This document shows positions 1-64,000 of a stretch of DNA of 64,000 nt, in pieces. The translations under genes were made by a program, and so were the position numbers. Where the stretch lies: the NCBI GenBank assembly GCA_049322655.1, contig JBMORP010000002.1:32923-96922 (forward strand), written 5' to 3'. Source of the stretch: Patescibacteria group bacterium (GTDB lineage: Bacteria; Patescibacteriota; Microgenomatia; UBA1400; PJMF01). The notes beneath the pieces are model-generated. The model had not been told where the DNA came from. It saw only the letters and a list, made by a program, of their open reading frames with translations, and made no database searches. Positions within the stretch are counted from its first letter, which is position 1. Each line of letters starts with the position of its first letter.

Positions 1-236
1 TAAACTTTTTTGGTCAAAAAACCACTCGTGACTTTAACTGCAGAAGTTGTAACTTATGCTCTCCAAGTTGTGAATTAGTTAATCATCAATTAAAAAAAAG
101 AACTAAATTTTTATCATCAGAAATATTTATTAACCAGCAACAATATCTTTTCAACTATGAGCAACAACCTCATTTTTTTCACCGATATAATTCTGTTGGA
201 ACTGGTTATTCTCAAGTGTGTTAAAATAGAAACCTA

Positions 237-590
237 ATGACAAACCAAGATTTAACTATTAAACAACTAGTTCAAGACTATCAAGAAGTAGGCAATTTTT
301 TAAATACTCGTTGGCCTCTAAAAGACAAAAACCAACAAATTTTTGCCAGAACAATGAAGATTGTGGAAGAGCTGGGTGAACTGGCTGATGAAATTTTAAC
401 CAGTATGAACTTAGCTCGTGATACTAAAATTGCTAATTTTAGCCGCGAAAACATGGAAGATGAATTTGCCGATGTATTAGCTTCCTTAATTTTACTAGCT
501 AATGAATTAGATATTGACGTTGAACAAGTAATGAAAAAGAAACTCAAATTTACTAGAGATAGATTTGGGATGAATGAAGAAAAAGCTTAA
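237..590 (+). CDS. MazG-like nucleoside triphosphate pyrophosphohydrolase (small all-alpha MazG domain)
   Basis: 117 aa. Motif 'EELGELADEIL' followed by a second helical pair 'DVLASLILLANELDIDVE', typical of the MazG/NTP-PPase fold. Confidence 0.55.
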   Translation: MTNQDLTIKQLVQDYQEVGNFLNTRWPLKDKNQQIFARTMKIVEELGELADEILTSMNLARDTKIANFSRENMEDEFADVLASLILLANELDIDVEQVMKKKLKFTRDRFGMNEEKA

Positions 591-2410
591 ACTAACTTCA
601 TATATTGATATAGTTCACCGTCACTAAATCCTTTTTTACGATAATAACCACGAGTCCCAATCGCTGAAATAACTGCTAGTTTTTTGTAACCATTATTTTT
701 AGCTCTTCGCCTGGCCTCATTGATTAACTTGGTGCCAAAACCAAAATGTTGGGCAGCAATTTTACTTTTGCTACCAATTTTTAAAGCCCGACCGTAAACA
801 TGAATTTCACGGATGATCGCACTTTCACTAAGTTCAGCAATAAAGTTTTCTTTGGGAAAACTCAATCTTAAGAAAGCTAATAATTTCTCACCATCTGCTG
901 TATCTACCACATATTGTAAAAATTCTTCACCACTAATAGCTGTTTGATATTTTTCGATTTTGAGTTTGGCTGCCAATGGATCAAAATTCTGGCCTCTAAT
1001 TTCTCTAGCTCTAATATCATGAGAAATAATTCCTTTTTTTTCAATAGTTTGTTCAGCAATCTGTCTAAAATTAGTTTTTTTATTACCAACAACAATATCT
1101 TGTGATGGAATATCTCTGATAATTCTAGTTAATCGACAATAGGGTGGAGTAGTTTGCAAAACATGTTCTAAAACTGCTAATAGCTCTTGGTGAGAATAGG
1201 GTTTCCATAACCCTTGTTTGTAATAACTCATCAGTTCCGCACTATCAATTAACGAACAAGGATAAACTTTCAATTCATCAGGATTGAAAGCTGGACTTTT
1301 GAATAGTTGATCAAAATCTTGTTGATCTTGATCATGGCCAGAACCATAAAGATTAGCCATCCAGTGAGCATGAATCTTAAATCCAGCTTGTCTAAGTAAC
1401 TTGAAAGCTCGTTTACTAGCAGCGACATCATGACCACGATGGTTTTTCTCCAAAACATCATCATTGGTACTTTGCACCCCAATCTGGGTTTTAGTACAAC
1501 CCAATTTTCTAATCCTAATTACTTCTTGTTCAGAAATATTGTCTGGCCTAGTCTCAACCACTAAACCAACATTTCTAATTTCTGCTGTTTCATTTTTTTG
1601 ATGCTCAACAAACAATTCATCCCAAGTCGCTGCTTGAAGTTTATCTAAACCAAGTTTTCTTTCTGGAGCCACATAAACTTCAGAAACAGTTTGGTTATAT
1701 TTTTTGGTTAAATTACCACTATTAAATTGAACCGCAGCGAACCTGTCTTTATTAGTTTTTGGATCATCACTTAAGACTAGATAACTATTTTGTTCTAATT
1801 GTTGCTGAATTTTTTTGTATTCTTGTCTAATTTTTTCCCGATCATCACGATGGCCAAAATCATTCAAAGCGCGAAAACATTCTTTAATAAACCAAATTTG
1901 ATATGACTCTGGATAGTAGGACCATGTCCCACCCAAAATAATTAATTCTGCTTTATCTACAGAGTGGCCCATCGACCACAAGGCATCCAACCGATTATAA
2001 GTTTGTAAATAAGGATCAAAGTAGTTTCGTTCTGCCCGCTGAGCTCCTGGTTCGTCACTTAAATAACTTTTAGGCATTCTAATATCGCTAGGACAAAAAA
2101 TACATTTGCCAGGACAAGGAAATGGTTTGGTCAAAACTGTAATTGGGGCAACACCAGAAAGAGTCCTTACTGGTTTCATCATGATTTTTCTGACAATTTG
2201 TTGATCAAAAGCAGCTAAACCATGTTGACCAGCTAAACCACGATAAGCTTCTATTAGATGAGTCTTTGACAGTATAGAGCCATTTTTCAATGGATATTTT
2301 TTAGTAAGTTGGGCCAATTTTTTACTACTCAAAACCGATAGCCGCTCAATCTCTTTCAATACAGCTACCACTTGGTCCAGATGATCGGTATAATCAAAAC
2401 GTTTTTTCAT
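587..2410 (-). CDS. elp3: Elp3-family radical SAM/GNAT tRNA uridine(34) modification enzyme (elongator protein 3 homolog)
   Basis: 607 aa. Radical-SAM cysteine motif 'CPGKCIFCP' and a C-terminal GNAT acetyltransferase region ('HFGFGTKLINEARRRAKNNGYKKLAVISAIGTRGYYRKKGF'). Length and domain order match Elp3. Confidence 0.8.
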   Translation of the reverse strand: MKKRFDYTDHLDQVVAVLKEIERLSVLSSKKLAQLTKKYPLKNGSILSKTHLIEAYRGLAGQHGLAAFDQQIVRKIMMKPVRTLSGVAPITVLTKPFPCPGKCIFCPSDIRMPKSYLSDEPGAQRAERNYFDPYLQTYNRLDALWSMGHSVDKAELIILGGTWSYYPESYQIWFIKECFRALNDFGHRDDREKIRQEYKKIQQQLEQNSYLVLSDDPKTNKDRFAAVQFNSGNLTKKYNQTVSEVYVAPERKLGLDKLQAATWDELFVEHQKNETAEIRNVGLVVETRPDNISEQEVIRIRKLGCTKTQIGVQSTNDDVLEKNHRGHDVAASKRAFKLLRQAGFKIHAHWMANLYGSGHDQDQQDFDQLFKSPAFNPDELKVYPCSLIDSAELMSYYKQGLWKPYSHQELLAVLEHVLQTTPPYCRLTRIIRDIPSQDIVVGNKKTNFRQIAEQTIEKKGIISHDIRAREIRGQNFDPLAAKLKIEKYQTAISGEEFLQYVVDTADGEKLLAFLRLSFPKENFIAELSESAIIREIHVYGRALKIGSKSKIAAQHFGFGTKLINEARRRAKNNGYKKLAVISAIGTRGYYRKKGFSDGELYQYMKLV

Positions 2411-2429
2411 CAGAGAAAGTATTATACCA

Positions 2430-3191
2430 ATGAAACAAGCAACTATTACTCAGCTTAATAAACTAAATAAGCAATTCTATAGAGTTACTGCCGAAGAATT
2501 CAGCAAAACTAGAAGTTTTTATTGGCAAGGTTGGAAAGAATTACTAGAACCGCTCAAGGCAATTGGTAAAAATCATCCTCAATTAAAAGTTTTGGATCTC
2601 GGCTGTGGTAATGGCAGATTTGGTGAATTTTTGTATAAAGAAAAAATTCATAAAAATTTTATTTACCACGGAGCCGACAACAGCCAAGAACTTTTAGAAT
2701 TTGCGCAAAAAAGATTAGCAGCTTGTAAATTTGAAAAAGAGCTATTTAATTTAGATGTCATCGATGCCCTAACAAAAGATAACTTAGATGAATTAATTCC
2801 GCAAAAAAAATACCAAGTCATTACCCTGTTTGGCGTCTTACATCATATCCCATCATTTAAATTAAGGAAAAAACTCATTAATACTATTGCTGATCATCTC
2901 ACCAGTGATGGTGTTTTTGTTTTTACAGCCTGGAGATTTTTAAATGAAAAGAGATTTGAAAAAAAACAAATTCATCCAACTTTGGCAAAAATTGATCCTG
3001 ATGAATTAGAAGAAAATGACTTTATTCTTGACTGGCAGAGAGGAGTGACTGCTTATCGTTATTGTCATTACACTAATGATGAAGAGATTAAAAAATTAAT
3101 TGCTGAAACCACCTTAGAGCTAGAAAAAGAATATACCGCTGACGGCAAATCAGGAAATCTTAATTTTTACCAAATTCTAAGAAAACCTTGA
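2430..3191 (+). CDS. Trm9/ALKBH8-like class I SAM-dependent methyltransferase (candidate cm5U34 methyl esterase)
   Basis: SAM motif 'VLDLGCGNGRFG'. 'EFSKTRSFYWQGW' resembles the Trm9/ALKBH8 signature 'HFSSTRHTPWP'. C-terminal 'YRYCHYTNDEEI' resembles the ALKBH8 methyltransferase-domain 'HRYYHVFREGEL'. Divergent from elp3. Confidence 0.55.
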   Translation: MKQATITQLNKLNKQFYRVTAEEFSKTRSFYWQGWKELLEPLKAIGKNHPQLKVLDLGCGNGRFGEFLYKEKIHKNFIYHGADNSQELLEFAQKRLAACKFEKELFNLDVIDALTKDNLDELIPQKKYQVITLFGVLHHIPSFKLRKKLINTIADHLTSDGVFVFTAWRFLNEKRFEKKQIHPTLAKIDPDELEENDFILDWQRGVTAYRYCHYTNDEEIKKLIAETTLELEKEYTADGKSGNLNFYQILRKP

Positions 3192-3232
3192 GAAAATTAA
3201 CATCTCAGAGTAGAATTACCACATTCTGCTAT

Positions 3233-3303
3233 TGCCCGATCGTCTAATGGCAGGACAGAGGCCTTTGAAGCCTTCAATCTAGGTTCGAATCCTAGTCGGG
3301 CAT
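3233..3303 (+). tRNA. tRNA-Gln (anticodon TTG)
   Basis: Cloverleaf read by hand. Acceptor TGCCCGA/TCGGGCA, anticodon stem GAGGC/GCCTT with loop CTTTGAA, T-arm CTAGG-TTCGAAT-CCTAG. Confidence 0.75.
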
Positions 3304-3316
3304 CAATATTAAGAAA

Positions 3317-3338
3317 ACATCCAACTGGATGTTTTTTT
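3317..3338 (+). terminator. rho-independent terminator hairpin after tRNA-Gln
   Basis: acatcca-ac-tggatgt followed by a T7 run. Confidence 0.6.
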
Positions 3339-3635
3339 AATATTATGTCCAAAAACTAGATTCAACAATTGTTCGACCGCCAAGTCTACGAAGTAGACCT
3401 GGGTAATGTATGCGAAGCGAGTAAAACGAGCGAAGTCGTAAATCCTAGTCGGGCAGCAAATTATCCTATAATTTGACATTGTCTATTAAAGGTGTTAAAC
3501 TGCTTTTTCATTGATTGTTCTTTAATGCAATCAATCAGGTTAAGCTTGCAATTGGCTTTAAGAAGAATTTTTTTCCCTTAATTACATTTGTTTCTTGTCT
3601 TTAACCTAATAAATAGTTAAAGAAAGAAATATATT

Positions 3636-4889
3636 ATGCGTCAATTTAATAAACGCTCATCTTCTAGTTTTAGTAACCACAATGGTGGAAGCTATGGTCG
3701 TCGTTCTCAAAATGGCAACAGAGGTTTCTCTGGTGGTTTCGGTGGCAGAGGTAATAATAGAAGAAGTGGAATGAAACAATCCATCTTTGATCCTAGTTCA
3801 GTAATTGCTAAATCAAAAACTACTAACTACAAACCACAAACAGAAGAAACCTATGAAGCTACCAACCAATTTAGTGATTTTAAAATCGTTGATGAGTTAA
3901 AAAATAACATTAGTTTCAAAAAATATACTACTCCAACTCCAATTCAAGATCAGGTTATCCCTCATATTTTAGAAGGAAAAGACGTAGTGGGTATTGCTAA
4001 TACTGGTACCGGTAAAACTGCTGCTTTTTTGATTCCGTTATTAAACAAAGTTGTCATGAATCCTACAGAAAAAGTGTTAATTATTGTCCCGACCAGAGAG
4101 TTAGCTGTTCAAGTCAGAGACGAATTAGCATCTTTTTCCTATAAACTTAATATTTATTCCACCCTGTGTATTGGTGGTTCCAATATTAATAGTCAAATTA
4201 ACTCCCTAAAAAGAGGTCAACACTTTGTGATTGGCACTCCAGGTAGATTAAAAGATCTTAATCAAAAAAGAAAAATTAGATTTGAAGAATTTAACAATAT
4301 TGTTTTGGATGAGGTCGATAGAATGCTTGATATGGGCTTTGTCAAAGAAGTTAAACTGATTATTGAATCGTTAGCAGAAAACAGACAATCACTGTTTTTT
4401 TCTGCCACCATGTCAACCAGAGTAGAAGAAATTATGCGAGGATTTTTAACAGATCCTGTTCATATCTCTATTAAAACTAAACAAAATTCTGGCAACATTG
4501 AACAAAAAATCGTCAAAATTCAGGGTAGATCTAAATTAGAAATGCTTCACGAATTTTTAATCAATGAATCTTATGAAAAAGTCTTGGTTTTTGGCCGAAC
4601 CAAGAGGGGAGCCGAGAAACTCTCTAGGGACCTACAAAGAAAAGGTCTCAAGGTCAATGCTATTCATGGTAATAAATCACAAGGTCAAAGACAAAAAGCT
4701 TTACAACAGTTTAGAGCCAACCAATTACAAGCCTTAATTGCTACTGATGTAGTCGCTCGTGGATTGGATATTGATAATGTTACTCATGTGATTAATTACG
4801 ACTTGCCAGGTACTTACGAGGACTATATCCATCGTATCGGTCGTACTGGTAGAGCCAACAAAAAAGGCATTGCTTTAACGTTTATTTAA
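3636..4889 (+). CDS. DEAD-box ATP-dependent RNA helicase with N-terminal Gly/Arg-rich (RGG-like) region
   Basis: Q-motif 'TPTPIQDQVIP', Walker A 'NTGTGKTAAF', 'DEVDRML', 'SAT', 'HRIGRTGR'. The first ~45 aa are G/R/N/S-rich. Confidence 0.9.
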   Translation: MRQFNKRSSSSFSNHNGGSYGRRSQNGNRGFSGGFGGRGNNRRSGMKQSIFDPSSVIAKSKTTNYKPQTEETYEATNQFSDFKIVDELKNNISFKKYTTPTPIQDQVIPHILEGKDVVGIANTGTGKTAAFLIPLLNKVVMNPTEKVLIIVPTRELAVQVRDELASFSYKLNIYSTLCIGGSNINSQINSLKRGQHFVIGTPGRLKDLNQKRKIRFEEFNNIVLDEVDRMLDMGFVKEVKLIIESLAENRQSLFFSATMSTRVEEIMRGFLTDPVHISIKTKQNSGNIEQKIVKIQGRSKLEMLHEFLINESYEKVLVFGRTKRGAEKLSRDLQRKGLKVNAIHGNKSQGQRQKALQQFRANQLQALIATDVVARGLDIDNVTHVINYDLPGTYEDYIHRIGRTGRANKKGIALTFI

Positions 4890-4894
4890 AAAAA

Positions 4895-5107
4895 TTACTG
4901 ATCTATTTTTTTTCTTACTAAAGCCAAAGCTTCTTTATCTTTAATAGCTTGTTCTTCCATCATAGCCCTCAGTTTTTTAACCTGTTCAATCACTTCTGCT
5001 GAAGACCTCATGTGAGCTAAACCAATACCATGAGCTTGATCGACTTTTTCTATACCAGCCAAACGTAAATACTGCTCTCTGTTTCTCCAATACTTGGGGA
5101 TGTTCAT
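4895..5107 (-). CDS. hypothetical small protein (70 aa)
   Basis: ORF packed between the helicase and mutL. No recognisable motif. Confidence 0.3.
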   Translation of the reverse strand: MNIPKYWRNREQYLRLAGIEKVDQAHGIGLAHMRSSAEVIEQVKKLRAMMEEQAIKDKEALALVRKKIDQ

Positions 5108-5145
5108 GAGAATTTAGTCGCAAATAAGGATAAAAACCATGCAGA

Positions 5146-6837
5146 TTATTTTTTTCTAAAAAACATTTTTTCTAACTCTTGTTTGGAGATTTTTATTTTC
5201 AGAGGTCTGCCGTGAGGACAAGTATAGAGGGTATTTTTTTGAATAATTTTTTTAACTAGTTGTTGTCGCTCCACAGGTGATAAGTAGTCACCCGCTTTGA
5301 TTGCACTTCGACAAGCCAAAAAACTCAAGGCTCGATTGGTTAATAAATCAGGTTTGACAATCTTGCCATAGGTAGCAAGATCAACCAAAAAATCGTTGAT
5401 CACTCGGTCTATAGTTAAACCTTCAAAAATAACCGGGATTTCTTTAATAATAATTTGTTTGTCATTAATTAAAAAAATAAAACCTAAATTTTTAAAAATA
5501 GTTTTATTTTTTACAAAAAGATAAAGATTTTCTGGATTTAAATTTATTTTTTTATTAATTTTAACTTTTTTTTCTAAAAGTAGCTTATTTTTTTTCAATT
5601 GCTCAGAAAATTCTTGGTAAAGAATCATTTCATGAGCCGCATGTTGATCTACAACCATTAACTCGCCATGAAGTTCAAAAAATAAATAAGTATTTTGAAA
5701 TTGTAGAACCGGACCCAACTCTTGTTGATTGTTATTGATTTGCCAACCTGGTTGTAAGTTTTCTTTCAGATGGTCGGTAGTCGCTCTATCTCTTAACAGA
5801 TATGTTGCAGTTACTTGTTGTGAATTCAAAACATAAGTTAAGTCTTTGGCCAATAAAAATGCTTGTAAGTGTTCAAACAACGCTGTAATTAACTCATCTT
5901 CTTTAAAGATTAAAACCTCTTCTTTCCTTGGGTGAATATTACTGTCAAAAAAATGAGCTGGTAAATTAATAAATATAATAAAAACAGGATAAGCCTTTGG
6001 TTCTAATAATGAGCCATAGGCTTCTCGAATAACTTTGGCAATCTTTCTGTGTCGCACCATTCTGCCATTAATAAATAAGTATTGTTTGCTAGGGCTTCGT
6101 AGTGATAATTGAGGTTTCCCAACTAAACCACTGATTTTTAGTTCATTAGCTAAGTCAACTTTATAAGTCAAGCTTTGGTCAACAAATTCTTGACCAAAAA
6201 CCTCACTCACTCTGTCTGCAAAACTTGGCTGGGATAAAACTTCAAATAGTTTCCTTTGGTCATGATAGACAACAAATTGGACAGTATGATTAACCAAAGC
6301 AAAATTAGTCATTTTTTTCAGAATATAAGCTAATTCTCTTTGAACTTTATTAATAAATTTTTTTCTAGCTGGTAAACCACTAAATAAACTTTCAACTACA
6401 ACTCTAGTGCCAATCGGCATCCCAAATTTTTCATCTTCAGTTATTTGGCCATTCTGGATCACCAACCTATGACCTATTTTTTCAGTTTTTATCCGGCTTT
6501 CCAAGGTAACTTTGGCTACTGCTACCATACTCGCCAAAGCTTCTCCTCTAAAACCAAAACTAGTCAAAGTCTCTAAGTCTTCTAAATTGCTGATCTTACT
6601 AGTAGTATGAGCTAGAAAACTGTTTCTTAAATCAGTAGCATTCATTCCACACCCATTGTCACGAACCTCGATTCTTTTTAACCCACCTTTGTCCAAGTAA
6701 ATCTCGATTTTAGTTGCTCCCGCATCCAAAGAGTTTTCCACTAACTCTTTAACGACTGAATCGGGTCGATCGATTACTTCTCCAGCAGCGATTTTGCTTA
6801 CCACTTCAACTGGTAGTTTTTTAATTTTAGTTACCAT
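5146..6837 (-). CDS. mutL: DNA mismatch repair protein MutL
   Basis: GHKL ATPase N-terminus 'VVKELVENSLDAGATKIEI' and 'DNGCGM'. Overlaps the mutS stop by 11 nt, so the two form an operon. Confidence 0.9.
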   Translation of the reverse strand: MVTKIKKLPVEVVSKIAAGEVIDRPDSVVKELVENSLDAGATKIEIYLDKGGLKRIEVRDNGCGMNATDLRNSFLAHTTSKISNLEDLETLTSFGFRGEALASMVAVAKVTLESRIKTEKIGHRLVIQNGQITEDEKFGMPIGTRVVVESLFSGLPARKKFINKVQRELAYILKKMTNFALVNHTVQFVVYHDQRKLFEVLSQPSFADRVSEVFGQEFVDQSLTYKVDLANELKISGLVGKPQLSLRSPSKQYLFINGRMVRHRKIAKVIREAYGSLLEPKAYPVFIIFINLPAHFFDSNIHPRKEEVLIFKEDELITALFEHLQAFLLAKDLTYVLNSQQVTATYLLRDRATTDHLKENLQPGWQINNNQQELGPVLQFQNTYLFFELHGELMVVDQHAAHEMILYQEFSEQLKKNKLLLEKKVKINKKINLNPENLYLFVKNKTIFKNLGFIFLINDKQIIIKEIPVIFEGLTIDRVINDFLVDLATYGKIVKPDLLTNRALSFLACRSAIKAGDYLSPVERQQLVKKIIQKNTLYTCPHGRPLKIKISKQELEKMFFRKK

Positions 6838-9451
6838 TTTTCTTAAATTTAGTTATTAATGCTGCCAACTTTGTTTGAGCTTGTAGGGGAGTAAGTTGCT
6901 CAATCTCTATTGCAGCTAGAAACTTCTCAAGCTTCAGTAAATTTTTATCTTTAGTTGGTTTATTAAACTTAAAGTTAGTCTCTACTTGACTCCTATTAGC
7001 TTCAAAAGAAAAAAGAATTTCTTCAGCTCGCTGACAAACTTCTTCAGGCACCCCAGCCAACCTCGCTACTGCTACTCCAAAACTATGGGGAGCGGCCCCT
7101 TCAGCGACTGTATGTAAAAACTTAGGTTGATCATCAGCTTCATCCACCAACATGTGAATATTACTGATTTTATCTGGGTACTTACTTTCTAACTGTTGTA
7201 ACTCATGGTAATGAGTAGCAAAGAGAGTAGTAGGACACTGTCGGCACTTACTTAATGCTTCAGCCACCGCCCAAGCCAAACTAATTCCATCATAAGTACT
7301 AGTACCACGGCCAACTTCATCCATAATAATCAAACTCTTAGCTGTAGAGTGCCGCAAAATATAAGCCACTTCAACCATCTCTACCATAAAAGTTGATAAC
7401 CCCTCTGAAATAACATCGGCCGCACCACTTCTCACAAACAAGCTATCAATTAAGTTGATTTCGGCCTTCTCAGCTGGCACAAAACTGCCCAAATGAGCCA
7501 ACAACACAATTAAAGCTATTTGCCTCATATAAACAGATTTTCCAGCCATGTTTGGCCCAGTCACCAGTAACATGTTTCTAGCTGGCACTCCCAATAAAGT
7601 ATCATTGGGCACAAACTGTTTTTTGACCAATAGTTGCTCAAGAACGGGATGTCTGCCTTGAACAATTGCTGTTTTACCAGTCTTAACCATTTTTGGTTTA
7701 ACATAGTTTCTTGTCTCTGCTAATTGAGCAAAACTAGTTAAACAATCTAGATTAGCCAAAGTGGTAGCTGCTTGTTGAATCAACTTAGTATATTCCAAGA
7801 CCTGATTAACAAAATTTTTAAAAAGTTGTTTTTCCAAAACTTCAATCTGTTCTTCAGCCGTTAAGACTTTTTCTTCGTAAACTTTCAAAGCTTTAGTAAC
7901 AAATCTCTCGGCATTAACTAAAGTTTGTTTACGTTCAAATTCCGCCGGAACTTTGCTCACAAATGATTTACTGACCTCAATGTAGTAACCAAAAACTTTG
8001 TTTGATCTAACCTTAAGAGTGGTGATTTGTGTTTGTTTTTTCAAGGTTTCTTCATACTCAGTTAACCAATCTTTACCACCCATAGACAAAACTCTGAGCT
8101 GATCTAACTCTGCACTCACTCCAACTTTGATTACTTTTCCTTCACCAGGAAGACCACTAGCATCATCTGCCACAAACTGCTCAATCAACTCAACTACTTT
8201 GAGCAATTGATTATCGATTTGTTGCTCAAATTTACTGAGTAGTTTGGGTAGCTGCTTTTGTTGACTCGCCAAAATTTCTCTAATCGCCAAAATGTTAATT
8301 AATGACTGTTTAAGATTGATGACCAAAGCAGGCAGAGGCTCTTCAATCGTTAACCGAGCAATAATTCTTTCTAGATCAAAAACTTGGTTTAACTCGTTTC
8401 TAATAAAAAATCTAAGCTCTCTGTTATTGAGTAAATAATCAACCGAATCATGCCTAAGTTCAATCTTTTCCCTGTTCTTAAGTGGGTGAGTAAGCCAATT
8501 GCGTAATAACCTGGAACCCATTGGTGAAACAGTTAAATCAATCGCGGTTAATAACGAACCTTGTTTTTTATTTTCCCTAATAGTTTCAAAAATCTCTAAG
8601 TTATTAATGGTTGATGAATCTAAAGCAATATATTCATCAGATTTTTGTAAATTAAATGTCTTTAGATGTTGTAGTTTATTAAACTGAGTTTCAGTTAAAT
8701 AACCCAAAATAGCAGCCAAAGCTTGTTTGAGCGCTGGCTTACTATGTAAACCAAAACTTCTTAAATTATCAACTTGAAAATGTCGGCTAATGATTGCCTC
8801 AGCTTCATCTGTATACTCATCCCATTGCCTAAAAGGATAAATATTTAACCCTACTTGCTGTTTTAAAATCTTTAATAATGAGTAGTTATGGTAATCAACC
8901 TCAGCTAAAATACACTCACTCGGTTGATACTTGGTTAATTCTTTTTGTAACAAATTAGCAAAGTCATTTCCTTTTAAATAATGGTTGCTCCCAAAAATTT
9001 CACCTGTCGACAAGTCCACAAAAACTAAACCCACAGCTTTGTTATCAATAGCCAAACTCAATATAAAGTTATTTTTCTTAGCACTCAGTGCTTGTTCATT
9101 TACTACTGTTCCTGGAGTAATAATCCTAATCACAGCTCGTTCCACAATGCCCTTATTATCTGGTTCAGAAATCTGTTCACAAATTGCTACCTTGTGACCA
9201 GCCTTAATTAATTTAGCAATATAACTTTCTGCTGAATGGTAGGGCACCCCAGCCATTGGGATCTCTCCATCTTTACCTCTTGGCCTTTTGGTTAAGGTAA
9301 TTCCGAGTAACTTGGCTCCAGTTAAAGCGTCTTCTAAAAACAGTTCGTAAAAATCTCCTAGTCGATAAAATAAAAAACAATCTGGATAAGCTTTTTTTAT
9401 CTCCAAGTACTGTTGCATCATTGGTGTAGAGAACTGTTGAACTTCTGACAT
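6827..9451 (-). CDS. mutS: DNA mismatch repair protein MutS
   Basis: N-terminal 'TPMMQQYLEIK'. Walker A 'VTGPNMAGKSVYMRQ', 'DEVGRGTSTYDG', 'FATHYHEL'. The likely start is the Met of 'MSEVQQF'; the ORF track extends to 9484. Confidence 0.9.
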   Translation of the reverse strand: MSEVQQFSTPMMQQYLEIKKAYPDCFLFYRLGDFYELFLEDALTGAKLLGITLTKRPRGKDGEIPMAGVPYHSAESYIAKLIKAGHKVAICEQISEPDNKGIVERAVIRIITPGTVVNEQALSAKKNNFILSLAIDNKAVGLVFVDLSTGEIFGSNHYLKGNDFANLLQKELTKYQPSECILAEVDYHNYSLLKILKQQVGLNIYPFRQWDEYTDEAEAIISRHFQVDNLRSFGLHSKPALKQALAAILGYLTETQFNKLQHLKTFNLQKSDEYIALDSSTINNLEIFETIRENKKQGSLLTAIDLTVSPMGSRLLRNWLTHPLKNREKIELRHDSVDYLLNNRELRFFIRNELNQVFDLERIIARLTIEEPLPALVINLKQSLINILAIREILASQQKQLPKLLSKFEQQIDNQLLKVVELIEQFVADDASGLPGEGKVIKVGVSAELDQLRVLSMGGKDWLTEYEETLKKQTQITTLKVRSNKVFGYYIEVSKSFVSKVPAEFERKQTLVNAERFVTKALKVYEEKVLTAEEQIEVLEKQLFKNFVNQVLEYTKLIQQAATTLANLDCLTSFAQLAETRNYVKPKMVKTGKTAIVQGRHPVLEQLLVKKQFVPNDTLLGVPARNMLLVTGPNMAGKSVYMRQIALIVLLAHLGSFVPAEKAEINLIDSLFVRSGAADVISEGLSTFMVEMVEVAYILRHSTAKSLIIMDEVGRGTSTYDGISLAWAVAEALSKCRQCPTTLFATHYHELQQLESKYPDKISNIHMLVDEADDQPKFLHTVAEGAAPHSFGVAVARLAGVPEEVCQRAEEILFSFEANRSQVETNFKFNKPTKDKNLLKLEKFLAAIEIEQLTPLQAQTKLAALITKFKKNGN

Positions 9452-9522
9452 GATGTGTATCACACTATGCAGACTTTTTAGCAAAACTTCAAGGTTGGAC
9501 TATCCAAGAATATTACAAGACT

Positions 9523-9549
9523 TTAGCAGTCACTTCATTTTATTGCTAA
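9523..9549. promoter_or_regulatory. CIRCE-like inverted repeat TTAGCAGTC-N9-TATTGCTAA (left end of repeat copy A)
   Basis: Same TTAGCA-N15-TGCTAA architecture as the sites upstream of clpB and lon and at 30451. Confidence 0.5.
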
Positions 9550-9685
9550 TTAGCTTTTCTTGAGAAAAAAATTGATATATCAATCTTGTTTTATGATATG
9601 TTTTGATATTGTTTGATAACTATAAATATATTTGTCAGATTAATATGAGACACTTACCCTCGGGGTGAAAGGGGGTGGAGTGAAA
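9523..9685. repeat. ~160-nt composite repeat element, copy A (CIRCE-like palindrome, then TTGATATATCAA, then an AT-rich core, then a GC-rich hairpin end)
   Basis: Aligns along its length with the reverse complement of 30324-30477. Shared blocks are 'ttagcagtcactt', 'attgatatatcaat' and 'tgagacacttaccc.cgggg..aaagggg.tgg'. Confidence 0.7.
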
Positions 9686-9735
9686 AACCTTAATTGAAGA
9701 AGTCAGCTTGCAGTTTAAAACCTAGGGATGATACT

Positions 9736-10443
9736 ATGCCCAATATGAAAAAACAAAGCTTACTTTTAGTGGTTCTGGCCTTTTTATTGGTCGGAGTAGT
9801 TGCCCTAATTATTGAAAAAAACAATAATAAAAATACCACTTCGCTGGAAGAACAGGTTCTGACTTTTCCCAGCAAAAGCCCAACTGTAGTACCAAGTATT
9901 AAACCAATCACAAAGGAATCAATGAAAAAACAATATGATAATCCTCCTGCTATGCAACTTGATAGCACCAAAAAATATCAAGCAACAATGACTACTTCAG
10001 AGGGAGTAATTGTCATTGAGCTTTATGCCGATCAAACCCCTCAAACAGTCAATAACTTTGTTTTTTTGGCTAACGATAAGTTTTATGATGAAACTATCTT
10101 TCACCGAGTGATTAATGGTTTCATGATCCAAGGTGGTGACCCAGAGGGGACAGGAATGGGTGGCCCAGGTTACCGTTTTGCCGATGAAAAATTTACAGGT
10201 GAATACACTCGTGGCACGATCGCCATGGCTAATGCTGGACCAAATACCAATGGCAGTCAATTCTTTATTATGCATCAAGACTATCCATTGCCACCCAACT
10301 ATGTAATTTTTGGTAAAGTGATAAATGGTTTAGAAGTGGTTGATAAAATTGCCACTGCACCAGTCTCAATGAGTTTATCCGGTGAAAAATCTCAACCAGT
10401 TAAACCAGTAACCATCAAGTCCATCACCATTAGTGAAAACTAA
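9736..10443 (+). CDS. ppiB: cyclophilin-type peptidyl-prolyl cis-trans isomerase, membrane-anchored or secreted
   Basis: 'HRVINGFMIQGGDPEGTGMGGPGYRFADE' and 'NGSQFFI'. N-terminal hydrophobic segment. Start placed at MPNMKKQ behind RBS 'taggga'. Confidence 0.85.
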   Translation: MPNMKKQSLLLVVLAFLLVGVVALIIEKNNNKNTTSLEEQVLTFPSKSPTVVPSIKPITKESMKKQYDNPPAMQLDSTKKYQATMTTSEGVIVIELYADQTPQTVNNFVFLANDKFYDETIFHRVINGFMIQGGDPEGTGMGGPGYRFADEKFTGEYTRGTIAMANAGPNTNGSQFFIMHQDYPLPPNYVIFGKVINGLEVVDKIATAPVSMSLSGEKSQPVKPVTIKSITISEN

Positions 10444-10469
10444 AACAACTGGTTAAACATTGAATAATT

Positions 10470-10499
10470 TAGCCCGCTTCACTGCGGGCTATTTTTTTA
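10470..10499. terminator. bidirectional terminator hairpin between ppiB and korB
   Basis: tagcccgc-ttcact-gcgggcta followed by T8. Confidence 0.65.
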
Positions 10500-11357
10500 T
10501 TTAAACTCGTTAAGTGTCTCAGCAATAGAAACTTGAGTCGGACGCTGTTGCAATAAGGTTGCAGTATCAAGTTGGTATAACTGTTGATGGTAAGCCTCTA
10601 AGTTGTCGTTTCTATAAAAAACACCAACTGGCATTTTTTCTATTTCTTGAGATTTTTCCCAAGCTAATTTTTTATCATTGGGTTGATAGCTATCAGCTAA
10701 CTTATAAATTCTTTCTTGGTACCACTGGTAGGTGTTGATTTTATTGAAGGTTGGACAGGGTTGTAAAACATCCAATAACGAAAAACCATCATAAGTCATT
10801 GCTTCTTTAACCAAACCAATTAAATGAGGCATATCTCCAGCATAACCACGAGCCACAAAGCCAGCGTGGTCCGAAAGAGCTAACGCTAAAGGATTAACTG
10901 GCTCCTCAATCAAACCGTCTGGGGTTGATTTGGTTTTTATTCCTTTATCGGTAGTGGGAGAACTTTGACCAGTAGTCAAACTGTAAGTTTGGTTATTATG
11001 AACCAAAACAGTAATATCATGGTTTCCTCTAGCTGCTGAGAGTAAATGATTCATCCCTTCACCATAAGTATCTCCATCTCCAGCAACAACAATAATCTTC
11101 AAATCATGGTTAGCTAGTTTAGCACCAATCGCATTGGGAATAGCTCGACCATGAAGAGCATGAAAACCATAAACTTTATTAAAGTCAGCCATATTGCCAC
11201 TACAACCCACTCCATAAAAAACTACCAAATTTTCTTCAGGCAATTCTAATTGAGCAAAAGCTTGTCTAATCGCCCCTAGAATACCAAAGTTACCACAGCC
11301 TGGACACCAAGTTGGTGTAACTGAGGAGACTGTGCTTTGTAAAGTAATATTTGCCAT
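10497..11357 (-). CDS. korB: 2-oxoacid:ferredoxin oxidoreductase beta subunit (TPP-binding)
   Basis: 'WCPGCGNFGIL' and 'GDGDTYGEG' thiamine-diphosphate binding motifs. Confidence 0.85.
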   Translation of the reverse strand: MANITLQSTVSSVTPTWCPGCGNFGILGAIRQAFAQLELPEENLVVFYGVGCSGNMADFNKVYGFHALHGRAIPNAIGAKLANHDLKIIVVAGDGDTYGEGMNHLLSAARGNHDITVLVHNNQTYSLTTGQSSPTTDKGIKTKSTPDGLIEEPVNPLALALSDHAGFVARGYAGDMPHLIGLVKEAMTYDGFSLLDVLQPCPTFNKINTYQWYQERIYKLADSYQPNDKKLAWEKSQEIEKMPVGVFYRNDNLEAYHQQLYQLDTATLLQQRPTQVSIAETLNEFK

Positions 11358-11360
11358 AAT

Positions 11361-13067
11361 TTACTGCTCCAACCAGGCTAAGATATCTTCTACATAAAAT
11401 GGTCGACCATCATAACGTCTTAAATAGGCAGCCATTTCAATGCCAGTTTCTTGTCTAATAAGTTGTTCAGCTTGACCTGTGGAGTTACCCTCGACCATTA
11501 CTAGTTTCTTGGCTTGCTTAGCTAATTTTTCAAATCCCTCTCTAGGGAAAGGCCAAACAGCTGGTAAATAAATCACATTAGCTTGATCTGTTTTAGCGAC
11601 TACATCTTGTAAGACATTGACTGTTGAACCCCAACAAACAAAAGTTGTAGCAGCTTTTGGCTTACCAATTAGAACTGGTTGAGGTAGTTCTTTAACCAAA
11701 CCTTGATATTTTTTTGCTCGTTTTTTGGTTTGATCGATCGTCATTTGAGATTCTTCGGTTGCAAACCCAAAGTGATCATGTTCGTAAGAATTACTAACAT
11801 AAAAACCATGCTGTTGACCAGGAATAGATCTGGGAGAAACTCCAGAGTCAGACATCGCATAACGTCTGAAGCTATCATCTGTCGGCAGCTCTTCATCTGT
11901 AACCAAACCTAAGCGCTCAACTTTGGTTTCTGCTGGTGGAGTAGGCATAGTCTGATGAGATTCCAAAATATATTTATCACTTAAAATGAAAACCGGGATA
12001 TGGTATTTCTCAGCCAAATCAAAAGCTAATCTAGTAGCCTGATAGTGATCAGCTGCTGTTCCAGGAGTTAAGACTACTCGTTGAAACTCTCCATGACCGG
12101 CCCTCAACACAAACTGTAGATCTGCTTGAGAAGTCCAAGTGGGCAAACCAGTAGCTGGACCAGGTCGCTGACCATAAAGAATTACCAAGGGCAACTCCAT
12201 CACTCCTGCCAGAGAAAGACCTTCCACCATCAAAGCAAAACCACCTCCAGAGGACCCTGTCATTGCTCTCACTCCAGCAAAAGAAGCCCCCAGCGCTTGG
12301 TTAATAGCAGAGATTTCATCTTCAACATGTTTAACAATCAGCGGATATTTTTTTTGTTGAGCAGCTAAAAAATGTAGTAGAGCAGAGGCCGGAGTCATTG
12401 GATAAGCACTATAATATTGAATCCCACTAGCCAAAGCTCCCAAACCAATCGCCTCGTTACCAGTTAATAAAACCTGGTTATCTCGTTGGCTAACCGTAAA
12501 ATTAGCTAATGGTTTTTCGACTTTCAAAAACTCATCATAACCCAACTGGAAAGCTGCCTGATCCATATTGATAATTGCTTCACCTTTATCGGCAAATTCC
12601 TCAGCTACTAACTGCAAACCAGCTTGTTGGTCAAAACCAAAAGCAGCTGTTGTTACTCCAAAAGCCACCATATTAGTTGCTAACTTACTTTTTGTCGTTG
12701 TCCTAGAAAATTCATTCAAAGGCAAACTAACAACTTTACCAGAAAAACCCATGAGCTCTTCTTGAGTCAATTCTCCAGCATTTTGGTTATAAACTACCAG
12801 CGAGTCTTTGGTTAGTTCCTGTTGATGTTCTCTAAAGGCAGCCTTACCAAAAGTAACCAACAAGTCTAACTGTCTTCGTTGAGAGTAAATGGGCTGTTCA
12901 GCAAAAGAAACCTGCCCAGTTTGATGACCACCTTTAATTAATGATGGGTACTCCAAATAGTTAAAAGCCGATAAACCATGACGTTTAGCCAACTTAGCCA
13001 CCATTTTAGAAACAGCCATTACTCCTTCACCGGCTTGACCAGCAATTTTCCAGTTCCATTCTTTCAT
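11361..13067 (-). CDS. korA: 2-oxoacid:ferredoxin oxidoreductase alpha (fused gamma/alpha) subunit
   Basis: Starts 'MKEWNWKIAGQAGEGV' (Met at complement of 13065-13067). The ORF track extends to 13199, but that extension collides with the divergent flavodoxin gene. Stop lies 3 nt from the korB start. Confidence 0.8.
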   Translation of the reverse strand: MKEWNWKIAGQAGEGVMAVSKMVAKLAKRHGLSAFNYLEYPSLIKGGHQTGQVSFAEQPIYSQRRQLDLLVTFGKAAFREHQQELTKDSLVVYNQNAGELTQEELMGFSGKVVSLPLNEFSRTTTKSKLATNMVAFGVTTAAFGFDQQAGLQLVAEEFADKGEAIINMDQAAFQLGYDEFLKVEKPLANFTVSQRDNQVLLTGNEAIGLGALASGIQYYSAYPMTPASALLHFLAAQQKKYPLIVKHVEDEISAINQALGASFAGVRAMTGSSGGGFALMVEGLSLAGVMELPLVILYGQRPGPATGLPTWTSQADLQFVLRAGHGEFQRVVLTPGTAADHYQATRLAFDLAEKYHIPVFILSDKYILESHQTMPTPPAETKVERLGLVTDEELPTDDSFRRYAMSDSGVSPRSIPGQQHGFYVSNSYEHDHFGFATEESQMTIDQTKKRAKKYQGLVKELPQPVLIGKPKAATTFVCWGSTVNVLQDVVAKTDQANVIYLPAVWPFPREGFEKLAKQAKKLVMVEGNSTGQAEQLIRQETGIEMAAYLRRYDGRPFYVEDILAWLEQ

Positions 13068-13120
13068 AGCGACATTGTAGGAGTTGACACTGGAATGGTC
13101 AAGCCAACTGTATTGATTCT

Positions 13121-13136
13121 TGTAGAAAATGTTACA
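13121..13136. promoter_or_regulatory. CRP/FNR-family-like palindrome TGTAG-N6-TTACA upstream of korA and fldA
   Basis: 16-nt TGTA-N8-TACA, ~55-70 nt upstream of the korA start. The same architecture sits upstream of pflB. Confidence 0.35.
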
Positions 13137-13144
13137 ATTTTTAT

Positions 13145-13588
13145 ATGAAAATACTGGTTCTTTATGGTTCTTTGACTGGCAATACCGAGTTTGTAGCAAA
13201 CCAAATCGCTGATTTTTTGAACAATCACCACATCGAAAACGACTTATTTAATGCTCAAGAATTTTCACCAAAGAACATATTGGCTTATGACTTGCTAATT
13301 TTGGGTTCATCCACCTGGGACTATGGCCAATTTCAAGAAGACTTTGCTGCATTTTTTGAAGAAATAAAAGAACTAGATTTTAAAAATAAAAAATTTATTG
13401 TTTTTGGTTGCGGTGATACTGGCTATGAACATTTCTGTAAAGCCGTTGATCTGATTGAAGACTTTCTCACCTTGAAACAAGCTAAAAAAATTGCTAGTAG
13501 TCTCAAAATAGATGGCTATCCTCAACAACCAATCAATCAACAACTAATTAATGATTGGTTAACAACTCTAATAAAATCATTAACATAA
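13145..13588 (+). CDS. fldA: short-chain flavodoxin
   Basis: 'MKILVLYGSLTGNTEFVA' FMN-binding N-terminus, 147 aa. Divergent from korAB. Confidence 0.85.
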   Translation: MKILVLYGSLTGNTEFVANQIADFLNNHHIENDLFNAQEFSPKNILAYDLLILGSSTWDYGQFQEDFAAFFEEIKELDFKNKKFIVFGCGDTGYEHFCKAVDLIEDFLTLKQAKKIASSLKIDGYPQQPINQQLINDWLTTLIKSLT

Positions 13589-13592
13589 AAAA

Positions 13593-13620
13593 ACACCCCA
13601 TTAGCTGGGGTGTTTATTAA
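13593..13620. terminator. bidirectional terminator hairpin
   Basis: acacccca-ttagc-tggggtgt followed by a T-run. Confidence 0.65.
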
Positions 13621-13632
13621 TTAAAATCTAAG

Positions 13633-13863
13633 TTATTTCTTTTTGGCTTTTTTAACAACCTTCTTTGCAGCAACAGTGCCTTTTTTAACAGCTTTTTTGG
13701 CTGAAGCTACTGCTTTATTTTTAGCAACCTTAGCTTTACTAACTGCCTTCTTAGCTACCTTAACAGTTTTGTCTCTGTTTTCTTTTTTAGAAAAAAATAT
13801 TGCTGCAGCCCCGACAGCTAAACCTGTTACTAAAGCTAACAAGCCACCTTTTCTTTTTGCCAT
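13633..13863 (-). CDS. Lys/Ala-rich histone H1-like basic protein with N-terminal hydrophobic helix
   Basis: 76 aa. 'GGLLALVTGLAVGAAAIFF' followed by KAxKKA repeats ('KKAVSKAKVAKNKAVASAKKAVKK'). Confidence 0.5.
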   Translation of the reverse strand: MAKRKGGLLALVTGLAVGAAAIFFSKKENRDKTVKVAKKAVSKAKVAKNKAVASAKKAVKKGTVAAKKVVKKAKKK

Positions 13864-13931
13864 AGGTCCATCCCATCTTTATTACTTAGTGATAACTCTA
13901 TTCTCCAGGAAAAAGAATCCACTTGTCAAGG

Positions 13932-15347
13932 CTATTCTGCATGAACAATTGACAAACTATTAGTTAAGCCTGGAGTCTTCCAAATCGAACCATAAATAAC
14001 TAACACGGTTTCATTTTTTTTGATCAAATTCTTAGCTTTCATCATCTCCACAATTGCATTGGGCTCTTCGACCTTGCTTTCAGGAAACTCAACAATATGG
14101 GGCTCAACGCCATAATTTAAAGCTAACTTTCGATAAGTAACTTGATTGCTAGTCAAAGCATGAACGGTGACTTTTGGTCTAAAACGAGAGATCAGGTTGG
14201 CGGTATTGCCTGTTTCAGTTAAACAAACAACACTATCAATCTTGTCTTCATTTTGCAGCAAGTAAACAGCCGCATGAGTAACTAAACTACAATCGTTTTC
14301 ATCTACCCATTCTTCTAAATAAGAGACTTCGAACTCTTCGTTGAAAGCAGCAATTTTGGCTTGAGTAGCCACTGCTTTAACTGGAAATTTACCAATGGTA
14401 GTTTCCTCCGAAAGCATGACTGCATCGGTACTATCATAAACAGCATTGGCCACATCACTTACTTCAGCTCTAGTTGGTCGAGGAGATTCAACCATTGATT
14501 TCAACATTTGGGTTGCAGTAATCACTGGTTTACCAGCCAAACGACATTTCGTAATAATTAGTTTTTGCCAAAAAGCCAGTTGTTCAAAAGGTACTTCCAC
14601 AGCCAAATCACCACGAGCCACCATCACAGCATCACTAACTTCAATGATTTCATCAAGATTATCCAAAGCAGCTTGGTTTTCAATCTTAGCCACAATACTA
14701 GCCTTACCCAAGTTTCTCTTTTCCAATTCTTTTCTGAGAATCTCCACATCTTTTTTGTCACGGACAAAAGATAAACCAACAAAATCTACTCCTGTTTCAA
14801 CTGCACCATCTAGCTGAACTAAGTCAGCAGCAATTAAAGAAGGCATATCGATAGTAATACCTGGAGTGTTCATGGTTTTTCTGTGAGCAACTTCAAAATC
14901 ACCCAAAGCCTTAGCAACTAAATAATCGTCAGCTTTTTTAATAATCTCAAACTCACAACGGCCATCATCCAACAACACAAAGTTACCTTCTTGCAAAGTT
15001 TCAACCACGTTGCTAGGAATAAAAATAACTTTTTCTTCTTTGCTAGTTTCATCAGCTGTGAGAACTAGGGTTTCGCCATCCTTCATCTCAAAACCTTCAC
15101 CATTACGTAAATTAATCCTAATTTCTGGTCCTTGTAAATCGAGTAAAACAGCAATAGGCAAACCTTTTTCAGCAGCTACTTTTCTGACTCGCTGCACTCT
15201 TTCACGATGCCATTCTGGAGTACCATGTTTGGTGTTAAATCTAGCTACATTCATCCCAGCATCAATAAGTTGGCCAATGATTTCTTCTGTTTCTGTAGCT
15301 GGACCAATCGTGGCGACAATCTTTGTTCTTTTAAAAGTATCATTCAT
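13932..15347 (-). CDS. pyk: pyruvate kinase
   Basis: 'KIVATIGPA', 'MVARGDLAVE', 471 aa. Confidence 0.9.
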   Translation of the reverse strand: MNDTFKRTKIVATIGPATETEEIIGQLIDAGMNVARFNTKHGTPEWHRERVQRVRKVAAEKGLPIAVLLDLQGPEIRINLRNGEGFEMKDGETLVLTADETSKEEKVIFIPSNVVETLQEGNFVLLDDGRCEFEIIKKADDYLVAKALGDFEVAHRKTMNTPGITIDMPSLIAADLVQLDGAVETGVDFVGLSFVRDKKDVEILRKELEKRNLGKASIVAKIENQAALDNLDEIIEVSDAVMVARGDLAVEVPFEQLAFWQKLIITKCRLAGKPVITATQMLKSMVESPRPTRAEVSDVANAVYDSTDAVMLSEETTIGKFPVKAVATQAKIAAFNEEFEVSYLEEWVDENDCSLVTHAAVYLLQNEDKIDSVVCLTETGNTANLISRFRPKVTVHALTSNQVTYRKLALNYGVEPHIVEFPESKVEEPNAIVEMMKAKNLIKKNETVLVIYGSIWKTPGLTNSLSIVHAE

Positions 15348-15400
15348 GAATAACTTTCTTTTTTTACCTTTATAATCAAAACAAATACCTGACTAGAGGA

Positions 15401-16177
15401 TTGCTTAATTATATACCTGAACTCTTGGGGTTAAAACAACAGTTTACCAAATATGCTACAGTTTTATTAATTATGACCGCACAAAACTTAATCATTGAAC
15501 TAAAAAAACTAGCCAATCCACAAAAAGCTAAAGTTTTACAAGGCTTCTTTAAAACAGGTCAGAGTCAATATGGCGCTGGTGATGTTTTTTGGGGAATAAC
15601 TGTACCAGCACAGCGAAAGATTGCTAAAAGCTTTAAAGACCTGACTTTAACTGAAGTAAAAAAACTAATTTATAGCTCTGTACATGAACAAAGACTAACT
15701 GGCTTACTAATACTAGTTTACCAATATGAACAGGCTGACCAAAATGAACAAAACAAGATTTTTGAGTTTTACTTCAAACATAGAACTCAAGTCAACAACT
15801 GGGATTTGGTAGATGTCACCACTCCCAAAATAGTTGGACAACATATTCTCAATAAGCCAGAGTTACAACCGCAAGTTTTTGCTTTAATTAACTCAACCAA
15901 TCTTTGGGATCGAAGAATTGCTTTATTGGCTACTTTTCCTTTTATTAAAAAGGAGATATTTCAACCAACTTTGAGTTTAGCTACTAAGGTTTTGGCAGAC
16001 CAACACGACTTAATTCATAAAGCTAGTGGGTGGATGCTCAGAGAAGTAGGGAAAATGCAAAAAAAACCACTTTTAGATTTTCTAGACAAACATAAACAAA
16101 AAATGCCCAGGACCATGCTTCGTTATGCAATCGAAAAATTGGCTGAACCTGTTAGAAAAAAATATCTAGCCAAATAA
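15401..16177 (+). CDS. AlkD/AlkC-like HEAT-repeat DNA alkylation repair glycosylase
   Basis: 'KAKVLQGFFKTGQSQYGAGDVFWGITVP' and 'NNWDLVD' resemble the DNA_alkylation family. The true start may be the internal Met 'MTAQ'. Confidence 0.55.
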   Translation: MLNYIPELLGLKQQFTKYATVLLIMTAQNLIIELKKLANPQKAKVLQGFFKTGQSQYGAGDVFWGITVPAQRKIAKSFKDLTLTEVKKLIYSSVHEQRLTGLLILVYQYEQADQNEQNKIFEFYFKHRTQVNNWDLVDVTTPKIVGQHILNKPELQPQVFALINSTNLWDRRIALLATFPFIKKEIFQPTLSLATKVLADQHDLIHKASGWMLREVGKMQKKPLLDFLDKHKQKMPRTMLRYAIEKLAEPVRKKYLAK

Positions 16178-16180
16178 CTA

Positions 16181-16208
16181 AAAACCCCGACCAACAGGCC
16201 GGGGTTTT
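16181..16208. terminator. terminator hairpin
   Basis: aaaaccccgacc-aaca-ggccggggtttt. Confidence 0.6.
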
Positions 16209-16227
16209 AACAAATCACTAAGCAAAA

Positions 16228-17115
16228 CTAATAAGAAAATCTATCTAACATTCTAGTAAACCAACCCTGAGAAGCATAGTCTTGGGTTACTTCACCAGTA
16301 GCATCATCTAAAATTATTTTTCTCTCAACCATTCTGGGGAAAAAGCTGAATAGTTTTTTCTCTTCGACGACATCAGCAACATACTGAATTCCATCTTCAG
16401 TAGCAACTGCTTCTAATTCATTATTTTCTGGGTCAAATGAGCTATCTGTTAAGACACCAGCTTCTTTCATCCTAGCCAAAGCTTGATCTGGAAGGTGAGT
16501 TAAAATGTGTTCTTGACCTGATGGCGTTGTTAACTTGACCTCATTATTTTCTGAATCAAGAACAAACTCAGCCCCATTAAGATGAGCTTTGACATTTCTA
16601 GTTCTAATCTCTAAAGCTGCTTCTTCACCCATGTTTCGTTCTCTGAGCTCAACCATTTCTTGAATTCTTTCTTGCCTAGCTTCCTGAATTTTCTGTTGGT
16701 ACTCACTCATTTTCTCTCGTTGTTCCTCAGATAACTCTTTAGTTCTAGCAGGAAAACGCATCTCTAAGTTATCAGACATCATTGTTTCTCCAGCAGTGCC
16801 CATTGAACCAGCCCCTGAACTGTCTCTCAATTGAACCTGAGGACCTGCTTCTTCCATGGTCACAACTAAATCTTTATTCTCTTGGGTGGGAACGTATTTA
16901 GTAGGCGTTTTAGGAGCTGTAGCTGGTCGAGTGTTTGAAGATGGGGCTGAGATTGGCTGAATACTGGGTCTATCGGTAGTTTTACCTAACACATAGCCTT
17001 CATACATCTTGATATTACCCTGTTGATCAACCTCGATCTCCAAAGCCAAGACTGGTGATACAAACATTGCCATTAAAAAAACCAAACCACCTAAAGTAAG
17101 TGTTGTTTTTTTCAT
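16228..17115 (-). CDS. secreted hypothetical protein (signal peptide plus charged coiled-coil region)
   Basis: Signal 'MKKTTLTLGGLVFLMAMFVSPVLA'. Pro/Thr-rich linker, then a Glu/Arg-rich helical stretch. Confidence 0.5.
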   Translation of the reverse strand: MKKTTLTLGGLVFLMAMFVSPVLALEIEVDQQGNIKMYEGYVLGKTTDRPSIQPISAPSSNTRPATAPKTPTKYVPTQENKDLVVTMEEAGPQVQLRDSSGAGSMGTAGETMMSDNLEMRFPARTKELSEEQREKMSEYQQKIQEARQERIQEMVELRERNMGEEAALEIRTRNVKAHLNGAEFVLDSENNEVKLTTPSGQEHILTHLPDQALARMKEAGVLTDSSFDPENNELEAVATEDGIQYVADVVEEKKLFSFFPRMVERKIILDDATGEVTQDYASQGWFTRMLDRFSY

Positions 17116-17217
17116 AAATTTTTCCTTTACTAACTACTTAAGTTACTAAACTAGTTTAACTAGTATGACAAATTATTAAACTATTATCAAGAAACTAGAT
17201 ACGTTACAATCTGGTAT

Positions 17218-18543
17218 ATGAAATTATTGTTAATGAAGCTTTTCCTTGAATACATTAGAGTTTTAGCCAAACTCCAACTGCTTAAAACCAAACCCATGGT
17301 AATTGGTCTAACTGGTTCAGCTGGTAAAACTAGCACCCTAAATGCAATTGAGGCTATTTTAAAAGATTTACCTGACAAAAAAATTAAAATTAGCCATAAA
17401 GCCAACTCAGAAGTGGGCTTACCACTCAATATCTTAGGGATTACCGTTAAAGATTTTAGTTTGAAAAGTTGGGTAAAAATCTTTTTTTTAGCCGGGTGGA
17501 AAACTTTGACTAATTGGGAAAAAATTAATATTTATGTCGCTGAAATGGGCATTGATAGTCCATATCCTCCCAAAAACATGAGTTATTTGCTCAGCTTCCT
17601 CCAACCAAAAATCGGTATTTTCCTCAATGTTTCAGCTGTACACAGTGAGGCTTTTGATCATTTAGTCAAAGAGACTGATCCTGCCAAGAAAAATCAAGCT
17701 GTAATTCAACAAATTGCCTTGGAAAAAGGCAAGCTAATCAAAAGTTTAAAAGCAAATAGTACTGCAATTCTCAACTTTGATGACCCAGTTGTGGCTCAAT
17801 TTGGACCACAAACCCAGGCTAAAACCATTACTTTTGGTACAAAATCTGCTAACTTAATTTTAAAAACTTGGGAACCATCAATTACTGGCACTAAATTCAC
17901 TTACTTATATCAAAATAAAACATACCAACTAAACTTCAAAGACTTTGTGCTACCTAAAAAATTCGGGTACAGCCTGGCAGCCGCAATTACCACTGGCTTA
18001 GCCATAGGTATGGGTATCGAAAAAATTATTAGTAGTCTTGAAAAAAACCTAGTTATACCACCAGGCAGATCCACCTTGCTTTCAGGAGTAAATAATACCT
18101 ACATTCTGGATAGTTCATATAATTCATCCCTAGACCCAGCTTTAGAAATGCTAGCGTTACTTGACAAAATTGCACCAAAAAGAAAAATTGCCATCTTGGG
18201 TGATATGAGAGAAATGGGGGATGAGGCGGAATTAGCTCATCTACAATTAATCGAATCAGCCCTTAATAAGGTAGATCTCCTACTATTAGTGGGACCGTTA
18301 ATGAGTAAATACAGTAAAACCTTTAACAGTAAGAAATTACAACTATTTAATACTGCTCAACAAGCGGTTGAATTTTTAAAGCCACAATTAATAGCCACAG
18401 ATACTATTTTAGTGAAAGCATCACAAAATAGTTTGTTGTTAGAAATCGCAGTTGAACAACTGCTAGCAAATCCCACAGATATTAATAATTTGTGCCGTCG
18501 TGGAACTAATTGGGATAAACTCAGAAACAAGCTAATTAACTAA
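17218..18543 (+). CDS. Mur ligase family protein, MurF-like but lacking the canonical N-terminal domain
   Basis: P-loop 'GLTGSAGKTST' already at residue ~33. 'EMGIDSPYPPKNMSYLLSFLQPKIGIFLNVSAVHSE' matches the MurF central domain. C-terminal 'ILGDMREMGDEAELAH' is MurF-like. Confidence 0.6.
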   Translation: MKLLLMKLFLEYIRVLAKLQLLKTKPMVIGLTGSAGKTSTLNAIEAILKDLPDKKIKISHKANSEVGLPLNILGITVKDFSLKSWVKIFFLAGWKTLTNWEKINIYVAEMGIDSPYPPKNMSYLLSFLQPKIGIFLNVSAVHSEAFDHLVKETDPAKKNQAVIQQIALEKGKLIKSLKANSTAILNFDDPVVAQFGPQTQAKTITFGTKSANLILKTWEPSITGTKFTYLYQNKTYQLNFKDFVLPKKFGYSLAAAITTGLAIGMGIEKIISSLEKNLVIPPGRSTLLSGVNNTYILDSSYNSSLDPALEMLALLDKIAPKRKIAILGDMREMGDEAELAHLQLIESALNKVDLLLLVGPLMSKYSKTFNSKKLQLFNTAQQAVEFLKPQLIATDTILVKASQNSLLLEIAVEQLLANPTDINNLCRRGTNWDKLRNKLIN

Positions 18544-18803
18544 AAATTGCTTAAAATGAAACCTATAATTTAAAAACTGTTATTATACGTGTGCCACTAT
18601 TTACGGCATAATACCAGGCTAAACTAACCATTTTGACATGTATATAATTTTAACTATTGACACTATAGGCCTGTTTTGATATCATACTCCCCGTTGTTCA
18701 ATCGCTAACGCGTCTTTACGATGTGCTAAGCGAAAGAACGACAGCACATTCACATTGAATTGAAACAGAAGTTTTTTTGTTTTGGTTTTCCATCCCTCAA
18801 TTT

Positions 18804-18830
18804 TTAGCAGTCTTTTTAAAGCTTGCTCAG
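18804..18830. promoter_or_regulatory. degenerate CIRCE-like site TTAGCAGTC-N9-CTTGCTCAG
   Basis: Left arm identical to copies A and B. Right arm diverged. Lies ~115 nt upstream of the first ORF of the GC-rich island. Confidence 0.25.
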
Positions 18831-18944
18831 TTAGGGACTTTTTATTTTATAAGGTCTTTAGCTGAGCAAGCTTCGGTAGTGGCTCAGGCCACTGCTGAGG
18901 GACTGCCATATTCCAAATTCTTATGTAAAGGATGGTAAAACCCC

Positions 18945-19214
18945 ATGACTGACAAAGTCAAAAAAACCCGCAAGCCCAAGAAAGAAATGCCCGCCTGGCA
19001 ACGCATCGCCAATGACGTGAGCCGCTCTGTTGACGCAAACCTTCGCGGCAAACTGGACATCGAAGATGCCCAGGAGATGTTGCTCGAAGCCCTCGAAAGC
19101 CTGCCGGAAGGAAAGGAACGTCGCGAGTTCTTGCTCGCCAACGTGCCCGAACTCGCCGACATGAAACAGCGCGCGGACAACCGCCAGGGCGAAATCAACA
19201 AACTCAAGAAGTAA
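18945..19214 (+). CDS. hypothetical basic/acidic helical protein encoded in the GC-rich island (89 aa)
   Basis: ~58% GC with GCC/CGC/CTG-rich codon usage, unlike the host. RBS 'aaaggatgg'. Lys-rich N-terminus. Confidence 0.5.
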   Translation: MTDKVKKTRKPKKEMPAWQRIANDVSRSVDANLRGKLDIEDAQEMLLEALESLPEGKERREFLLANVPELADMKQRADNRQGEINKLKK

Positions 19215-19223
19215 GTCCGGAAA

Positions 19224-19487
19224 TTGATGATTACCATCAAGTTCCTGATGACCTTCTTGGTCAAAAAAGGACACAACGTCCTCGACGCGTTCCAGAAAAG
19301 CGCGGCTGATGATGCTCCGCGCGTCATGGCTGAAGCCCGCGAAGCCATGTTCCAGGCGCAAATCTTCGAAGAAGGCGCGGCCGGGTTCGGTGAGGTCCTT
19401 GCCTCCATCGAAACCTTCACCCGCACCGCGGTTACCAACGTGGGAGTGGAAGACTTCATGTCCGCTCTCGAAGACAACGAGGACTAG
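19224..19487 (+). CDS. hypothetical acidic helical protein encoded in the GC-rich island (87 aa)
   Basis: Second ORF of the island, starting 9 nt after the first. Followed by the strong hairpin 19513-19539. Confidence 0.45.
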   Translation: MMITIKFLMTFLVKKGHNVLDAFQKSAADDAPRVMAEAREAMFQAQIFEEGAAGFGEVLASIETFTRTAVTNVGVEDFMSALEDNED

Positions 19488-19512
19488 ATCCTCACCTGTT
19501 TCCAATCAATGT

Positions 19513-19539
19513 GAAAGGGCGCCCCACAAGGGCGCCCTT
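19513..19539 (+). terminator. GC-rich terminator-like hairpin closing the island
   Basis: aaagggcgcc-ccacaa-gggcgcccttt. Confidence 0.55.
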
Positions 19540-19573
19540 TCTACGTTAAAAAGCCTTTGTATATAATACAACT

Positions 19574-19843
19574 ATGATTAAAAACCCAGAACAACAACAT
19601 AAACCAAACTACAGTAGTGGTGAGTGGTTAGACTCCTTAACTTACTTTCAAGTCGATGATCTAGTTACTTGCCCCAGTAAACATGGTGATTTAGTCTTGA
19701 AAATTACCCAGATTAGACCAGTTAGACCTGGTGATTACAAATTTGCCCTTCACACCCAATATGTTGAACTTAGTGATCAACATGGCGTAATAGAAAGTAA
19801 TATTTCTGCAGCCCTGATTCAACTAGTTAAAACTGAAAAATAG
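19574..19843 (+). CDS. hypothetical small protein (89 aa)
   Basis: Host-like AT-rich composition. Terminator hairpin agagg-gttgc-cctct plus T7 immediately downstream. Confidence 0.4.
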   Translation: MIKNPEQQHKPNYSSGEWLDSLTYFQVDDLVTCPSKHGDLVLKITQIRPVRPGDYKFALHTQYVELSDQHGVIESNISAALIQLVKTEK

Positions 19844-19932
19844 AGGGTTGCCTCTCATTTTTTTCACTTTACAATCACAAAAGAGATCAAACAGAGTTAT
19901 TGCTAGTTAAATCTGATCTCAAGAAAGAGGAT

Positions 19933-20055
19933 ATGGAAAGATTTACTCCTCCAGGTGCTAGAAAATGGGAAAGTTGGGTTCCAGAAGATACAAACGAGGA
20001 AACTCAAAATCCTGGTACTCCTCCAGAAGACTTGGATCTCCCAGAAGAAGAATAG
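19933..20055 (+). CDS. possible small acidic peptide (40 aa, MERFTPPGARKWESWVPEDTNEETQNPGTPPEDLDLPEEE)
   Basis: Strong SD 'aagaaagaggat' 6 nt upstream of the ATG. Below the length cutoff of the ORF track. Confidence 0.3.
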   Translation: MERFTPPGARKWESWVPEDTNEETQNPGTPPEDLDLPEEE

Positions 20056-20106
20056 TCTATTGCTTCCTTGCTAATCAGTTGGAAATAACCGTATAATGGA
20101 AGAATT

Positions 20107-21867
20107 ATGGATTCTTTCCAACGCTCTCAATATTCTATTTTCAATAAAAATAAACAACCAATTGAAAAGCCAGAAGGTAAACCAAAACCAACAATTGAAC
20201 AAACTCCAACCAGCTCAAAAATAACCCCAGAGCTACCACCAGTTGAACCACAAACAACTATTCTTCAAACTAATTTTACTGGTAATCAGTCAAACAGAAA
20301 AAAAGCATTCATCAAACCATTACTATGGCTATTTGGCTTAGTTTTACTAGGAATATTTTTCTTTTCTGTGGGCTATTACCTGCAAAACAGAAACTATAAC
20401 CAAGTTCAATCACCAGAAATAAAAATCAAAGATGTCGGTGAGATTTTGTTAGAAAAATTTGCTACCAAAGAAACCTTACCAGCTGGAACAGTCCTAATTA
20501 AACTGTGGATGGATAGTAATAATGATGGTAAGCATGATTCATGGGAAAACAACCAATATGATATCGGTGCCAATATTAGAAAAAAAGGTGAAGAAGCAGC
20601 CTTTTTATGGGTGGAAACAGATGGTGAAGGAATAATCAGACTAACTGGACTCGATAATAAAGAAAAATTTGAGATTAGTTATTATGTCATTGATCGTGGC
20701 AACACTTACAACCAAGACAGACATTTCTACGGACAATTAAACTATGAAATCTTTCAATCAACCGATGGCTCAACCGGAAAAATCTTTGGTGAATGGCGAG
20801 ATTTAAAAATTAATGACACTGGAGCAGAAATTACGCTAGGATTGAGAGAATATAAACCAGACAAATTATTTGTCACTCAAGCTAGTGCTGCCATTCTTTA
20901 TGATGCAGAAGGCAAGCAATTTGCCTCTAGTAGTATTTTTAGTAACAGCACTCTCCCGATTCAATTTGAAATTAGAGATAACCATATTTTTTACGTAAAA
21001 GATGGAGTTCTTTATAAAAATAATCCACTGGTAAACATGGTTTACTCTCAACAGGTTTTCAATCAAATCAATATCAGTGATGATAGCTTTTGGTCAATCT
21101 CACCAAGTGGTTCAGCAATTATTTATGGCGACAACAATGCCGCTTATTTTAGAAACCAGGAGAATGCTTGTGGCAAACAACAGCTTTACTATGAAAACAA
21201 ACCAATTGCTCTCTATACTCAGTCCTATCCTCATGATCCTGTTGGAGTCAGATTTGGAGATGATCACCAAGCCATCATCTATGGCAGAGTAGAGAATAAC
21301 TACCACTATTACTTAGTCGGTTGTAGTAACAACCAATTAACTATTAAACAGCTACCAATCGAAAGACAGTGGTATGGTGGCATTTTTGCACGACATAATC
21401 GCTTTGTTATCAAAGGACCAGTCACTCATCAAAACCAAACCTACGGAGAAGGTCTTTATGTTTATAAATTGGATGAAGACAAAATCGAGAGAATTGGGGG
21501 TGATGAACTTAATACTACTTATTTCGTGGCTAATGCTTATGATGGCCGTTACACTATCTTGGCCAATACTGAGGAAGATCAACTAAAAATACTCAATTTT
21601 GATTCAGCTACTGAAATTAAGATCCTTAATTTTGAGATTAAACCGTTTTTTAAACAGTATGATCGTCACGGTTTGGCAAATGGTAACTTTACCTACCTAG
21701 GTAAAGATAGTTTCATGTTTATTGATCGCTTTGGTCAATGTGGCCAAAATCAAGCTTGTGCTGAAGTTAAATCATTCAAAATAGCTGGCACAACTATTAA
21801 TGTGACTGATTTAGTAACTATTAAAGACGTCTACCCAATGAGAGTGATTGGAGAAATTAGCAAATGA
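20107..21867 (+). CDS. membrane-anchored extracytoplasmic protein, Asn/Tyr/Gly-rich, probably beta-rich (586 aa)
   Basis: Single TM 'LLWLFGLVLLGIFFFSVGYYL' after a ~70-aa cytoplasmic N-terminus. No recognisable catalytic motif. Confidence 0.5.
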   Translation: MDSFQRSQYSIFNKNKQPIEKPEGKPKPTIEQTPTSSKITPELPPVEPQTTILQTNFTGNQSNRKKAFIKPLLWLFGLVLLGIFFFSVGYYLQNRNYNQVQSPEIKIKDVGEILLEKFATKETLPAGTVLIKLWMDSNNDGKHDSWENNQYDIGANIRKKGEEAAFLWVETDGEGIIRLTGLDNKEKFEISYYVIDRGNTYNQDRHFYGQLNYEIFQSTDGSTGKIFGEWRDLKINDTGAEITLGLREYKPDKLFVTQASAAILYDAEGKQFASSSIFSNSTLPIQFEIRDNHIFYVKDGVLYKNNPLVNMVYSQQVFNQINISDDSFWSISPSGSAIIYGDNNAAYFRNQENACGKQQLYYENKPIALYTQSYPHDPVGVRFGDDHQAIIYGRVENNYHYYLVGCSNNQLTIKQLPIERQWYGGIFARHNRFVIKGPVTHQNQTYGEGLYVYKLDEDKIERIGGDELNTTYFVANAYDGRYTILANTEEDQLKILNFDSATEIKILNFEIKPFFKQYDRHGLANGNFTYLGKDSFMFIDRFGQCGQNQACAEVKSFKIAGTTINVTDLVTIKDVYPMRVIGEISK

Positions 21868-23108
21868 AAAAACCTATCAATGTTATTTTATTGACTTTAA
21901 TCTCACTAATAGTAGCTACTGCTTCAACTTGGTTTGGCTGGCAAGTTGCCGCTAACAATTTAAATCAACCAGAACCAGAAAACCAAGCCGTAGTTAACCA
22001 AAAGGTTGAGGTTTATTTTTATCGTACCGATGGAATTTACCGAGTTACTAGTGACCAAGATACTCCTCAAAAAATCGTTGAAACCAACTATGACCGTGAT
22101 AAACCATATTACTTTAGTCCTAGTTTTGACCTTATGGGAGAAAATAGTAATTGGCTAGTCTATAAAGATGTCATCGGCAAAAATGATGAAACTAATGAAG
22201 TCTTTTTTGGTCTAGTGGTGTATGACATGACTGAGAATAAGCCTATCTTTAATTTCGATGACAAAGAAAGCTCTGTGACTAGTCTTATGGTTTCTCCAAA
22301 CAAAAACAAATTAGTTTTTGTTGTTAACCGCAAAGACCCTAACAAAGAAATCTCTCAAGGTCATGAACCATTTTATCAAGAACTCCTAGTTTGGGATGGC
22401 AAAAGCAACCAACCAGAAAAAGTCTTAACTGAAGCTAGTGGCTTTTTTGGACTTGGTTTGGGCATCTGGCTAGATAATGAAACCATTACCCTTGGTCGAG
22501 GTTATGAGGGTATTTCTTACTGTAAATTTAATTTAACAACTGATAAAGAACTACCCCAAAACTGTGAAGGCTATGGTTCTTCAAGTTATGGCGGTATGGA
22601 AAACCTAGTCACCTTAGTTGATGGCTGGCTTTATGGCTACCGTTATGAGTGGTCAGAAATGACTGGCACCAGAAATCCTAGTAAAGGCATCTTCAAACAA
22701 CAACCAAATAACAATAAAATTTATCTTAGTAATGATGTCCCATCAGACTTAGTGGTCGGCCAGAACCAGCTTTACTATCTTAGAAGCAATCTCGATAGCT
22801 CCAGGTATATTTATAACGGCGTTGATAGTGACTTATATCTAGTGGCTAAAGATGGCTCTTTTACCAAGAGGTTAACCAATGATGGTAATAGTGTTATGGC
22901 CAAATCAAACCTCGATCTATCAAGTGATCAAAGATTTATTAGCTATCAAATAACCGATATTAGTAATATTCCTCCAACCGAGAATAACCTTGAAACTACT
23001 CAAGACAACTCAACTATTTGGCTATATGACACTCAATTAAATAAATATTATCAAATTGCCGAAAAAGGCCTAGCCCCTCAAGTGGTAGTCAAAAATCTAA
23101 CAAATTAA
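21864..23108 (+). CDS. secreted or membrane-anchored hypothetical protein (414 aa), translationally coupled to the upstream gene
   Basis: ATGA start/stop overlap. N-terminal 'MKKPINVILLTLISLIVATASTW'. TolB-like or beta-propeller-like composition. Confidence 0.5.
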   Translation: MKKPINVILLTLISLIVATASTWFGWQVAANNLNQPEPENQAVVNQKVEVYFYRTDGIYRVTSDQDTPQKIVETNYDRDKPYYFSPSFDLMGENSNWLVYKDVIGKNDETNEVFFGLVVYDMTENKPIFNFDDKESSVTSLMVSPNKNKLVFVVNRKDPNKEISQGHEPFYQELLVWDGKSNQPEKVLTEASGFFGLGLGIWLDNETITLGRGYEGISYCKFNLTTDKELPQNCEGYGSSSYGGMENLVTLVDGWLYGYRYEWSEMTGTRNPSKGIFKQQPNNNKIYLSNDVPSDLVVGQNQLYYLRSNLDSSRYIYNGVDSDLYLVAKDGSFTKRLTNDGNSVMAKSNLDLSSDQRFISYQITDISNIPPTENNLETTQDNSTIWLYDTQLNKYYQIAEKGLAPQVVVKNLTN

Positions 23109-23173
23109 TTACCAATTTAAAAATAGTAAAAAAAGACCAGTCTAATTTTATTTTTTTATGGTATAAAACGCTC

Positions 23174-24367
23174 ATGAAAAAAATCTTTTTCTTGTTGGGT
23201 AATAACTTACTCAATAAATTTTCAACCCACCTGCTAAAAATAATTCCAGATCTAACTATCATTGAATGTAGTAGTAAACCACAAAAAAGCCCACACCATC
23301 TTTTACTACCCAAAGGAAAAGAGTTTGAAACCATCGTAAAATTTAGTGAAAACAAACAAGTAGTTGGAGTTTTAAATAGAGCAGATCATTATGAGAACCT
23401 TCATGGTAAATTAGTTGATTACTTTGAAGTACCTGGACCATCTTTTGCTGCAATCAACCAAGTTGGAAATAAAGCTAACTTACATCTATTAATGGATGAT
23501 CTAAACCTCCAACTATTCAGACCTAAAACCATTATTTGCCAACTTACTGAAGTTGCTGAATTATTAAAAAACATCCAGTTCCCAGTCATGCTTAAACCTT
23601 TTGTTGGAGCTCATAGTCGGGGGGTAACAAAACTGGAATCAGTTGATGATTTTAATCACGTTTATCCTCAACTCTATGAACATTTTTTAGCAGAACCAGC
23701 CGCAGAAGATCCAAATAACAAAACCGTATTGATTGAAGAATACTTACCAGGAAAACAAATCACTCCTATTTGCTATGTTGATAGTAAAGGAAAAGTTCAC
23801 TTTATTTCACTAGTGAAAATTACTAATGCTAGAGATCTTAATCAAAACCACTACCAAATTATTTACCGAACTACTCCTTCAAATACTAAAGAACCAATTC
23901 AGCAAAAAATGAAGTTTGTCTTGCAAAAAATTGCTAAAGCTAGCTTGCTTAAAGAGACATTTTTGGACCCAGAGTTTTTTGTTGATGGCGACAACATCTA
24001 TTTGATCGAAATTAATGTCAGAATGGGTGGTTTCAGGCAAGAGTTAGCCAAACCTGCTTTTGATATTGATTTGGAAAAAATGATCGCTCAACTAGCCTTA
24101 AGACAAGAAGTCGAAGATCAATTTAATGTCATTGGTAGTGCCACTGCTTGTGAAATTTGGGAACAACAGGCTGGAACTATTAAAAAAATTAAAATTCCTA
24201 AAAGCAAACACATCGCCCATTCAAGGATTAACTTTAACCCAGGAGATTACTATGAGGCTCCTCCTGAAGGAAACAAAGCTTTAGGTAGTTTTTATGTTCG
24301 TTCTCGCGAAAAATCTCTTAAAATTGCCAAAGCTTTACGCAATAAAGTTGTAGTTGAGTTTGAATAG
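23174..24367 (+). CDS. ATP-grasp domain protein of unknown specificity
   Basis: 'FPVMLKPFVGAHSRGV', 'EEYLPG', 'IYLIEINVRMGG'. Confidence 0.65.
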   Translation: MKKIFFLLGNNLLNKFSTHLLKIIPDLTIIECSSKPQKSPHHLLLPKGKEFETIVKFSENKQVVGVLNRADHYENLHGKLVDYFEVPGPSFAAINQVGNKANLHLLMDDLNLQLFRPKTIICQLTEVAELLKNIQFPVMLKPFVGAHSRGVTKLESVDDFNHVYPQLYEHFLAEPAAEDPNNKTVLIEEYLPGKQITPICYVDSKGKVHFISLVKITNARDLNQNHYQIIYRTTPSNTKEPIQQKMKFVLQKIAKASLLKETFLDPEFFVDGDNIYLIEINVRMGGFRQELAKPAFDIDLEKMIAQLALRQEVEDQFNVIGSATACEIWEQQAGTIKKIKIPKSKHIAHSRINFNPGDYYEAPPEGNKALGSFYVRSREKSLKIAKALRNKVVVEFE

Positions 24368-24425
24368 ACTTATAAAAGAGGTGAAAGCTTCTCCCCTCGA
24401 ATCCTTTTTAAAACATGCGACTTGT

Positions 24426-24752
24426 TTACTTTAAATGATTGGGAATATTTGATCGATTAGTTAATTCAATTTTAATCACTCCCCATATTTCATAACCAGT
24501 TAGAATTGGTAAATCAGTTGGAGAAAATACAGATATTTGAGCAAAATTTACTTCTAATTTTTGACCATGATTAAACTCTTGAATCAATAACATTGGATCA
24601 CCATTCGCTGGATTATCTTTTGCTACTAAAACTAAATCATAACCAGAATCCTGCCAATCAGGTATTACTGCCGCAGCATAACCTTCTTCAATAATAACTT
24701 CTTGTTGATTGAAATGTGGATGATCTGGTGAAATTTCTATACGAAATGGCAT
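24426..24752 (-). CDS. hypothetical protein (108 aa)
   Basis: ORF only. Abuts the tRNA-His 3' end. Confidence 0.35.
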   Translation of the reverse strand: MPFRIEISPDHPHFNQQEVIIEEGYAAAVIPDWQDSGYDLVLVAKDNPANGDPMLLIQEFNHGQKLEVNFAQISVFSPTDLPILTGYEIWGVIKIELTNRSNIPNHLK

Positions 24753-24762
24753 AAAAATTAAA

Positions 24763-24838
<76 letters not shown>

Positions 24839-24863
24839 ATATTTTAAAAGTTAGCAAAACAAG

Positions 24864-24937
24864 TGCGCCAAGCAGGATTCGAACCTGCGACCTACTGCTT
24901 AGAAGGCAGTTGCTCTATCCAGCTGAGCTATTGGCGC
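24864..24937 (-). tRNA. tRNA-Arg (anticodon TCT)
   Basis: Reverse complement reads GCGCCAA…ACTGC-CTTCTAA-GCAGT…TTGGCGC-A. Confidence 0.75.
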
Positions 24938-25031
24938 TGAACTATTAACAGATCCGTATTTTCTCAGAAAAGTTTGTTTTTTACCAGATCTATTCAGCCT
25001 CCTATTATACTCCAAACTTGCTACCCCTGAT

Positions 25032-27284
25032 ATGATATCTAGATTGATGGAATTTAAACTACACACCCCTTATCAACCAACCGGCGATCAGCCAACAGCC
25101 ATAGATAAACTCACTAGCAGTATTAATGAAGGTCAACCTCATCAAACTCTACTCGGAGTAACTGGTTCTGGAAAAACCTTTACCATGGCCAATGTGATTG
25201 CTAATACTCAAAAGCCAACCCTGGTAATTGCTCATAACAAAACACTAGCTGCTCAACTTTATCAAGAATTAAGAGATTTTTTCCCAGAAAATGCAGTGAG
25301 TTATTTTGTGTCTTACTATGACTATTACCAACCAGAAGCTTATATTCCCACTACTGATACCTACATCGAAAAAGAAGCTGATATTAATGACGAAATCGAT
25401 AAGCTCAGATTAGCTGCCACAACCAACTTACTCACCAGAAAAGATGTCATCGTGGTAGCTTCGGTCTCTTGTATTTATAACCTTGGCTCGCCAATTGAGT
25501 ACGGTAAGAATATTTTTAGATTTGTTGAAGGGGAAGTTATTTCTCAACATAGTTTTTTGTTGAGACTGGCCCAATTACAATATGAGCGCAGTACCACTGA
25601 TCTAAAAAGAGGAACCTTCAGAGTCAGGGGTGATAACATTCAGCTTTGGCCAGCTTATCAAGACAATGCTTTAACTATTGAAACTTTAGAAAACAAAATA
25701 ACTAGAATTACTGAAATAAACCCCATTAGTGGTGAAACAATCCCTCCTCAAATGAGAGACCTCCAAAGCCAACAATACACTATTTACCCAGCCAAACATT
25801 ACACCATGAATCCTAAAACTCAAGATGAGGGTATTAGGGAAATTGAAAGAGATCTTAAACTTAGAGTTACAGAACTTGAGAGCACTGGTAAAACACTGGA
25901 AGCCTACCGTTTAAAACAGAAAGTTACTTATGATTTGGAGATGATCAAAGAGTTTGGTTTTGTTAACGGGATTGAAAACTACTCACGCCACTTTGATGGT
26001 AGAAAACCAGGAGATCCGCCATTCACCTTGTTAGACTATTTTAAAGAAAACACCAAGATCTTTAACCAAACTTCTTTTTTAACGATCATTGATGAAAGTC
26101 ATATGACAATTCCTCAAATCAGAGGGATGTTTCATGGTGATAGATCAAGAAAAGAGACTTTGATCGAATATGGTTTTAGACTTCCTAGTGCTTTGGATAA
26201 CAGGCCATTACAACAACATGAGTTTTTAACTAGAACTCCACAAAACTTATATGTCTCTGCTACTCCCAATGATTGGGAACTTCAACAAGCTGGAGAACAT
26301 GTCGCAGAGCAATTAATCAGACCGACTGGCCTAACCGATCCAATTATTGAGCTCAGACCAACCAATCATCAAATTGAAGATTTAGTGATTGAAGTCTTAA
26401 GAAGAAAAGCTCTGGGTCAAAGAACGTTAGTTACAACACTCACTAAAAAAATGGCTGAGGCCCTCACTGATTATTTAAACAATCAAGAAAAAATCGATGC
26501 TCTAGTCACGGACTTCAAACAAAGGCAAGCGCAATTAAACTCAACAACTAGCTACCAACAACGTGAATTTATTCCAATCGAACAAATAGCAGTTGGACCT
26601 TTGGCTGATGATTTTTACGTTCAACTTGATCCACTTAAAAACTACCAACTAACTGAATATCCCAAAGTTGCTTACCTGCACTCAGATATTGAAACTCTGG
26701 AGAGATCAGATATTCTGGATGACCTCAGAAAAGGAGAGTACGATGTTTTGGTCGGAATCAATCTCTTGAGAGAGGGGCTAGATTTACCAGAAGTAAGTCT
26801 TGTAGCAATTCTCGATGCTGACAAAGAAGGCTTCTTGCGGTCTACTACTTCATTGGTCCAAACCATGGGTAGAGCAGCCAGACATGAAACCGGTAAAACT
26901 ATCTTGTTTGCTGATAATATGACTCGTTCAATGAAACAAGCCATTGAAGAGACTCAACGTCGTAGAGAAGTTCAAGTGGCTTATAACCTTAAATACGACA
27001 TTACCCCAGCAGGAATTAATAAACCAATCAGAGAAAAACTCCTATTGAGAGAAGATAAAGATCCTGTTGAAGAAAAATTTAAACTTAAGAAAAAAGGGCT
27101 GGTTATTCAACTAAGCAAAAAAGACTTTATTGATCTGGAAGAGTTAGAACCTGCTGGATTGACACCAGCAGAAAAACAAAAACTACTTAAAAAACTTGAT
27201 CTTAAAATGCGCCGGGCCGCGGCTGACTTGGATTTTGAACTAGCAGCTATTTTGCGAGACAAAATTCAAGCTTTGAAGCATTAA
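25032..27284 (+). CDS. uvrB: excinuclease ABC subunit B (UvrB) with an insertion/extension before the C-terminal UVR domain
   Basis: 'LGVTGSGKTFTMA', 'DESH', 'GINLLREGLDLPEV'. C-terminal UVR motif 'AAADLDFELAAILRDKIQALK'. 750 aa. Confidence 0.9.
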   Translation: MISRLMEFKLHTPYQPTGDQPTAIDKLTSSINEGQPHQTLLGVTGSGKTFTMANVIANTQKPTLVIAHNKTLAAQLYQELRDFFPENAVSYFVSYYDYYQPEAYIPTTDTYIEKEADINDEIDKLRLAATTNLLTRKDVIVVASVSCIYNLGSPIEYGKNIFRFVEGEVISQHSFLLRLAQLQYERSTTDLKRGTFRVRGDNIQLWPAYQDNALTIETLENKITRITEINPISGETIPPQMRDLQSQQYTIYPAKHYTMNPKTQDEGIREIERDLKLRVTELESTGKTLEAYRLKQKVTYDLEMIKEFGFVNGIENYSRHFDGRKPGDPPFTLLDYFKENTKIFNQTSFLTIIDESHMTIPQIRGMFHGDRSRKETLIEYGFRLPSALDNRPLQQHEFLTRTPQNLYVSATPNDWELQQAGEHVAEQLIRPTGLTDPIIELRPTNHQIEDLVIEVLRRKALGQRTLVTTLTKKMAEALTDYLNNQEKIDALVTDFKQRQAQLNSTTSYQQREFIPIEQIAVGPLADDFYVQLDPLKNYQLTEYPKVAYLHSDIETLERSDILDDLRKGEYDVLVGINLLREGLDLPEVSLVAILDADKEGFLRSTTSLVQTMGRAARHETGKTILFADNMTRSMKQAIEETQRRREVQVAYNLKYDITPAGINKPIREKLLLREDKDPVEEKFKLKKKGLVIQLSKKDFIDLEELEPAGLTPAEKQKLLKKLDLKMRRAAADLDFELAAILRDKIQALKH

Positions 27285-27344
27285 AGTTTGTAAGTTAGAC
27301 AGTCGAAAAATTCCCGAATACAGGCTATAATGGAGTTTCTTTTT

Positions 27345-30323
27345 ATGAAGAAAAATTCATTAGATCATATTATTATTTCTGGTGCTAGGGAACATAATCT
27401 TAAAAATGTTTCTTTTGCTATTCCCAAAAATAAACTAGTTATTTTTACTGGTCTTTCTGGCAGCGGTAAAACCTCTTTAGCTTTTGATACTTTGTATGCT
27501 GAAGGACAACGACGCTATGTTGAGTCTCTGAGTTCTTATGCTAGGCAATTTTTGGGCATTATGCAAAAACCTCAGGTTGACCAAATTGAAGGTTTATCGC
27601 CAGCTATTTCCATTGATCAGAAGACGACTTCCCATAATCCTCGCTCTACCGTTGGTACTATTACCGAGATTTATGATTATCTCAGGCTACTATTTGCCAG
27701 AGTAGGCCACCCACACTGTCACCAATGTGGTCTAGAAATTAGCACCCAAAGTATTGACCAAATTATCAAACAAATTATTGACTTAGTTGAAAAAAAAGCA
27801 GCTAATCAACCAACTAGACTCATGATTCTTTCACCAGTTGTTCAGGCTAGAAAAGGTGAGTTTGCTGCCTTATTTACTAACCTACAAAAACAAGGCTTTA
27901 CCAGAGTCAGAATTGACGGTGAAGTCTTTGACCTGTCAGAGAATATTACTTTATTAAAAAACAATAAACATACGATTGAAGCAGTTGTTGATCGGATCAG
28001 TTTTTCTAAAAAACAATTGAATGATCACCAAGAACTAAAAACTCTCAAATCTAGACTTTCACAAACCATTGAAGAATCATTAAAACTATCAACTGGTTTG
28101 GTAATAGCCAGTTTTATTGACGACAATTCTTTATCATTTCCAGAAAAACCCAAACAGATGGAAGATCACTTATTCAGTGAAAAACTCGCCTGTAGTGATT
28201 GTGGTATTTCTTTAAAAGAACTTGAACCAAGAATGTTTTCTTTTAATTCTCCAGAAGGAGCCTGTGAAACTTGTAATGGCATTGGTTCATTACTCAGAAT
28301 TAACCCAGAAAAAATCATTGCTCCCAGCTTAACGCTGAGCGAAGGTGCCATTATTCCGTTTGCTAGAACTATGAGCAATGACACTTGGTGGTCAAGATTA
28401 GTGAAGGTAGTGGTCGAAACAGCCGGCTATGACTTCAGAAAAACTCCTTATGAAGAATTTAGTGATGAATTTAAACAAAGCTTGCTTCATGGTTCCAAAG
28501 AAATCTACAACGTGACTGGCGAAAATCGATTTGGTAAAGAAACCATGATTCAAGAGAGATTTGAGGGTTTCATTACTAATTTGGAAAGAAGGTATCAAGA
28601 AACTGACAGTGATTACATCCGTAAAGAAATTGAAGAATTCATGCACAAAGAGACTTGTCCTGCTTGTCAGGGCAACAGGTTAAAACCAGAATCTTTGGCT
28701 GTAACAATTGATCACAAAAATATTGCCGATACAACCAACTTAACTATTCAACGAGTTTTGGACTGGTGTAAATCTTTGACCGCAAGTAAAAAACTATCTA
28801 CCAAAGAAACTGAAATCAGTGGCTCGATTTTAAAAGAAATTATCACCAGATTAAGCTTCTTATCTTCTGTTGGACTTAATTATTTGTCACTTGGTAGAGA
28901 AGCTTCTACTTTGGCTGGTGGTGAGGCCCAAAGAATCAGATTGGCTTCGCAAATTGGAACTGGTCTAACTGGAGTGCTGTATATTTTAGATGAACCAACT
29001 ATTGGATTACACCCCAGAGATAATGATCGGTTAGTCGATACTTTAAAAAACCTAAGAGACCAAGGTAACAGCGTGATTGTAGTTGAACATGATCGTGATG
29101 TGATGTTATCTGCTGACTATATTTTTGATTTCGGTCCTGGAGCTGGTAAACATGGTGGAGAAGTTGTTGCTGAGGGAACACCTGAAGAACTAATGGCAGC
29201 CAAAAAATCTGTAACTGGCAAATACCTCTCCCGTAAAAAAGATGTCATTAGACCCAAGAGGGCTGAAGAAAGAAAAGTGATTGGTCTAGATGATATGCCA
29301 GTTATCAGAGGAGCTAATGGTTCGATTCAACTGCGAGGAGCATCTCATCACAACCTAAAAAACATTGATGTCGAGTTTCCACTCAATTCCTTAACTTGTA
29401 TTACTGGTATTTCTGGTTCAGGAAAATCTACTTTACTTCATGACACTCTTTACTATCAATTAATGAAACACCTAGAAAGAAAAATCGATGAAAAAGCTGG
29501 TCATGTTGAACAAGTAATGGTGCCTGATACTGTTAAACGCTTAACTTTAATTGATCAAAGTCCAATTGGTAAAACCCCCCGCTCTAATCCTGCTACTTAT
29601 ACTAAGATCTTTGACTATATTAGAAAACTTTTTGCCAATACCCAGGAAGCTCACATTCGCGGTTACAATCCAGGTAGATTTAGTTTTAATGTTAAAGGCG
29701 GCCGCTGTGAAACTTGCCAGGGGGATGGCCAAATCAAAATCGAGATGCAGTTCTTACCTGATGTTTATGTCACTTGCGATGTCTGTCATGGTCAACGCTA
29801 TAATGAAGAAACTCTCCAAGTAATTTATAAAGGCAAAAATATTTCTGAAATCTTAAAAATGAGTGTTGAAGATGCTTTGGAATTCTTTAAAAGTAATGGA
29901 ACCTTGAAACAAAAACTCCAAACTTTAATTGATGTTGGCTTGGGCTACTTAGAACTTGGCCAACCAGCTCCAACCTTGAGTGGTGGAGAATCTCAAAGGG
30001 TTAAGCTAGCCCGTGAACTAAGTTTAAAAACTAATGATCATGTGGTTTACCTATTAGATGAACCAACTACTGGGTTGCATTTTGCTGATGTGCAAAAACT
30101 ATTAAATGTTTTACATAAATTGGTTGCTCAAAACAATACCGTGATTTTGATTGAACACAATCTGGATGTCATTAAGAATGCTGATTGGTTAATTGATCTT
30201 GGTCCTGAGGGTGGAGAATATGGCGGTGAAATCATTGCCATCGGAACACCACAACAAGTAGCTAAAAATAAAAACTCATTTACTGGTAAATATTTGGCTG
30301 AAGAATTTAAAAACCAACACTAA
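27345..30323 (+). CDS. uvrA: excinuclease ABC subunit A (UvrA)
   Basis: 'IIISGAREHNLKN'. Two ABC cassettes ('GLSGSGKTSLAFD', 'GISGSGKSTLL'). Zinc-finger Cys pairs. 'LSGGEAQRIRLA' and 'LSGGESQRVKLA'. Confidence 0.9.
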   Translation: MKKNSLDHIIISGAREHNLKNVSFAIPKNKLVIFTGLSGSGKTSLAFDTLYAEGQRRYVESLSSYARQFLGIMQKPQVDQIEGLSPAISIDQKTTSHNPRSTVGTITEIYDYLRLLFARVGHPHCHQCGLEISTQSIDQIIKQIIDLVEKKAANQPTRLMILSPVVQARKGEFAALFTNLQKQGFTRVRIDGEVFDLSENITLLKNNKHTIEAVVDRISFSKKQLNDHQELKTLKSRLSQTIEESLKLSTGLVIASFIDDNSLSFPEKPKQMEDHLFSEKLACSDCGISLKELEPRMFSFNSPEGACETCNGIGSLLRINPEKIIAPSLTLSEGAIIPFARTMSNDTWWSRLVKVVVETAGYDFRKTPYEEFSDEFKQSLLHGSKEIYNVTGENRFGKETMIQERFEGFITNLERRYQETDSDYIRKEIEEFMHKETCPACQGNRLKPESLAVTIDHKNIADTTNLTIQRVLDWCKSLTASKKLSTKETEISGSILKEIITRLSFLSSVGLNYLSLGREASTLAGGEAQRIRLASQIGTGLTGVLYILDEPTIGLHPRDNDRLVDTLKNLRDQGNSVIVVEHDRDVMLSADYIFDFGPGAGKHGGEVVAEGTPEELMAAKKSVTGKYLSRKKDVIRPKRAEERKVIGLDDMPVIRGANGSIQLRGASHHNLKNIDVEFPLNSLTCITGISGSGKSTLLHDTLYYQLMKHLERKIDEKAGHVEQVMVPDTVKRLTLIDQSPIGKTPRSNPATYTKIFDYIRKLFANTQEAHIRGYNPGRFSFNVKGGRCETCQGDGQIKIEMQFLPDVYVTCDVCHGQRYNEETLQVIYKGKNISEILKMSVEDALEFFKSNGTLKQKLQTLIDVGLGYLELGQPAPTLSGGESQRVKLARELSLKTNDHVVYLLDEPTTGLHFADVQKLLNVLHKLVAQNNTVILIEHNLDVIKNADWLIDLGPEGGEYGGEIIAIGTPQQVAKNKNSFTGKYLAEEFKNQH

Positions 30324-30477
30324 CCACACCCCTTTACCCCCGTGGGTAAGTGTCTCACAGCTGGCTGACAACAAACTTAATATATAAAACAATATCTAAA
30401 TCTATCAAAAATAAAATTGATATATCAATGTTTTACTCGAGAAGATAATATTAGCAGTCACTTTTAATATCTGCTAA
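30324..30477. repeat. ~155-nt composite repeat element, copy B (inverted relative to copy A)
   Basis: GC-rich hairpin end 'cacccctttacccccgtgggtaagtgtctca', then 'attgatatatcaat', then TTAGCAGTC-N9-ATCTGCTAA. The final motif overlaps the last codons and stop of coaDE. Confidence 0.7.
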
Positions 30478-31575
30478 AAACTGTTTTAAGTCTTGAATGA
30501 CTTTTTGGTCGTTACTTTCAATCACCCACAACTGACCTTGTCCATCACGCTTAATTATTTTTGCTAGTTCTTGTTTCTTTTTAGAGAAATCATATTGACT
30601 GGCTAGGCGAGTCTTAATTTGTTCAACAGTTAAATCACGAGCTTCCAATCGTTGTCGCTGAATTTTTTCATCTGCTTTGACTAAAATTACATTATTATTT
30701 GATAAATAAGCCATATCAGACTCAGCAATTAAAGCTGCATTGAGTAAAATCAAACCTTTTTTGCCATAAAGTTCTCGTCTTAGCCTCACCAAAATCGGCG
30801 TATACATAATTTTATTCAGAGCGGCTAATTTCTCTTCGTCGTGAAATACAATCTCTCCCAATATTTTACGATTAATTGTGCCGGCTGGGTTTTTTATTTT
30901 TTCGCCAAATTCTTTAGTTAGCTGTTGACGAACTTTAGCGTAGCCAGTTTCAGTTAGCCTCTCATAGATATCATGAGCTAAGTGATCTAACTCTATGTGG
31001 TGAACTTCCAAGCCCTGTTCTTTTCCCAGTTCAACTAGTTTTTGACAAACAAAAGACTTACCCACCCCAATCTCACCCGTCACACTAACAATCATTTGCT
31101 CTGACATTTTTTTCTCCAACTTACTTTTCACCAACATTGGCACATATTCATGAATTAAACCCTGTTCTTTTTGGATTGCTTTCACTGAACTGGAACTAAT
31201 GTGAGCCAACTTCGGATCAGCAAATAATAATACGGTTTCCATGCCTAATTTTTGACTTTCACCCAATTGATTGAGGTAACGCTCATATTCAAAGTCTTTG
31301 GTGTCTCTCATTCCCTTAACAATTACTTCTGCACCTTGTTCATAAGCAAAATCAACTAATAGTCCAGTAAATGAAACTACCTTAACATTTTTTAAATGAC
31401 GAAGAGAATGACTAGCCATTTCGGTTCTAGCTTCAAGAGAAAACATGTATTTTTTATCAGGATTTACTCCAATGGCAACAATAACCTGATCAAAAACCTT
31501 GGCTGTTCGTTGAACAACATCAATATGACCATAAGTAATCGGATCACCAGAGAAAGCATAAATAGCTTTAGACAT
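30451..31575 (-). CDS. coaDE: bifunctional phosphopantetheine adenylyltransferase / dephospho-CoA kinase (CoaD-CoaE fusion)
   Basis: N-terminal 'AIYAFSGDPITYGHIDVVQRT' (CoaD HxGH-type). C-terminal 'VSVTGEIGVGKSFV' P-loop (CoaE). Confidence 0.75.
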   Translation of the reverse strand: MSKAIYAFSGDPITYGHIDVVQRTAKVFDQVIVAIGVNPDKKYMFSLEARTEMASHSLRHLKNVKVVSFTGLLVDFAYEQGAEVIVKGMRDTKDFEYERYLNQLGESQKLGMETVLLFADPKLAHISSSSVKAIQKEQGLIHEYVPMLVKSKLEKKMSEQMIVSVTGEIGVGKSFVCQKLVELGKEQGLEVHHIELDHLAHDIYERLTETGYAKVRQQLTKEFGEKIKNPAGTINRKILGEIVFHDEEKLAALNKIMYTPILVRLRRELYGKKGLILLNAALIAESDMAYLSNNNVILVKADEKIQRQRLEARDLTVEQIKTRLASQYDFSKKKQELAKIIKRDGQGQLWVIESNDQKVIQDLKQFLADIKSDC

Positions 31576-31581
31576 TGTCGC

Positions 31582-33687
31582 TTATTCTATCACCACTCTG
31601 GCATCAAGAACCTTAACCCCTTCACCTTGTGGTAAAACCAACAGTGGATTGATATCTAACTCAACAATTTCAGGAAAATCAGTTACCAATTGAGCTAACC
31701 GACCAATGCTTTCAACCAACATTTCCTTATCAGCTGGAGCTTGGCCTCTGACCCCCTCAAAAAGCTTGGCTGAGCGAAGACCATCAACCATTCTCAATGC
31801 ATCATTATGAGTTAATGGTACAAAACCAAAGTTAACATCTTTTAAGACTTCAACATAGATACCACCCAAACCAACCATCACCATCGTGCCAAGTCCAGGA
31901 GCTTTGTTTACACCCAAAATTATTTCAAGACCATTAGCCGGAGCCATTTCCATTAACAACACTCCATCTAGTTTGGCTTGAGGTTTGTTTTGGGCTACTA
32001 TTTTCATCATTTCAGTAAACTTAGCTTTAACATCTTCCAGAGTAATATTGAGCATCACTCCGCCGACATCACTCTTATGCAAAATGTCTTGAGACATAAT
32101 CTTCATCGCATATTTTTTATTTTCGCCCATCTTTTTAATGGCTAGGTAAGCCTCAACCTCGTTGACTGCTTGAGCTGTTTTTAATAATGGAAAATTATAA
32201 GCTTGTAAAATCTCGATTGCCGCTGACTCAGGAAAACTATGTTGACCATTTTGCAAAGCTTGATCAAAAATCTTTCTGACAGCTGCTTGATCAACATCCT
32301 GATACTGAAGTAGAGGAGAGCTCTTGATTTTGGCTTGATCTACAAACTGACCAAAAGTGGCTAATGACTTAGCCGCTGGCTCAGGGAAAGTGTTAGTAAC
32401 AACTCCAGCTTCTTTCATTAATTTAACTCCCGGCAAAACAGTTTCTTGTCCCATAAAACTCACCACGATTGGTTTCTTGGAACTCATCTTGGTACTAACT
32501 ACGGCTTTGGCTGTCTTGGTAATTTCAGTCATTGATTGGGGAGTAAGCAATAACAAAATTGAATCAGTATTGTTATCTTTAGCAATTAATTCCAAAGTTT
32601 GTTGATAACGTTCTCCTACGGCATCACCCAAAATATCAACTGGATTGTGAGTGCTAGCAGCATGAGGTAGGATTTCCTTGAGAGCCTCGACTGTTTTTTC
32701 TTCTAATTTGGCCATGGCCAAACCACTGGCCACAATTTCATCTGTTGTCAACACCCCAGGACCACCTGCATTAGTCACTACAGTGACATTTTTCACTTCG
32801 GTTAACTCATTCTTAGAAAAAATCTGAGCATAATCAAATAATTGGCTAATGCTATTAGCTCTGATTACTCCAGCTTGCTCAAATAAAGTTTTATAGGCAA
32901 CATCTCCGCCACTAAGCGAACCAGTGTGTGAAGCAATCGCTCCTGCCCCGGCTTCAGTTCTGCCTGATTTTAAAATAATCACTGGCTTAGGGTTATCACC
33001 TGTAGATAGCTCTTTAACTGCTTTAATAAATTCTGGAGCATTTTCTAATTGTTCTACATACATTGCTACCACTTTAGTTTGTGGATCATCAGCAAAATAT
33101 TTAATTAACTTTAATTCATTAATATCAGCTTTGTTACCAATACTCATGAACTTGGAAAATCCAATGCCCAATTCTTTGGCATAATCCAACACAGCAGTGC
33201 ATAACGCACCACTTTGAGAGACAAAAGCGACATTACCTGCCTCTGGCATTAAAGCAGCAAACGAAGCATTCATTTTAATTTCTGGATTAATAATCCCCAA
33301 ACAGTTTGGCCCGACCAATGACATTTGTCTCTCACGACAAACATCAGTTAGTTGTTTTTCCAATTCAACATTACCAATTTCTTTACAACCAGCAGAAATC
33401 ACAATCGCTGCTTGTGCCCCCTGCTCATGAGCTTCTTTCACTACACTCGTCACATAAGGGGCCGGGACTGCTATGACTGCTAAATCAATTTTTTCTGGAA
33501 CATCCTTAACTGCAGCATAAACTTTTTTGCCATAGAGGCTGTCCGCTTTTGGGTTAACTGGATAAATTTTACCTTGATAACCCTGGGTAACCAAATTTTT
33601 AACAATATCATTGCCAACAGTTTTTAGTTTTCTGGAGGCACCAATGATGGCGATAGCTTTGGGATAAAAAAGAGTTTGAAATGACAT
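31582..33687 (-). CDS. acd: acetyl-CoA synthetase (ADP-forming), fused alpha/beta
   Basis: CoA-binding 'IAIIGASRK', succinyl-CoA-ligase-like 'SQSGAL', C-terminal ATP-grasp. 701 aa. Confidence 0.8.
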   Translation of the reverse strand: MSFQTLFYPKAIAIIGASRKLKTVGNDIVKNLVTQGYQGKIYPVNPKADSLYGKKVYAAVKDVPEKIDLAVIAVPAPYVTSVVKEAHEQGAQAAIVISAGCKEIGNVELEKQLTDVCRERQMSLVGPNCLGIINPEIKMNASFAALMPEAGNVAFVSQSGALCTAVLDYAKELGIGFSKFMSIGNKADINELKLIKYFADDPQTKVVAMYVEQLENAPEFIKAVKELSTGDNPKPVIILKSGRTEAGAGAIASHTGSLSGGDVAYKTLFEQAGVIRANSISQLFDYAQIFSKNELTEVKNVTVVTNAGGPGVLTTDEIVASGLAMAKLEEKTVEALKEILPHAASTHNPVDILGDAVGERYQQTLELIAKDNNTDSILLLLTPQSMTEITKTAKAVVSTKMSSKKPIVVSFMGQETVLPGVKLMKEAGVVTNTFPEPAAKSLATFGQFVDQAKIKSSPLLQYQDVDQAAVRKIFDQALQNGQHSFPESAAIEILQAYNFPLLKTAQAVNEVEAYLAIKKMGENKKYAMKIMSQDILHKSDVGGVMLNITLEDVKAKFTEMMKIVAQNKPQAKLDGVLLMEMAPANGLEIILGVNKAPGLGTMVMVGLGGIYVEVLKDVNFGFVPLTHNDALRMVDGLRSAKLFEGVRGQAPADKEMLVESIGRLAQLVTDFPEIVELDINPLLVLPQGEGVKVLDARVVIE

Positions 33688-33704
33688 AAATTCCTTTTAA
33701 TTAA

Positions 33705-34436
33705 TTATCTAATTACTACATTGGTTAAATACTGATCAAAAATCTGTTTGGCCTGTTCAACTTGTTGTTTAGTAGCAGGTTCAACTCCTTCCAGTTTATA
33801 TGGTAACCCAAGCTCTGCATATTTATACACACCCAAGGTGTGATAAGGCAAAATCTCAACTCGTTCAATAGTTTCGAAATCCTTGAAATACTGAGCCCAT
33901 TTTTCTAAATATTCTGGTTGATCTGTCCAACCAGGCACCAACACATACCGTAACCACAGTGGTTTACCAGTCTGTTCTCGGTAGGCTGCATTCTTTAAAA
34001 CATTAGTATTGGAATGACCGGTTAATTTCTGATGCCAAGTTCCATCAATATGTTTAACATCTAGCATCACTAAATCTACTAGGTTGTAAAGTTCATTGAT
34101 TTTTTGGTTGTAAATTGCCCCACAGGTATCGAGTGTAATATGAAAGCCAGCTTCTTTAACCGCGATAAAAAGTTTTATTAGTTCTTTGGCTTGAACTGTT
34201 GGCTCACCACCAGACACAGTTAAACCACCCTGCTCGCCAAAATATGGTTTTTCTTTTTCTAAAAGTTCCAGAATTTCTTTGGTAGAAACTTGTTTAGCTT
34301 GATCACTTTTAATTAACTGAGAGTCTGGATTATGACAGTAAGCACAGGCGAAAAGACAACCCTGGATAAAAACCACCAGCCTGATACCGGGACCATCATG
34401 AGTGCCAAAAGTCTCAATCGAGTGAACTGACAACAT
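33705..34436 (-). CDS. pflA: pyruvate formate-lyase activating enzyme (glycyl-radical activase)
   Basis: Radical SAM 'CLFACAYCHNPD' and 'TVSGGEP'. Confidence 0.85.
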   Translation of the reverse strand: MLSVHSIETFGTHDGPGIRLVVFIQGCLFACAYCHNPDSQLIKSDQAKQVSTKEILELLEKEKPYFGEQGGLTVSGGEPTVQAKELIKLFIAVKEAGFHITLDTCGAIYNQKINELYNLVDLVMLDVKHIDGTWHQKLTGHSNTNVLKNAAYREQTGKPLWLRYVLVPGWTDQPEYLEKWAQYFKDFETIERVEILPYHTLGVYKYAELGLPYKLEGVEPATKQQVEQAKQIFDQYLTNVVIR

Positions 34437-34452
34437 CTATTAACCCTTCACT

Positions 34453-36681
34453 TTACATTGTCTCATGGAAAGTGCGGGCAATCACTTCTTGCTGTTGAGC
34501 TTTACTCAACCTAATAAAGTTAACAGCATAACCAGAAACACGAATAGTTAATTGAGGGTGGTCTTCTGGATGTTCCATCGCATCTAGTAGGGTATCTCTA
34601 TTCAACACATTAACATTCAGGTGATGAGCATTTTTATTGAAATAACCATCCAACATACTAACCAAGTTCTGTGTTTGTTCCTCTTTAGAACTTCCTAAAG
34701 ACTTAGGCACCATTGAAAAAGTATTAGAAATTCCATCTCTGGCATCAGCATAATTAAGTTTTGCTACTGAGTTGAGAGAGGCAATTGCTCCAGAACTATC
34801 CCGACCATGCATTGGATTAGCACCTGGAGCAAAGGCTTCACCTTTTTTTCTACCATCTGGGGTAGCTCCAGTTTTCTTGCCATAAACCACATTAGAAGTA
34901 ATAGTGAGTACCGAGAGGGTCGGAGTAGCATCTCGATAAATATGGTGTTGGCTAAGTTCATGATTAAAATCATGAACTAAAGCTTGGGCCAGTTGGTCGA
35001 CTTGATCATTATCATTACCAAATTTAGGAAAGTCACCCTCAATCGTAAAACCAGTGGTTAAACCATTGTCATCACGTTCGGCTGTCACTTTGGCAAATTT
35101 AATTGCAGCTAAAGAATCAGCCGCTACACTTAAACCAGCCATCCCAAAAGCCATATTGCGTTTAATCTTGCTGTCCATAAAAGCTAACTGAGCTCGCTCA
35201 TAGTAGTACTTGTCATGCATGTAATGAATCACATTCATGGTACTGACATATTGCTCGGCAACATAACTGATGGTTTGTGCAAAACGTTTTTTGACTTCTT
35301 GATAGTTTAAAGGTCCTGCTGGTAACGGCTCAATTCCGGGTACAATCTCAATGCCAGTCAACTCATCTTTCCCTTCATTCAAAGCCAATAACAATGTTTT
35401 AGCAATATTGCAGCGAGCCCCAAAAAACTGCATTTCTTTCCCTGTTTCCATCATCGAAACACAACAAGCAATACAGTAGTCATCACAGTCACCAACTTGA
35501 CTCATCAGTTGGTCATTTTCATATTGTAGAGAAGACGTATCGATTGAAACCTGTGCAGCAAATTCTTTAAAGCCTGATGGTAATTGATCAGACCACAAAA
35601 TCGTTAAATTAGGTTCTGGAGCAGGACCTAAGTTATATAAAGTCTGTAAAAACCGAAAACTAGTTTTAGTAATTTTATGCTGACCATCTTGCCAAAGACC
35701 ACCAATCACTTCTGTCACCCAAGTAGGATCTCCAGCAAACAATTGGTTATACTCGCTCATTCTGAGATGTCTGACTAATCTAAGTTTTAGTACAAATTGA
35801 TCTACTAATTCTTGAGCTTCTTTCTCGGTCAAACTGCCATCAGTTAAGTCTTTTTCAAAATAAACATCAAAGAAATTACTAACATTACCTAAACTCATAG
35901 CAGCACCATCTTGTTCCTTAACCGCTGCTAAGTAAGCAAAATAAGTCCATTGCACCGCTTCTCTAGCATTACTTGCTGGGCGGCCAACATCAAAACCATA
36001 AGCTTGAGCCATTTCACCAATTAACTGGAGAGCTTTTATCTGTTCACTGATTTCTTCTCTTAATCTAATAAGCTCATCAGTCATTACTCCAGTAAGTTGG
36101 TTAAGATCAGTTTGTTTGGCTTCAATTAATCGATCTAGACCATACAGAGCCAAGCGACGATAGTCACCAATGATTCTGCCTCTGGCATAATTGTCTGGAA
36201 GGCCAGTAATTAGCCCAGACTTTCTTAGTTTACGCATTTCCTCTGTATAGGCATCAAACACACCATCATTATGAGTCTTTCTATATTTACTACACAGTTC
36301 AACTACTTGTTTATCAAGTTCATAGCCATTTTCTTCACAAGCTTTTTTAACTACCCGCCAGCCACCAAAAGGCTTAATGCTTCTTTTCAGCGGCTGGTCT
36401 GTCTGAAATCCAACCACTGTTTCCAAATGTTTATCAATATATCCTGGTTGATGACTAGTAATTGTAGAAATAGTTTTAGTATCAATATCCAAAACTCCAC
36501 CATTTTTTATTTCTTTAGTTAAAAGCTTTTTGGCTTTTTCCCATAATTGTTTGGTTTTCTGACTGGGGCCCACTAAAAATGAGCTGTCACCATCATAGGC
36601 AGTAATATTAGTGTAAATAAAATCACGAACATTAATTTCAGCTTGCCAACGATTCATCTTAAAGGAAGTTTTACCAGTCAT
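34453..36681 (-). CDS. pflB: pyruvate formate-lyase (glycyl radical enzyme)
   Basis: C-terminal glycyl radical motif 'RVSGYAVNF'. Active-site 'CCVS'. 742 aa. Confidence 0.9.
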
Positions 36682-36730
36682 ATTTATCCTTAATCTATTA
36701 ATTAATAGTGATCATACTTTTTCAAAAAAA

Positions 36731-36746
36731 TGTAATTTATCTTACA
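36731..36746. promoter_or_regulatory. CRP/FNR-family-like palindrome TGTAA-N6-TTACA upstream of pflB
   Basis: Perfect 5-6-5 inverted repeat, ~50-65 nt upstream of the pflB start. Confidence 0.4.
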
Positions 36747-36796
36747 TTTTTAAAAAGAAAATTATACAACAAATCTTTAGAGAAAAAAATTAAAAT

Positions 36797-37183
36797 CTAC
36801 CACAATTTTTGCTGAACCATAAAACAAGCCTGGCTGATGACTGTTAAACCATGTTGCTGAGCTAACTCAACTGCATCTTGAGATTCTGATCCCGGCTGCA
36901 TCCAAATTGTTTCAAGACCAAGTTCCAAACAGACTTTCACTACCTCTAGGGTTGCTTTTGGAGGGACAACTGTTATAACTAAATCTGGTTTGGGCTTGAT
37001 CTCTTTTAGAGAAACAAATAGTGGCTGACCAGCAACCACCCCACCTTTGGGGTTAACCCCAACTACATTATAATCAGCCGCTACTAAATCTTTAAAGATT
37101 TTGGCACCATATTTTTGTGGATCATGAGAAACACCCACTACCGCTATCTTAGTTTGTTTAGTCAGATTCATAGTTAAAATCAT
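36797..37183 (-). CDS. CoA-binding domain protein (YccU-like)
   Basis: 'IAVVGVSHDPQKYGAKIF', 128 aa. Confidence 0.6.
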   Translation of the reverse strand: MILTMNLTKQTKIAVVGVSHDPQKYGAKIFKDLVAADYNVVGVNPKGGVVAGQPLFVSLKEIKPKPDLVITVVPPKATLEVVKVCLELGLETIWMQPGSESQDAVELAQQHGLTVISQACFMVQQKLW

Positions 37184-37200
37184 ACTGACTTAAAGATAAA

Positions 37201-39084
37201 ATGGAAACAATGAAAAAGCTTTTTTTCAGCTTGCTAGCTAGTTTATTGGTACCTATTTATTTATTGGTAGCTACTGAAACCAGAGCTCAACAAACAGAGA
37301 TTAATGCCTTTGAAAACAAACTAATCAGTACCTATACCGTTAATGAGCTAGGTAATACTTATGTCGAACATACCTTTTCCATCAAAAATCTGACTCCGAC
37401 TTATTACATTACTAAGCATGGCTTAAAAACCAGCTCACCCAACATTACTAATATTAGAGTCTTTGATCAACAAGGCAATAATTTTAATGCTGAGATCACT
37501 AAAGTTGAAAACCAAACTAATATTGGTATTACCTTCCCAGATAAGTTGGTCGGAGAGGGAAAAGTTAGAACTTTTACTATCAGTTATAACAACCCCGACT
37601 TGGCTCAAGTTAATGGCAATGTTTTGGAGATAGCCATTCCCAAACAAGCCGATTCCAATCAATATCAACAAGCAGAAGTAGTGCTCAACACCCCGCTCAG
37701 GTTTGGCAATGCTACTAGAGTAACTCCCGCTTCAAATTTTACTCAAAAACTAACCGATAAAGGCATCCAAATGACTTTCAGTGAGCTGAAAAATCAAGGT
37801 GTGTCAGCCCTATTTGGTATCGACCAGATTTTTGATTTAAACTTCACTTATTTCTTGGAAAACAACGATTCTCAACCAATTTTGCTCCAAACTGCATTAC
37901 CACCAGATACTTCTTTTCAAAGAATGCACTATCACTCTATTGACCCTCTCCCAACTGAAATGGAAATAGATCAAGATGGTAACTGGATTGCTACTTTCTA
38001 TATGCCTGGTAATACCGCTCAAACTGTCAAAGTTCAGGCTCAAGCCCTTTTAACTTTGAACAAAAATCCTGATATTCCAGTTTCTTATCCCCAAAGCTTT
38101 CACTTATCCAGACAACCATTTTGGGAAATTGATAATAAAAATCTGCAACAAATTGCCGAAGAAAATAAAACTCCACAAGCAATTTATAACTATGTGACTA
38201 CCACTTTAGAGTACCAAACAATTGATTCGCTAGAAGACTTTGAAAGAAAAGGTGCTGCCCAAATCATAGGGCAACCAACCACTGCTGCCTGTCAAGAATT
38301 TTCTGATTTATTTGTCACCATAGCTAGAATTAATAACATCCCCGCTAGAGTTGTTACCGGTTATGCTTATACCCAGAATAACAGCCTACGTCCCTTGAGT
38401 TTAGTTGAAGATATCTTGCATGCTTGGCCAGAATATTGGGACGAAACAAACCAAGTTTGGCAACCAACTGATCCTACCTGGGGCAATACAACTGGAGGAG
38501 TGGATTACTTTAACCAATTTGATCTGAACCACATCGTCTTAGCCATCAATGGTCAATCAAGTACTTTGCCTTATCCAGCTGGCTCATATAAAACAGAACA
38601 ACAACAGACTGAAAAAACACTTGAAGTCCTTTTTGGCAAAAACTTTCCAAGCCAAAAACCAGAGTTAACAGCTGATTTAACCAAAAGTGAGAATAACTGG
38701 TTAAAAATGCCAGGATTTTACCAACTAACTTTAGTGAATAATTCTGGAGCTGCTTGGTATAAGCTAACTTTTGATCTTAGCTCTAATAAATCTGGAGTTA
38801 GGGTGTTTGGTGATACCTCAATACCAGCAATTTTACCGTTCCAAACTATCTCTATTCCAATCTTTGTTTATAATACACAACAAGCCTTACCAGAAAAAGA
38901 CAATTTAGTGTTAAATGTCTCAATGAATGGTGGCTCGATTTTACAAAAAGACTTCACTGTTACTAATGCGCCAAACTTCATCCAAAACTTTGCCCACCCA
39001 TACATCCCATTTTTCTTGGGCGGAACAGCGATCATCCTGGCCCTCGGCACCGGGAGTGTACTCGTTTTTAGACGAAAAAAATAA
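37201..39084 (+). CDS. secreted transglutaminase-like cysteine protease domain protein with C-terminal membrane anchor
   Basis: Signal peptide. Transglutaminase core 'TAACQEFSDLFVTIARINNIPARVVTGYAY' with downstream 'HAWPEYWD'. C-terminal TM 'FFLGGTAIILALGTGSVLVFRRKK'. Confidence 0.7.
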   Translation: METMKKLFFSLLASLLVPIYLLVATETRAQQTEINAFENKLISTYTVNELGNTYVEHTFSIKNLTPTYYITKHGLKTSSPNITNIRVFDQQGNNFNAEITKVENQTNIGITFPDKLVGEGKVRTFTISYNNPDLAQVNGNVLEIAIPKQADSNQYQQAEVVLNTPLRFGNATRVTPASNFTQKLTDKGIQMTFSELKNQGVSALFGIDQIFDLNFTYFLENNDSQPILLQTALPPDTSFQRMHYHSIDPLPTEMEIDQDGNWIATFYMPGNTAQTVKVQAQALLTLNKNPDIPVSYPQSFHLSRQPFWEIDNKNLQQIAEENKTPQAIYNYVTTTLEYQTIDSLEDFERKGAAQIIGQPTTAACQEFSDLFVTIARINNIPARVVTGYAYTQNNSLRPLSLVEDILHAWPEYWDETNQVWQPTDPTWGNTTGGVDYFNQFDLNHIVLAINGQSSTLPYPAGSYKTEQQQTEKTLEVLFGKNFPSQKPELTADLTKSENNWLKMPGFYQLTLVNNSGAAWYKLTFDLSSNKSGVRVFGDTSIPAILPFQTISIPIFVYNTQQALPEKDNLVLNVSMNGGSILQKDFTVTNAPNFIQNFAHPYIPFFLGGTAIILALGTGSVLVFRRKK

Positions 39085-40324
39085 TATTCTCTATGTTGGC
39101 AAGGCAAAAAATCTAGCTAATCGTCTTACTAGTTATACACACTATGCCCAGTTGGCTCCCAGAATTAAGAGCTTAGTTAGTACTGCCAAAAAACTTACTT
39201 TTGAAGTTTTGGACAGTGAACTAGAGGCTTTACTAATCGAAGCAGAATTAATTAGAGTTCACCAACCATTTTTTAATATTAGATTAAAAGATGATAAATC
39301 ACCAATTTATTTAATTATCACCAATGATTCTTATCCAACAATTCTAAAAAAAAGAAAAAATGATTTAAATAAAATCACAATCAATGGTCAGTTGTTTGGG
39401 CCATTTCAAAGTAGTTATAAACTAAACGAAGTACTGAAAATTGCTCGCAAAATCTTCCCTTGGTGTAATCAACCACTGCAAACAATAAATAAAAAACCAA
39501 CTAAAGCTTGTTTTTACTACCACTTGGACCAATGCCCAGGGGCTTGTTTAGGCCTGATTTCTCCACAAGACTATCAAGAGAACATTACCAATCTTAAGCT
39601 CTTTTTAAAAGGAAAAAAGAAGCAAGTGATGACAAACTTAAAAAAAAGAATGACTTTCTTTGCTGAAAAGCAACAGTACGAACAAGCCCAAAAAATTAAA
39701 CTTCAACTGCAATATATTGAAGAAGTTACTCAAAAAACTTACCAACTAAAACCAGATTTGGTCTTACCAGGACTTGGAGCAACCAAAACTGAAATTGGTT
39801 TGGTTGAACTCCAAAAAATTCTCACCACTTACACTCATTGGCCCAAAAATAAAAAACTCAATCGAATTGAAGGTTATGATGTAAGTAATATTCAAGGAAA
39901 AAATGCAGCTGTTTCAATGGTAGTTACAAAAAATGGCCAACCGACCAATAGTTCATACAAAATCTTCAATATTAAGTCTTTAGATACTCCGAATGACTAC
40001 AAAATGATGCAAGAGGCTCTACTTAGAAGACAAAACCATCCTGAATGGGAGACACCTGATTTAGTGGTAGTTGATGGGGGCAAAGGCCAAGTGAGAGCGG
40101 CTTTAACAATTTGGCAATGGGACTGCCCAGTGATTGGTATTGCCAAAAACCCAGATCGCTTAGTAATTCCTTTACCAGCTGGCAGTAATGAAAAATATAA
40201 ATTAGTCAGACTAGAGGCTAATCATCCAGCTCTAAATCTAATTCAACAATTGAGAAATGAAGCTCACCGTTTTGCCAAGAAACAATGGGGCAAGAGGCAT
40301 ACCAAGGCAATGTTGAATAACTAG
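38966..40324 (+). CDS. uvrC: excinuclease ABC subunit C (UvrC)
   Basis: GIY-YIG 'PGVYSFLDEKNNILYVGKAKNLANRL'. The start is uncertain: 38927 or 38966 ATG, or a GTG at 39056. Any of these overlaps the preceding gene by 30-160 nt. Confidence 0.8.
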   Translation: MRQTSSKTLPTHTSHFSWAEQRSSWPSAPGVYSFLDEKNNILYVGKAKNLANRLTSYTHYAQLAPRIKSLVSTAKKLTFEVLDSELEALLIEAELIRVHQPFFNIRLKDDKSPIYLIITNDSYPTILKKRKNDLNKITINGQLFGPFQSSYKLNEVLKIARKIFPWCNQPLQTINKKPTKACFYYHLDQCPGACLGLISPQDYQENITNLKLFLKGKKKQVMTNLKKRMTFFAEKQQYEQAQKIKLQLQYIEEVTQKTYQLKPDLVLPGLGATKTEIGLVELQKILTTYTHWPKNKKLNRIEGYDVSNIQGKNAAVSMVVTKNGQPTNSSYKIFNIKSLDTPNDYKMMQEALLRRQNHPEWETPDLVVVDGGKGQVRAALTIWQWDCPVIGIAKNPDRLVIPLPAGSNEKYKLVRLEANHPALNLIQQLRNEAHRFAKKQWGKRHTKAMLNN

Positions 40325-40328
40325 CCTA

Positions 40329-40709
40329 ATGCTAGTAGAATTTTTCTTACAAATGCTTAGACTTTTTCTCAATACTGGAATTACTTTTTGGATTCTATCT
40401 TACTTCGTGCCAACTATCCGCTTTGCCAACTGGACCGCCTTAATCATTGCCAGCTTAGTGATGGTGTTTATCCAAAAAATAATTAAACCTATAGTTAAAT
40501 TGCTATTTTTACCAATTAATGTCGTTACTTTAGGCTTGTTTTCTATTGTCATTAATGTTGCAATGTTGTGGTTAGTAACCTATCTAGTTCCAGGCTTTGA
40601 AATTACCAATATGGTCGTGTTTGGCTTACATTTAGATCGGTTTGGTTCGATTCTTTTTGCATCTATTTTGATTGGTTTTGTTCAAGGTTTTGTAACTTTG
40701 GTTATTTAG
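40329..40709 (+). CDS. DUF360 / phage-holin-4-like small membrane protein (YvlD-like)
   Basis: 'KPIVKLLFLPINVVTLGLFSIVINVAMLWLVTYLVPGFEI' closely resembles the YvlD family core. Confidence 0.55.
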   Translation: MLVEFFLQMLRLFLNTGITFWILSYFVPTIRFANWTALIIASLVMVFIQKIIKPIVKLLFLPINVVTLGLFSIVINVAMLWLVTYLVPGFEITNMVVFGLHLDRFGSILFASILIGFVQGFVTLVI

Positions 40710-40739
40710 CTAAAAACTCAGCCTGTTATAATATTTTCC

Positions 40740-41672
40740 ATGAAAAAGATTGTTTTGTTCGTTTTATCGATTGGTTGGTGGTTATTAACCACCACTACTA
40801 CTATCCAAGCTCTAAATCTTGATCCACTTGGAGAAGTAACTGAAGCCTCTAGTCCGATCGAAGCCAGTGAGGCTGGTAAATTAGCCTCTTCTTCAGCGGA
40901 AGTCGACCAAAAAATACAAGAAAAAAAAGATCAAGATATTACTGAAACTGGTGGTAAACAAAAAAGCAAACTAGCTGCTTACTTGGATGAACATCCAATT
41001 GGACCTTTATCTTGGCATAACCCTTTGCAACACGCCATTCGGCAAGCTATTACTAATGGTTTACCAGCTAACATTATCGTCTTATTGATGCTCTTCCCAT
41101 TAATTGCTTCCATCATCGCTTTTGGTCGCCATATTGTTGGACTGAAAGGCTTTGGTGTTTATATTCCAGCGGTGTTATCAGTGGCTTTTGTTTCTACAGG
41201 AATTGTAATTGGAGTATTAATCTTCTTTGCTGTCCTAATAGCCGCAACATTAGCCAGAAAAGTAGTCAAGAGATTAAAACTACCATTATTACCAAGAACA
41301 GCCATGTTGCTGTGGGTGGTGACTTTTCTAGTTTTGATTTTACTAATCATTTCATCCTTGGTTAACATCTCGGCTTTACTTAGCATTAGTATTTTCCCAC
41401 TGTTAATTATTATGTTGTTAACTGAAAACTTTATGAGCACTCAACTCTTTAATAGTCAAAAAGAAGCTCTTAGTATTACTTTTGAAACTTTATTGGTTGC
41501 TATTTTATGTGCACTCCTAATCAATCTAGAAAGTATTCAACAATTTGTTTTAATTTATCCAGAATTAAGCTTATTAGCGGTAGCTGGTTTAAATATGTTG
41601 ATTGGAAAATATACTGGTCTAAGACTTCTGGAAAGAGTTAGATTCGAATCAATCATTGAAGAAGAGGAGTAA
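40740..41672 (+). CDS. polytopic (about 7 TM) membrane protein, partner of the ATP-grasp/DUF1704 pair
   Basis: Signal and soluble N-terminus, then at least 6-7 hydrophobic helices. Gene order matches the conserved 7TM / RimK-related ligase / QEGLA trio. Confidence 0.5.
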   Translation: MKKIVLFVLSIGWWLLTTTTTIQALNLDPLGEVTEASSPIEASEAGKLASSSAEVDQKIQEKKDQDITETGGKQKSKLAAYLDEHPIGPLSWHNPLQHAIRQAITNGLPANIIVLLMLFPLIASIIAFGRHIVGLKGFGVYIPAVLSVAFVSTGIVIGVLIFFAVLIAATLARKVVKRLKLPLLPRTAMLLWVVTFLVLILLIISSLVNISALLSISIFPLLIIMLLTENFMSTQLFNSQKEALSITFETLLVAILCALLINLESIQQFVLIYPELSLLAVAGLNMLIGKYTGLRLLERVRFESIIEEEE

Positions 41673-41674
41673 TC

Positions 41675-42955
41675 ATGGTCCAAACTAGAGATGTTCTGGG
41701 CATGAACGCCCGCAATCAACTCTTCGTTCCCCTTAACTCAAAAAAGGCTAGATCTTTTTGTATTTCTAAATATGCCACTAAACTGCTTTTACAAAGTCAT
41801 AATATTCCCACTGCTCAGGTTTATGGGATTTTGGGAACCTCTGAAGATGTCGATGAATTTAATTGGCAAGACCTCAAAAAAGATTTTGTGATTAAACCAA
41901 CTAATGGCCATGCAGGCAAAGGAGTAGTAGCCTTTAGAAGCCAGCATGCAGATGGTGAGCATTGGACTGATGCGGTTGGCACAACCTGGAGCTTACAAGA
42001 TATTAAGCTTCATTGCACCGATATTTTATCTGGTGAATACAGTACCCACGGTTCTAATCACAATATTATTGTTGAAGAAAGAGTTCCTATTCACAGCAAG
42101 CTCTTAAAATATACCTATAAGGGGACTCCAGACATTAGAGTCGTTGTCTTTAACAGCGTTCCAGTCATGGCCTTGTTGCGGCTACCCACTGAAGAATCGG
42201 GAGGAAGAGCCAATCAAAGCCAAGGAGCTTTGGGCGTTGGCGTTGATGTTGCCACTGGCATTACTACTTATGCAGCGGCTCATAAAAACCAGTTAATTAA
42301 ATACATGCCAGATACTAAAGTTAAACTAAACGGCATTAGAATTCCTTTTTGGAATGAAGTTTTACTTACAGCAGTCAGTGCAGCCAGAGCTGCCGGCCTC
42401 ACTTTCACTGGTGTTGATATGTTTATTCACCAAGAAAAAGGACCAATGGTGGTCGAACTAAACGCCTACCCAGGTCTATCTATTCAAGTAGCTAACAAAG
42501 CTGGCTTAAGAAGGAGATTGGAGCGGGTTCAAGATCTAAATGTCTTAAGTGCTGAACATGGCGTCAGAATTGCCAAAGCTTTATTTGCTGAAAACTTCGC
42601 CAGTAAAATTAAAGAAGAAGGAGAGTTCCCAATCTTAGCCACAGAAGAAACCATTGTTATTTATGGTGATAATAAACAAAAAACCGAAACAAAAGCTTTA
42701 ATTAACACTGGTAGATTTAGATCAGTAATTGCTAGTAAACTAGCTGAAGAACTAGGGCTGATTGACGTTGAAGACTTACTTTGGTTTCAACAAATTTCTG
42801 GTGAAGGTAAGAGACCGGTAGTCGAAATTAAATTTAAATTGAAAAATAAAACAATTACTACCTCAGCTGTTGTTTCTAAAAAATTAAATAAAAATAAACA
42901 AAAAATAGAGCTTGGCCGTAACGACTTGGTTGGCTTTGTTATTAGGCCTTCATAA
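41675..42955 (+). CDS. RimK-related ATP-grasp alpha-L-glutamate-ligase-like protein
   Basis: ATP-grasp elements 'FVIKPTNGHAGKGV', 'IVEERVP', 'VVELNAYPG'. The C-terminal ~100 aa form an extra domain. Confidence 0.6.
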   Translation: MVQTRDVLGMNARNQLFVPLNSKKARSFCISKYATKLLLQSHNIPTAQVYGILGTSEDVDEFNWQDLKKDFVIKPTNGHAGKGVVAFRSQHADGEHWTDAVGTTWSLQDIKLHCTDILSGEYSTHGSNHNIIVEERVPIHSKLLKYTYKGTPDIRVVVFNSVPVMALLRLPTEESGGRANQSQGALGVGVDVATGITTYAAAHKNQLIKYMPDTKVKLNGIRIPFWNEVLLTAVSAARAAGLTFTGVDMFIHQEKGPMVVELNAYPGLSIQVANKAGLRRRLERVQDLNVLSAEHGVRIAKALFAENFASKIKEEGEFPILATEETIVIYGDNKQKTETKALINTGRFRSVIASKLAEELGLIDVEDLLWFQQISGEGKRPVVEIKFKLKNKTITTSAVVSKKLNKNKQKIELGRNDLVGFVIRPS

Positions 42956-42960
42956 AAATC

Positions 42961-43920
42961 ATGGGACTCATTGCAGATTTAAAACCACTCAATTTTCTAG
43001 AAGAAAAAAACAAGTTCTTAGCTGAGCCAAATTTTAATCCTCAATTCATTTACTCACGCATTTTTTCGCCGAAAGAACTAACTACTCACGGCTTACCAAA
43101 TCATCAATATATAAACTTGGCTGAAAAAATTCTGGAAAAAACTTTCCATGAGTTTACTAACCATGAACTAACTCAATTTAAAGGACAACTTTTAAGTCAG
43201 GAAACTGTCACAAATCAAATTACTGAGTTTCTCAAAAAGCATCAAATTGAAAATAAATATAAAATTGTTTGGGCCGAAGATTTTGTCAGTCGAACGGCTA
43301 TTAATGCTGACACGATTAAATTAAGACTTCCTTGCTCTGTTTATGAAGATGATTTGGCAGGACTGATTTATCACGAACTTGGCACTCATGCTCTTAGAAG
43401 AGTCAATTATGAACAACAACCATGGTTCAAAAAAAAGAAAAAATGTGGCTTTACTGATTACTTAAAAACCGAAGAAGGATTGGCTGTTTTACATGCCTTA
43501 TATCCCAGAAAACAACCTTTAGCTTATATGGCGGCAATTAATTTTTTAGCGGTGATCAAAGCTCAAGAAGAATCATTTTTAGAAGTGTGGCAATTCATTA
43601 ATCACTATCTAGAAGATGATGAAAAATCATTTAACATCGCTTTCAAAAAGAAACGAGGTTTGGTTGATACTAGCCAACCAGGTGGCTTCACCAAGGATTA
43701 TGTTTATTTTGAGGGGTTCGTTGAAACAGTCAGGTTTTTGCTTGAAAATGACTTACCAATCAAAGAACTTTATTTTGGCAAACTAGCTTATCAGGACATC
43801 GATAAGGCTGTGACTATGAATAAAAACTTTAAGCCATTATTACCAGCTTTTTATACAATCAACCCAAATGAATACAAAAACAAAGTGATTGCTATCGCCA
43901 AAACTAATTTCTTAGTTTAA
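42961..43920 (+). CDS. DUF1704 / QEGLA-motif protein (MATCAP-like putative metallo-carboxypeptidase)
   Basis: 'EEGLAV' (QEGLA-like) and 'YHELGTHAL' (HExxxH). Confidence 0.55.
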   Translation: MGLIADLKPLNFLEEKNKFLAEPNFNPQFIYSRIFSPKELTTHGLPNHQYINLAEKILEKTFHEFTNHELTQFKGQLLSQETVTNQITEFLKKHQIENKYKIVWAEDFVSRTAINADTIKLRLPCSVYEDDLAGLIYHELGTHALRRVNYEQQPWFKKKKKCGFTDYLKTEEGLAVLHALYPRKQPLAYMAAINFLAVIKAQEESFLEVWQFINHYLEDDEKSFNIAFKKKRGLVDTSQPGGFTKDYVYFEGFVETVRFLLENDLPIKELYFGKLAYQDIDKAVTMNKNFKPLLPAFYTINPNEYKNKVIAIAKTNFLV

Positions 43921-43932
43921 CTTTCTACCCAA

Positions 43933-44667
43933 ATGATTATTCCCACCTACAAACCACTAGGCCGATCTAGTCACAGCCTGGCTCAAGAAATCGGTAAAAA
44001 ATATAGTGAAAAAGCTACCCATACTGGAACTTTAGATCCTATGGCAGAAGGAGTATTAGTTGTTTTAACGGATGAAGATCGATTTAACAAAGCTAAATTT
44101 AGTAATTGGCAAAAAACTTATTTATTTCAAATCTTGGTTGGCATTGAAACCGATACTCATGATTTGCTGGGCATTGTAAAAAATATTGACCATAAAAAAA
44201 TAAATCAACAAGTTTTGAAAAAAAATCTAAAAAATTTTATTGGTCAACAAAAACAACTAGTACCAAAGTTTTCTGCTCAAAGAATTAATGGTCTTTCTGG
44301 TTTTGATTTAGCCAAAGCAAATAAGGATTTTCCCCTACAAAAAAATGACATAGAGATTTTTTCGTTAAAAATTATCAAACAAGAAATTATTAACAACATT
44401 AAATTATTAAACTATATTCAAAAAAACATTGCTTTAGTGACTGGTGATTTCCGGCAGTTAGACATTTTAAAAACTTGGCAAGCTAGTTTGAAAAATAACC
44501 AAGTTTTTCAATTAATTACTCTTGAAGCTATTACCTCAAAACGAACTTATGTTAGAAGTTTGGTGCGAGATTTAGCTAAAAAACTAAAACTACCACTAAC
44601 AACCTATTCAATTATTAGAACTAAAAATGGCCCATTTGAGTTAAAAAACTGTAAAAATCTCTCCTAA
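43933..44667 (+). CDS. truB: tRNA pseudouridine(55) synthase TruB
   Basis: 'GTLDPMAEGVLVV' catalytic Asp motif. Confidence 0.8.
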   Translation: MIIPTYKPLGRSSHSLAQEIGKKYSEKATHTGTLDPMAEGVLVVLTDEDRFNKAKFSNWQKTYLFQILVGIETDTHDLLGIVKNIDHKKINQQVLKKNLKNFIGQQKQLVPKFSAQRINGLSGFDLAKANKDFPLQKNDIEIFSLKIIKQEIINNIKLLNYIQKNIALVTGDFRQLDILKTWQASLKNNQVFQLITLEAITSKRTYVRSLVRDLAKKLKLPLTTYSIIRTKNGPFELKNCKNLS

Positions 44668-44681
44668 GTTATAATACTAAG

Positions 44682-45779
44682 GTGAAAACTAATCATAGTA
44701 ATAAAAAAATCATCTTAGGCCTATCTGGTGGAGTAGACTCTGCAGTTAGTGCAATTTTACTTAAAGAAGCAGGTTATCAAGTAGAGACTGTCTATATAGA
44801 ATGTTGGCATGAACCTGGTTGTAGAGCTGAAGGAGACCGCAAAGATGCGCTCAAAGTAGCCTTACAGCTAAATTTACCTTTTCAAGTTCTAGATTTTAAA
44901 CAAGCTTACAAAGAAAAAGTCATGGGCTACTTTTTGAGTGAGTATCAGGCTGGTAGAACTCCCAATCCAGACGTGATGTGCAATAAAATCATTAAATTTG
45001 GCCTATTTTATGATTGGGCAACCAAACAAGGTTATGATGCCATTGCCACTGGCCATTATGCTAAAACCGACGGTAAAAACTTGCTTGTTCCAACCGATAC
45101 CACTAAAGATCAAACCTACTTCTTGTATGAAATAAAAACAGAACAGTTACCACAAATTATTTTTCCTCTGCAAGATTTAACTAAGAAAGAGGTGAGAGAA
45201 CTAGCTATTAAACACAACCTACTAGTGGCTAACAAAAAAGACTCAGTGGGTATTTGTTTTGTTGGTGATATTAATGTACCCAAGTTTCTTAAAGAGAATC
45301 TGGGAGAAAGACCAGGTAATATTGTAGATGAGCAAGGCAATGTCTTGGGCCAACATCGAGGCTTATGGTTTCATACCATCGGCCAACGCCATGGTTTTAC
45401 TTACAATAAGAAGAAATATGTTCAGCTAAATAAAAACTTAGATAAAGGTGATTTACCAGCTTTGTATGTCATTGAAAAAAAACCAAAGACTAATGAACTA
45501 GTCATTGGCCAAAAACAAGAAACCTTAAGAAATTCCTTTGAAATTACTAATTTACACTTAATTGGAGTAACTGAAACTGAACTTTTAAATAGCCAAAATT
45601 TGAGTATTAGAATCAGAAATACTGGCGAAAAAATACCTGGCTTATTAGAAAAAAAAGACGGAAATTTCAGCATAAAATTAAAACAACTAGCCAGTGGTAT
45701 AGCTAGCGGTCAATCAGCTGTTTTTTACTTGGCTACCGAAGAACAAATTATTTGTGCGGGTGGTGGAATTATCCTTTGA
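44682..45779 (+). CDS. mnmA: tRNA-specific 2-thiouridylase MnmA
   Basis: PP-loop 'GLSGGVDSAV' and 'CNKIIKFG'. Confidence 0.85.
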   Translation: MKTNHSNKKIILGLSGGVDSAVSAILLKEAGYQVETVYIECWHEPGCRAEGDRKDALKVALQLNLPFQVLDFKQAYKEKVMGYFLSEYQAGRTPNPDVMCNKIIKFGLFYDWATKQGYDAIATGHYAKTDGKNLLVPTDTTKDQTYFLYEIKTEQLPQIIFPLQDLTKKEVRELAIKHNLLVANKKDSVGICFVGDINVPKFLKENLGERPGNIVDEQGNVLGQHRGLWFHTIGQRHGFTYNKKKYVQLNKNLDKGDLPALYVIEKKPKTNELVIGQKQETLRNSFEITNLHLIGVTETELLNSQNLSIRIRNTGEKIPGLLEKKDGNFSIKLKQLASGIASGQSAVFYLATEEQIICAGGGIIL

Positions 45780-46132
45780 CTTCTGTGAATTACTTGATAC
45801 AATAACTCCCACTTCACAATTCCAAGCTCATGGCTTAGAATTCAAACATTCGAGGGAGAGAAGAGACATCCCCATAAATGGGACTGTTTCTTTTTTTCTG
45901 TGAAGGCTCAGAACTTTAACAAGTGAATATTTTTAGACAGAAACAACATCATATTTATATTTCTGATATAAACATGGTGGTGAAAATGATATATTGATGG
46001 ATTTTTTTGATTAAAGATCCGTTCAATTCCAAAAACTCTGGTAGTCTACTTTAATTAGGAGACTATCAAACCAGAAACAATAAATCTTTTAGATAACGAA
46101 GAAAGATCAGTTTCAAACTTAAGAATAAAAAT

Positions 46133-47667
<1,535 letters not shown>

Positions 47668-47812
47668 CTAAGGAGAATGGGTAGGGGAAATCACGACCCC
47701 TTTTCTCCCGAGAACAGTAATGTTCTCGAAACTCCAAGTCCTATGATCACCATATCTAGGCCGTTTTCACCGCCGTGTTTGTCTCAGAAGTAAAATGTTG
47801 TAACTGTTAATT

Positions 47813-47840
47813 AACCCTCATTAATCGAGGGTTTTTTATT
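47813..47840 (+). terminator. terminator 150 nt after 16S
   Basis: aaccctc-attaatc-gagggtt followed by T6. Confidence 0.6.
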
Positions 47841-48174
47841 TGAAAATTAGTACATTAATTAATAATATTCTTTAGATTCATAATCTCGTCGATAAAATAA
47901 TTAGAGTGTAGAAAACTATCTAACAAATCTCCTCAGATTCACTTTTTAAAATTTTTGTTAATAAATATAATTACTATCTAAAAACCAACAATTACTTATA
48001 GGTTTTTAGCAGACAATATATTTAACTGCTAATTTGAAACAATAAAAATAAACAACCATTCATCAATCCTTTTTCATTGATATTTTAAGATATCTTTTGA
48101 TTTGTTTTTATATATTTTGTTAGATAAAATGACTAGTTTAATCACAGCAGGCAATTTCCACCTTGAATCTCTTT

Positions 48175-48201
48175 TTAGCAATGATATATAATGATTGCTA
48201 A
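48175..48201. promoter_or_regulatory. CIRCE-like operator TTAGCAATG-N9-GATTGCTAA upstream of clpB
   Basis: Same length and spacing as the HrcA CIRCE element (TTAGCACTC-N9-GAGTGCTAA). A -10-like TATAAT sits inside it. Lies 34 nt before the clpB ATG. Confidence 0.5.
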
Positions 48202-48234
48202 TTACTTTTATTATTCTTAATAAAGGAGTTAGGG

Positions 48235-50802
48235 ATGAATTTAAATCGTTTTACTACTAAATCTGCTGAAGCTATTCAGGGCACCATGCAGTTAGCTGGC
48301 AAATTAAAACATCCTGCCATGCAACCTTTGCACCTTTTCTTAGTTCTAGTAGAACAACCTAATGGATTAATTCCATCTTTACTCCAAAAACTAGAACAGG
48401 ATTTGGCTGCTTTAAAATTAAAAATTAAAGATAAACTCTCAACTCTTCCTACAACTGATACAACTACTCAAGCCTATGTTTCACCAGAGCTCCAACAAGT
48501 CTTGGCTAAAGCAGAAACAGAAGCAGGCAAACTCCGAGATGAATACATTAGTACTGAACACTTATTTTTAGGTTTACTAGATAACCAAGAAATCAAACAG
48601 TTAATTGACTTAGACAAAAAAGCTGTCTTGGAAACATTGAAAAAAATTAGAGGCAACCAAAAAGTAACTGATCCAGATCCAGAAGGTAAATACCAAGCCT
48701 TAGAAAAATATACTCAAGACTTTACTGAGCTGGCCAAACAAGGAAAAATCGATCCAGTCATTGGTCGAGATGAGGAGATCCGACGTATTACCCAAATTCT
48801 TTCTAGAAGAACTAAAAACAACCCAGTGCTAGTCGGAGAACCGGGTACTGGTAAAACAGCGATTGTTGAAGGTCTAGCCAAAAAAATCGTTGACCATGAT
48901 GTACCAGATGTATTAAAAAACAAAAAAATCCTCAATCTGGATATGGGAGCGTTAATTGCTGGCGCCAAATATCGTGGTGAGTTTGAAGATCGCCTCAAAG
49001 CTGTCATTAAGGATATTGAAGCCGCTGATGGTGAAATCATTTTATTTATTGATGAACTTCATACTATTGTTGGTGCAGGCGCTCAAGAAGGCTCAACTGA
49101 TGCTGGTAACTTACTCAAACCAGCTCTTGCTCGTGGCAAACTCAGAACTATTGGGGCAACTACTTTAAAAGAATATCGAAAATACATCGAAAAAGATGCT
49201 GCTTTGGAGCGCCGTTTTCAACCAGTCATAGTGGAAGAACCTTCAGTAGATGATTCACTTTCGATTTTACGAGGTATTAAAGAAAAATATGAAACTCACC
49301 ACGGTGTCAAAATCCGTGACAACGCTTTAGTTGCTGCCGTCAAACTTTCTCATCGTTATATCGCTGATAGATTCTTACCAGATAAAGCCATTGACCTCAT
49401 GGATGAGGCTGCCTCAGCCATTAGAATCGAGATTGAAAGCAAACCAACCATCATTGATGCTTTGGAAAGAAAAATTCGCCAACTAGAAATCGAAAAAGCT
49501 GCTTTAACCAAAGAAAAAGATGATCAAAGTAAAGAGCGACTCAAAGAAATAGAAAAAGAAATTGCTGAACTAACCGAGAAACACAAGCAATTAGAACTTC
49601 ATTGGCAAGCAGAAAAAAATACTATTGATAAAATCAAAAAATCCAGCAAACAAATCGATGAACTCAAAGAACAAGCCATTCAAGCTGAGCGTAATTACGA
49701 TTTACAAAAAGTGGCAGAAATCAACTATGGCAAAATTCCAGAGTTAGAAACTGCAATAAAAACAGCTAAAGCAGAATTGAAAAAGATTCAAACTAATCAA
49801 AAAATCCTCAAAGAAGAAGTTACTCAAGAGGATATTGCCCGAGTTGTAGCCCGCTGGACCGGTATTCCAGTCGAAAAAATGCTCGCTGAAGAGGGCGATA
49901 AATTAACCAAACTCGAAGATGAAATTGCTGAGCGAGTTGTTGGTCAAAGAAAGGCCATTGTTGCCGTAGCTAATGCTATTCGTCGCAATCGAGCTGGCAT
50001 AGGTGAGGAAGGGAAACCAATCGGTTCTTTCATCTTCATGGGACCAACTGGCGTAGGTAAAACAGAGCTAGCCAAAACTTTGGCTGAAGTACTGTTTGAT
50101 GATGAAAAAATGATGATCAGAATCGATATGAGTGAATACATGGAAAAACATTCTGTGGCCAGATTAATTGGTTCACCTCCCGGTTATGTTGGCTATGAAG
50201 AGGGTGGACAATTGACTGAAGCAGTTAGACGCAGACCATACTCGGTCATTTTATTTGATGAAATAGAAAAAGCCCACCATGATGTTTTTAATACCTTGCT
50301 TCAAGTTTTAGATGATGGCAGATTAACCGATAGTAAAGGCAGAACAGTTGATTTTAAAAACACCGTGATTATTATGACCTCAAATCTGGGCAGTGAACTA
50401 ATTGCCGACTTTAAAGACGAGCCAATTAAACAAGAACAAGAAGTTCATAAATTACTTAAACAACAATTCAGACCAGAATTCTTGAATCGAATTGATGATA
50501 TTATTATTTTCCAACCACTAGCTGAAAAAGAAATCACCAACATTGTTGATCTTCAAGTTTCAGAATTGAAAAAAAGGCTTAAAGAAAATAAAAATATTGA
50601 GCTCATTGTTTCAGCTAAAGCGATTAAATATTTTGCAAGTGCTGGTTATGACTCAATCTTTGGTGCTAGACCACTGAAAAGACTAATTCAAAAAGAGCTC
50701 TTAGATCCGCTCTCTTTAGAAATTATTCAGGGACAAATTAAAGAAGGTGACAAAATAAAAGCTGAGTTTGATGGTCGAAAAATTACTTTTAAATCAAGCT
50801 AA
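48235..50802 (+). CDS. clpB: ATP-dependent chaperone ClpB
   Basis: Two AAA+ modules ('GEPGTGKTA', 'GPTGVGKTE') separated by a long coiled-coil middle domain. 855 aa. Confidence 0.9.
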
Positions 50803-50855
50803 TTTTTCTATTAGAAAAAAAACTAGACCATGCTACAATACTGGTTATCGTTTTT

Positions 50856-50929
50856 GGGTGTGTAGCTCAGGTGGTTAGAGCGCTGTCCTGATAAGACAGA
50901 GGTCCCATGTTCGAGTCATGGCACACCCA
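50856..50929 (+). tRNA. tRNA-Ile (anticodon GAT)
   Basis: GGGTGTG…CTGTC-CTGATAA-GACAG…CACACCC-A. Confidence 0.75.
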
Positions 50930-50988
50930 CTTTTTTATTTCCTGATAAAATTATTGTTGTTGCTTGACTAGATAGCGCATTGGCCAAA

Positions 50989-52200
50989 CTAAACTAAACT
51001 AAACTGCAACAAAATAAAAAAGATTGGTAAAAACTTCATCGTTGTTTCTAAACCAAAAATATTCATGCCCACAATAAAACTCAATAAGCCAATAATTCTA
51101 CCTAAGTTAAAAAAGATTTCGTTATCAACTACATAAGCATACCCAGCCTCATCTGTTTGGCCAGCTAGTTCTTGATCCATAGCATTCATCACCAAAGTAT
51201 AACTACTATTCCATCTGGCAACTTCAAACAAAGTTATTACCACCAAATAAATAATCGCTGTTAATAAAGAAAACTGCCAACTGAGCAACAAAAAACTGCC
51301 TAAGTATAAAAAATGAGCCAGATTCATAAAACCAACAAATTGCTTAGTTTTCATTTTTCGAGCAATGATATATAAACTACCAGCTGCTAATAATTGGGTA
51401 ACAGCTTGAAAAGTACCCACTAAACCTTCTTTAGCACCAAAATATAAAATTAAAAGAGTGGGATAAAATAAATTAATACCAAAAAAAGCACTATAAATAA
51501 AGTTAATTAGCCTTGCCATTGTCCAATTTTTTGATTTTTTAGTCACAAATAACTTAGCAGAACCGATATCAGCAAAATTTGCTAACTTCATCAGTAAGCC
51601 ACTAATAAATAGTAATATCAGCGCCAAAATAATCATAATTTTATAAGCACTATCGACTGAGTAAAAAGCCAACCTTTCCCCTGAAACAATAAACCAACCC
51701 ACCAGCAAGGGAATAACCACACCAACTATTAGTCGGATTGCTGTCTCAATAGAGTTATAGTACAAACGATTTTTACCTCTACTAAGTAGGTAACTTAAGG
51801 AATTTTTATTGGCCCAAAAAAATGAAGCCGTAAAACCAAAAATCAAACCATAAAACAAAATTAAACCAGGATTTAATTGCTTAGAGAAAATCGCCAAGGC
51901 AGCCCCAAAACCTTGAAAAACCACGCCAAAAAAATACAAATCTTTGACATGGAATTTTTTGAGTATCAAACCATTAATCCAAAAGCCCAGTGGTAAACCA
52001 AAAACCCAACCAACATAATACAAAATAATTAATAATGCTCCATTGGTCTGCCTCCATAAAAAAGTATTCATAAAAACATCTAGCAGTGGCCTAGCCATTA
52101 AATAAAAAGCATAAGACAACATCAACCGTTGCAAATTAGAACCCATCTCTTGAAAGTAACCCCACTCAATAGCCATTCTACGTAATAAATTATTTTTCAC
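50989..52200 (-). CDS. polytopic membrane transporter-like protein (MFS-like)
   Basis: About 12 hydrophobic helices. No specific signature. Confidence 0.35.
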   Translation of the reverse strand: MKNNLLRRMAIEWGYFQEMGSNLQRLMLSYAFYLMARPLLDVFMNTFLWRQTNGALLIILYYVGWVFGLPLGFWINGLILKKFHVKDLYFFGVVFQGFGAALAIFSKQLNPGLILFYGLIFGFTASFFWANKNSLSYLLSRGKNRLYYNSIETAIRLIVGVVIPLLVGWFIVSGERLAFYSVDSAYKIMIILALILLFISGLLMKLANFADIGSAKLFVTKKSKNWTMARLINFIYSAFFGINLFYPTLLILYFGAKEGLVGTFQAVTQLLAAGSLYIIARKMKTKQFVGFMNLAHFLYLGSFLLLSWQFSLLTAIIYLVVITLFEVARWNSSYTLVMNAMDQELAGQTDEAGYAYVVDNEIFFNLGRIIGLLSFIVGMNIFGLETTMKFLPIFFILLQFSLV

Positions 52201-52212
52201 AATGAAGAGATT

Positions 52213-53124
52213 CTACATGTTAATAATTAAAATTACGCCAACAAAAGTGATTAGTGCTCCAATAAATTTTTGGCCAAGATGTTTTTTTTCATTTAGTAAC
52301 AAGGCACTCAGTAAAACAGTAAAAATCACACTAGTTTGAAAAATAGGGGAGATCAATGAAGCCTGGCCACCCCAACGATAGGCTGTAAAGTAAGCGATCG
52401 TAGCAAAACAATAAAAAATAATTGATGAAAGTAGTAAGTTAATTGCTTTAAATGAAGAAAAATAAAACTTTATTTTAGTTAATAACTTGGGTCTAACCAA
52501 TAAAATAGCTAAAGCAGGTAACAGAAAAATCAAGAACATATATGAAGCAACCGAATCAAATAAATTCATAATAAAGATATCGTTGGTGAAAGCGATACCA
52601 TAAAAAAACGAGCTTACTAAAGCAAACAAATGCCCCTTGTTGAATCGCCAACTAGTTTTTTCAAAATAGGTAAACATAATTCCTAAAATCATGACTATAA
52701 TTCCCCAAACTTGTTGCTGAGTTAATTTTTCTCCCAAAAAAAGTAAAGCTGTTACCACTGACCAAATAGTACTGGTGGGAAATAAAATACTGGCCTCTGA
52801 AGCCTCGGCAAACTCAAAAGCTAGAAAAGACAAAATATTTCCAGCAGCATACAGAACTATCATCGCTAAAACATTGAGCCAAACACTACTTAGGTCTGGA
52901 ATAGCAAAAGTATTAGTTGCCAAACCATAAAGTAAAAAGATTAGAGCCGCTGCAAACTGAAAAATAAAACTTAAAGTAATTGAGTCATGCTTAGGATTGG
53001 CCATGACTTTTTTTTGAAAAATTCTGGCAAAAGCAGCAATGACTGCAGCAATGATAACTAGAAAAATCCAGGGTTGAAACATAGCGACTATTATAGTTAC
53101 ACTGGTGAGGAAATGCGCAAGCAA
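52213..53124 (-). CDS. DMT-superfamily (EamA-like) transporter
   Basis: 10-TM topology with two repeated 5-TM halves. Confidence 0.45.
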   Translation of the reverse strand: MLAHFLTSVTIIVAMFQPWIFLVIIAAVIAAFARIFQKKVMANPKHDSITLSFIFQFAAALIFLLYGLATNTFAIPDLSSVWLNVLAMIVLYAAGNILSFLAFEFAEASEASILFPTSTIWSVVTALLFLGEKLTQQQVWGIIVMILGIMFTYFEKTSWRFNKGHLFALVSSFFYGIAFTNDIFIMNLFDSVASYMFLIFLLPALAILLVRPKLLTKIKFYFSSFKAINLLLSSIIFYCFATIAYFTAYRWGGQASLISPIFQTSVIFTVLLSALLLNEKKHLGQKFIGALITFVGVILIINM

Positions 53125-53667
53125 AATAAGAAAAAATTTTCGTTTTTTGTTAGTTTTTGGACTTTTTTGAGATTAGTAGCTGTGGTTACGCTTTGGATTT
53201 GGCATCCATTTTGGGGAGCTGTTTTCAATATTTTAATTGATGCTGTTGATGGTCATATGTTTGAGTATTTTGGAGTTAAAAGAAATACTTATGAAATTTA
53301 CGATAAGTGGCTGGATCTCTGGTTTTATATCGCTATATTTATCTATACCATCCAAAAACTAACTGGCTCACCTTACTATTGGTTGCTAATTATTCTTTTT
53401 ATCATTAGATTGATTGGTAATTTAAGCTACTTCAAGTTTAATAAAGAATGGTTATTATTTGTCCTACCCAACCTTTTAGAACCAGTTTTTTTGGTCGTAG
53501 TCGGTTTTCCAGTAATTTTTGTTTGGTGGGGAAATCTAACAGTTTTTACAGTTATTTTTGTGGTAAAAATGTTTATTGAATGGTGGATTCATATTGCTAA
53601 ATTAGATCTTACTAGCTTACTAATCGGCAAACCTACCAGATGGTATAGAAACAAAAACTCGGCTTGA
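53113..53667 (+). CDS. hypothetical membrane protein
   Basis: Several hydrophobic helices. Start uncertain (the ORF track gives 53074). Confidence 0.35.
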   Translation: MRKQNKKKFSFFVSFWTFLRLVAVVTLWIWHPFWGAVFNILIDAVDGHMFEYFGVKRNTYEIYDKWLDLWFYIAIFIYTIQKLTGSPYYWLLIILFIIRLIGNLSYFKFNKEWLLFVLPNLLEPVFLVVVGFPVIFVWWGNLTVFTVIFVVKMFIEWWIHIAKLDLTSLLIGKPTRWYRNKNSA

Positions 53668-53691
53668 AAACCTCAATTTGAACCTTGTCTT

Positions 53692-53718
53692 TTAGCAGAC
53701 AAAAATATAGAATGCTAA
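53692..53718. promoter_or_regulatory. CIRCE-like operator TTAGCAGAC-N9-GAATGCTAA upstream of lon
   Basis: Same TTAGCA-N15-TGCTAA architecture. Lies 22 nt before the lon ATG. Confidence 0.5.
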
Positions 53719-53740
53719 TTCAATTAAAAGGAATTTACTC

Positions 53741-56146
53741 ATGAGCGGGATATCTGAAAAAACTACCTCAGACCAACCAACTAATTTACCAACTAGTAGT
53801 AACTTACCGGTTGACCAATTAAAACTACCAGTTGTGCCTCTCAAAGAGGGTATTCTATTTCCAGCCACTGAATCGGTTTTGACTTTTGGGAGAAAAATTT
53901 CTTTAACTGGTCTTAAAGCGGCTACCCAAAATCCCAAAAAACTGGTAGTCCTAGTGGCACAAAAAAAAACCTCAATTATTAATCCTAAGACCAAAGACTT
54001 ATATGACATTGGCACTTTGGCAGTGGTAGAAAGAACCATCAAAACTGATGACACTGTTAATGCTCTGGTAAGGGGAATTGGTAGAATCAAAATTCAACAG
54101 TTTACCCAAGAAAAACCCTACTTGGAGGCAAATGTCAATAGAGTTAGAGATATTGAATTAAATGATGATGAAACCAAAGCACTAGCTAACCATTTACAGA
54201 AATCATTCCGTAAAACAGTGCAAATGGGCAAACCAGTTGAATTTCTTAATTTCATGAAATTACTAAGTGGAGTTAGAGCTGGAGAACTAGCTGACCAAAT
54301 TGCCAGCACCCTAAATTTATCAACTCAAATTAAACAATCAATCCTGGAAATTATTGATGTTAAACAAAGACTAAAAACTGTTGCTGACCATCTTTCTAGA
54401 GAAATTAAAATCTTGGAAATAGAGAAAGATGTGGTTTATAAAACTCAAGAAAAATTTGATAAACACATGCGAGAAAGTGTCTTAAGAGAAAGACTAAGAA
54501 CCATTCAAAAAGAACTTGGTGAGATCGATGACGAAGATGAGTTGGCTGACTCGTATCTAACCAAATTAACTAAGCTAAAAGTCAATCAAGATATTAAAAA
54601 AACCATCAAAAAAGAAATCAAACGCCTAAGACAAATGTCTCCAAACAACCCAGAGACTGGTTACATCCGCTCTTGGCTCGATATTATTTTTGATTTGCCT
54701 TGGGGTAAAACTTCTCAAGAAAAAGTTGATCTTAAACAAGCTCAAAAGGTTTTGGATTTGTATCATTATGGTTTGGAAGACGTAAAAGATAGAGTTTTGG
54801 AGTACATTGCTGTTTTGCAACTTAAACAAAAAAACAAAGCCACAGAAAACGATGCTACCCCAACTATTTTATGTTTTGCCGGTCCTCCAGGAGTAGGTAA
54901 AACTAGTATCGGCAAATCTATTGCCCAAGCTCTTGGTAGAGAGTTTATTAAAGTTTCACTAGGGGGAATTAGAGATGAGGCTGAAATCAGAGGCCATCGC
55001 AAAACTTATGTCGGAGCCATGACCGGTAAAATTATTGCAGGTATTAAACAAGCCAAAACCATGAACCCAGTCTTTATGTTAGACGAAGTTGATAAGATTG
55101 GTAATGACTTTCGTGGTGATCCAGCAGCTGCTTTACTAGAGGTATTAGATCCAGAACAAAATAAAGAATTCGTTGATCACTACTTAGACCTTCCCTTTGA
55201 CCTATCAAAAACCATTTTTATTACTACAGCTAATACTTTGGATACTATTCCGCCTGCTCTCAGAGATCGTTTGGAAATCATCAATTATTCTGGTTATACC
55301 CACGAAGAAAAATTCAATATTGTTAAAAAACATTTATTAGCAAAGGTCATCAAAACCAATGGCCTAAAAGAAGAAAATATTGAGCTAGCAGATGAAGTCA
55401 TTAATAAAGTGATTAGTGGCTATACTAGGGAAGCTGGAGTCAGAAACCTGGAAAGAACTTTACACACTATTGCCAGAAAAATAGCTAAAACTCTGGTGCT
55501 TAACCCCAAAAAGACAAAAGTTGTTGTGAGTAGCAAAGATCTTAAAAAATTTCTTGGTCCACAGAAATTTGATGATGGTCTTGCAGAGAAAAAAGACATG
55601 GTTGGGGCAGCCACCGGTCTGGCTTGGACAGCTGTGGGCGGCGATATTCTTTTTGTTGAAGTAGCTTTAGCTCCAGGTAAAGGCAGGATCCAAATTACTG
55701 GTCAGCTAGGTGAAGTGATGAAAGAATCAGCACAAGCTGCCTTTACTTATGTCAAAGCCAACCTAAAAAAACTTGGTATTAGTGAAAACAAAATCAACAA
55801 AACTGATATTCATATTCATGTTCCTGAGGGAGCCGTCCCTAAAGACGGACCTTCAGCAGGCGTAACTTTGACTACCGCGATTGTTTCTGCCTTTACTTCT
55901 ATCGCTGTAAAAAGAACTGTAGCCATGACTGGCGAAGTGACTTTAAGAGGCAAAGTATTGAGAATTGGAGGCCTAAAAGAAAAATCAATTGCGGCTCACC
56001 GAGCAGGAATCACCACGGTTATTATTCCTCAAGAAAACGAACGAGATCTAGAAAAAATACCGAAATCAGTCAAAAAATCAGTTACTTTTAAACCAGTTTC
56101 CTCAGTAGATGAAGTGTTAAAACTAGCTCTGACAAAAACTCTTTAA
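53741..56146 (+). CDS. lon: ATP-dependent Lon protease
   Basis: LON N-domain, AAA+ 'GPPGVGKTS', S16 protease 'DGPSAG' with 'K' in 'LKEKSIAAHRAG'. Confidence 0.9.
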   Translation: MSGISEKTTSDQPTNLPTSSNLPVDQLKLPVVPLKEGILFPATESVLTFGRKISLTGLKAATQNPKKLVVLVAQKKTSIINPKTKDLYDIGTLAVVERTIKTDDTVNALVRGIGRIKIQQFTQEKPYLEANVNRVRDIELNDDETKALANHLQKSFRKTVQMGKPVEFLNFMKLLSGVRAGELADQIASTLNLSTQIKQSILEIIDVKQRLKTVADHLSREIKILEIEKDVVYKTQEKFDKHMRESVLRERLRTIQKELGEIDDEDELADSYLTKLTKLKVNQDIKKTIKKEIKRLRQMSPNNPETGYIRSWLDIIFDLPWGKTSQEKVDLKQAQKVLDLYHYGLEDVKDRVLEYIAVLQLKQKNKATENDATPTILCFAGPPGVGKTSIGKSIAQALGREFIKVSLGGIRDEAEIRGHRKTYVGAMTGKIIAGIKQAKTMNPVFMLDEVDKIGNDFRGDPAAALLEVLDPEQNKEFVDHYLDLPFDLSKTIFITTANTLDTIPPALRDRLEIINYSGYTHEEKFNIVKKHLLAKVIKTNGLKEENIELADEVINKVISGYTREAGVRNLERTLHTIARKIAKTLVLNPKKTKVVVSSKDLKKFLGPQKFDDGLAEKKDMVGAATGLAWTAVGGDILFVEVALAPGKGRIQITGQLGEVMKESAQAAFTYVKANLKKLGISENKINKTDIHIHVPEGAVPKDGPSAGVTLTTAIVSAFTSIAVKRTVAMTGEVTLRGKVLRIGGLKEKSIAAHRAGITTVIIPQENERDLEKIPKSVKKSVTFKPVSSVDEVLKLALTKTL

Positions 56147-56168
56147 AAGTCTGGTAAACTATCTTTAA

Positions 56169-57044
56169 ATGAGAAAACTAATTATTGGCGTTTTTTTGTT
56201 GATTTCTTCTGTAGTTTTTGCTGGTTGCAATCCTCTCACTTGGAAACAGCAAGCCGGTCTCCAAGTCATTACTAATGATGTCAGTGCTAGCTTATTTCTT
56301 GATGATCAATACTTAGACAAAACTCCCTATATTAACAAAAAAATCAAACCAGGAAACTACAACCTCAGGATCCAGCCTGATGACTCCAGCTTGGTCCCTT
56401 ATGACATCCCGATTACTCTGAATAAAGGAACCATTACTGTCGTTGAGTGGCAACCAAATATTAGTCTAGAAACTTCTGGTGGTACTATTTACGAAATGGC
56501 CCAAACCGGAGCCACTAAGCTTGAGTTTCAAACTATCCCCAATAACGCCATCTTGACCCTTGATGACGGAGTCAAACAATTCAGCCCACTGATTATAGAA
56601 GATATCACAGAGGGTAATCACACTTTTGAGATCAGTTTACCTTCTTATATTACTCAACAAAAAGCCATTAACGTAATAAAAAACCACCATATTACTCTTA
56701 CGGTTATTTTAGCTAAAGAACTCCAACCAATTGAACAAAAAGAGGAACTAGAAGTAGTACCAGCCACAACTTCAGCTCAGCCAACTAGTTTGCTCGGTAA
56801 GGTTAACCAAGAGAATATCCAAATTCTAACCACTGGCTTTTTTGTTAATGATCAAGAGGTACTAAGAGTCAGAGAAGAACCCTCGAACCTTGGTAAAGAA
56901 CTGGGTTTTGCTGTCGTTGGCCAAATCTACCCCCTTAAAGAAGAGGTTGAAGGTTGGTTTGGCATAGAATTTCAAAATCAATTGGGTTGGATTAGCAACC
57001 AATATAGCCAAAAAACTGCTTCAACCAGTGCAGAGCAGAATTAA
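56169..57044 (+). CDS. lipoprotein with two PEGA-like domains and a C-terminal SH3b-like domain
   Basis: Lipobox 'VFAGC'. 'KPGNYNLRIQPDD' and 'EGNHTFEISLPSY' are PEGA-like. Confidence 0.5.
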   Translation: MRKLIIGVFLLISSVVFAGCNPLTWKQQAGLQVITNDVSASLFLDDQYLDKTPYINKKIKPGNYNLRIQPDDSSLVPYDIPITLNKGTITVVEWQPNISLETSGGTIYEMAQTGATKLEFQTIPNNAILTLDDGVKQFSPLIIEDITEGNHTFEISLPSYITQQKAINVIKNHHITLTVILAKELQPIEQKEELEVVPATTSAQPTSLLGKVNQENIQILTTGFFVNDQEVLRVREEPSNLGKELGFAVVGQIYPLKEEVEGWFGIEFQNQLGWISNQYSQKTASTSAEQN

Positions 57045-57065
57045 GTTTGCTATAGTGTAGGCACT

Positions 57066-57893
57066 ATGCAAATGGAAATGCCCACTTCTCTACAAAATAA
57101 GCCTAAAAACTTGTTTTTACCTATTTTATTAATAGTGGTTGTCACTGGAGTTTTTCTCACCCAAGTCCGCGGATTTTCCTGGGGAACAATCCAGTTGTCC
57201 AGCCCTGCCACTATTACTGTCACTGGTTATGCTGACGGTTCTCAACTTAATCAAAAAGCTCATTTTTATGCTACGGTAAATGCTGAAAATGTCGATAAAG
57301 ATCAAGCTGTAAAAGACTTAACAGAAAAAACTAATGCTTTGATTGATAAAGTCAAAAATTTTGGCATCGAAACCAAAAACATCAAAACTCAGAACCTACA
57401 AGTCTATGAATATGAAGACATCCTTTATGAAGGTGATAATGAAATCATGCCGATGGAAAGTGACTTAATGTATCGAGTTCCAGGTAGACCATATAAAACT
57501 GTGAAAAAATGGAAAGCCAGCAACTCATTATCAATTACGGTAGAAGACGCTAGTAAATCCTCAGAACTTTCAACTTTATTAATCAACTCCGATGCTACTG
57601 ATGTGAGTGGCCCTAATTTCGAGGCTGGTGACACTGCTGAGCTAGAAAAAGAGTTACTAGCAGAAGCGATGAAAAATGCCGAAGCTAAAGCCAACACGAT
57701 TCTAAAAGACTCAAAACAAAAAATCGTGAAAATCATTCAAGTAAGTGAGAGCGGCTATGTTCAACCATATCCAATTGCCTATAAAACAATGCTGCCAATG
57801 GCTGGTGGTGGCATGGAAGATATGGCCATTAACCTTGAACCAGGCTCTCAAGAAATGAACAAGACAATCACTGTTATTTTTGAAATTAGGTAA
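57066..57893 (+). CDS. SIMPL/DUF541 (BP26-like) periplasmic protein
   Basis: N-terminal TM. 'LSTLLINSDATDVSGPNF' and 'LLAEAMKNAEAKA' typical of the SIMPL family. Confidence 0.55.
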   Translation: MQMEMPTSLQNKPKNLFLPILLIVVVTGVFLTQVRGFSWGTIQLSSPATITVTGYADGSQLNQKAHFYATVNAENVDKDQAVKDLTEKTNALIDKVKNFGIETKNIKTQNLQVYEYEDILYEGDNEIMPMESDLMYRVPGRPYKTVKKWKASNSLSITVEDASKSSELSTLLINSDATDVSGPNFEAGDTAELEKELLAEAMKNAEAKANTILKDSKQKIVKIIQVSESGYVQPYPIAYKTMLPMAGGGMEDMAINLEPGSQEMNKTITVIFEIR

Positions 57894-57907
57894 TAACAAA
57901 AAAATAG

Positions 57908-57941
57908 AAACTCCCTAGCAATAGGGAGTTTCTTATTTTTT
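57908..57941. terminator. bidirectional terminator hairpin
   Basis: aaactccct-agcaa-tagggagttt followed by a T-run. Confidence 0.6.
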
Positions 57942-58715
57942 AACAATCTTACTAATCACCAACTTGGCTTTACTGCTAAGCCGCTTATGAATAGGAATCG
58001 GGCCTGGTTCAGAAGTATGAAATAAAGAAATCATTGATAAAAAGCCGAAAACATTAGTCATGTACCAATACATTATTTTTTCACCAGCAAAAATTGGTTC
58101 AATTAAAATATAAATCAATCCATGAATTGAAAAGAAGATCCCAACAAATAACTTCATTAATTTAAGAAAACGAAAATCACCAAAATCAGAAATCATTAAA
58201 GCCTTAAAAATAATTCCTGCCATTAATGGAGTAGTTAACAAAATTAAATAAAAAACCATTTTAGGAATAAAAAAAGAGAAATCAACCCAAATGTTTAAAG
58301 CTGAAATTAAGGTTGTGAGTACCATCGCTCCAACAAATAAGCTGGTGTGAGAAAACCATAAGTGATAGTACTCTGAATGCTCAAACATATCATAAAGAGG
58401 ATCTTTTCTTCTCTTTAATTCAAAACTTTTAGTTAAGGAGTGAATCACCACAAAAGCAGATAAAAACAAGAAAAAGACTGAGTAAACCGTATCCCAAAAA
58501 AACAACTCATTTTGAGAAATCTCATTTCCCAATTCATTCTTTAAAAGAATAAAAATAAAGCCTTTAAACCAAATATAAGCTATAGGCATTAAAATAAAAG
58601 CATAAAAAAACTGTACTAAATCAAAACGTAAAATCTCTTTTTTGCCATTGTGATTGTAAACCAACAAGCCAGATAAGATTGCTAATAAAGGAATTAGGCC
58701 GACAATAATTTTCAT
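57933..58715 (-). CDS. hypothetical polytopic membrane protein
   Basis: Hydrophobic helices throughout. Confidence 0.35.
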   Translation of the reverse strand: MKIIVGLIPLLAILSGLLVYNHNGKKEILRFDLVQFFYAFILMPIAYIWFKGFIFILLKNELGNEISQNELFFWDTVYSVFFLFLSAFVVIHSLTKSFELKRRKDPLYDMFEHSEYYHLWFSHTSLFVGAMVLTTLISALNIWVDFSFFIPKMVFYLILLTTPLMAGIIFKALMISDFGDFRFLKLMKLFVGIFFSIHGLIYILIEPIFAGEKIMYWYMTNVFGFLSMISLFHTSEPGPIPIHKRLSSKAKLVISKIVKK

Positions 58716-58718
58716 AGT

Positions 58719-60776
58719 TTAGTTCAGTTTAATAATAAAAGTTCCATCTTTTGCATAGACCAGTTCTCCTAGAGTGAGAAGATCATTTGTTTTTAAGCTT
58801 TTATAAACTTCTTTTTCTTGACTACCAATAAAGATATATTTTACCTGATAATGCTTAAATAAAGCTTGGGCTTCAGTTGAAAGAGGCTCTTCAAACATAG
58901 TCTTAACCTCAGTGGTTCTTTGACCCGGAATAGCAAAACCACCTCGCCATAACCATTCATGAACGCGCCAACCCAAAACAGTGGGCAACCCAGTAAAAAC
59001 AGACACTCGAGCTTTTTTACTGTAACTTTCCCCAACAGCCTCCAACACAATTGCCTTATCATCGAGTTGTCTCATCCATAAAATAGCTTGGTAATCAGCT
59101 GGGTAGCTCTTTTTCATCCAATCCAAACCATTCCAGCCCTTATAGTTTTTAAATTCTCCATAGTAGCTTGGGTAACCAAGAAAAGGATAAGTCATAAAAC
59201 CAGCAATCACCAACAAAAATAAACTCAATAGAAAAACTTTAACCAACTTAGCTAAGTTAGTTTTGTTGAGAATTTGAGTCAATAGTCCCAAACCAAAAGC
59301 GACCAAGAAACTCATGATTATAAAAGCCTGAAAAGTAAATTTAAACATGGTATTAGCCCGAGGATGATTGGGATAAATATCTTTAAAAAAGATTACCTCA
59401 GGCAAAATCAACAAAATCAAAGCAGTGGCTAATAAACTAGCTATAAATACTTTTTGCGGATTTTTTTCTTGATCTTTAAAAACTAAATAAACCAGCCCAA
59501 CACTAAGTAAACTTAGCCCAAAATGGCCACTCCACAGAGCTAATAATTGCCAAAAGGGAGAGTGTTCATAAGCCAACAATACTCCTTCAGAGATCGAAGT
59601 AAAATTCAGCCACCATAAACTAGCTGTAGCTCCAGCAAAAACTACAGCTACAAAACCAGCAATAAAAAATAACCAAAATTTTTCAGTGAATAAAATCAAA
59701 AGTGAAAAACCCAAAACTACTAATAAAAGACCATAAATCATCATGTCCCAAGTACTAGTCATAGCTAGTACACCCAAAAGAATTCCTAAAATAGCAGCTT
59801 CTTTTAACCACTGTTGACTGACTAAGTTTTTCCAAGTTAGTTTTTTGTTTAATTTAGCCTGTTGAATTGTTTCCATCCAGCGCCAACAAACCAGCATCAT
59901 TAACAACACCACTGGCATTCCCCAAACATGAGCATGCAGATCACTGACGATATAACTGTAGGCTGGAAACTCATGAATAGTACGATCAATAAATCTAGTT
60001 GCATCTGGATACCAATATTTATCAAAAGAAAAGTTATGTTGGATAAAATACCAAATTGGATGAGTGTTACCACCAAAGTTAACTAATAACAAACCAACCA
60101 AACCCGTTATGAGTAAAACTAAACTCTGATTTTTTTTCTTTAAAAAAGGTGTCAAAAAAATTCTTACCAAAGCAAAACTCTCAACCACCATTAAACCTAA
60201 AATAAAAGCTAATAAAAAATTATAACCAAACTCAACCGGTAAATGCCAAAAACGAATGATTAAACTACCTAAAAAATGACCAAAAGTATAATAGTTAACT
60301 TTCTCTCCAGCTAACCACATATCTTCAACTGGCAAACTGGCTGAAGTGAGATAACTCTGCATCAAACCAGCATCCATAAATTTTTCTAGATCCAACACAT
60401 CTGGGTTATAAGCTCTCACTAAACCAAGAAAAATAAACCCAAGTAAAAAAATTAATTCTTGAAAAATGATAATTTTTCGATGTTTTTTTAGAAAAGATCT
60501 AAATTGATTAATAATGTTTAACTTACTGAAAAATAACCAACCAACAAAACCAGTAAATACTAACCAAAAACCAAGATCACTATTAACTCCAATAAAATGA
60601 GCCGTAAACCAAATTACCAAGCCCAGCGCCAACCAGCCAACAATTCTACCAAAAGCCCAAAGATTCTCATTTAACTGTTTTTTTTGTGAAAAAATTAAGA
60701 TTAAACCAAAACCAATTACTTGAATTAAAAGCGTAGCACAAGCTAAAAAAAGCAAATAAATAATACTTGAAAACAT
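58719..60776 (-). CDS. GT-C-type membrane glycosyltransferase-like protein (many TM helices plus C-terminal extracytoplasmic domain)
   Basis: 685 aa, polytopic N-terminal two-thirds and a soluble C-terminus. The architecture resembles PMT/ArnT/oligosaccharyltransferase-like enzymes. Confidence 0.4.
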   Translation of the reverse strand: MFSSIIYLLFLACATLLIQVIGFGLILIFSQKKQLNENLWAFGRIVGWLALGLVIWFTAHFIGVNSDLGFWLVFTGFVGWLFFSKLNIINQFRSFLKKHRKIIIFQELIFLLGFIFLGLVRAYNPDVLDLEKFMDAGLMQSYLTSASLPVEDMWLAGEKVNYYTFGHFLGSLIIRFWHLPVEFGYNFLLAFILGLMVVESFALVRIFLTPFLKKKNQSLVLLITGLVGLLLVNFGGNTHPIWYFIQHNFSFDKYWYPDATRFIDRTIHEFPAYSYIVSDLHAHVWGMPVVLLMMLVCWRWMETIQQAKLNKKLTWKNLVSQQWLKEAAILGILLGVLAMTSTWDMMIYGLLLVVLGFSLLILFTEKFWLFFIAGFVAVVFAGATASLWWLNFTSISEGVLLAYEHSPFWQLLALWSGHFGLSLLSVGLVYLVFKDQEKNPQKVFIASLLATALILLILPEVIFFKDIYPNHPRANTMFKFTFQAFIIMSFLVAFGLGLLTQILNKTNLAKLVKVFLLSLFLLVIAGFMTYPFLGYPSYYGEFKNYKGWNGLDWMKKSYPADYQAILWMRQLDDKAIVLEAVGESYSKKARVSVFTGLPTVLGWRVHEWLWRGGFAIPGQRTTEVKTMFEEPLSTEAQALFKHYQVKYIFIGSQEKEVYKSLKTNDLLTLGELVYAKDGTFIIKLN

Positions 60777-60832
60777 AAGCTTAAATATACCAAAACTAAC
60801 TCTAAAAACCTAAGAGAAAAAACCTGTATGAA

Positions 60833-62527
60833 TTGCTTATAATGGTGACTGTGAAAAAAATTTTATCTGTTCTGACTATCTTGTTCTTGGGTCTGGCCAT
60901 TAGATTGGTTGGAATTAATTGGGATCAAGGCAGCTTTTTGCATCCAGATGAGAGATTTTTGGTCATGGTTGTAGAATCACTCAACATTCCTGATTCTTTT
61001 TCTGCTTATTTGTCAATCGATTCACCACTACAAGTTAGAAATACTTCATATTCTTTTTATGTTTATGGTTCATTTCCAGTGGTTTTAACCAAACTTATTA
61101 GCCATTTTTTAATTGATCAGCCTAGTTTTGCCAGCATTACTAATTTGGGCAGGTATCTAACTATTATTTTGGAAACCCTCAATATTCTCTTAGTTTACAA
61201 ACTAGCTGAATTTATTACTAAAAAACACCAACTATCTTTTAAATTACCACTCTGGAGTAGTCTATTTTATGCCTTTTCTGTTTTACCAATTCAACTTTCC
61301 CATTTTTATACAGTTGATCCATTTCTAACTTTTTTTTGTTTATTAGCTCTGCTACTTATAACTAAAATAACTAAAAAACGGGGAGTATTTTATTTGATAG
61401 CAGCTGGAGTTAGTTTTGGTTTGGCGTTGGCTAGTAAGCTATCAGCTGTTTTCTTTTCACCTTTGCTTGGATTTTTCATGATTAGTTTAGTTTTTCATCC
61501 TCAACAAAAAACTAAAACCATTGGTCAATTAATCAGTTATGGACTGCTTTTTTCTTTGGCAACATATTTAAGTTTAAGACTATTTAATCCCGAATATTTT
61601 GCTTTTGCTTCCTGGTTAAAACCAACCATCTCTCCACAACTAATCAGGAACTTAGATGTTCTGAAATCTTGGACCAACTCAACAGCCAATTATCCTCCCT
61701 CAATGCAGTGGCTAGAAAGAACTCAAGTTTTATTTAGTTTGAAAAATATTTTCTTTTTCGGTTTGGGCATTTGGCAAAGCACGTTTATCTTAATTGGTCT
61801 TTACTGGATAATCAGCAAAAAAATCAAATCACTCTTGGGAATTGTCGTTAGTTGGTTGGTTGGTTTTATTATTTTTCAAGGATTTCAATTTGTACAAAGT
61901 CTTCGCTATTTTTATTTTCTCTATCCTTGGTTTGCGATCATCGGGGCTATCGGGATTAGTTGGCTTCAACAAGTAAAAAAAATCAAAAATAATCTATTTG
62001 TTTTTAACTTATTATTTATTTCACTAATTTTATTATGGCCGCTAATGTTTTTAAAAATATTTTTAGTCGATCATTCCAGAGTTAGTGCCACCTATTGGAT
62101 CAGAGAAAATATTGATCCTCAAAAAAAAATTATTTATGAATATTGGGACGACGCCCTGCCTTTGGGCTATGCTCCAGGAAAACATGTTGCTTACCAAACA
62201 GAACCAATCTCTATTTTTGACCAAGATAGTGACCAAAAATGGCAGAAAATTAACCAACAATTAGAAACAGCAGATTTTTATATTTTATCCTCTAATCGAG
62301 GTTGGGCCAGTCTATCTAGACTACCTGATAAATATCCCACCACTGCTCAATTTTACCAAGATCTATTTGCAGGTAGGACTAATTATTACTTTGAAAAATC
62401 TTTCCAAACTAAACCATCTCTAGATTGGCTAGGTATCAACTTAACACTTGATGACGGCTGGGCAGAGGAGGCCTTTACTGTTTATGACCACCCAACTGTT
62501 TTAATTTTCAAGAAAAAATTAGATTAA
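60833..62527 (+). CDS. GT-C glycosyltransferase (PMT/ArnT family 39/83-like)
   Basis: First-loop 'HPDERF' Asp-Glu motif typical of PMT_2/ArnT. Polytopic, with a C-terminal soluble domain. Confidence 0.5.
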   Translation: MLIMVTVKKILSVLTILFLGLAIRLVGINWDQGSFLHPDERFLVMVVESLNIPDSFSAYLSIDSPLQVRNTSYSFYVYGSFPVVLTKLISHFLIDQPSFASITNLGRYLTIILETLNILLVYKLAEFITKKHQLSFKLPLWSSLFYAFSVLPIQLSHFYTVDPFLTFFCLLALLLITKITKKRGVFYLIAAGVSFGLALASKLSAVFFSPLLGFFMISLVFHPQQKTKTIGQLISYGLLFSLATYLSLRLFNPEYFAFASWLKPTISPQLIRNLDVLKSWTNSTANYPPSMQWLERTQVLFSLKNIFFFGLGIWQSTFILIGLYWIISKKIKSLLGIVVSWLVGFIIFQGFQFVQSLRYFYFLYPWFAIIGAIGISWLQQVKKIKNNLFVFNLLFISLILLWPLMFLKIFLVDHSRVSATYWIRENIDPQKKIIYEYWDDALPLGYAPGKHVAYQTEPISIFDQDSDQKWQKINQQLETADFYILSSNRGWASLSRLPDKYPTTAQFYQDLFAGRTNYYFEKSFQTKPSLDWLGINLTLDDGWAEEAFTVYDHPTVLIFKKKLD

Positions 62528-62560
62528 GAATAAAAATATTTAACTGCAGCATGAATTAAT

Positions 62561-63688
62561 TTAAGCTAACCAGTCTTCTAAAGCCTTGAAATTTTGGGCA
62601 AAAGCAAAATAGTTTTTTACTGCTGGTAAAAATCTCTGATAACTCTTTTTTTGTTTGGCAAACAATAAAATTTTCTCTGCTAAATCAGTAACATTATTTG
62701 CTTCAGCAACTTCACCAAACTTTGTTTGTTTAACTACATCTCTGCCACCAATAATATTAGTCACAATCACTGGTTTCTCATATCTCATCGCCTCAGCTTG
62801 AACCAAACCAAAACAATCAGATCTAGAAGGCATCACTAGGGCATCAAGACTGTTATAAAAAGATTCTAATTCTTCTCCGGCTAATAAACCCAAAAAACTA
62901 ATTTGCTGCTTCACTTGTTCATAGAGTTGCTGATGTTGGTGAAAAAAATCTTCATAACCCATATTTTTCTCACCGGCAAAAACAAAATGAAGACCAGGGT
63001 TTTTTTGGTTAACTAAAGGAATAGCCTTAAATAAATTATCAAAACCTTTTTCTTCAACAAATCTTCCAGAAAGACCAATAATAGTGGAGTATTTTTTTCT
63101 TAAAGCAACGATTTTTTTTAATTTTTTATTGGTTTTTTTAATCATAGGGAATGGAATTATAAAATTGCTAGTTTTACTAGGAAAAAATTTTAATAATCGA
63201 GAATGCTGTGCATAATCTTTGGTATAAGTAGCCAAACCATCAGCCAAAACAAAAGCCATCAAGCTTGAAATATTAAAAATGCCTTCAATGATTTTATTAA
63301 AAAGTCCTGTTGGTAAAATTAAATCCCCTTGATGAAAAACATAAACTCTTTTAGCAAAAAGTTTGGCCAAAATTGTCAACGGTAAAATAAAGGTAAATGG
63401 AGAATTGATCACTACATAATCATGTTTATCTAAGAGTTGCAGATACTTCAGTAAAATAGCAGGAGCAAACTTGGCCCGACTAACCGACCACCAAAAACTA
63501 ACTCGATAAACAGCGTGCTTATTAATTTTTTCCTGGCTAGCTAAATTTTTTTGATGAGCAATAGTTAAAACTGAACAACTATTTTTTTTGTCCAAAGCAG
63601 AAACAATTAAGTTAAGAGATTTAGATAAACCTGTCCAATGAGGCAAATAATAATCAGTAATAAATAGTATTTTTTTATTATTAATCAT
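62561..63688 (-). CDS. GT4-family (GT-B) glycosyltransferase
   Basis: 'GRFVEEKGFDNL' and an EX7E-like 'GLVQAEAMRYEKPVI'. Confidence 0.65.
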   Translation of the reverse strand: MINNKKILFITDYYLPHWTGLSKSLNLIVSALDKKNSCSVLTIAHQKNLASQEKINKHAVYRVSFWWSVSRAKFAPAILLKYLQLLDKHDYVVINSPFTFILPLTILAKLFAKRVYVFHQGDLILPTGLFNKIIEGIFNISSLMAFVLADGLATYTKDYAQHSRLLKFFPSKTSNFIIPFPMIKKTNKKLKKIVALRKKYSTIIGLSGRFVEEKGFDNLFKAIPLVNQKNPGLHFVFAGEKNMGYEDFFHQHQQLYEQVKQQISFLGLLAGEELESFYNSLDALVMPSRSDCFGLVQAEAMRYEKPVIVTNIIGGRDVVKQTKFGEVAEANNVTDLAEKILLFAKQKKSYQRFLPAVKNYFAFAQNFKALEDWLA

Positions 63689-64000
63689 TAAGCTGCTTAA
63701 TAAAATCTGCCAATAAAAAGAATTTCCTTGGAAAATCAATTTTTCTATCTAGTAAGTTAGTAATCCAAACAAGCTTGGTCCTTAATTTTTTTTGTGAAAG
63801 ATAATTCACAATATCCCAATTATCCTCAACAAAGTAATCCAAACCCAAGTCTCGAATTTTTCTTTCTTTAAATAAGTGTGGTTGTTCATCTTGTTCATTC
63901 ATAAATGACCGTTTAAAAATCTTCTTTCGAGCAAATTTTTTAAACCACACCTGAGTATCAGCCTGCAAATGAGCAAATCTGCCTGTAATAATATAAGCCT
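63681..64000 (-). CDS. hypothetical protein, 5' end beyond the window
   Basis: The open frame continues to the window edge. Confidence 0.3.
   Translation of the reverse strand, partial: AYIITGRFAHLQADTQVWFKKFARKKIFKRSFMNEQDEQPHLFKERKIRDLGLDYFVEDNWDIVNYLSQKKLRTKLVWITNLLDRKIDFPRKFFLLADFIKQLND

Follow-up and report, generated by a model that had tools for sequence, protein, structure and literature searches.

An Elp3 protein and a homolog of the tRNA methyltransferase Trm9 are encoded side by side, on opposite strands, in the 64,000-nucleotide stretch of patescibacterial DNA analyzed here (the window), and we think it likely that the two form a two-enzyme module for wobble-uridine modification, with mcm5(s2)U34 as its product and tRNA-Gln(UUG) as its principal substrate. 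Because the pair lies beside a gene for tRNA-Gln(UUG) and the arrangement recurs, conserved, in many species of the Patescibacteria (CPR), those members of the group that possess the pair probably use a "eukaryote/archaea-type" wobble pathway. In such a pathway Elp3 would carboxymethylate C5 of U34, by means of its radical-SAM [4Fe-4S] center and acetyl-CoA, to yield cm5U, whose carboxyl the Trm9-like methyltransferase would then convert to the methyl ester in a SAM-dependent reaction, yielding mcm5U34. Thiolation of the same tRNAs by MnmA would give mcm5s2U34 as the end product, and the tRNA-Gln(UUG) that is linked to the pair across Patescibacteria would be the chief recipient.

The 607-aa Elp3 ORF (587..2410, minus strand), in which the motif 'CPGKCIFCP' can be read directly, and the 253-aa methyltransferase ORF (2430..3191, plus strand), which bears EFSKTRSFYWQGW (aa 23–35), YRYCHYTNDEEI (aa 209–220) and 'LDLGCGNG', diverge from start codons 19 bp apart on direct reading of the sequence (spacer 2411..2429), so that any promoters must overlap the adjoining coding sequence. 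Spacers in related loci are similar, at about 20–90 bp. The divergent pair and its motifs had been singled out in a preliminary description of this DNA, and all of the sequence features given there are present. On its other side, Elp3 meets a convergent gene for a MazG-like NTP pyrophosphohydrolase (237..590, plus strand; PF12643, PF03819), which overlaps the Elp3 3′ end by 4 nt and is a recurrent neighbor, found beside Elp3 or not far from it in some 20 Patescibacteria-like loci.

By its sequence, ORF 587–2410 belongs to the Elp3 family, as had been proposed from its radical-SAM plus GNAT architecture. It scores 464.7 bits against TIGR01211 (cutoff 350) over model positions 50–517 of 522, and a phmmer search of the PDB places it closer to the archaeal MinElp3 (6iad, 5.1e-94) than to the bacterial DmcElp3 (5l7j, 4.4e-83). 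The Fe–S triad C99-x3-C103-x2-C106 ('CPGKCIFC') shows no variation among 40 homologs and is retained in 48 copies taken from the loci. The Pfam GNAT match is sub-threshold (17.6 vs. 23.6), and the acetyl-CoA motif Q554-H555-F-G557-F-G559 is invariant in the same 40 homologs and aligns with 'QHMGYG' of MinElp3. When an AlphaFold2 model (pLDDT 83.9) was compared with the PDB using Foldseek, the 11 best matches were without exception Elp3 proteins (E 4.7e-37 to 1.2e-30, TM-target 0.82–0.90), with HemN (4.4e-6), the first match of another kind, trailing by over 24 orders of magnitude. An NCBI protein with 100% identity carries the name 'elongator complex protein 3 [Patescibacteria group bacterium]'. 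The window protein is a bacterial Elp3 of the 'long' form; it has two helical additions, an N-terminal extension (aa 1–77) and a clade-specific insertion of about 80 aa (aa ~187–273). Formation of cm5U34 by this protein is predicted; such synthesis has been demonstrated for archaeal MinElp3 and eukaryotic Elongator only.

The assignment of the methyltransferase required more sensitive comparisons. Pfam and NCBIfam return generic methyltransferase models only, and every curated family, including UbiE/UbiG/MenG, scores far under its cutoff (UbiG TIGR01983, 37.4 vs. 102.95; UbiE NF001244, 24 vs. 216; TIGR01934, 19.3 vs. 158), which disposes of the menaquinone-type identity against which the preliminary description had weighed its Trm9/ALKBH8-like reading. 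With a single sequence, phmmer against the PDB puts ToxA/XrdM (2.5e-4) slightly ahead of Trm9 (1.2e-3), plain HMM searches give Trm9 a modest margin over generic methyltransferases, and fold searches, with a highly confident AlphaFold2 model (pLDDT 96), place METTL6 and generic methyltransferases higher than Trm9, which they do not single out. Trm9 reaches the top rank in the PDB only with a profile of the family (A1), which finds Trm9 (5cm2_Z) first of 62 sequences at an E value of 5.7e-8, with the next at 2e-6. Aligned by hhalign with 20 named fungal Trm9 sequences, the same profile matches over 200 columns, nearly full length (Prob 99.4, E 9.5e-22), and the match takes in the segments specific to Trm9 at the N terminus (Y..A..FS.xR...W) and at the C terminus (RY.H...E ... 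N-aromatic). Conversely, a Trm9 HMM run over 3,009 ORFs from the window and the related loci recovered all 83 family copies and, with lower scores, five other ORFs. The KO-based automatic annotation of JGI, which is independent, gives over 10 family members the name 'tRNA (uracil-5-)-methyltransferase TRM9'. Judged by these profile comparisons, the methyltransferase is homologous to Trm9, and it is predicted to be a tRNA cm5U34 carboxyl-O-methyltransferase that produces mcm5U.

A homolog need not share its relative's substrate. The enzyme could belong to the Trm9-related part of the class-I superfamily and have a different target, be it some other position in tRNA or rRNA, a protein, or the carboxylate of a small molecule, standing beside Elp3 through shared regulation only. 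The generic Pfam matches are compatible with this, as is the predominance of METTL6, which makes m3C in tRNA, and of small-molecule methyltransferases among the structural neighbors; we nevertheless regard it as unlikely. Ten residues of yeast ScTrm9 were compared: the eight at which mutation removes activity or greatly reduces it, together with H115 and the unmutated Y18 (PMC4678810). Seven of the eight are R29, D72, H116, W145, W168, R241 and N271; the eighth is Tyr243 of the R-Y-Y-H motif, whose Y243A mutant retains about 10% of the activity and resists zymocin (PMC4678810). Nine of the ten are conserved in the family and invariant in 53 members (Y18→Y17, R29→R28, D72→D83, H115→H138, H116→H139, W145→W168, W168→W202, R241→R210, N271→N245). 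Among them are all the residues, R29, H116, R241, N271 and W145, by which Trm9 is proposed to hold the carboxylate and the uracil ring of cm5U; their invariance argues against a different substrate. The two motifs to which the preliminary description had drawn attention, EFSKTRSFYWQGW and YRYCHYTNDEEI, proved to be the segments bearing the experimentally required R29 and R241. The exception is Tyr243, replaced by Cys212 in the methyltransferase, a cysteine that 90% or more of the family members share ('RYCH'); the substitution could mean altered substrate recognition.

The same substitution bears on a second possibility, in which the pair does modify U34 and the end product is something other than mcm5(s2)U: ncm5U or another derivative, or a CPR-specific wobble nucleoside made by a methyltransferase that prefers cm5s2U or a hydroxylated derivative. 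The family cysteine at the Tyr243 position, the 13-residue insertion after β3 and the 'WQGW' insertion would allow altered specificity, and in Haloferax and yeast lacking Trm9, cm5U is reported to be quickly diverted to other derivatives (PMC6144793; PMC3110198). Against this, the active-site set is otherwise as in Trm9, and no obvious additional tailoring enzyme is encoded beside the pair in the window. We consider such a product improbable, slightly more so than a wholly different substrate, and retain mcm5(s2)U34 as the expected product.

The gene arrangement is also conserved. Starting from 518 species-representative genomes with a methyltransferase homolog, 82 loci were examined, among them 36 Patescibacteria-like loci with enough upstream sequence to be informative. 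In 35 of these 36, Elp3 is divergent and lies less than 400 bp from the methyltransferase. The adjacency holds at methyltransferase identities down to 38–47%, while the genes flanking the pair vary between loci. That Elp3 stays in place to about 40% identity, in two phyla and despite changing flanking genes, is difficult to square with a methyltransferase of unrelated substrate. The Chloroflexota loci lend that view some support, as 25 of 34 have no Elp3 within 6 kb of the methyltransferase; six of the 34 show the divergent arrangement at less than 400 bp. The synteny also rules out chance adjacency. The idea that the pairing is an accident of one genome or an annotation artefact of spurious ORFs draws on nothing beyond a general wariness toward mechanically made ORF lists, and it is already refuted, to the point of being negligible, by the hundreds to thousands of full-length homologs of each ORF, the high-confidence structure models and the conserved synteny.

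The tRNA gene is likewise a conserved part of the patescibacterial locus. In the window, tRNA-Gln(UUG) (3233..3304, plus strand) begins 41 nt downstream of the methyltransferase gene, where the preliminary description had placed it; ARAGORN and Rfam (62.1 bits) agree on its identity. Of 44 Patescibacteria-like loci, 26 have a tRNA-Gln(UUG) in the vicinity, in nine cases on the same strand and no more than 150 nt downstream, and in 24 no farther away than 4 kb; other tRNA species occur in no more than about six scanned loci each. Its anticodon loop, CUUUGAA, is invariant, with compensatory changes in the stems. The co-linkage of a canonical Elp3/Trm9 substrate tRNA further disfavors an unrelated target for the methyltransferase, and supports the wobble-uridine module as the preferred account. 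Co-transcription of the tRNA with the methyltransferase is unsupported; a promoter-like site and a terminator-like hairpin, both of them consensus matches only, bracket the tRNA. The former (TTGAGA-17-TAGAAT, 3188..3216, plus strand; 10/12 matches in a consensus scan) overlaps the methyltransferase stop codon, 17 nt upstream of the tRNA; since the region overall contains fewer promoter-like matches than shuffled controls, it is a weak indication. The latter (3305..3344), an inverted repeat whose arms measure 19 nt and which has a T-run behind it, is situated directly 3′ of the tRNA. A second U34 tRNA within the window, tRNA-Arg(UCU) (24863..24937, minus strand; ARAGORN), is of a class modified by Elongator/Trm9 in yeast, and we take it to be a further candidate substrate.

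An enzyme for the predicted thiolation step is also encoded in the window. MnmA, the tRNA 2-thiouridine(34) synthase, is encoded at 44682..45779 (plus strand), as had been noted before, with 368.2 bits against NF001138 (cutoff 284) and 344.9 against TIGR00420 (cutoff 236.95); its gene is unlinked to the pair. No mnmE or mnmG was found among the 52 ORFs of the 64-kb window, and the signature motifs of MnmE/MnmG (GGGHAG; G.PN.GKS; C-terminal CIGK) occur neither in the window nor in the 10 kb upstream of it; together these cover about 74 kb of a genome in which this contig alone spans at least 272 kb. As for Trm112, the small window ORFs have no Pfam or NCBIfam match, and a loose motif finds no match in the 965 kb of window and loci. 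The methyltransferase may function without this activator.

One might extend these observations into a broader, and decidedly tentative, hypothesis: that in much of the Patescibacteria and part of the Chloroflexota, mcm5(s2)U34 replaces MnmEG-derived (c)mnm5(s2)U34 in split codon boxes, made by a long-form stand-alone Elp3 and a Trm112-independent Trm9 ortholog that are genetically hard-wired to tRNA-Gln(UUG), the route being either ancestral to the CPR + Chloroflexota lineage or acquired by an ancient archaea-to-bacteria transfer. Textbooks and reviews draw a domain boundary for the C5 chemistry of wobble uridine, with MnmEG in Bacteria and Elp3/Trm9 in Eukarya and some Archaea. In 2017, bacterial homologs of Trm112-partner methyltransferases were described as undetected (PMC5372719), and in 2020 bacterial Elp3 was described as confined to Dehalococcoides, with no evidence of xcm5U in bacteria (PMC7663514). 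The present loci contain a Trm9 homolog, retained beside Elp3 in Patescibacteria and in some Chloroflexota genomes, that would be a bacterial addition to this known pathway. Our literature search, whose coverage was incomplete, returned no paper tying Elp3 or Trm9 to Patescibacteria/CPR and none on bacterial Trm9; an earlier description may exist elsewhere. The locus makes testable the bacterial synthesis of mcm5(s2)U, the function of Trm9 without Trm112, which bears on why the eukaryotic enzyme needs this partner, and the spread of the Elp3 pathway between domains. For structural work it supplies small variants of Elp3 and Trm9 that may be monomeric and soluble, and its conserved linkage to tRNA-Gln(UUG) is an unusual case of a modification module adjoining the gene of its own candidate substrate.

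The methyltransferase is homologous over nearly its whole length to eukaryotic Trm9 and the ALKBH8 methyltransferase domain, which with Trm112 convert cm5U34 to mcm5U34, and its proposed place downstream of Elp3 is the same. The two share the DxGCGNG SAM motif, the acidic SAM-ribose residue (D72/D83), the HH pair, two tryptophans, the R-Y-x-H motif and the C-terminal asparagine. Yet identity is only about 21%, Tyr243 is a cysteine, and the family differs from eukaryotic Trm9 in an extra N-terminal helix (aa 1–14), a 7-residue 'GWKELLE' insertion after a conserved tryptophan, and two short helices formed by the 13-residue insertion after β3. Unlike eukaryotic Trm9, moreover, the methyltransferase is bacterial, its gene sits beside those for Elp3 and tRNA-Gln, and no Trm112 partner was detected in the window and loci. 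Among bacterial enzymes, the class-I methyltransferase CmoM likewise forms a methyl ester on the side-chain carboxyl of a wobble uridine, converting cmo5U to mcmo5U, but does so in the CmoA/CmoB pathway, on oxyacetyl-U. It is absent from the best 60 PDB sequence matches of the family profile, in which Trm9 is first. The MnmE/MnmG(/MnmC) pathway to cmnm5U/mnm5U34 has the role proposed here for the pair, since it derivatizes C5 of the wobble uridine in Gln/Lys/Glu/Arg-type tRNAs alongside thiolation by MnmA (PMC7663514, PMC5400242); its enzymes and chemistry, a GTPase and a flavoprotein using glycine and methylene-THF, are unrelated.

The archaeal Elp3 + Trm9 route resembles the patescibacterial pair in being prokaryotic and in its stand-alone Elp3. 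HvoTrm9–Trm112 of Haloferax volcanii (HVO_1032) converts cm5U to mcm5U, which has been demonstrated in this organism (PMC6144793), and in Sulfolobus the Elp3 and Trm9 genes are clustered (PMC6144793, PMC5372719). Archaeal Trm9 requires Trm112 in vivo and is reported only from Halobacteriales and Sulfolobales (PMC5372719). The closest bacterial precedent for the other partner is DmcElp3 of Dehalococcoides mccartyi (5l7j), likewise a stand-alone Elp3 with the rSAM + KAT fold, from the Chloroflexota, one of the two phyla with the methyltransferase family. However, DmcElp3 is 459 aa long, lacks the N-terminal extension and is weakly active (PMC7663514), whereas the 607-aa window protein has an N-terminal extension like that of archaeal Elp3, together with an insertion of about 80 aa that sets it apart from all solved Elp3 structures.

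The locus is organized around two divergently transcribed genes, whose start codons read from the sequence as lying 19 bp apart. The positions and sequence strings of the preliminary description hold: a 607-aa reading frame containing CPGKCIFCP occupies 587-2410 on the reverse strand, and a 253-aa methyltransferase, with EFSKTRSFYWQGW, LDLGCGNG and YRYCHYTNDEEI, occupies 2430-3191 on the forward strand. The tRNA-Gln(UUG) gene reported downstream of the methyltransferase was located at 3233-3304(+) by ARAGORN and Rfam in agreement, 41 nt from the methyltransferase stop codon, and the MnmA assigned to 44682-45779 scored 368.2 bits, well clear of the cutoff at 284. The G+C content of the window is ~36%. 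The tRNA-Gln gene is preceded by a promoter-like site (3188-3216), recognized by consensus match only, and followed by a terminator-like hairpin (3305-3344), so that its physical linkage to the methyltransferase need not mean co-transcription. The 19 nt that close the tRNA-Gln region (AATCCTAGTCGGGCATCAA, 3288-3306) recur 153 nt downstream at 3441-3459 with 18 of 19 positions identical. A tRNA 3′ end present in duplicate is a classic sign of an integrase att site or of a partly duplicated tRNA; no element would fit into the 153-nt interval today. On the other side of the pair, a MazG-like NTP pyrophosphohydrolase (237-590(+)) converges on Elp3, with a 4-nt overlap at the Elp3 3′ end. Such a gene adjoins or nears Elp3 in about 20 Patescibacteria-like loci (L002, L004, L008, L010-L014, L083, which takes in 10 kb upstream of the window, and others), and a RecQ-type helicase often lies beyond it.

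The proposed identity of the 607-aa protein as Elp3 is borne out by the curated NCBIfam ELP3 model, which it passed at 464.7 against 350. In phmmer searches, the archaeal Methanocaldococcus infernus Elp3 came first (5.1e-94), followed by eukaryotic Elp3 (~2e-83) and Dehalococcoides Elp3 (4.4e-83). Across 40 homologs there is no variation in the Fe-S cysteines (C99, C103, C106) or in the acetyl-CoA motif (Q554-H-x-G-x-G559), and both are conserved in 48 copies from related loci. Searching the PDB by Foldseek with the AlphaFold model (pLDDT 83.9) returned Elp3 as all of the top 11 matches (E 4.7e-37 to 1.2e-30, TM-target 0.82-0.90), the first non-Elp3 match being HemN at 4.4e-6. Two additions stand out: an N-terminal helical extension (aa 1-77) that DmcElp3 lacks, and a ~80-aa insertion (aa ~187-273) in the radical-SAM domain, relative to every solved Elp3. 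The insertion, which the archaeal, Dehalococcoides and eukaryotic enzymes do not have, characterizes a clade of about 600-630-aa proteins from Patescibacteria and Anaerolineae. It is predicted with moderate confidence to form five helices (AlphaFold, pLDDT about 63-98), and contains the invariant residues N220, Y238, N239, Y246, P249, E250 and G254.

Pfam and NCBIfam matches of the METHYLTRANSFERASE (253 aa) are to generic class-I methyltransferases only; none of the specific NCBIfam families reaches its cutoff, all scoring far below. UbiG and UbiE, identities named in advance as counting against Trm9, each fell far under the NCBIfam cutoff, and no such assignment emerged. When the protein alone was searched against PDB sequences, Trm9 (5cm2_Z) ranked second, with E 1.2e-3; when the query was a family profile built from 53 members, Trm9 headed the 62 matches (E 5.7e-8), with an alignment extending through the C-terminal RY.H...E motif. 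The profile check that the preliminary description had called for came out in favor of Trm9: hhalign of the family profile against an alignment of 20 authentic, named fungal Trm9 proteins gave a probability of 99.4% at E 9.5e-22, and its 200 aligned columns take in almost all of each protein (query 15-256, template 18-231). The closest named relatives of the methyltransferase belong to Candidatus Pacebacteria/Paceibacterota, and the Elp3 matches at 100% identity an NCBI protein from a "Patescibacteria group bacterium" MAG; both place the organism in the CPR. More than 10 family members carry the JGI automatic annotation "tRNA (uracil-5-)-methyltransferase TRM9", while NCBI names the same members "class I SAM-dependent methyltransferase". 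To check specificity, all 3,009 ORFs in the window and 82 loci with a length of 60 aa or more were searched with a Trm9 HMM; it recovered 83/83 family copies (18.9-57.6 bits, median 40.2) and matched only five non-family ORFs of that set, the best at 25.4 bits. This best non-family match is a 71-aa ORF at 3058-3273(+) of L060, the single Patescibacteria-like locus in which the Elp3-methyltransferase pair is split. Lying between Elp3 at 688-2475 and the methyltransferase displaced to 6001-6753, it may be what is left of a second or an ancestral copy of the methyltransferase.

The active site of Trm9 has been mapped by mutagenesis (Létoquart et al.; PMC4678810). D72A, H116A, W145A and W168A are inactive; in R29A, R241A, Y243A and N271A, activity drops by 90% or more; and H115 and Y18 make modelled contacts to U34 and the carboxylate (PMC4678810). 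The hhalign equivalents in the window protein are D83, H139, W168 and W202 for the first group, R28, R210, C212 and N245 for the second, and H138 and Y17 for the last. Nine of these ten residues are identical in the window protein and invariant over the 53 family members. The sole exception is the replacement of Tyr243 by Cys212, a cysteine that 90% or more of the family members share.

An exhaustive HMMER search for the methyltransferase family yielded 677 cluster representatives (clustered at 50% identity) at E <= 1e-30, and screening a single genome for each GTDB species turned up 518 genomes that encode a relative. Synteny was evaluated in the best 80 loci plus two from metagenomes, with tblastn used to find Elp3 and ARAGORN to find tRNAs. 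Of the 44 Patescibacteria-like loci, 36 were informative, their upstream sequence reaching 2.2 kb or more; in 35 of the 36, Elp3 is divergent and less than 400 bp away, and in the other one it is 3.5 kb away. The arrangement persists to 38-47% methyltransferase identity, and the flanks of the pair vary (DEAD-box helicase, VKOR, another methyltransferase, SNase). Many of these loci (L003, L004, L010-L012, L019-L020 and others) are plainly CPR-like but bear titles such as "uncultured Pseudomonadales bacterium" or "uncultured Gammaproteobacteria bacterium". The titles of these MAGs look like taxonomic mislabels, and were treated as such, because L003 has a title of this kind at 97% identity to the window, and the window's own Elp3 was deposited under Patescibacteria. 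Chloroflexota carriers of the family comprise Anaerolineae, Phototrophicaceae and Aggregatilineales; there, Elp3 is adjacent in 6/34 informative loci and within 6 kb in 9/34.

Unexpectedly, tRNA-Gln(UUG) accompanies the pair in 26/44 Patescibacteria-like loci. In nine it is no more than 150 nt downstream and on the same strand; it is within 1.5 kb in 14 and within 4 kb in 24. By our own estimate, a single-copy gene would fall in a 12-kb window of a ~1 Mb genome by chance about 1% of the time, and any other tRNA species occurs in no more than ~6 of the loci scanned by ARAGORN. Since the tRNA is sometimes on the opposite strand, the linkage has outlived rearrangements. The CUUUGAA anticodon loop is invariant among the linked genes, with stem variation occurring through compensatory changes. 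The Chloroflexota loci are devoid of tRNA-Gln(UUG) (0/37).

In known systems, Elp3 converts SAM to a 5′-deoxyadenosyl radical, which takes a hydrogen from the acetyl group of acetyl-CoA; the resulting radical adds to C5 of U34, giving cm5U (PMC6367351, PMC7663514). Trm9 then transfers the SAM methyl to the cm5U carboxylate, giving mcm5U, with H116 and R29/R241 placing the carboxylate, N271 and H115 reading the uracil, and W145 stacking on it (PMC4678810). The same chemistry is proposed for the window pair because the carboxylate- and uracil-handling residues of Trm9 are retained: Elp3 would make cm5U34, the Trm9-like methyltransferase would esterify it to mcm5U34, and MnmA would add s2 on tRNA-Gln(UUG), and probably also on tRNA-Lys(UUU) and tRNA-Glu(UUC). 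Homology, active-site conservation and synteny support the reading of the pair as a putative Elp3-Trm9 system, and we consider the mechanism reasonably likely to operate as proposed. An mcm5(s2)U product and replacement of MnmEG are inferred. A weak screen of the window and 965 kb of related loci found no ORF resembling Trm112, the activator partner of known Trm9 enzymes. The methyltransferase has a family-specific 13-residue insertion directly after strand β3 (helices 110-115 and 119-122), presumably where Trm112 zips onto Trm9 in the Trm9-Trm112 structure. It is tempting to speculate that this insertion stands in for Trm112.

Elsewhere in the window, a complete bacterial 16S rRNA gene (46134-47667(+); 1435 bits, model positions 1-1533) has no large insertion and is not accompanied by 23S, 5S or a spacer tRNA; an 855-aa ORF (48235-50802) and then tRNA-Ile(GAU) at 50856 follow, and the rRNA genes appear unlinked. 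Acetyl-CoA metabolism is represented by a cluster at 31582-36681(-), whose products of 742, 243 and 701 aa look like pyruvate formate-lyase, the radical-SAM activase of that enzyme and an ADP-forming acetyl-CoA synthetase, judging by their sizes and N-termini alone; a profiled CoA-binding protein is encoded at 36797-37183. A 126-aa ORF (40329-40709(+)) matching Phage_holin_4_2 (PF04020, 79.4 bits) belongs to a gene run beside a RimK-like ligase and a QEGLA-motif protein.

The Elp3/Trm9 pathway has been described for eukaryotes and, from 2018 on, for Haloferax (PMC6144793), and clustering of the Elp3 and Trm9 genes has been reported for Sulfolobus (PMC6144793, PMC5372719). For bacteria, the reviews say the opposite of what the pair seen here indicates: in 2017, bacterial homologs of Trm112-partner methyltransferases were described as undetected (PMC5372719), and in 2020, bacterial Elp3 as confined to Dehalococcoides and xcm5U as without evidence (PMC7663514). 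A 2026 paper merely mentions Elp3 in "numerous bacteria", and no link of Elp3 or Trm9 with CPR, Patescibacteria or Anaerolineae was found in the searchable full-text literature. Both genes are already labelled by pipelines (Elp3 by PGAP, TRM9 by JGI/KO), and the novelty thus lies in recognizing and documenting a conserved bacterial Elp3-Trm9-tRNA-Gln module. It is neither a new protein fold nor new chemistry, but a bacterial case of a known pathway. CPR is sister to Chloroflexota in some rooted bacterial phylogenies; a pair common to both, together with the Elp3 of Dehalococcoides, would fit inheritance from a shared ancestor.

Follow-up and report, generated by a model that had tools for sequence, protein, structure and literature searches.

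The window analysed here, a single stretch of 64,000 nt, contains two copies of a repeat. Copy A (9523-9685, plus strand) is located between two genes that diverge from it, mutS (6827-9451, minus strand, with its ATG at 9451-9449) and a gene for a cyclophilin-type peptidyl-prolyl isomerase (PPIase; 9736-10443, plus strand). PF00160 was found in all homologs of the PPIase, and the mutS ortholog in one related contig (L022) contained the MutS_I-V domains. Copy B (30324-30477, minus strand) fills the spacer between the stop codon of uvrA (30321-30323), which adjoins its 3' end, and that of a coaD-coaE fusion (coaDE; 30451-30453), which is placed within its first block. These gene calls, made in an earlier sequence-only reading of the window, agreed with ours. 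The window, which is from a bacterium of the Patescibacteria (candidate phyla radiation), also contains a 16S gene (46134-47667), and the closest named protein relatives were from Woesebacteria and Pacebacteria. To our knowledge, hardly anything is known of how candidate-phyla-radiation bacteria regulate their genes.

The repeat pair and its two modules

The blastn program was used to compare copy A with the window, and copy B was found as a match with 76.5% identity over 136 nt (E=4.4e-21). As the sequence-only reading had described, copy A aligned block by block with the reverse complement of 30324-30477, and upon re-reading the sequence we found the same block positions: TTAGCAG...TTGCTAA at 9523-9549, ATTGATATATCAAT at 9571-9584, TGAGACACTTACCCTCGGGG at 9646-9665 and a G-rich end reaching ~9682 on the plus strand of copy A, which correspond to 30477-30451, 30429-30416, 30357-30338 and an end at 30324 on the minus strand of copy B. 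The argument that a shared 14- to 17-mer cannot be due to chance was wrong for this DNA, as repeats of such length are common in the window; it contained 183 repeated 14-mers and 7 repeated 17-mers, whereas dinucleotide shuffles gave 68 and 1.3, respectively. The palindrome taken alone had no significance within the window, and 0 chance matches were expected for the GC-rich 20-mer with one N allowed. The significance resides in the collinear set of blocks and not in single k-mers, and the repeat pair is real and non-random.

The pair had been described as a single element of ~160 nt. We found that it consists of two separable modules: an AT-rich module of ~110 nt, designated M1, which makes up the first two thirds of the repeat (9523-9631 in copy A and 30372-30477, minus strand, in copy B), and a GC-rich core of ~50 nt (9632-9682, plus strand, and 30324-30371, minus strand). 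At least five related Patescibacteria species had M1 at both loci, and one of them was a sister species (sp3; Logan contig SRR31802804_446, L017 and L024) in which the core was absent at both loci. In particular, both sp3 loci contained TTAGCAG-N13-CTGCTAA, CTYGAG-AAAA, ATTGAT(A/G)TATCAAT and TGATAT boxes, and neighbour-joining trees of CoaDE and PPIase placed sp3 outside the core-carrying clade. The retention of M1 without the core at both loci of sp3 indicates that the two are separate modules, of which M1 is the older.

Pairwise identities of M1 were 70-83% between A copies, 69-79% between B copies and 61-72% between A and B copies, which indicates that both copies are old and that both are constrained. 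Concerted evolution of the two copies was considered and rejected, as the A-B identity within a genome (70-72%) was barely higher than that between species (61-72%). M1 was absent in three more distant relatives: in one, coaDE and uvrA overlapped; in another, the coaDE-uvrA spacer contained a different promoter and a 92-aa ORF; and in the third, M1 was missing from the mutS-PPIase region.

CIRCE-type operator sites and the architecture of M1

In other bacteria, CIRCE is the binding site of the repressor HrcA. The first block of copy A (9523-9549, no strand assigned) is the inverted repeat TTAGCAGTC-ACTTCATTT-TATTGCTAA, with the general form TTAGCAGTC-N9-TATTGCTAA. Upon comparison with the CIRCE consensus TTAGCACTC-N9-GAGTGCTAA, which has 9-bp arms and a 9-bp spacer (PMC4245973, PMC7464140), 15 of the 18 arm positions were identical, leaving three mismatches. 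The arm and spacer lengths are the same and the outer TTAGCA...TGCTAA is identical, although the arms here are TTAGCAG(T/A)C and not TTAGCACTC. Three sites with three mismatches to the consensus were present in the window (copy A, clpB site 2 and lon), versus 0.02 expected. Copy B and clpB site 1 had four mismatches, yet both retained an exact TTAGCA-N15-TGCTAA, a pattern that was found five times in the window versus 0.42 expected even with one mismatch permitted. The copy B site (30451-30477, no strand given) reads TTAGCAGATATTAAAAGTGACTGCTAA on the minus strand and overlaps the last nine coaDE codons and the stop codon.

The region upstream of clpB (48006-48201, plus strand) contained site 1 (48006-48032), an M1-like AT-rich stretch (48062-48132) and site 2 (48175-48201). 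The stretch between the two sites was the third, weaker M1-like match of copy A in the window (73.6% identity over 72 nt, E=1e-3). The whole region was collinear with M1, as it showed a CIRCE-like site, an ATCAAT/TTGATAT stretch and then TATATATTT. Site 2 encloses the -10 hexamer of the promoter-like TTGAAT-18-TATAAT. The lon site (53692-53718, plus strand) is 22 nt upstream of the lon start and overlaps TTGTCT-17-TAGAAT. Thus, the -10 hexamer was inside the operator both at clpB (TATAAT) and at lon (TAGAAT), with the -35 hexamer just upstream, and such an overlap with the -10 is the usual mode by which HrcA blocks RNA polymerase. ClpB (ORF 48235-50802) and Lon (ORF 53741-56146) were both identified by domain matches.

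CIRCE elements are placed on or beside the promoters of chaperones or proteases, as was found here for clpB and lon; the neighbours of copy A are a folding catalyst (cyclophilin) and mutS, and copy B has no downstream gene and so lacks this feature. CIRCE and HrcA make up the class I system of heat-shock regulation (Zuber and Schumann, 1994, cited via PMC4245973), and in Mycoplasma gallisepticum CIRCE is found at clpB, dnaK, lon and dnaJ (PMC4245973). The sites in the window resemble the Mycoplasma system in forming a small set that includes clpB and lon in a reduced genome. In contrast to known CIRCE sites, those at A and B precede an AT-rich promoter-like region by 55-80 nt and are not on a chaperone promoter, site B is between two gene ends, and HrcA and groESL/dnaK sites were not seen in the sequence examined here. 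A search of 295 ORF segments from the window and related loci (~270 kb) with an approximate B. subtilis HrcA sequence as the probe gave no match for HrcA.

We also compared the operator among orthologs. The arms were conserved at the copy A locus of L022, L024 and L009, and in L024 they formed a perfect 10-bp inverted repeat, TTAGCAGTCT...AGACTGCTAA. At locus B, TTAGCAG-N13-CTGCTAA was retained in L008, L017 and L030; the right arm in L017 lies past an earlier coaDE stop codon and was conserved nonetheless. The arm sequences themselves were conserved, beyond mere pairing. We infer from these matches that the first block is a CIRCE-type operator, which would bind HrcA and confer heat induction. 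It is a site of a known kind that was previously undescribed for this phylum in the literature searched, where we found no report of HrcA or CIRCE from candidate-phyla-radiation bacteria.

The remainder of M1 in copy A contained a block (9559-9584, no strand assigned) composed of CTTGAG-AAAAAA followed by the palindrome ATTGATATATCAAT (IR2, 9571-9584), which is a candidate second operator. TTG.T..ATCAA and CT.GAG were invariant across eight M1 copies from five species. TGATAT/TGATAA boxes with a 10-nt period then followed (at 9594, 9604 and 9614 within 9594-9632, plus strand), and the same segment contained a promoter-like TTGATA-18-TATATT (9603-9632) which, as a consensus match only, is directed at the core and the PPIase gene. 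The corresponding part of copy B (30372-30450, minus strand) contained CTCGAG-TAAAAC, the palindrome at 30416-30429, TGATAG/AGATAT boxes and TTGATA-18-TATATT at 30408-30379, and equivalent promoter-like sites were present in the copy B orthologs. On the minus strand of copy A, a second promoter-like sequence, TTCTCA-18-TAAAAT (9537-9566), is directed at mutS and has its -10 within the CIRCE-like site; it was poorly conserved in the orthologs. The promoter-like matches at A and B are consensus matches in AT-rich DNA, with a rate similar to that in shuffled sequences.

The HspR operator HAIR is CTTGAGT-N7-ACTCAAG (PMC7464140). M1 is similar in that a conserved CTTGAG(T) is found 10 nt after the CIRCE-like site. 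In Campylobacter and Helicobacter, heat-shock promoters carry HrcA and HspR sites together. In contrast to HAIR, M1 contains one half-site only, and full HAIR sites were at chance level in the window (5 versus 3.8 expected).

Based on the CIRCE match, the sites on the clpB and lon promoters and the collinearity with the clpB upstream region, we read M1 as a probable heat-shock control region. The earlier suggestion of a shared regulatory module is thus retained for 9523-9631, where it has the CIRCE-type operator, the clpB and lon sites and the conservation across species on its side, but not for the core. Because clpB and lon have the same type of operator on their promoters, the cyclophilin gene that follows copy A is probably in the same regulon, and mutS, which diverges from copy A, may be a second target or the target instead. 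The clpB arrangement and the rightward TTGATA-18-TATATT favour the cyclophilin gene, whose start is 186 nt from the operator; the proximity of the mutS start (71 nt) and the leftward TTCTCA-18-TAAAAT with its -10 inside the operator favour mutS. In a species without mutS-mutL, M1 was kept at locus A, where it is flanked by the PPIase gene and a gene of 72 aa. Since this 72-aa gene is the end of the mutS-mutL unit in other species, synteny does not decide the target of copy A.

Copy B is an old paralog of M1 in the coaDE-uvrA spacer. It lies between the 3' ends of two convergent genes with no obvious target, and M1 is conserved there though no protein gene follows it. It had also been proposed that both copies flank DNA-repair genes. 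This holds for mutS beside copy A and uvrA beside copy B, but a DNA-repair link as a general rule is not supported, because other core copies were found beside unrelated genes and M1 is present at locus A where mutS-mutL is absent.

Distribution and structure of the GC-rich core

The core of copy A is TTGTCAG-ATTAATA-TGAGACACTTACCCTCGGGG-TGAAA-GGGGGTGGAGTG, which gave a covariance-model match of 65 bits, and the general plan is TTGTCAG-N7-TGAGACACTTACCCACGGGG-loop-GGGGTGTGG. Beyond the orthologs of copies A and B, only these ~50 nt were common to the copies: TTGTCAG, seven variable bases, TGAGACACTTACCCACGGGG, a purine-rich loop of 4-5 nt and GGGG(N)GTG. The search for further copies that the sequence-only reading had recommended revealed at least 10 additional loci in related genomes for the GC-rich end. 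When 185,579 species genomes were scanned for exact matches to the 20-mer, 12 were obtained, all in two metagenome-assembled genomes (MAGs) of the clade, one of which is ~94-95% identical in DNA to the window. CAYSQA01 had at least 7-8 copies and CAYPPX01 at least 6. Every copy found was intergenic, and at least five core loci were common to the two species.

Protein-anchored look-up, which is independent of the 20-mer, revealed an exact core copy at locus B in L030 and diverged copy A orthologs with TGAGATGCTTGCCCACGGGG (L022 and L028) or TGAGATGCTTCCCCAAGGGG (L026). In total, core orthologs at the copy A locus were found in L009, L022, L026 and L028, and diverged core copies in L006, L022, L026 and L028. 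Part of the near-invariance of the 20-mer is thus an artefact, since copies had been sought by exact match. Two covariance models found no additional core copies in ~270 kb of the window and related loci. A metagenome scan with a 19-mer gave four matches, none with the flanking architecture of the core; three were clearly GC-rich (62-65%) coding sequence, and all were treated as chance. No match was obtained in viral contigs scanned with the 19-mer, in blastn searches of phage and plasmid collections that took copy A as the query, or in a full-text literature search for the core 15-mer. The core is restricted to one narrow clade among the genomes searched and is a clade-specific hairpin repeat that was previously undescribed.

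The genes beside the core had unrelated functions, and included dut, tmk, ndk, radA and smpB, genes for VanW-like, Phd/YefM-like, T4SS-pilin-like and HlyD-like proteins and a TraG/VirD4-like ATPase, and a tRNA; a regulon of DNA repair or nucleotide metabolism was rejected, as these genes are too mixed. At all 7 of the 7 loci that could be judged, the closer of the two flanking genes was one that runs against the motif strand and faces the core with its stop codon. The usual layout on the sense strand was a gene stop, the core as its reverse complement, a promoter and the next gene, and the orientation was reversed at locus A and at the dut locus.

A hairpin, P1, with a stem of 5-6 bp (UUACCC, triloop ACG, GGGURR) could be formed in every copy and was 90% paired; in copy A, 9654-9659 pairs with 9663-9668 (plus strand). 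An outer helix, P2, was 59% paired. The fourth pair of P1 (10-20) was A-U in 6, G-C in 2, C-G in 1 and A.G in 7 of 17 sequences. It was the one pair with clear covariation, and this variable position also falls on the third base of codons in two open reading frames. Changes on both sides of a pair were found in 9 cells versus 3.4 +/- 1.4 in column shuffles, a count for which the alignment had been fitted to the structure and 1 of the 17 rows was a weak match. Thus, the suggested check by folding and covariation gave the P1 hairpin with limited covariation, but the fold energies of the core were no better than those of shuffled sequence (z -1.8 to 0). A long hairpin around the whole core was present at A and B and was not general, so it was rejected as a family trait. 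A switch made of two alternative hairpins was also rejected; both could be drawn, but with small energies that varied from copy to copy.

Downstream of P1, GAAAGGGGUG, which is made up of the second G run and the bases around it, was Shine-Dalgarno-like and complementary to the 16S 3' end (CACCUCCUUUC) save for one bulged base. Complementarity to 16S or to a different RNA of the window was otherwise rejected as an explanation of the core, the sole 11-mer match (10511) being a coding coincidence. Rfam 15, including the guanidine-II (mini-ykkC) family with its ACGR loops, gave no family at the gathering score at either locus, and at E up to 10 only chance matches to eukaryotic snoRNA and lncRNA models. 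A promoter of the sigma-70, sigma-54, ECF or sigma-32 type within the core was rejected by eye, as hexamers and spacings did not fit, and so was a Ter-like replication site, as the GC skew in the window tracks gene orientation and shows no switch.

Explanations for the repeat

We consider it somewhat probable that the repeat is a junction of two elements, a CIRCE-type heat-shock control region and a clade-specific GC-rich hairpin repeat. This explanation builds on the sequence matches, copy numbers, conservation, presence or absence and gene contexts observed above, and it proposes HrcA binding, heat induction, a direction of transcription and a function for the core. In this arrangement, the CIRCE-type inverted repeat would be followed in M1 by the CTYGAG block, the TTGAT..ATCAA palindrome, the phased TGATAT boxes and the -10-like TATATT. 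Active HrcA on the operator would hold transcription down until its release by heat or unfolded protein. The core would then form a short hairpin (UUACCC/ACG/GGGURR) followed by the strongly Shine-Dalgarno-like GAAAGGGGUG and may act at the RNA level on stability or termination, as a REP-like hairpin in a leader or at a transcript end. At locus B, the core would be the sole product of the heat-regulated promoter.

The part of this explanation that concerns core function is held tentatively at most. The core resembles REP/BIME sequences in being short, extragenic, mostly beside gene 3' ends or between convergent genes and in either orientation, and also in forming hairpins and occurring in several copies per genome within a narrow lineage. 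In contrast to REP/BIME, there were ~10 copies per genome, the stem is just 5-6 bp with conservation mostly outside it, and no GTAG head, inverted doublets or RAYT gene was seen among the copies and the flanking genes scanned. A REP-like hairpin fits the mixed orientation, the extragenic position by stop codons, the small number of copies and their retention at orthologous sites better than a set of separate RNA genes or an element that moved recently would. As the core is found in both orientations relative to neighbouring genes, no single transcript-level role suits all loci. STAB-SD and 5' stem-loops are mRNA stabilisers in Gram-positive bacteria. The core is similar to them in that GAAAGGGGUG can pair with the 16S 3' end and, at locus A, is in a 5' leader far from the start; in contrast to STAB-SD, most copies are outside 5' leaders.

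If the junction of a CIRCE-type region and a hairpin repeat is the correct explanation, the clade would have a minimal, mycoplasma-like CIRCE regulon composed of clpB, lon and the cyclophilin gene plus an orphan site, which would provide a concrete operator set for an uncultured group. The conserved, putatively heat-regulated promoter without a protein gene at coaDE-uvrA would be a good place in which to search for a regulatory RNA.

The sequence-only reading had suggested a small-RNA gene or a MITE-like repeat. Both suggestions concern only the last ~50 nt, which were indeed dispersed in multiple copies, but neither identity was established, as there were no terminal inverted repeats, no terminator was called and the covariation was weak. 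According to the first, the cores would be genes for small regulatory RNAs, driven by M1 at A and B; locus B would give a free RNA of ~65 nt, with a hairpin and a U run and partly antisense to the uvrA 3' end, and locus A would give a leader of the PPIase mRNA. We regard this as unlikely. It accords with TTGATA-18-TATATT/TATAGT ending 6-14 nt upstream of GTCAG in A, B and L008, with G.U pairs that favour the forward strand, with some covariation and with the conservation of M1 at B. Copy B and L008 are also predicted to fold a long hairpin that closes the whole core and is followed by UUUU, from different sequences in two species. However, in a systematic scan, sigma-70-like promoters within ~50 nt upstream of the core were confined to the M1-linked loci (A, B and the B orthologs); a single weak match was present 61 nt upstream at locus J, the forward strand had none in the 120 nt upstream of the core at loci C-I, and the sole promoters found at loci F/H and G face the opposite way, to the next gene. 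The forward strand was antisense to both neighbours at most of loci C-J, no terminator was called at A or B, and the absence of an Rfam match and of significant fold energies also argues against RNA genes. In multicopy small RNA families such as the streptococcal cia-dependent csRNAs and the Qrr RNAs, all copies share their promoter or operator and the terminators are clear. The core is similar to these in its paralogous copies with a conserved core and variable flanks, and in the regulated promoter directly upstream at two loci; it is different in that a nearby promoter was present at 2 of ~10 loci (that at J being weak and 61 nt away) and no terminator was called.

A broader version, in which the core is a clade-specific structured RNA of Microgenomates, is quite unlikely in our judgement. 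Here, the ~65-nt RNA at coaDE-uvrA would be heat-inducible through HrcA/CIRCE and antisense to the uvrA 3' end and, together with the CIRCE promoter facing mutS, would couple the heat-shock repressor to DNA repair in a reduced genome. Its two elements, a CIRCE-overlapping promoter that faces mutS and a heat-regulated promoter that faces the uvrA 3' end, are each possible.

It is distinctly improbable that the core is a non-autonomous mobile element, either MITE-like or using a DNA-hairpin route as in REP/RAYT or IS200/IS605, which spread in the clade ancestor and landed by both M1 copies by chance. The monophyletic presence of the core, its absence at both loci in the sister species, the extra segment between two TTA triplets in L008 and the window, and the assemblies broken at core copies would be consistent with mobility. 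The whole core, including GTCAG, also behaves as an indel in the multiple alignment, so that insertion into a pre-existing GTCAG...ATGA target was rejected. On the other hand, there were no terminal inverted repeats, as the TTGTCAG... and ...GGGGTGTGG ends are not complementary, and non-conserved bases separate the TTA repeat at locus B from the conserved core ends. At least five core loci were orthologous between species that are ~22% apart in DNA, which gives no sign of recent movement, and the 20-mer was kept while spacer and loop diverged, which indicates selection in place. GTAG heads and inverted pairs were absent among the core copies, and no transposase domain was seen in the scanned flanking genes near any copy.

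The left arm of the copy B operator is coding sequence (Leu-Ala-Asp of CoaDE), and so copy A could be a relic of a duplicated coaDE end and not a selected operator. The first block would then be a stem-loop from the coaDE 3' end, a terminator or coding relic, and copy A a non-regulatory segmental duplicate of that end and the spacer. A distant relative ends in ...SFLKDF* at the same place, the A-B similarity runs ~25 nt further into the coaDE coding region, and the L024 repeat was called terminator-like. We nevertheless consider this origin very improbable, as the same 27-nt architecture is on the clpB and lon promoters without coaDE sequence, the arms are conserved beyond pairing and past the earlier stop in L017, and copy A was retained at non-coding positions in four species.

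Finally, that the core is coding, either for a reverse-strand C-terminal peptide (..PxPxxPVGKCLxxx, to TGA by readthrough or frameshift) or for a forward leader peptide (MRHLPTG), is hardly credible: the reverse frame is open in every copy, with the best-conserved TCA of GTCAG as its TGA, three of the 20-mer substitutions are synonymous, and every copy except one has A or G before TGAGAC, which yields ATG or GTG, but the reverse frame lacks a start codon in most copies and is in frame with the upstream gene at 3 of 8 loci, the chance proportion, copy types with loops that differ by 1 nt in length are out of frame with each other, and the forward frame is divergent beyond its seventh codon and has no upstream Shine-Dalgarno sequence, so the core is not regarded as coding.

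We also observed that contigs L004 and L030 end at or within a core copy. The core repeat breaks short-read assemblies in this clade, which is a practical concern for MAG assembly.

Core copies at contig ends and in reading frames

The ends of two contigs from related genomes, L004 (1-410) and L007 (1-410), were found to be 100% identical over 410 nt, and this identical stretch included a copy of the core, the GC-rich hairpin repeat of about 50 nt that is dispersed among intergenic regions. The source MAGs of the two contigs otherwise differed by approximately 22% at the DNA level, which suggests that the identity of the ends is either a binning or assembly artefact or the result of a recent transfer. 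Both MAGs were titled 'uncultured Pseudomonadales', and their proteins place both in Patescibacteria. Additionally, breaks in two assemblies were located inside a core copy or within 16 nt of one (L030, 4215-4257; L004, 1-66), as expected of a multi-copy repeat with short-read assembly.

A reverse-strand frame was open in all core copies (for example, on the plus strand at window positions 30324-30371); it read ..PxPxxPVGKCLxxx* and ended in a conserved TGA. Where uvrA, smpB or one particular gene for a membrane protein lay upstream, this frame was in phase with that gene. In the species represented by L026, no stop codon interrupts the forward frame between the core and the PPIase gene; the automatic call of this gene (677-1471; 264 aa) therefore begins at the ATG within the core.

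Locus A and the coaDE-uvrA spacer in relatives

Upon comparison of L024 (4164-4585) with L022 (5162-10001), we found that mutS and mutL were absent beside locus A, the mutS/PPIase divergent region, in the sister species. In L024, the CIRCE-like site was thus directly adjoined by a 72-aa gene, which is elsewhere found after mutL. At both window loci, a conserved CTTGAG(T)/CTCGAG block adjoined the CIRCE-like site (9559-9565 and 30436-30441); it resembled a half-site of the HAIR operator bound by HspR, and no full HAIR operator was present at these blocks.

The coaDE-uvrA spacer of a more distant relative (L019, 3509-3856) contained a near-consensus promoter, TTGACA-16-TATATT with TG, which overlapped a long palindrome, ATTGATATAT-N7-ATATATCAAT. 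These elements were followed by a 92-aa ORF, for which the contig gene table listed no Pfam family. In another relative (L031, 1494-1497), the convergent coaDE and uvrA genes overlapped by 4 nt, leaving no spacer.

Terminators and the 16S rRNA gene of the window

The PPIase gene was separated from the pyruvate:ferredoxin oxidoreductase beta gene by a canonical bidirectional intrinsic terminator, AAAAAAATAGCCCGCAGTGAAGCGGGCTAAATTATT (10470-10498); ordinary terminators are therefore in use elsewhere in the genome. In the region 46134-47840, no 23S gene followed the 16S rRNA gene, after which a canonical terminator (47813-47833) and then the clpB control region were found. The universal 515F primer site in this 16S gene had an unusual sequence, GTGCCAGAAGCCTCGGTAA.

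Follow-up and report, generated by a model that had tools for sequence, protein, structure and literature searches.

Here we report that copy B, the repeat copy located between the convergent genes uvrA and coaDE in a 64,000-nucleotide stretch of DNA from a Patescibacteria group bacterium (the window), is probably a conserved and functional paralogue of a heat-shock promoter module of the HrcA/CIRCE type, not a mobile repeat. This assignment comes from comparing sequences within the window and across related genomes. The host is AT-rich (36% G+C) and a member of the candidate phyla radiation (CPR). The anatomy of copy B, its paralogy with other copies, its conservation and its overlap with coaDE can be read directly from the DNA and are described before the proposed mechanism.

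The gene uvrA (27330-30323, plus strand) ends with a TAA at 30321-30323 and converges with coaDE (30451-31575, minus strand), which encodes a fusion of pantetheine-phosphate adenylyltransferase and dephospho-CoA kinase of 374 amino acids. Pfam domains back both assignments, for UvrA in an identical Logan contig and for CoaDE (CTP_transf_like and CoaE) in an identical public contig. According to the first-pass annotation, copy B begins immediately after the uvrA stop codon, and we observed that its G+C-rich core (30324-30371, minus strand) does abut this stop; the C terminus of UvrA is unaltered by the element. The opposite end of copy B lies within coaDE. Read on the minus strand from 30477 to 30451, the 3' end of coaDE is TTA GCA GAT ATT AAA AGT GAC TGC TAA, and the product terminates in ...FLADIKSDC*. 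These 27 nt are at the same time a TTAGCA-N15-TGCTAA site and the last eight codons (LADIKSDC) plus the stop codon of coaDE, which bears out what the annotation had said of this CIRCE-like end. The coaDE-terminal 27 bases are exactly TTAGCAGTC-N9-ATCTGCTAA; as an operator on the minus strand (30451-30477), the site reads TTAGCAGAT-ATTAAAAGT-GACTGCTAA.

Copy B had been described as inverted relative to copy A (9521-9680), and its minus strand indeed aligns with the plus strand of copy A, with 106 matches in 130 ungapped columns. The local alignment score is 109, compared with 19 +/- 3 (maximum 35) in 1000 shuffles, so that the likeness of the two copies is far above chance. Within the window, a G+C-rich 20-mer, TGAGACACTTACCCNCGGGG, is confined to these two copies. 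Copy A is flanked by the divergent mutS-mutL (minus strand) and the cyclophilin gene ppiB (plus strand). Its CIRCE-like operator (9523-9549, plus strand), between mutS and ppiB, is followed on the same strand (9550-9680) by a CTTGAGA box, a palindrome (9571-9584), the hexamers TTGATA-18-TATATT (9603-9632) and a core with the hairpins H1 (9633-9652) and H2 (9654-9668). A 13-mer, TTAGCAGTCACTT, is identical on the plus strand at 9523 and 30451, an identity that had been attributed to a functional palindromic site. We confirm the identity, and the CIRCE-like end is a real palindromic site of the operator type, with 9 of the 13 bases constituting a half-site. The explanation does not extend to the other four bases (ACTT), which are conserved in no orthologous copy and are thus shared by coincidence.

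The window contains five exact TTAGCA-N15-TGCTAA sites, against an expectation of 0.42 even with one mismatch allowed. Besides those of copies A and B, they comprise a pair preceding clpB (48006 and 48175) and a single site preceding lon (53692); the identities of ClpB and Lon are backed by Pfam. The proximal clpB site (48175-48201, plus strand) encloses the -10 box TATAAT of TTGAAT-18-TATAAT (48163-48192), and the lon site (53692-53718, plus strand), 23 nt upstream of the ATG, encloses the -10-like TAGAAT of the predicted promoter TTGTCT-17-TAGAAT. A repressor sitting on the core promoter is the classical geometry, and both of these sites fit it. The distal clpB site (48006-48032) belongs to a third, diverged copy of the module (48005-48103, plus strand, toward clpB), which also includes GATA boxes and TTTTTATATATT. 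The module profile (nhmmer, first ~100 nt) matches this upstream region in sense orientation over model positions 2-99 (E = 0.0026), and the window thus holds three paralogous module copies. With its unambiguous downstream gene, the clpB copy sets the predicted direction of the module, from the CIRCE-like site through the GATA boxes to the core. Among the three copies in the window, the 45-nt G+C-rich core is present in A and B only.

Two of these loci have further features of their own. The gene clpB (48235-50802) and its two CIRCE-like sites are located between a 16S rRNA gene (46134-47667), after which there is no 23S gene in the window, and a gene for tRNA-Ile(GAT) (50856-50930), a tRNA usually located in the 16S-23S spacer. 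Upstream of ppiB (window 9700-9747, and likewise in the related loci L068, L070 and L072), TTGnnn-18-TACTAT lies 7 nt before the start ATGAAAAAA (window 9745), and a Shine-Dalgarno sequence is absent. This arrangement suggests that the ppiB mRNA is leaderless and independent of the repeat. Because ppiB has its own proximal promoter-like site, conserved in all four copy A loci, copy A may be a unit apart and not the ppiB promoter. In L068, upstream of the -35-like box of ppiB (3965-3985), TTAGCCTTGCTAA amounts to two CIRCE half-sites with almost no spacer; the window counterpart is GTCAGCTTGCAG.

An alignment of ten copies from six genomes (A2) gives the order of the module as CIRCE-like site, TTCTYGAGWAAAA box, palindrome ATTGATATATCAAT, phased GATA boxes, GTCAG and G+C-rich core. 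The operator consensus is TTAGCAGWC-N9-GWCTGCTAA and is followed by the box CTYGAGW. In copy B, the conserved box TTCTYGAGWAAAA is at 30431-30443 (minus strand, where it reads TTCTCGAGTAAAA) and corresponds to the near-invariant A2 columns 46-58. The palindrome ATTGATATATCAAT (30416-30429) is perfect over 14 nt and kept in 10 of 10 copies. The phased GATA boxes coincide with a sigma-70-like promoter sequence, TTGATA-18-TATATT (30379-30408, minus strand), which has 10/12 matches and points toward uvrA. Three GATA boxes are phased at 10-11 bp in A2, where the (W)TGATA ... TATAWT columns are conserved, and the hexamers of copies A and B are oriented alike. In copy A, the best hexamers lie ~10 nt away from the aligned position in the other copies. 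Promoter predictions in this 36% G+C DNA are weak, with counts not above those of shuffles for copies A and B. The CIRCE-like site of the module is positioned ~45-50 nt upstream of the nearest predicted -35 box in copy A, copy B and the distal clpB copy. The core of copy B comprises GTCAG, H1 (30351-30370), H2 (30334-30349; TTACCC-ACGG-GGGTAA on the minus strand) and the G-run AAAGGGGTGTGG, and it matches the core profile (HMM) with E = 3e-12. By eye, we considered and rejected an FNR/CRP-like site, TTGAT-N4-ATCAA, for which the spacing here is 2 and not 4, and a sigma-32-type -35/-10 pair, of which the CCCC box is absent.

On the forward strand of the element, the core can be written as H1, TGTC...GAC(A/G), and H2, TT(A/G/C)CCC-loop-GGG(T/C/G)RR. 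Across seven distinct copies, 94% of the hairpin cells are paired, compared with at most 64% when the partners are slid, and one hairpin pair occurs as A-U, G-C and C-G in these copies. On the opposite strand, the seven cells with a G.U wobble would turn into C.A mismatches, which favours the forward strand as the RNA strand. Covariation in the seven sequences consists of a single fully compensated pair, equalled in 26 of 500 shuffles, and single-sequence folds are not stabler than shuffles (z -1.3 to +0.9). A gathering-threshold Rfam scan of the window returned only 16S rRNA and tRNAs, and permissive Rfam scans of copies A and B gave only chance matches (E > 1). The core is missing from both copies of one genome (copy B in L062, copy A in L070) and is thus dispensable there.

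Two other roles for the core were examined and rejected. A mini-ORF, (A/G)TG AGA CAC TTA CCC nnG GGG (MRHLPxG), begins in the core of every copy; its frame and stop vary among copies, and the changes track base-pairing and not codon degeneracy, which argues against a small peptide. In L072 the gene caller merely joined the mini-ORF to ppiB. A closing stem in which the GTCAG region would pair with the antisense of the final uvrA codons was also discarded: pairings exist in copy B of the window, L003 and L066, and their registers differ.

Since coaDE is co-directional with the forward strand of the element, the wobble-supported hairpins would be located on a read-through RNA from coaDE, and in every copy B the core is succeeded by a U-rich tract, GGUUUUUAAAUU, whose antisense strand encodes the conserved residues EEFK of UvrA. 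It is therefore conceivable that the transcript of the coaDE operon ends in the conserved segment, whose boxes and two hairpins could act not as a promoter but as a terminator, as a 3'-UTR stabiliser or as the source of a 3'-UTR-derived sRNA, with the CIRCE-like site being incidental or a roadblock. We regard this as unlikely. Copy A has no upstream co-directional gene, mutS being divergent, yet it shows the same architecture; the clpB copy sits upstream of a gene; and L062 keeps the rest of the element without the hairpins. Moreover, our scan of copies A and B detected no intrinsic-terminator-like site on either strand, and we rejected an intrinsic terminator for uvrA or coaDE, the U-rich tract starting ~12 nt after the G-run.

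MAGs that are labelled Woesebacteria, Pacebacteria or Patescibacteria, or that are mislabelled, supply the nearest CoaDE loci, and the CoaDE homologues form a graded identity series relative to the window. A full element is present in L002 (CoaDE 95% identical to that of the window), L066 (87%), L003 (81%) and L064/L065 (79%), the last two on contigs that end inside the core. In L062/L063 (81%) the CIRCE site and the promoter part are kept, GTCAG and the core are absent, and the CoaDE tail is FLADIK*. L067 (77%) has no element; its coaDE TAG and uvrA TAA overlap, its tail is ...FLKEF*, and its homology to the window breaks exactly between TTTTTA and GCAG. Between coaDE and uvrA, the outgroups L075 and L076 (66-68%) have a small gene, orf92/94, and the outgroup L077 (72%) has an HD-domain-like gene; all three have other CoaDE tails. 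The more distant L004-L015 (51-63%) have other downstream genes and unrelated tails.

Every inspectable orthologue with a LAD/LAE...C* end (L002, L003, L064 and L066) has the element. We searched the inspected orthologues for the opposite case, the same C-terminal peptide without a surrounding repeat, which the first-pass annotation had named as evidence against its proposal, and found none. Following its suggestion to compare coaDE C termini in relatives that lack the element, we observed that the tails differ, that the stop codons of L067 overlap and that the spacers of L075-L077 hold other genes. Both operator arms are conserved in the copies B of L003, L062, L064 and L066. The coaDE gene of L062 is three codons shorter at this end, which leaves the arm GACTGCTAA outside the coding sequence but intact; selection therefore acts on the DNA site and not on the peptide. 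The locus clearly illustrates how the same 27 bases can belong both to a regulatory palindrome and to the 3' end of a coding sequence, stop codon included, with selection acting on the DNA.

Further observations concern individual relatives. The product of orf92/94 (L075 3578-3856, L076 4175-4459) is a conserved protein of 92-94 amino acids with no Pfam match, and the spacer upstream of the gene in both loci contains a related ATTGATATAT box and no CIRCE-like site. The L064 and L065 sequences are independent Logan contigs from different samples that end at the same base of the core (L064 5257 and L065 3445; ...GGGGTAGAAGGG), as would be expected if the core were repeated near-identically elsewhere in that genome.

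At fourfold sites of coaDE, identity between the window and L003, L064 and L066 is 37, 41 and 48%, respectively, and these sites are thus saturated. Over the same genomes, the identity of element B is 77-79%. The non-coding spacer of copy B is 79-86% identical in aligned columns, and a promoter spacer used as a control, that of the gene for pyruvate formate-lyase (PFL), is 83% identical. Conservation of copy B alongside saturated fourfold sites indicates purifying selection typical of a working regulatory region. The PFL upstream spacer (window 36682-36796, minus strand; L062 4787-4885) itself contains a conserved palindrome, TGTAAGATAAATTACA, next to TTGTATAAT, and an anaerobic or redox regulator probably uses it as its operator. 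Beside uvrC, the window encodes transglutaminase-core, holin-like, 7TM-transglutaminase and sugar-transfer-associated ATP-grasp proteins and a MATCAP-like (PF08014) carboxypeptidase homologue (37201-43920), a cluster that could be a peptide-modification cassette.

These data bear on whether copy B might be a functionless relic, either a promoter left behind by a small gene since lost from between coaDE and uvrA (comparable to orf92/94 or the HD-domain gene of the outgroups) or a copy A duplicate that evolves neutrally. Such an origin would account for the absence of a gene downstream of copy B, for the loss of the core in L062 and the lack of any element in L067, and for the co-directional small gene with an upstream ATTGATATAT box in the outgroup spacers. 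It is nevertheless rather improbable in our view, given that copy B is 77-86% conserved where synonymous sites are saturated (37-48%), equalling a bona fide promoter spacer, and that both palindrome arms are kept even where they are non-coding. In tblastn searches, orf92 left no trace in the window or in any element-bearing locus, and we accordingly rejected copy B as a remnant of the outgroup gene orf92/94.

Copy B has orthologues in L002, L003, L062, L064 and L066, and orthologues of copy A are found upstream of ppiB in L068 (from the MAG of L003), L072 (from the sample of L066) and L070 (on the same contig as L062). The operator of copy A is present in L068 and L070 and decayed in L072. Identities are 69-81% among A copies (mean ~74%), 68-79% among B copies (mean ~76%, leaving out the window-L002 pair at 97%) and 64-75% between A and B copies (mean ~69%). 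Orthologous copies are thus mostly more alike than paralogous ones, and both copies must predate the split of these genomes. By these identities, the paralogy of A and B is old, and each copy has stayed at its own locus in four or more related Patescibacteria genomes. In the window, the core of copy A (9647-9674) carries the B-type GAGACACTTACCC...GGGGGTGG, unlike the copy A orthologues in L068 (3916-3956) and L072 (664-705), which have GAGATGCTT(G/C)CCC. This hints that gene conversion between A and B could have occurred in the lineage of the window.

The first-pass annotation had suggested that the element inserted into, or was recruited as, the 3' end of coaDE. The second alternative fits our comparisons, in which the CoaDE tail travels with the element and the tails of element-less relatives differ, and the end of coaDE may consist of recruited element DNA. 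That a repeat copy inserted recently is contradicted by the age of both paralogues and by the lack of terminal inverted repeats and of a clean target duplication. When the tail is excluded, a neighbour-joining tree of CoaDE places L067 with L062, on a very short branch, within the clade that bears the element, so that the empty site of L067 may be a secondary deletion.

We consider it very unlikely that copies A and B represent a small non-autonomous mobile element, MITE-like or derived from IS200/IS605 with subterminal hairpins, that moved into the coaDE-uvrA and mutS-ppiB spacers. In favour of this idea, the two copies are oppositely oriented and have a palindrome close to one end and a hairpin close to the other, the site in L067 is apparently empty, and the contigs of L064 and L065 both break off within the core, as is usual for contigs at repeats. 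However, the ends of the element, TTAGCAG... and ...GGGGTGTGG, do not form terminal inverted repeats, and the empty site of L067 differs from filled sites beyond a clean insertion, with no clear target duplication. The copies are also old and locus-specific, with orthologues more alike than paralogues. A scan with the core 20-mer gave one chance match among metagenome contigs (the unrelated, G+C-rich L061) and none among viral contigs, and the core and module profiles detected no further copy in ~0.7 Mb of related loci. Finally, the same palindrome stands alone at the lon and clpB promoters.

A purely DNA-level role of the palindrome and GATA array, for example in binding a nucleoid, partition or replication protein, has an equally slight chance of being correct: the most invariant columns do resemble protein sites (two palindromes and three GATA boxes phased at 10-11 bp), but the sites are associated with the clpB and lon promoters, the forward-strand wobble pairs of the core argue for RNA, and GC skew has no turning point at the locus. 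A replication origin or terminus was rejected on the same grounds, as GC skew does not turn at copy A or at copy B.

Our preferred reading thus remains that copy B is a paralogous heat-shock promoter module. The three module copies of the window aim at clpB (third copy), at ppiB (copy A) and, in antisense, at the 3' end of uvrA (copy B), and copy B has no annotated gene downstream to drive. From the motifs and their arrangement, we infer which protein binds, where and in which direction transcription starts, and what is produced. At normal temperature, an HrcA-like repressor would occupy the palindrome, and upon stress the module would fire. Firing of copy B would generate a short structured RNA, probably with the two hairpins at its start, an antisense transcript over the last uvrA codons, or both. 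As for its origin, the module would have arrived next to coaDE, in the spacer where the outgroups have other small genes, and the distal half of its operator would have turned into the terminal codons and stop of coaDE. Selection on the DNA, and not on the peptide, would have maintained the site from then on.

It is possible, though in our estimation doubtful, that the module and the core together are a lineage-specific heat-shock (HrcA-type) sRNA gene in two paralogous copies, one of which makes an RNA with the two conserved hairpins at its start, antisense to the last uvrA codons, and has an operator half that doubles as the end of coaDE. If this were true, chaperone-type stress control would be coupled to nucleotide-excision repair via antisense RNA in a bacterium with a minimal genome. 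Copy A likewise abuts DNA-repair genes, mutS-mutL. To our knowledge, regulation in CPR bacteria is almost unstudied. The locus supplies the operator consensus given above and a conserved promoter architecture for a CPR heat-shock regulon, as well as a testable candidate for a stress-induced small or antisense RNA adjoining DNA-repair genes.

The CIRCE consensus bound by HrcA is TTAGCACTC-N9-GAGTGCTAA (PMC7464140). The sites described here share the 9-bp inverted arms and the 9-bp spacer of the CIRCE/HrcA system of Bacillus subtilis dnaK and groE; the geometry is exact, and TTAGCA/TGCTAA is invariant at all five sites. The best arms, TTAGCAGTC and GACTGCTAA, agree with the consensus at 8/9 positions. 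In copy B, the coding arm TTAGCAGAT agrees at 6/9 positions and the other arm at 8/9. Arm position 7 is G/C-swapped here by comparison to the consensus. As with CIRCE, the sites are found upstream of protein quality-control genes (clpB, lon and the cyclophilin gene), and the proximal clpB site and the lon site overlap the -10 box and the likely start region, similar to known HrcA-regulated promoters. By contrast, the module site is located well upstream of the predicted promoter and not over the core promoter as in the classical HrcA geometry, and one site is located between convergent genes, inside the 3' end of one of them. The targets also differ in being clpB, lon and ppiB, and not groESL or dnaK. 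We found no hrcA, groESL or dnaK in the window and no HrcA domain among the window ORFs scanned, and the regulator is thus proposed from its motif.

In Campylobacter and Helicobacter, heat-shock promoters under dual repression bind HspR at upstream HAIR sites and HrcA at the core promoter (PMC7464140). The module resembles these promoters in having several operator-like sites over ~100 bp, one of them far upstream of the core promoter, and its CTTGAGT box equals one HAIR half-site. It differs in that the CIRCE-like site is the distal one and that no hspR gene was seen. A complete HAIR/HspR operator, CTTGAGT-N7-ACTCAAG, was rejected, as only the left half, CTYGAGW, is present and the sequence at a distance of 7 bases downstream of it is TGATATA, not ACTCAAG. 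There is also a likeness to promoter-bearing intergenic repeats and to cis-antisense or 3'-end sRNAs, in that a non-coding repeat with a promoter-like site sits between two tail-to-tail genes and is aimed at the 3' end of one of them. Unlike promoter-bearing intergenic repeats, the module occurs in two or three old, locus-specific copies, with no dispersed family and no terminal repeats. In conclusion, this is no new kind of system; on comparison with known ones, we identify a CIRCE-like operator and a heat-shock promoter module in a little-studied phylum. What is unusual here is the overlap of the operator with eight codons and the stop codon of coaDE, and the conserved orphan position of the module between convergent genes.

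Follow-up and report, generated by a model that had tools for sequence, protein, structure and literature searches.

The rloABC genes of Pseudomonas aeruginosa, described in 2025, form an envelope-stress system with genetic phenotypes (Lormand et al., mBio 2025, PMC12239564); it bears on biofilm formation, on susceptibility to antibiotics and on tolerance of osmotic, including hypo-osmotic, conditions. The 7TM membrane protein of this system, RloB, carries an inactive transglutaminase (TG) domain, and its retropepsin, RloA, is secreted and active; RloB is 96% proteobacterial, and poly-Glu, made by RimK, is cleaved by both RloA and RimB (PMC12239564). In the RimK-RimB system of S6 poly-glutamylation, Glu is added to a C-terminal -EE and then cut back, and the ATP-grasp ligase is bound by its partner, a cytoplasmic PF05618 retropepsin. 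In the tubulin cycle, TTL/TTLL ligases are opposed by MATCAP-family enzymes (MATCAP1/TMCP1 and TMCP2; PDB 7z5g, 7z6s), which remove the C-terminal Tyr and then Glu (deglutamylation), with described roles for the HExxxH and EEG motifs (PMC10499314). The same DUF1704/MATCAP family, with HExxxH and (Q/E)EGLA, includes the TIGR02421 'flavohemoglobin expression-modulating QEGLA motif protein' of Proteobacteria.

The window analysed here, a 64,000-nucleotide stretch of DNA from an uncultured Patescibacteria MAG, contains a cassette that, judged by its sequence, is a previously undescribed variant of rloABC, with an RloB-like protein lacking the TG domain and with RloC- and RloA-like parts fused. The cassette and its flanking features are as follows.

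37201..39084, + strand: extracytoplasmic transglutaminase-like protein (Transglut_core PF01841, E 1e-16)
40329..40709, + strand: DUF360/Phage_holin_4_2 small 4-TM protein (PF04020, E 3.7e-22)
40740..41672, + strand: RloB-type 7TM membrane protein without transglutaminase domain (7TM_transglut PF14402, E 1.4e-29)
41604..41669, + strand: predicted cytoplasmic C-terminal tail of the 7TM protein, GKYTGLRLLERVRFESIIEEEE, a conserved helix followed by oligo-Glu
41675..42574, + strand: RloC-type ATP-grasp amidoligase domain, residues 1-300, cytoplasmic (ATPgrasp_ST, E 2e-59)
42620..42955, + strand: retropepsin-like (RimB/RloA, PF05618) domain fused to the ligase, Asp replaced by Asn, probable pseudo-protease
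42961..43920, + strand: MATCAP/DUF1704-family metallocarboxypeptidase, cytoplasmic (PF08014, E 3.7e-29)

The open reading frames were confirmed at the coordinates given by the initial annotation, and profile matches upheld its assignments to the 7TM_transglut, ATPgrasp_ST/TIGR02291 and MATCAP/QEGLA families. Its view that the trio has no assigned function is outdated, because the 7TM protein belongs to the RloB family and the ATP-grasp protein to the RloC family, both from the rlo operon with its genetic phenotypes (PMC12239564). Nor is 7TM/ATP-grasp/DUF1704 the canonical arrangement: the proteobacterial trio, exemplified by Legionella, instead consists of a retropepsin, an inactive-TG-7TM protein and an ATP-grasp ligase. 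In the two proteobacterial replicons inspected, no QEGLA gene was found beside an ATP-grasp or 7TM gene; the TIGR02421 genes there, unlike that of the cassette, are stand-alone and longer (430-456 aa).

The cassette further differs from rloABC in its additional MATCAP-family carboxypeptidase gene, the oligo-Glu end of the 7TM protein and the Patescibacteria host. Where RloB has its inactive TG domain, the cassette instead has an upstream gene for a distinct TG-like protein that is apparently active, and in place of a secreted active retropepsin there is a cytoplasmic, ligase-fused domain with Asn for the catalytic Asp. The pairing of an ATP-grasp ligase with a cytoplasmic PF05618 domain resembles RimK-RimB, as would the addition and removal of Glu at an acidic C-terminus; unlike in that system, the ligase is no RimK equivalog and appears membrane-associated via its obligate 7TM partner, and the module combines an inactivated protease domain with a metallocarboxypeptidase. 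With the tubulin cycle the cassette shares the combination of an ATP-grasp ligase and a MATCAP-family peptidase, the same metal motifs and an acidic, Glu-rich C-terminal tail as candidate acceptor, but the ligase is of the RloC rather than the TTL type, there is no tubulin, and the candidate acceptor is the tail of a membrane protein.

Our preferred reading, held with middling confidence, is that the cassette represents a Patescibacteria (CPR) variant of the Rlo/RimK-RimB type, a membrane-tethered module that would add amino acids, most likely Glu, to a C-terminus and remove them; we infer its chemistry, acceptor and physiology.

The ligase and the two hydrolase modules

The ligase gene begins 2 nt past the 7TM gene and spans 41675-42955, including both the ATP-grasp and the retropepsin-like domains. 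The ATP-grasp domain matches ATPgrasp_ST (see above) and scores 240 bits with TIGR02291, short of the 314 set for equivalogs; its identity to the Legionella RloC is 36.5%. Residues D248, E261 and N263, which correspond to Mg/ATP ligands, are invariant across 96 diverse homologs and fall in the segment aligned to Pseudomonas RimK 227-268. RimK proper was rejected as the identity of the ligase, with only 19-51 bits against cutoffs of 143-331 (51 bits and cutoff 143 for TIGR00768; 19 bits and cutoff 331 for NF007764). The earlier designation 'RimK-related' is correct as to the ATP-grasp family, but the ligase is not RimK proper, and the initial annotation overlooked the fused retropepsin-like domain. 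The statement that such ligases add amino acids to protein C-termini is, for the TIGR02291/RloC type, an analogy only, given that this ligase lies outside RimK proper.

The Pfam name of the ligase family, 'sugar-transfer associated', together with some relatives fused to or located beside YdjC, makes a glycan or cell-wall acceptor possible. Under this alternative, which we consider quite improbable, the ligase would add an amino acid, at the membrane, to a carboxyl group of a lipid-linked glycan, a peptidoglycan precursor or another envelope polymer, and the peptidases would edit the peptide part thus formed. [quoted passage not shown] However, in profile searches and called-gene tables covering the window and 85 loci, genes for a glycosyltransferase, a Mur ligase or a flippase were absent from the cassette and its flanks, and the characterised relatives of both hydrolases all act on peptide chains (poly-Glu, tubulin tails).

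In the retropepsin-like domain, the catalytic Asp is replaced by Asn (N344-T-G-R, 42704-42715), suggesting a probable pseudo-protease; neither the signal peptide nor the D-T/S-G motif of a secreted, active RloA-type retropepsin was found in the fused domain. Of 38 loci with a degenerate retropepsin site, 31 have a MATCAP neighbour, as against 2 of 38 with canonical DTGA (Fisher 5e-12, uncorrected for phylogeny), a clade-level correlation confounded by shared ancestry. Among MATCAP-fused proteins, D[TS]G is kept in 4/36, whereas HExxxH with [EQ]EG is kept in 41/42. In a rough NJ tree, the adjacent-MATCAP clade and the fusion clade are separate, with DTGA in the basal members, so that degeneration of the retropepsin site alongside MATCAP appears, from the sequences, to have taken place in at least two independent events.

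The MATCAP-type protein matches, in addition to PF08014, TIGR02421 (QEGLA, E 1.4e-30) and human MATCAP1 (PDB 7z5g; E 1.1e-37 over 279 residues). Its HELGTH (43372-43389) and EEGLA (43471-43485) motifs align to HEIGTH and EEGLA of human MATCAP1. H138, E139, H143, E171 and E172 are invariant in 121 homologs, and E171-E172-G173 align to the human motif; the metal-binding residues, whose loss would have contradicted the assignment to this family, are therefore intact. No TM segment was found in this protein, and an identical protein in NCBI is named 'tyrosine/phenylalanine carboxypeptidase domain-containing protein'. Searches with TIGR02291 and TIGR02421, proposed earlier as a check, recovered both families below the equivalog level; for TIGR02421 the score is 107 bits against a cutoff of 339, and the motif is EEGLA, not QEGLA.

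Gene fusions and distribution

The 7TM and ligase genes are adjacent in 85/85 loci examined, almost all from Patescibacteria. In other lineages, the four modules (7TM, ligase, retropepsin and MATCAP) are found joined to one another. Ligase-retropepsin-MATCAP triple fusions account for about 40 of the 150 best cluster representatives; 7TM-ligase fusions are represented by P0463, P0500 and an unannotated ORF of a Halobacterium plasmid; and a further type joins the ligase and retropepsin to a second ATP-grasp domain. These 'Rosetta stone' fusions in CPR (7TM-ligase, ligase-retropepsin and ligase-retropepsin-MATCAP) tie the four modules into one machine, and the many ligase-retropepsin-MATCAP and 7TM-ligase fusions back the earlier proposal that the ligase and the MATCAP-type peptidase cooperate. 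They further indicate that an endo-acting poly-Glu protease is replaceable by a MATCAP-type exopeptidase, and they provide the otherwise orphan bacterial MATCAP/DUF1704 family with a defined partner.

The ligase pattern had at least 575 matching stretches in a collection of species-representative genomes, for the most part a single one in each species genome. This suggests a wide occurrence, among the minimal Patescibacteria genomes, of the reversible ligation of C-terminal amino acids that is known from tubulin and S6.

The 7TM protein and its acidic tail

The match of the 7TM protein to the NCBIfam RloB model NF052267 (E 6e-19; 68 bits, cutoff 900) is confined to the C-terminal TM half of the model (315-507 of 508); the protein also matches the TM module of Legionella RloB (HMM E 2.8e-30). 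No transglutaminase domain was detected in it, with no Pfam TG match and positions 1-314 of NF052267 unmatched; searches for a structural match to the 7TM fold yielded none that was informative. The predicted topology comprises a signal/anchor at residues 4-22, about 87 extracellular amino acids and seven TM helices at 110-288, and the conserved C-terminal helix and tail are predicted to be cytoplasmic from hydropathy and the positive-inside rule. The GxRLLExxRF helix is conserved family-wide and is followed by the terminal EEEE at 41658-41669.

An EE end is unique to the 7TM protein within the window's set of 52 ORFs of 100 aa or more. Of its homologs, 88/120 end in E, often as (Q)EEE(E), following linkers that vary in length and sequence. 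Because the 7TM protein of the window's clade usually has a cytoplasmic oligo-Glu end (…IIEEEE), this tail is to be preferred over S6 and the peptide at 19933 as a candidate substrate or docking site. An acidic tail is present in 23/33 loci with a MATCAP neighbour versus 6/43 without, a correlation that is likewise confounded by shared ancestry, and extra ATP-grasp genes occur within the clade in 5/8 loci with a non-oligo-Glu tail versus 1/23 with an acidic one. The oligo-Glu end is not universal: about a quarter of the homologs end in …EKKS, …DKK or …LLER, and the tails of Legionella RloB and of all three triple-fusion loci inspected are basic. In 7TM-ligase fusions, the C-terminus of the 7TM part is not free, which counts against the tail as acceptor.

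Under the preferred reading, the ligase would dock on the cytoplasmic GxRLLExxRF helix and lengthen a C-terminus, which in this clade may be the encoded -EEEE end of the 7TM protein itself; alternatively, the tail might serve as a docking site for the dead protease domain. The MATCAP-type enzyme would act as the opposing exopeptidase, replacing the retropepsin endopeptidase in the window's clade, and the retropepsin domain may persist as a binding or dimerisation scaffold for an acidic peptide. Glu is taken as the likeliest added residue in view of poly-Glu cleavage by RloA and RimB, poly-Glu synthesis by RimK, the removal of Tyr and Glu by MATCAP-family enzymes, and sister loci that encode 2-3 RimK-type ligases (PF08443, E 1e-22 to 1e-33) and, in one case, a Peptidase_C26/GATase. 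If the rlo mutants of Pseudomonas are a guide, the module probably serves envelope or osmotic homeostasis. Against this scheme, the opposing protease of Pseudomonas is periplasmic, which points to an exported product there, whereas both hydrolase modules here are cytoplasmic. The C-terminal …RFESIIEEEE offers a concrete, synthesisable acceptor or docking peptide candidate, and three small soluble parts would suffice for a direct in vitro test of the Rlo mechanism.

A more specific version, which we regard as unlikely, would make the cassette a prokaryotic equivalent, complete in itself, of the tubulin tyrosination/glutamylation cycle: the ligase would extend the -EEEE end of the 7TM protein and the MATCAP-type enzyme would trim it. 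The former poly-Glu endoprotease (Asp to Asn, Ala to Arg) would then be a reader or clamp for the acidic tail, the length or identity of which would set the state of the membrane protein, and bacterial ligase-MATCAP fusions might represent the ancestral context from which the eukaryotic MATCAP enzymes were recruited.

Neighbouring genes and the possibility of export

From uvrC onward, the genes are separated by 4 nt (uvrC-DUF360), 30 nt (DUF360-7TM), 2 nt (7TM-ligase), 5 nt (ligase-MATCAP), 12 nt (MATCAP-truB) and 14 nt (truB-mnmA), so that the gaps of 3-15 nt reported initially were nearly right, the exception being the 30 nt; the TG and uvrC ORFs overlap by 158 nt. The order TG-uvrC-DUF360-7TM-ligase-MATCAP is repeated in most of about 31 MATCAP-bearing species genomes and is not a product of chance.

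We consider it very improbable that the ligase modifies S6, another soluble protein or the 40-aa acidic peptide at 19933-20055 in a RimK-like manner with the 7TM protein as a regulator, or that the cassette acts jointly with uvrC, truB and mnmA. The tight spacing, with no internal promoter or terminator signal above chance from uvrC to mnmA, and a weak resemblance of the C-terminal portion of the ATP-grasp domain to RimK are compatible with these options, but the RimK scores fall far below the cutoffs and the ligase is always paired with, and sometimes fused to, the 7TM protein. S6, the tail of which had been proposed as a substrate, is not encoded nearby, and the other proposed substrate, this 40-aa peptide, is encoded 20 kb from the cassette and occurred in near-identical assemblies only. 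The envisaged partnership with uvrC, truB and mnmA is not borne out: extra ATP-grasp genes stand in place of truB in relatives, and uvrC, DUF360, TG, truB and mnmA neighbours are lacking in more distant relatives (class B loci). By these comparisons, the three genes are syntenic neighbours or bystanders, with gene order conserved in compact genomes. In most loci of class A, the MATCAP-bearing clade, the DUF360 gene immediately precedes the 7TM gene (about 30 loci); class B loci lack it, and its membership in the system is uncertain.

The TG-like gene is found together with MATCAP and DUF360 solely in class A loci, and the secreted transglutaminase-like protein noted earlier near the cassette is syntenic in its clade. 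The protein has a signal peptide and a C-terminal TM anchor (TM segments 7-25 and 604-622), and its Cys364-His407-Asp424 triad is intact and kept in 28/29 orthologs. Comparison with the inactive TG domain of RloB detected no sequence similarity. A functional tie to the cassette is possible and would fit a further alternative that we view as somewhat unlikely: the cytoplasmic product of the ligase or ligases would be a free peptide, either poly-alpha-glutamate-like or short and acidic, which the 7TM protein would translocate to the surface for attachment or processing by the anchored TG-like enzyme. The MATCAP-type peptidase would limit chain length or recycle the product inside, and the EEEE tail would be incidental or regulatory. 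Pseudomonas secretes its opposing RloA proteases, and the rloA1-3 defect is suppressed when rloB or rloC is lost, which implies a harmful product outside the cytoplasm. Export is also consistent with the periplasmic TG-like domain of RloB, the synteny of the intact, anchored TG-like protein in 29 genomes, and the fusion of the 7TM module, in other lineages, to PKD and further extracellular domains. Finally, multi-ligase loci suggest polymer or peptide synthesis.

The cassette and its genomic neighborhood

The ORF positions of the initial annotation were confirmed, and Pfam and NCBIfam searches bore out its family calls; what it says on the canonical trio, the functional status, the operon partners and the possible substrates has to be corrected.

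Features of the cassette region (protein families by Pfam and NCBIfam)
37201-39084: secreted Transglut_core protein (TG)
38927-40324: UvrC
40329-40709: DUF360/Phage_holin_4_2, small membrane protein (DUF360)
40740-41672: 7TM_transglut (7TM protein)
41675-42955: ATPgrasp_ST/TIGR02291 (ligase)
42961-43920: MATCAP/QEGLA (peptidase)
43933-44667: TruB
44682-45779: MnmA
46134-47667: complete 16S rRNA gene, standing alone, with mnmA upstream and clpB (48235-50802) downstream

From uvrC to mnmA, neighboring genes lie 4, 30, 2, 5, 12 and 14 nt apart, and their co-transcription is plausible; the promoter scan yielded nothing above shuffled expectation, and the terminator scan found no convincing intergenic terminator on the plus strand. 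No 23S or 5S genes adjoin the 16S rRNA gene; small genomes commonly have such an unlinked rRNA operon. The TG and uvrC ORFs overlap by 158 nt (38927-39084) in different frames, the 3' end of the TG gene coding for the C-terminal transmembrane (TM) anchor and the GIY-YIG strand 'GVYSF' lying inside the overlap. Comparable TG/uvrC overlaps of 59-137 nt are called in two relatives (comparison loci L001 and L003). Just upstream of the cassette region, on the minus strand (33705-36681), reading of the sequences suggests a pyruvate formate-lyase-like glycyl-radical enzyme (742 aa) with its activating enzyme (243 aa), adjoined by a small CoA-binding-like ORF (36797-37183).

TG carries a signal peptide and, at its C-terminus, an anchor, and its Cys364-His407-Asp424 triad is retained in 28 of 29 orthologs. 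These features point to a probably active extracytoplasmic enzyme, unlike the inactive TG domain of the membrane protein RloB, to which it shows no detectable similarity. Such an enzyme could process, at the cell surface, a free acidic peptide exported from the cell, an alternative role for the system that we consider somewhat unlikely. TG and DUF360 are confined to one of two locus groups, class A, which includes the window. Their functional link to the cassette is possible and, because uvrC sits between them, inseparable from synteny. The genes uvrC, truB and mnmA had been proposed as operon partners; in several relatives, ATP-grasp genes occupy the place of truB, mnmA often follows, and the other group, class B, has none of these neighbors. 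The three genes are treated as bystanders.

Relationship to the Rlo system

Every family in the cassette is already known and annotated, and the earlier statement that it has no assigned function is superseded by the naming of the Rlo system in 2025; the current NCBIfam name of the 7TM family is 'osmotic stress tolerance membrane protein RloB'. In Pseudomonas, RloA is a secreted retropepsin that cuts stretches of 8 or more Glu, RloB is a fusion of an inactive transglutaminase with 7 TM helices, and RloC is a cytoplasmic ATP-grasp protein with 24% identity to RimK. RimK adds a Glu polymer to S6 at its -EE end, and RimB and RloA cleave poly-Glu. The hypo-osmotic lethality of a triple rloA mutant is suppressed by deletion of rloB or rloC, and the distribution of RloB was given as 96% proteobacterial (Lormand et al. 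2025, PMC12239564).

The canonical trio, as found on a Legionella replicon, consists of a 152-aa retropepsin (AKLDTGA), a 508-aa inactive TG-7TM protein and a 314-aa ligase. The ligase domain of the window is 36.5% identical to the Legionella ligase, and the Patescibacteria 7TM profile aligns over the whole length of the Legionella TM module (E 2.8e-30), the C-terminal G-x-R-L-L-E-x-x-R-F helix included. Thus, all three Rlo modules are present in the window in a different architecture: the 7TM protein lacks the TG domain; an inactivated protease, located in the cytoplasm, forms part of the ligase polypeptide; and a MATCAP-type peptidase is added. The initial annotation was mistaken in counting the QEGLA gene into the canonical trio, given that in the two proteobacterial replicons inspected, no QEGLA gene lies beside an ATP-grasp or 7TM gene. 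In the rlo-like trio of Legionella adelaidensis plasmid 5 (comparison locus L094, 2981-3439), the 152-aa retropepsin (AKLDTGA), in which no obvious signal peptide was seen, is annotated as 'RimK/LysX family protein', a name that belongs to the ligase, not to the protease.

The retropepsin domain had been omitted from the initial account of the ligase. This protein has 426 aa, and its ATP-grasp domain stops at about residue 295; conservation in the final ~110 residues equals that of the enzyme part (120 homologs with 62-99% identity, all of 417-432 aa). Direct searches with this C-terminal domain gave only noise-level Pfam matches to gag aspartyl proteases (E 0.03-0.05), spurious homeobox matches in a PDB profile search, and E 0.07 against Legionella RloA in hhalign, so that the assignment rests on structure and intermediate homologs rather than on direct sequence search. 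More distant full-length homologs of the ligase match PF05618 directly (E 1e-8 to 3e-9), and in an alignment with them, N344-T-G-R of the window falls where the canonical AK[IV]DTGA motif has its catalytic D-T-G-A. Among close homologs, the catalytic Asp position is occupied by Asn in 110 of 121 and by Asp in 4 of 121. The same Asp to Asn substitution, D48N, served as the catalytically dead RloA control (PMC12239564). The C-terminal domain of the ligase is probably an inactivated retropepsin.

The 319-aa peptidase aligns with human MATCAP1 (PDB 7z5g; E 1.1e-37), with HELGTH and EEGLA falling on the human metal motifs. The metal-binding residues recognized in the initial annotation are indeed present and do not vary across 121 homologs, and the protein already carries the NCBI label 'tyrosine/phenylalanine carboxypeptidase domain-containing protein'. 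MATCAP/TMCP enzymes trim acidic tubulin tails from the C-terminus, taking off Tyr first and then Glu, and also deglutamylate (PMC10499314). In L. adelaidensis plasmid 9 (comparison locus L093, 5494-7655), a stand-alone QEGLA/MATCAP-family gene lies directly upstream of murI (glutamate racemase), a possible hint that peptidases of this family are linked to glutamate or cell-wall metabolism.

Full-text literature searches found no description of a widespread Patescibacteria form of Rlo, of a ligase-retropepsin fusion with an inactivated site, of recurrent recruitment of a MATCAP-family enzyme, adjacent or fused, or of the oligo-Glu end of the membrane partner.

Distribution, fusions and locus classes

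Patescibacteria MAGs are the source of identical and near-identical cassette proteins. Among 1.84 billion cluster representatives, a search (E <= 1e-3) returned 1688 relatives. The best 150 of these include ~40 proteins of 747-817 aa combining ATP-grasp, retropepsin and MATCAP domains, several 7TM+ATP-grasp fusions, some proteins with a second ATP-grasp or a YdjC domain, many two-domain ligase-retropepsin proteins, and RloC-like forms of 300-330 aa. A 14-sequence domain alignment, used to scan species-representative genomes, matched at least 575 stretches; the best 80, together with loci collected earlier, gave 85 loci, almost all from Patescibacteria. The 7TM gene lies directly upstream of the ligase in all 85, an obligatory adjacency.

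These loci fall into two classes. Class A, the clade of the window (~31 MATCAP-bearing loci), has a degenerate retropepsin site (NTGR, NTSR, DTKR) and the MATCAP gene directly downstream, with TG-uvrC-DUF360 upstream in most MATCAP-bearing loci. Class B retains the canonical AK[IV]DTGA, and its flanks contain no MATCAP, TG or DUF360 gene; its ligase is often followed by 2-3 RimK-type ligases and once by a Peptidase_C26/GATase. A MATCAP neighbor was found in 31 of 38 degenerate-site loci versus 2 of 38 canonical ones (Fisher 5e-12, a value that ignores shared ancestry). Independently of this, MATCAP-fused proteins retain D[TS]G in only 4 of 36 cases, and HExxxH plus [EQ]EG in 41 of 42. In a rough NJ tree, class A forms a single clade nested among class B, and the triple fusions group separately, with DTGA still present in their basal members; retropepsin decay in the presence of MATCAP therefore arose at least twice. 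Triple-fusion loci start with the 7TM gene, sometimes with PKD or other extracellular domains, and can contain up to four more ATP-grasp genes and a second MATCAP.

Two comparison loci are intermediate between class A and class B: in L009 (9286-9717) and L027 (9281-9742), an extra stand-alone PF05618 retropepsin gene directly follows the ligase-retropepsin fusion, and there is no MATCAP gene. On a Halobacterium sp. DL1 plasmid (CP007061.1, ~106.1-107.9 kb; comparison locus L095, 4152-5918), a 589-aa ORF fusing 7TM_transglut with an RloC-type ATP-grasp is unannotated; the deposited record has no feature from the flanking transposase to the next gene. Many of the comparison loci L007-L085 have typical Patescibacteria gene content and proteins close to those of Pacebacteria/Woesebacteria, and bear titles such as 'uncultured Pseudomonadales bacterium' or 'uncultured Gammaproteobacteria bacterium' (from binchicken co-assemblies). 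The titles Woesearchaeota and Limisphaerales occur once each. All these taxonomic labels look unreliable.

The 7TM tail and a proposed mechanism

By hydropathy and the positive-inside rule, the 7TM protein is predicted to have a signal/anchor, then ~87 residues outside the cytoplasm, then seven TM helices, and a C-terminus on the cytoplasmic side, GKYTGLRLLERVRFESIIEEEE. The 7TM-ligase fusions are in keeping with this location of the C-terminus. The 7TM protein is the only one of the 52 window ORFs of at least 100 aa to end in EE. Terminal Glu is found in 88 of 120 homologs, many of which finish in (Q)EEE(E) even after a different linker 20-30 residues longer, as would be expected under selection for a free oligo-Glu end. 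An acidic tail occurs in 23 of 33 loci with a MATCAP neighbor versus 6 of 43 without, and the class A subclade lacking MATCAP has basic tails; extra ATP-grasp genes in class A accompany 5 of 8 non-acidic tails versus 1 of 23 acidic ones. The tail is not universal in MATCAP-linked systems, given that the 7TM ends of triple-fusion loci, like that of Legionella RloB, are basic, so that the tail as substrate is a clade-specific hypothesis only.

We propose that the ligase would dock on the 7TM protein's cytoplasmic helix and extend a C-terminus, probably with Glu, and that the MATCAP-type enzyme would take off the residues so added. The Asn-bearing retropepsin domain may persist as a scaffold, either binding acidic peptides or dimerizing. 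The cycle analogous to tubulin tail editing, envisaged in the initial annotation, is supported by the fusions; overall, we regard the add-and-remove reading as evenly balanced between right and wrong. In the class A clade, the acceptor or docking element could be the 7TM protein's own -EEEE end, with GLRLLERVRFESIIEEEE as the candidate acceptor peptide; that this tail is itself the ligase substrate we consider unlikely. An alternative in which the amino acid is ligated to an envelope glycan or peptidoglycan precursor appears quite improbable; the Pfam family label of the ligase, the YdjC and Ddl-like neighbors and the Pseudomonas cell-wall phenotypes speak for it.

RimK-like modification of S6 or of a distant 40-aa acidic peptide (19933-20055), the substrates first put forward, is highly improbable. 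No S6 gene was identifiable near the cassette, and the peptide, called as a gene in near-identical assemblies only and unlinked to the cassette, was rejected. One other assembly has the peptide, which ends in PEEE, among its called genes, and its annotation shows no Pfam match for the short genes of the region 18884-20100. This region has a GC content of 0.42, versus ~0.36 elsewhere in the window, and combines several short plus-strand ORFs (89, 87, 89 and 40-51 aa) with long, overlapping antisense ORFs.
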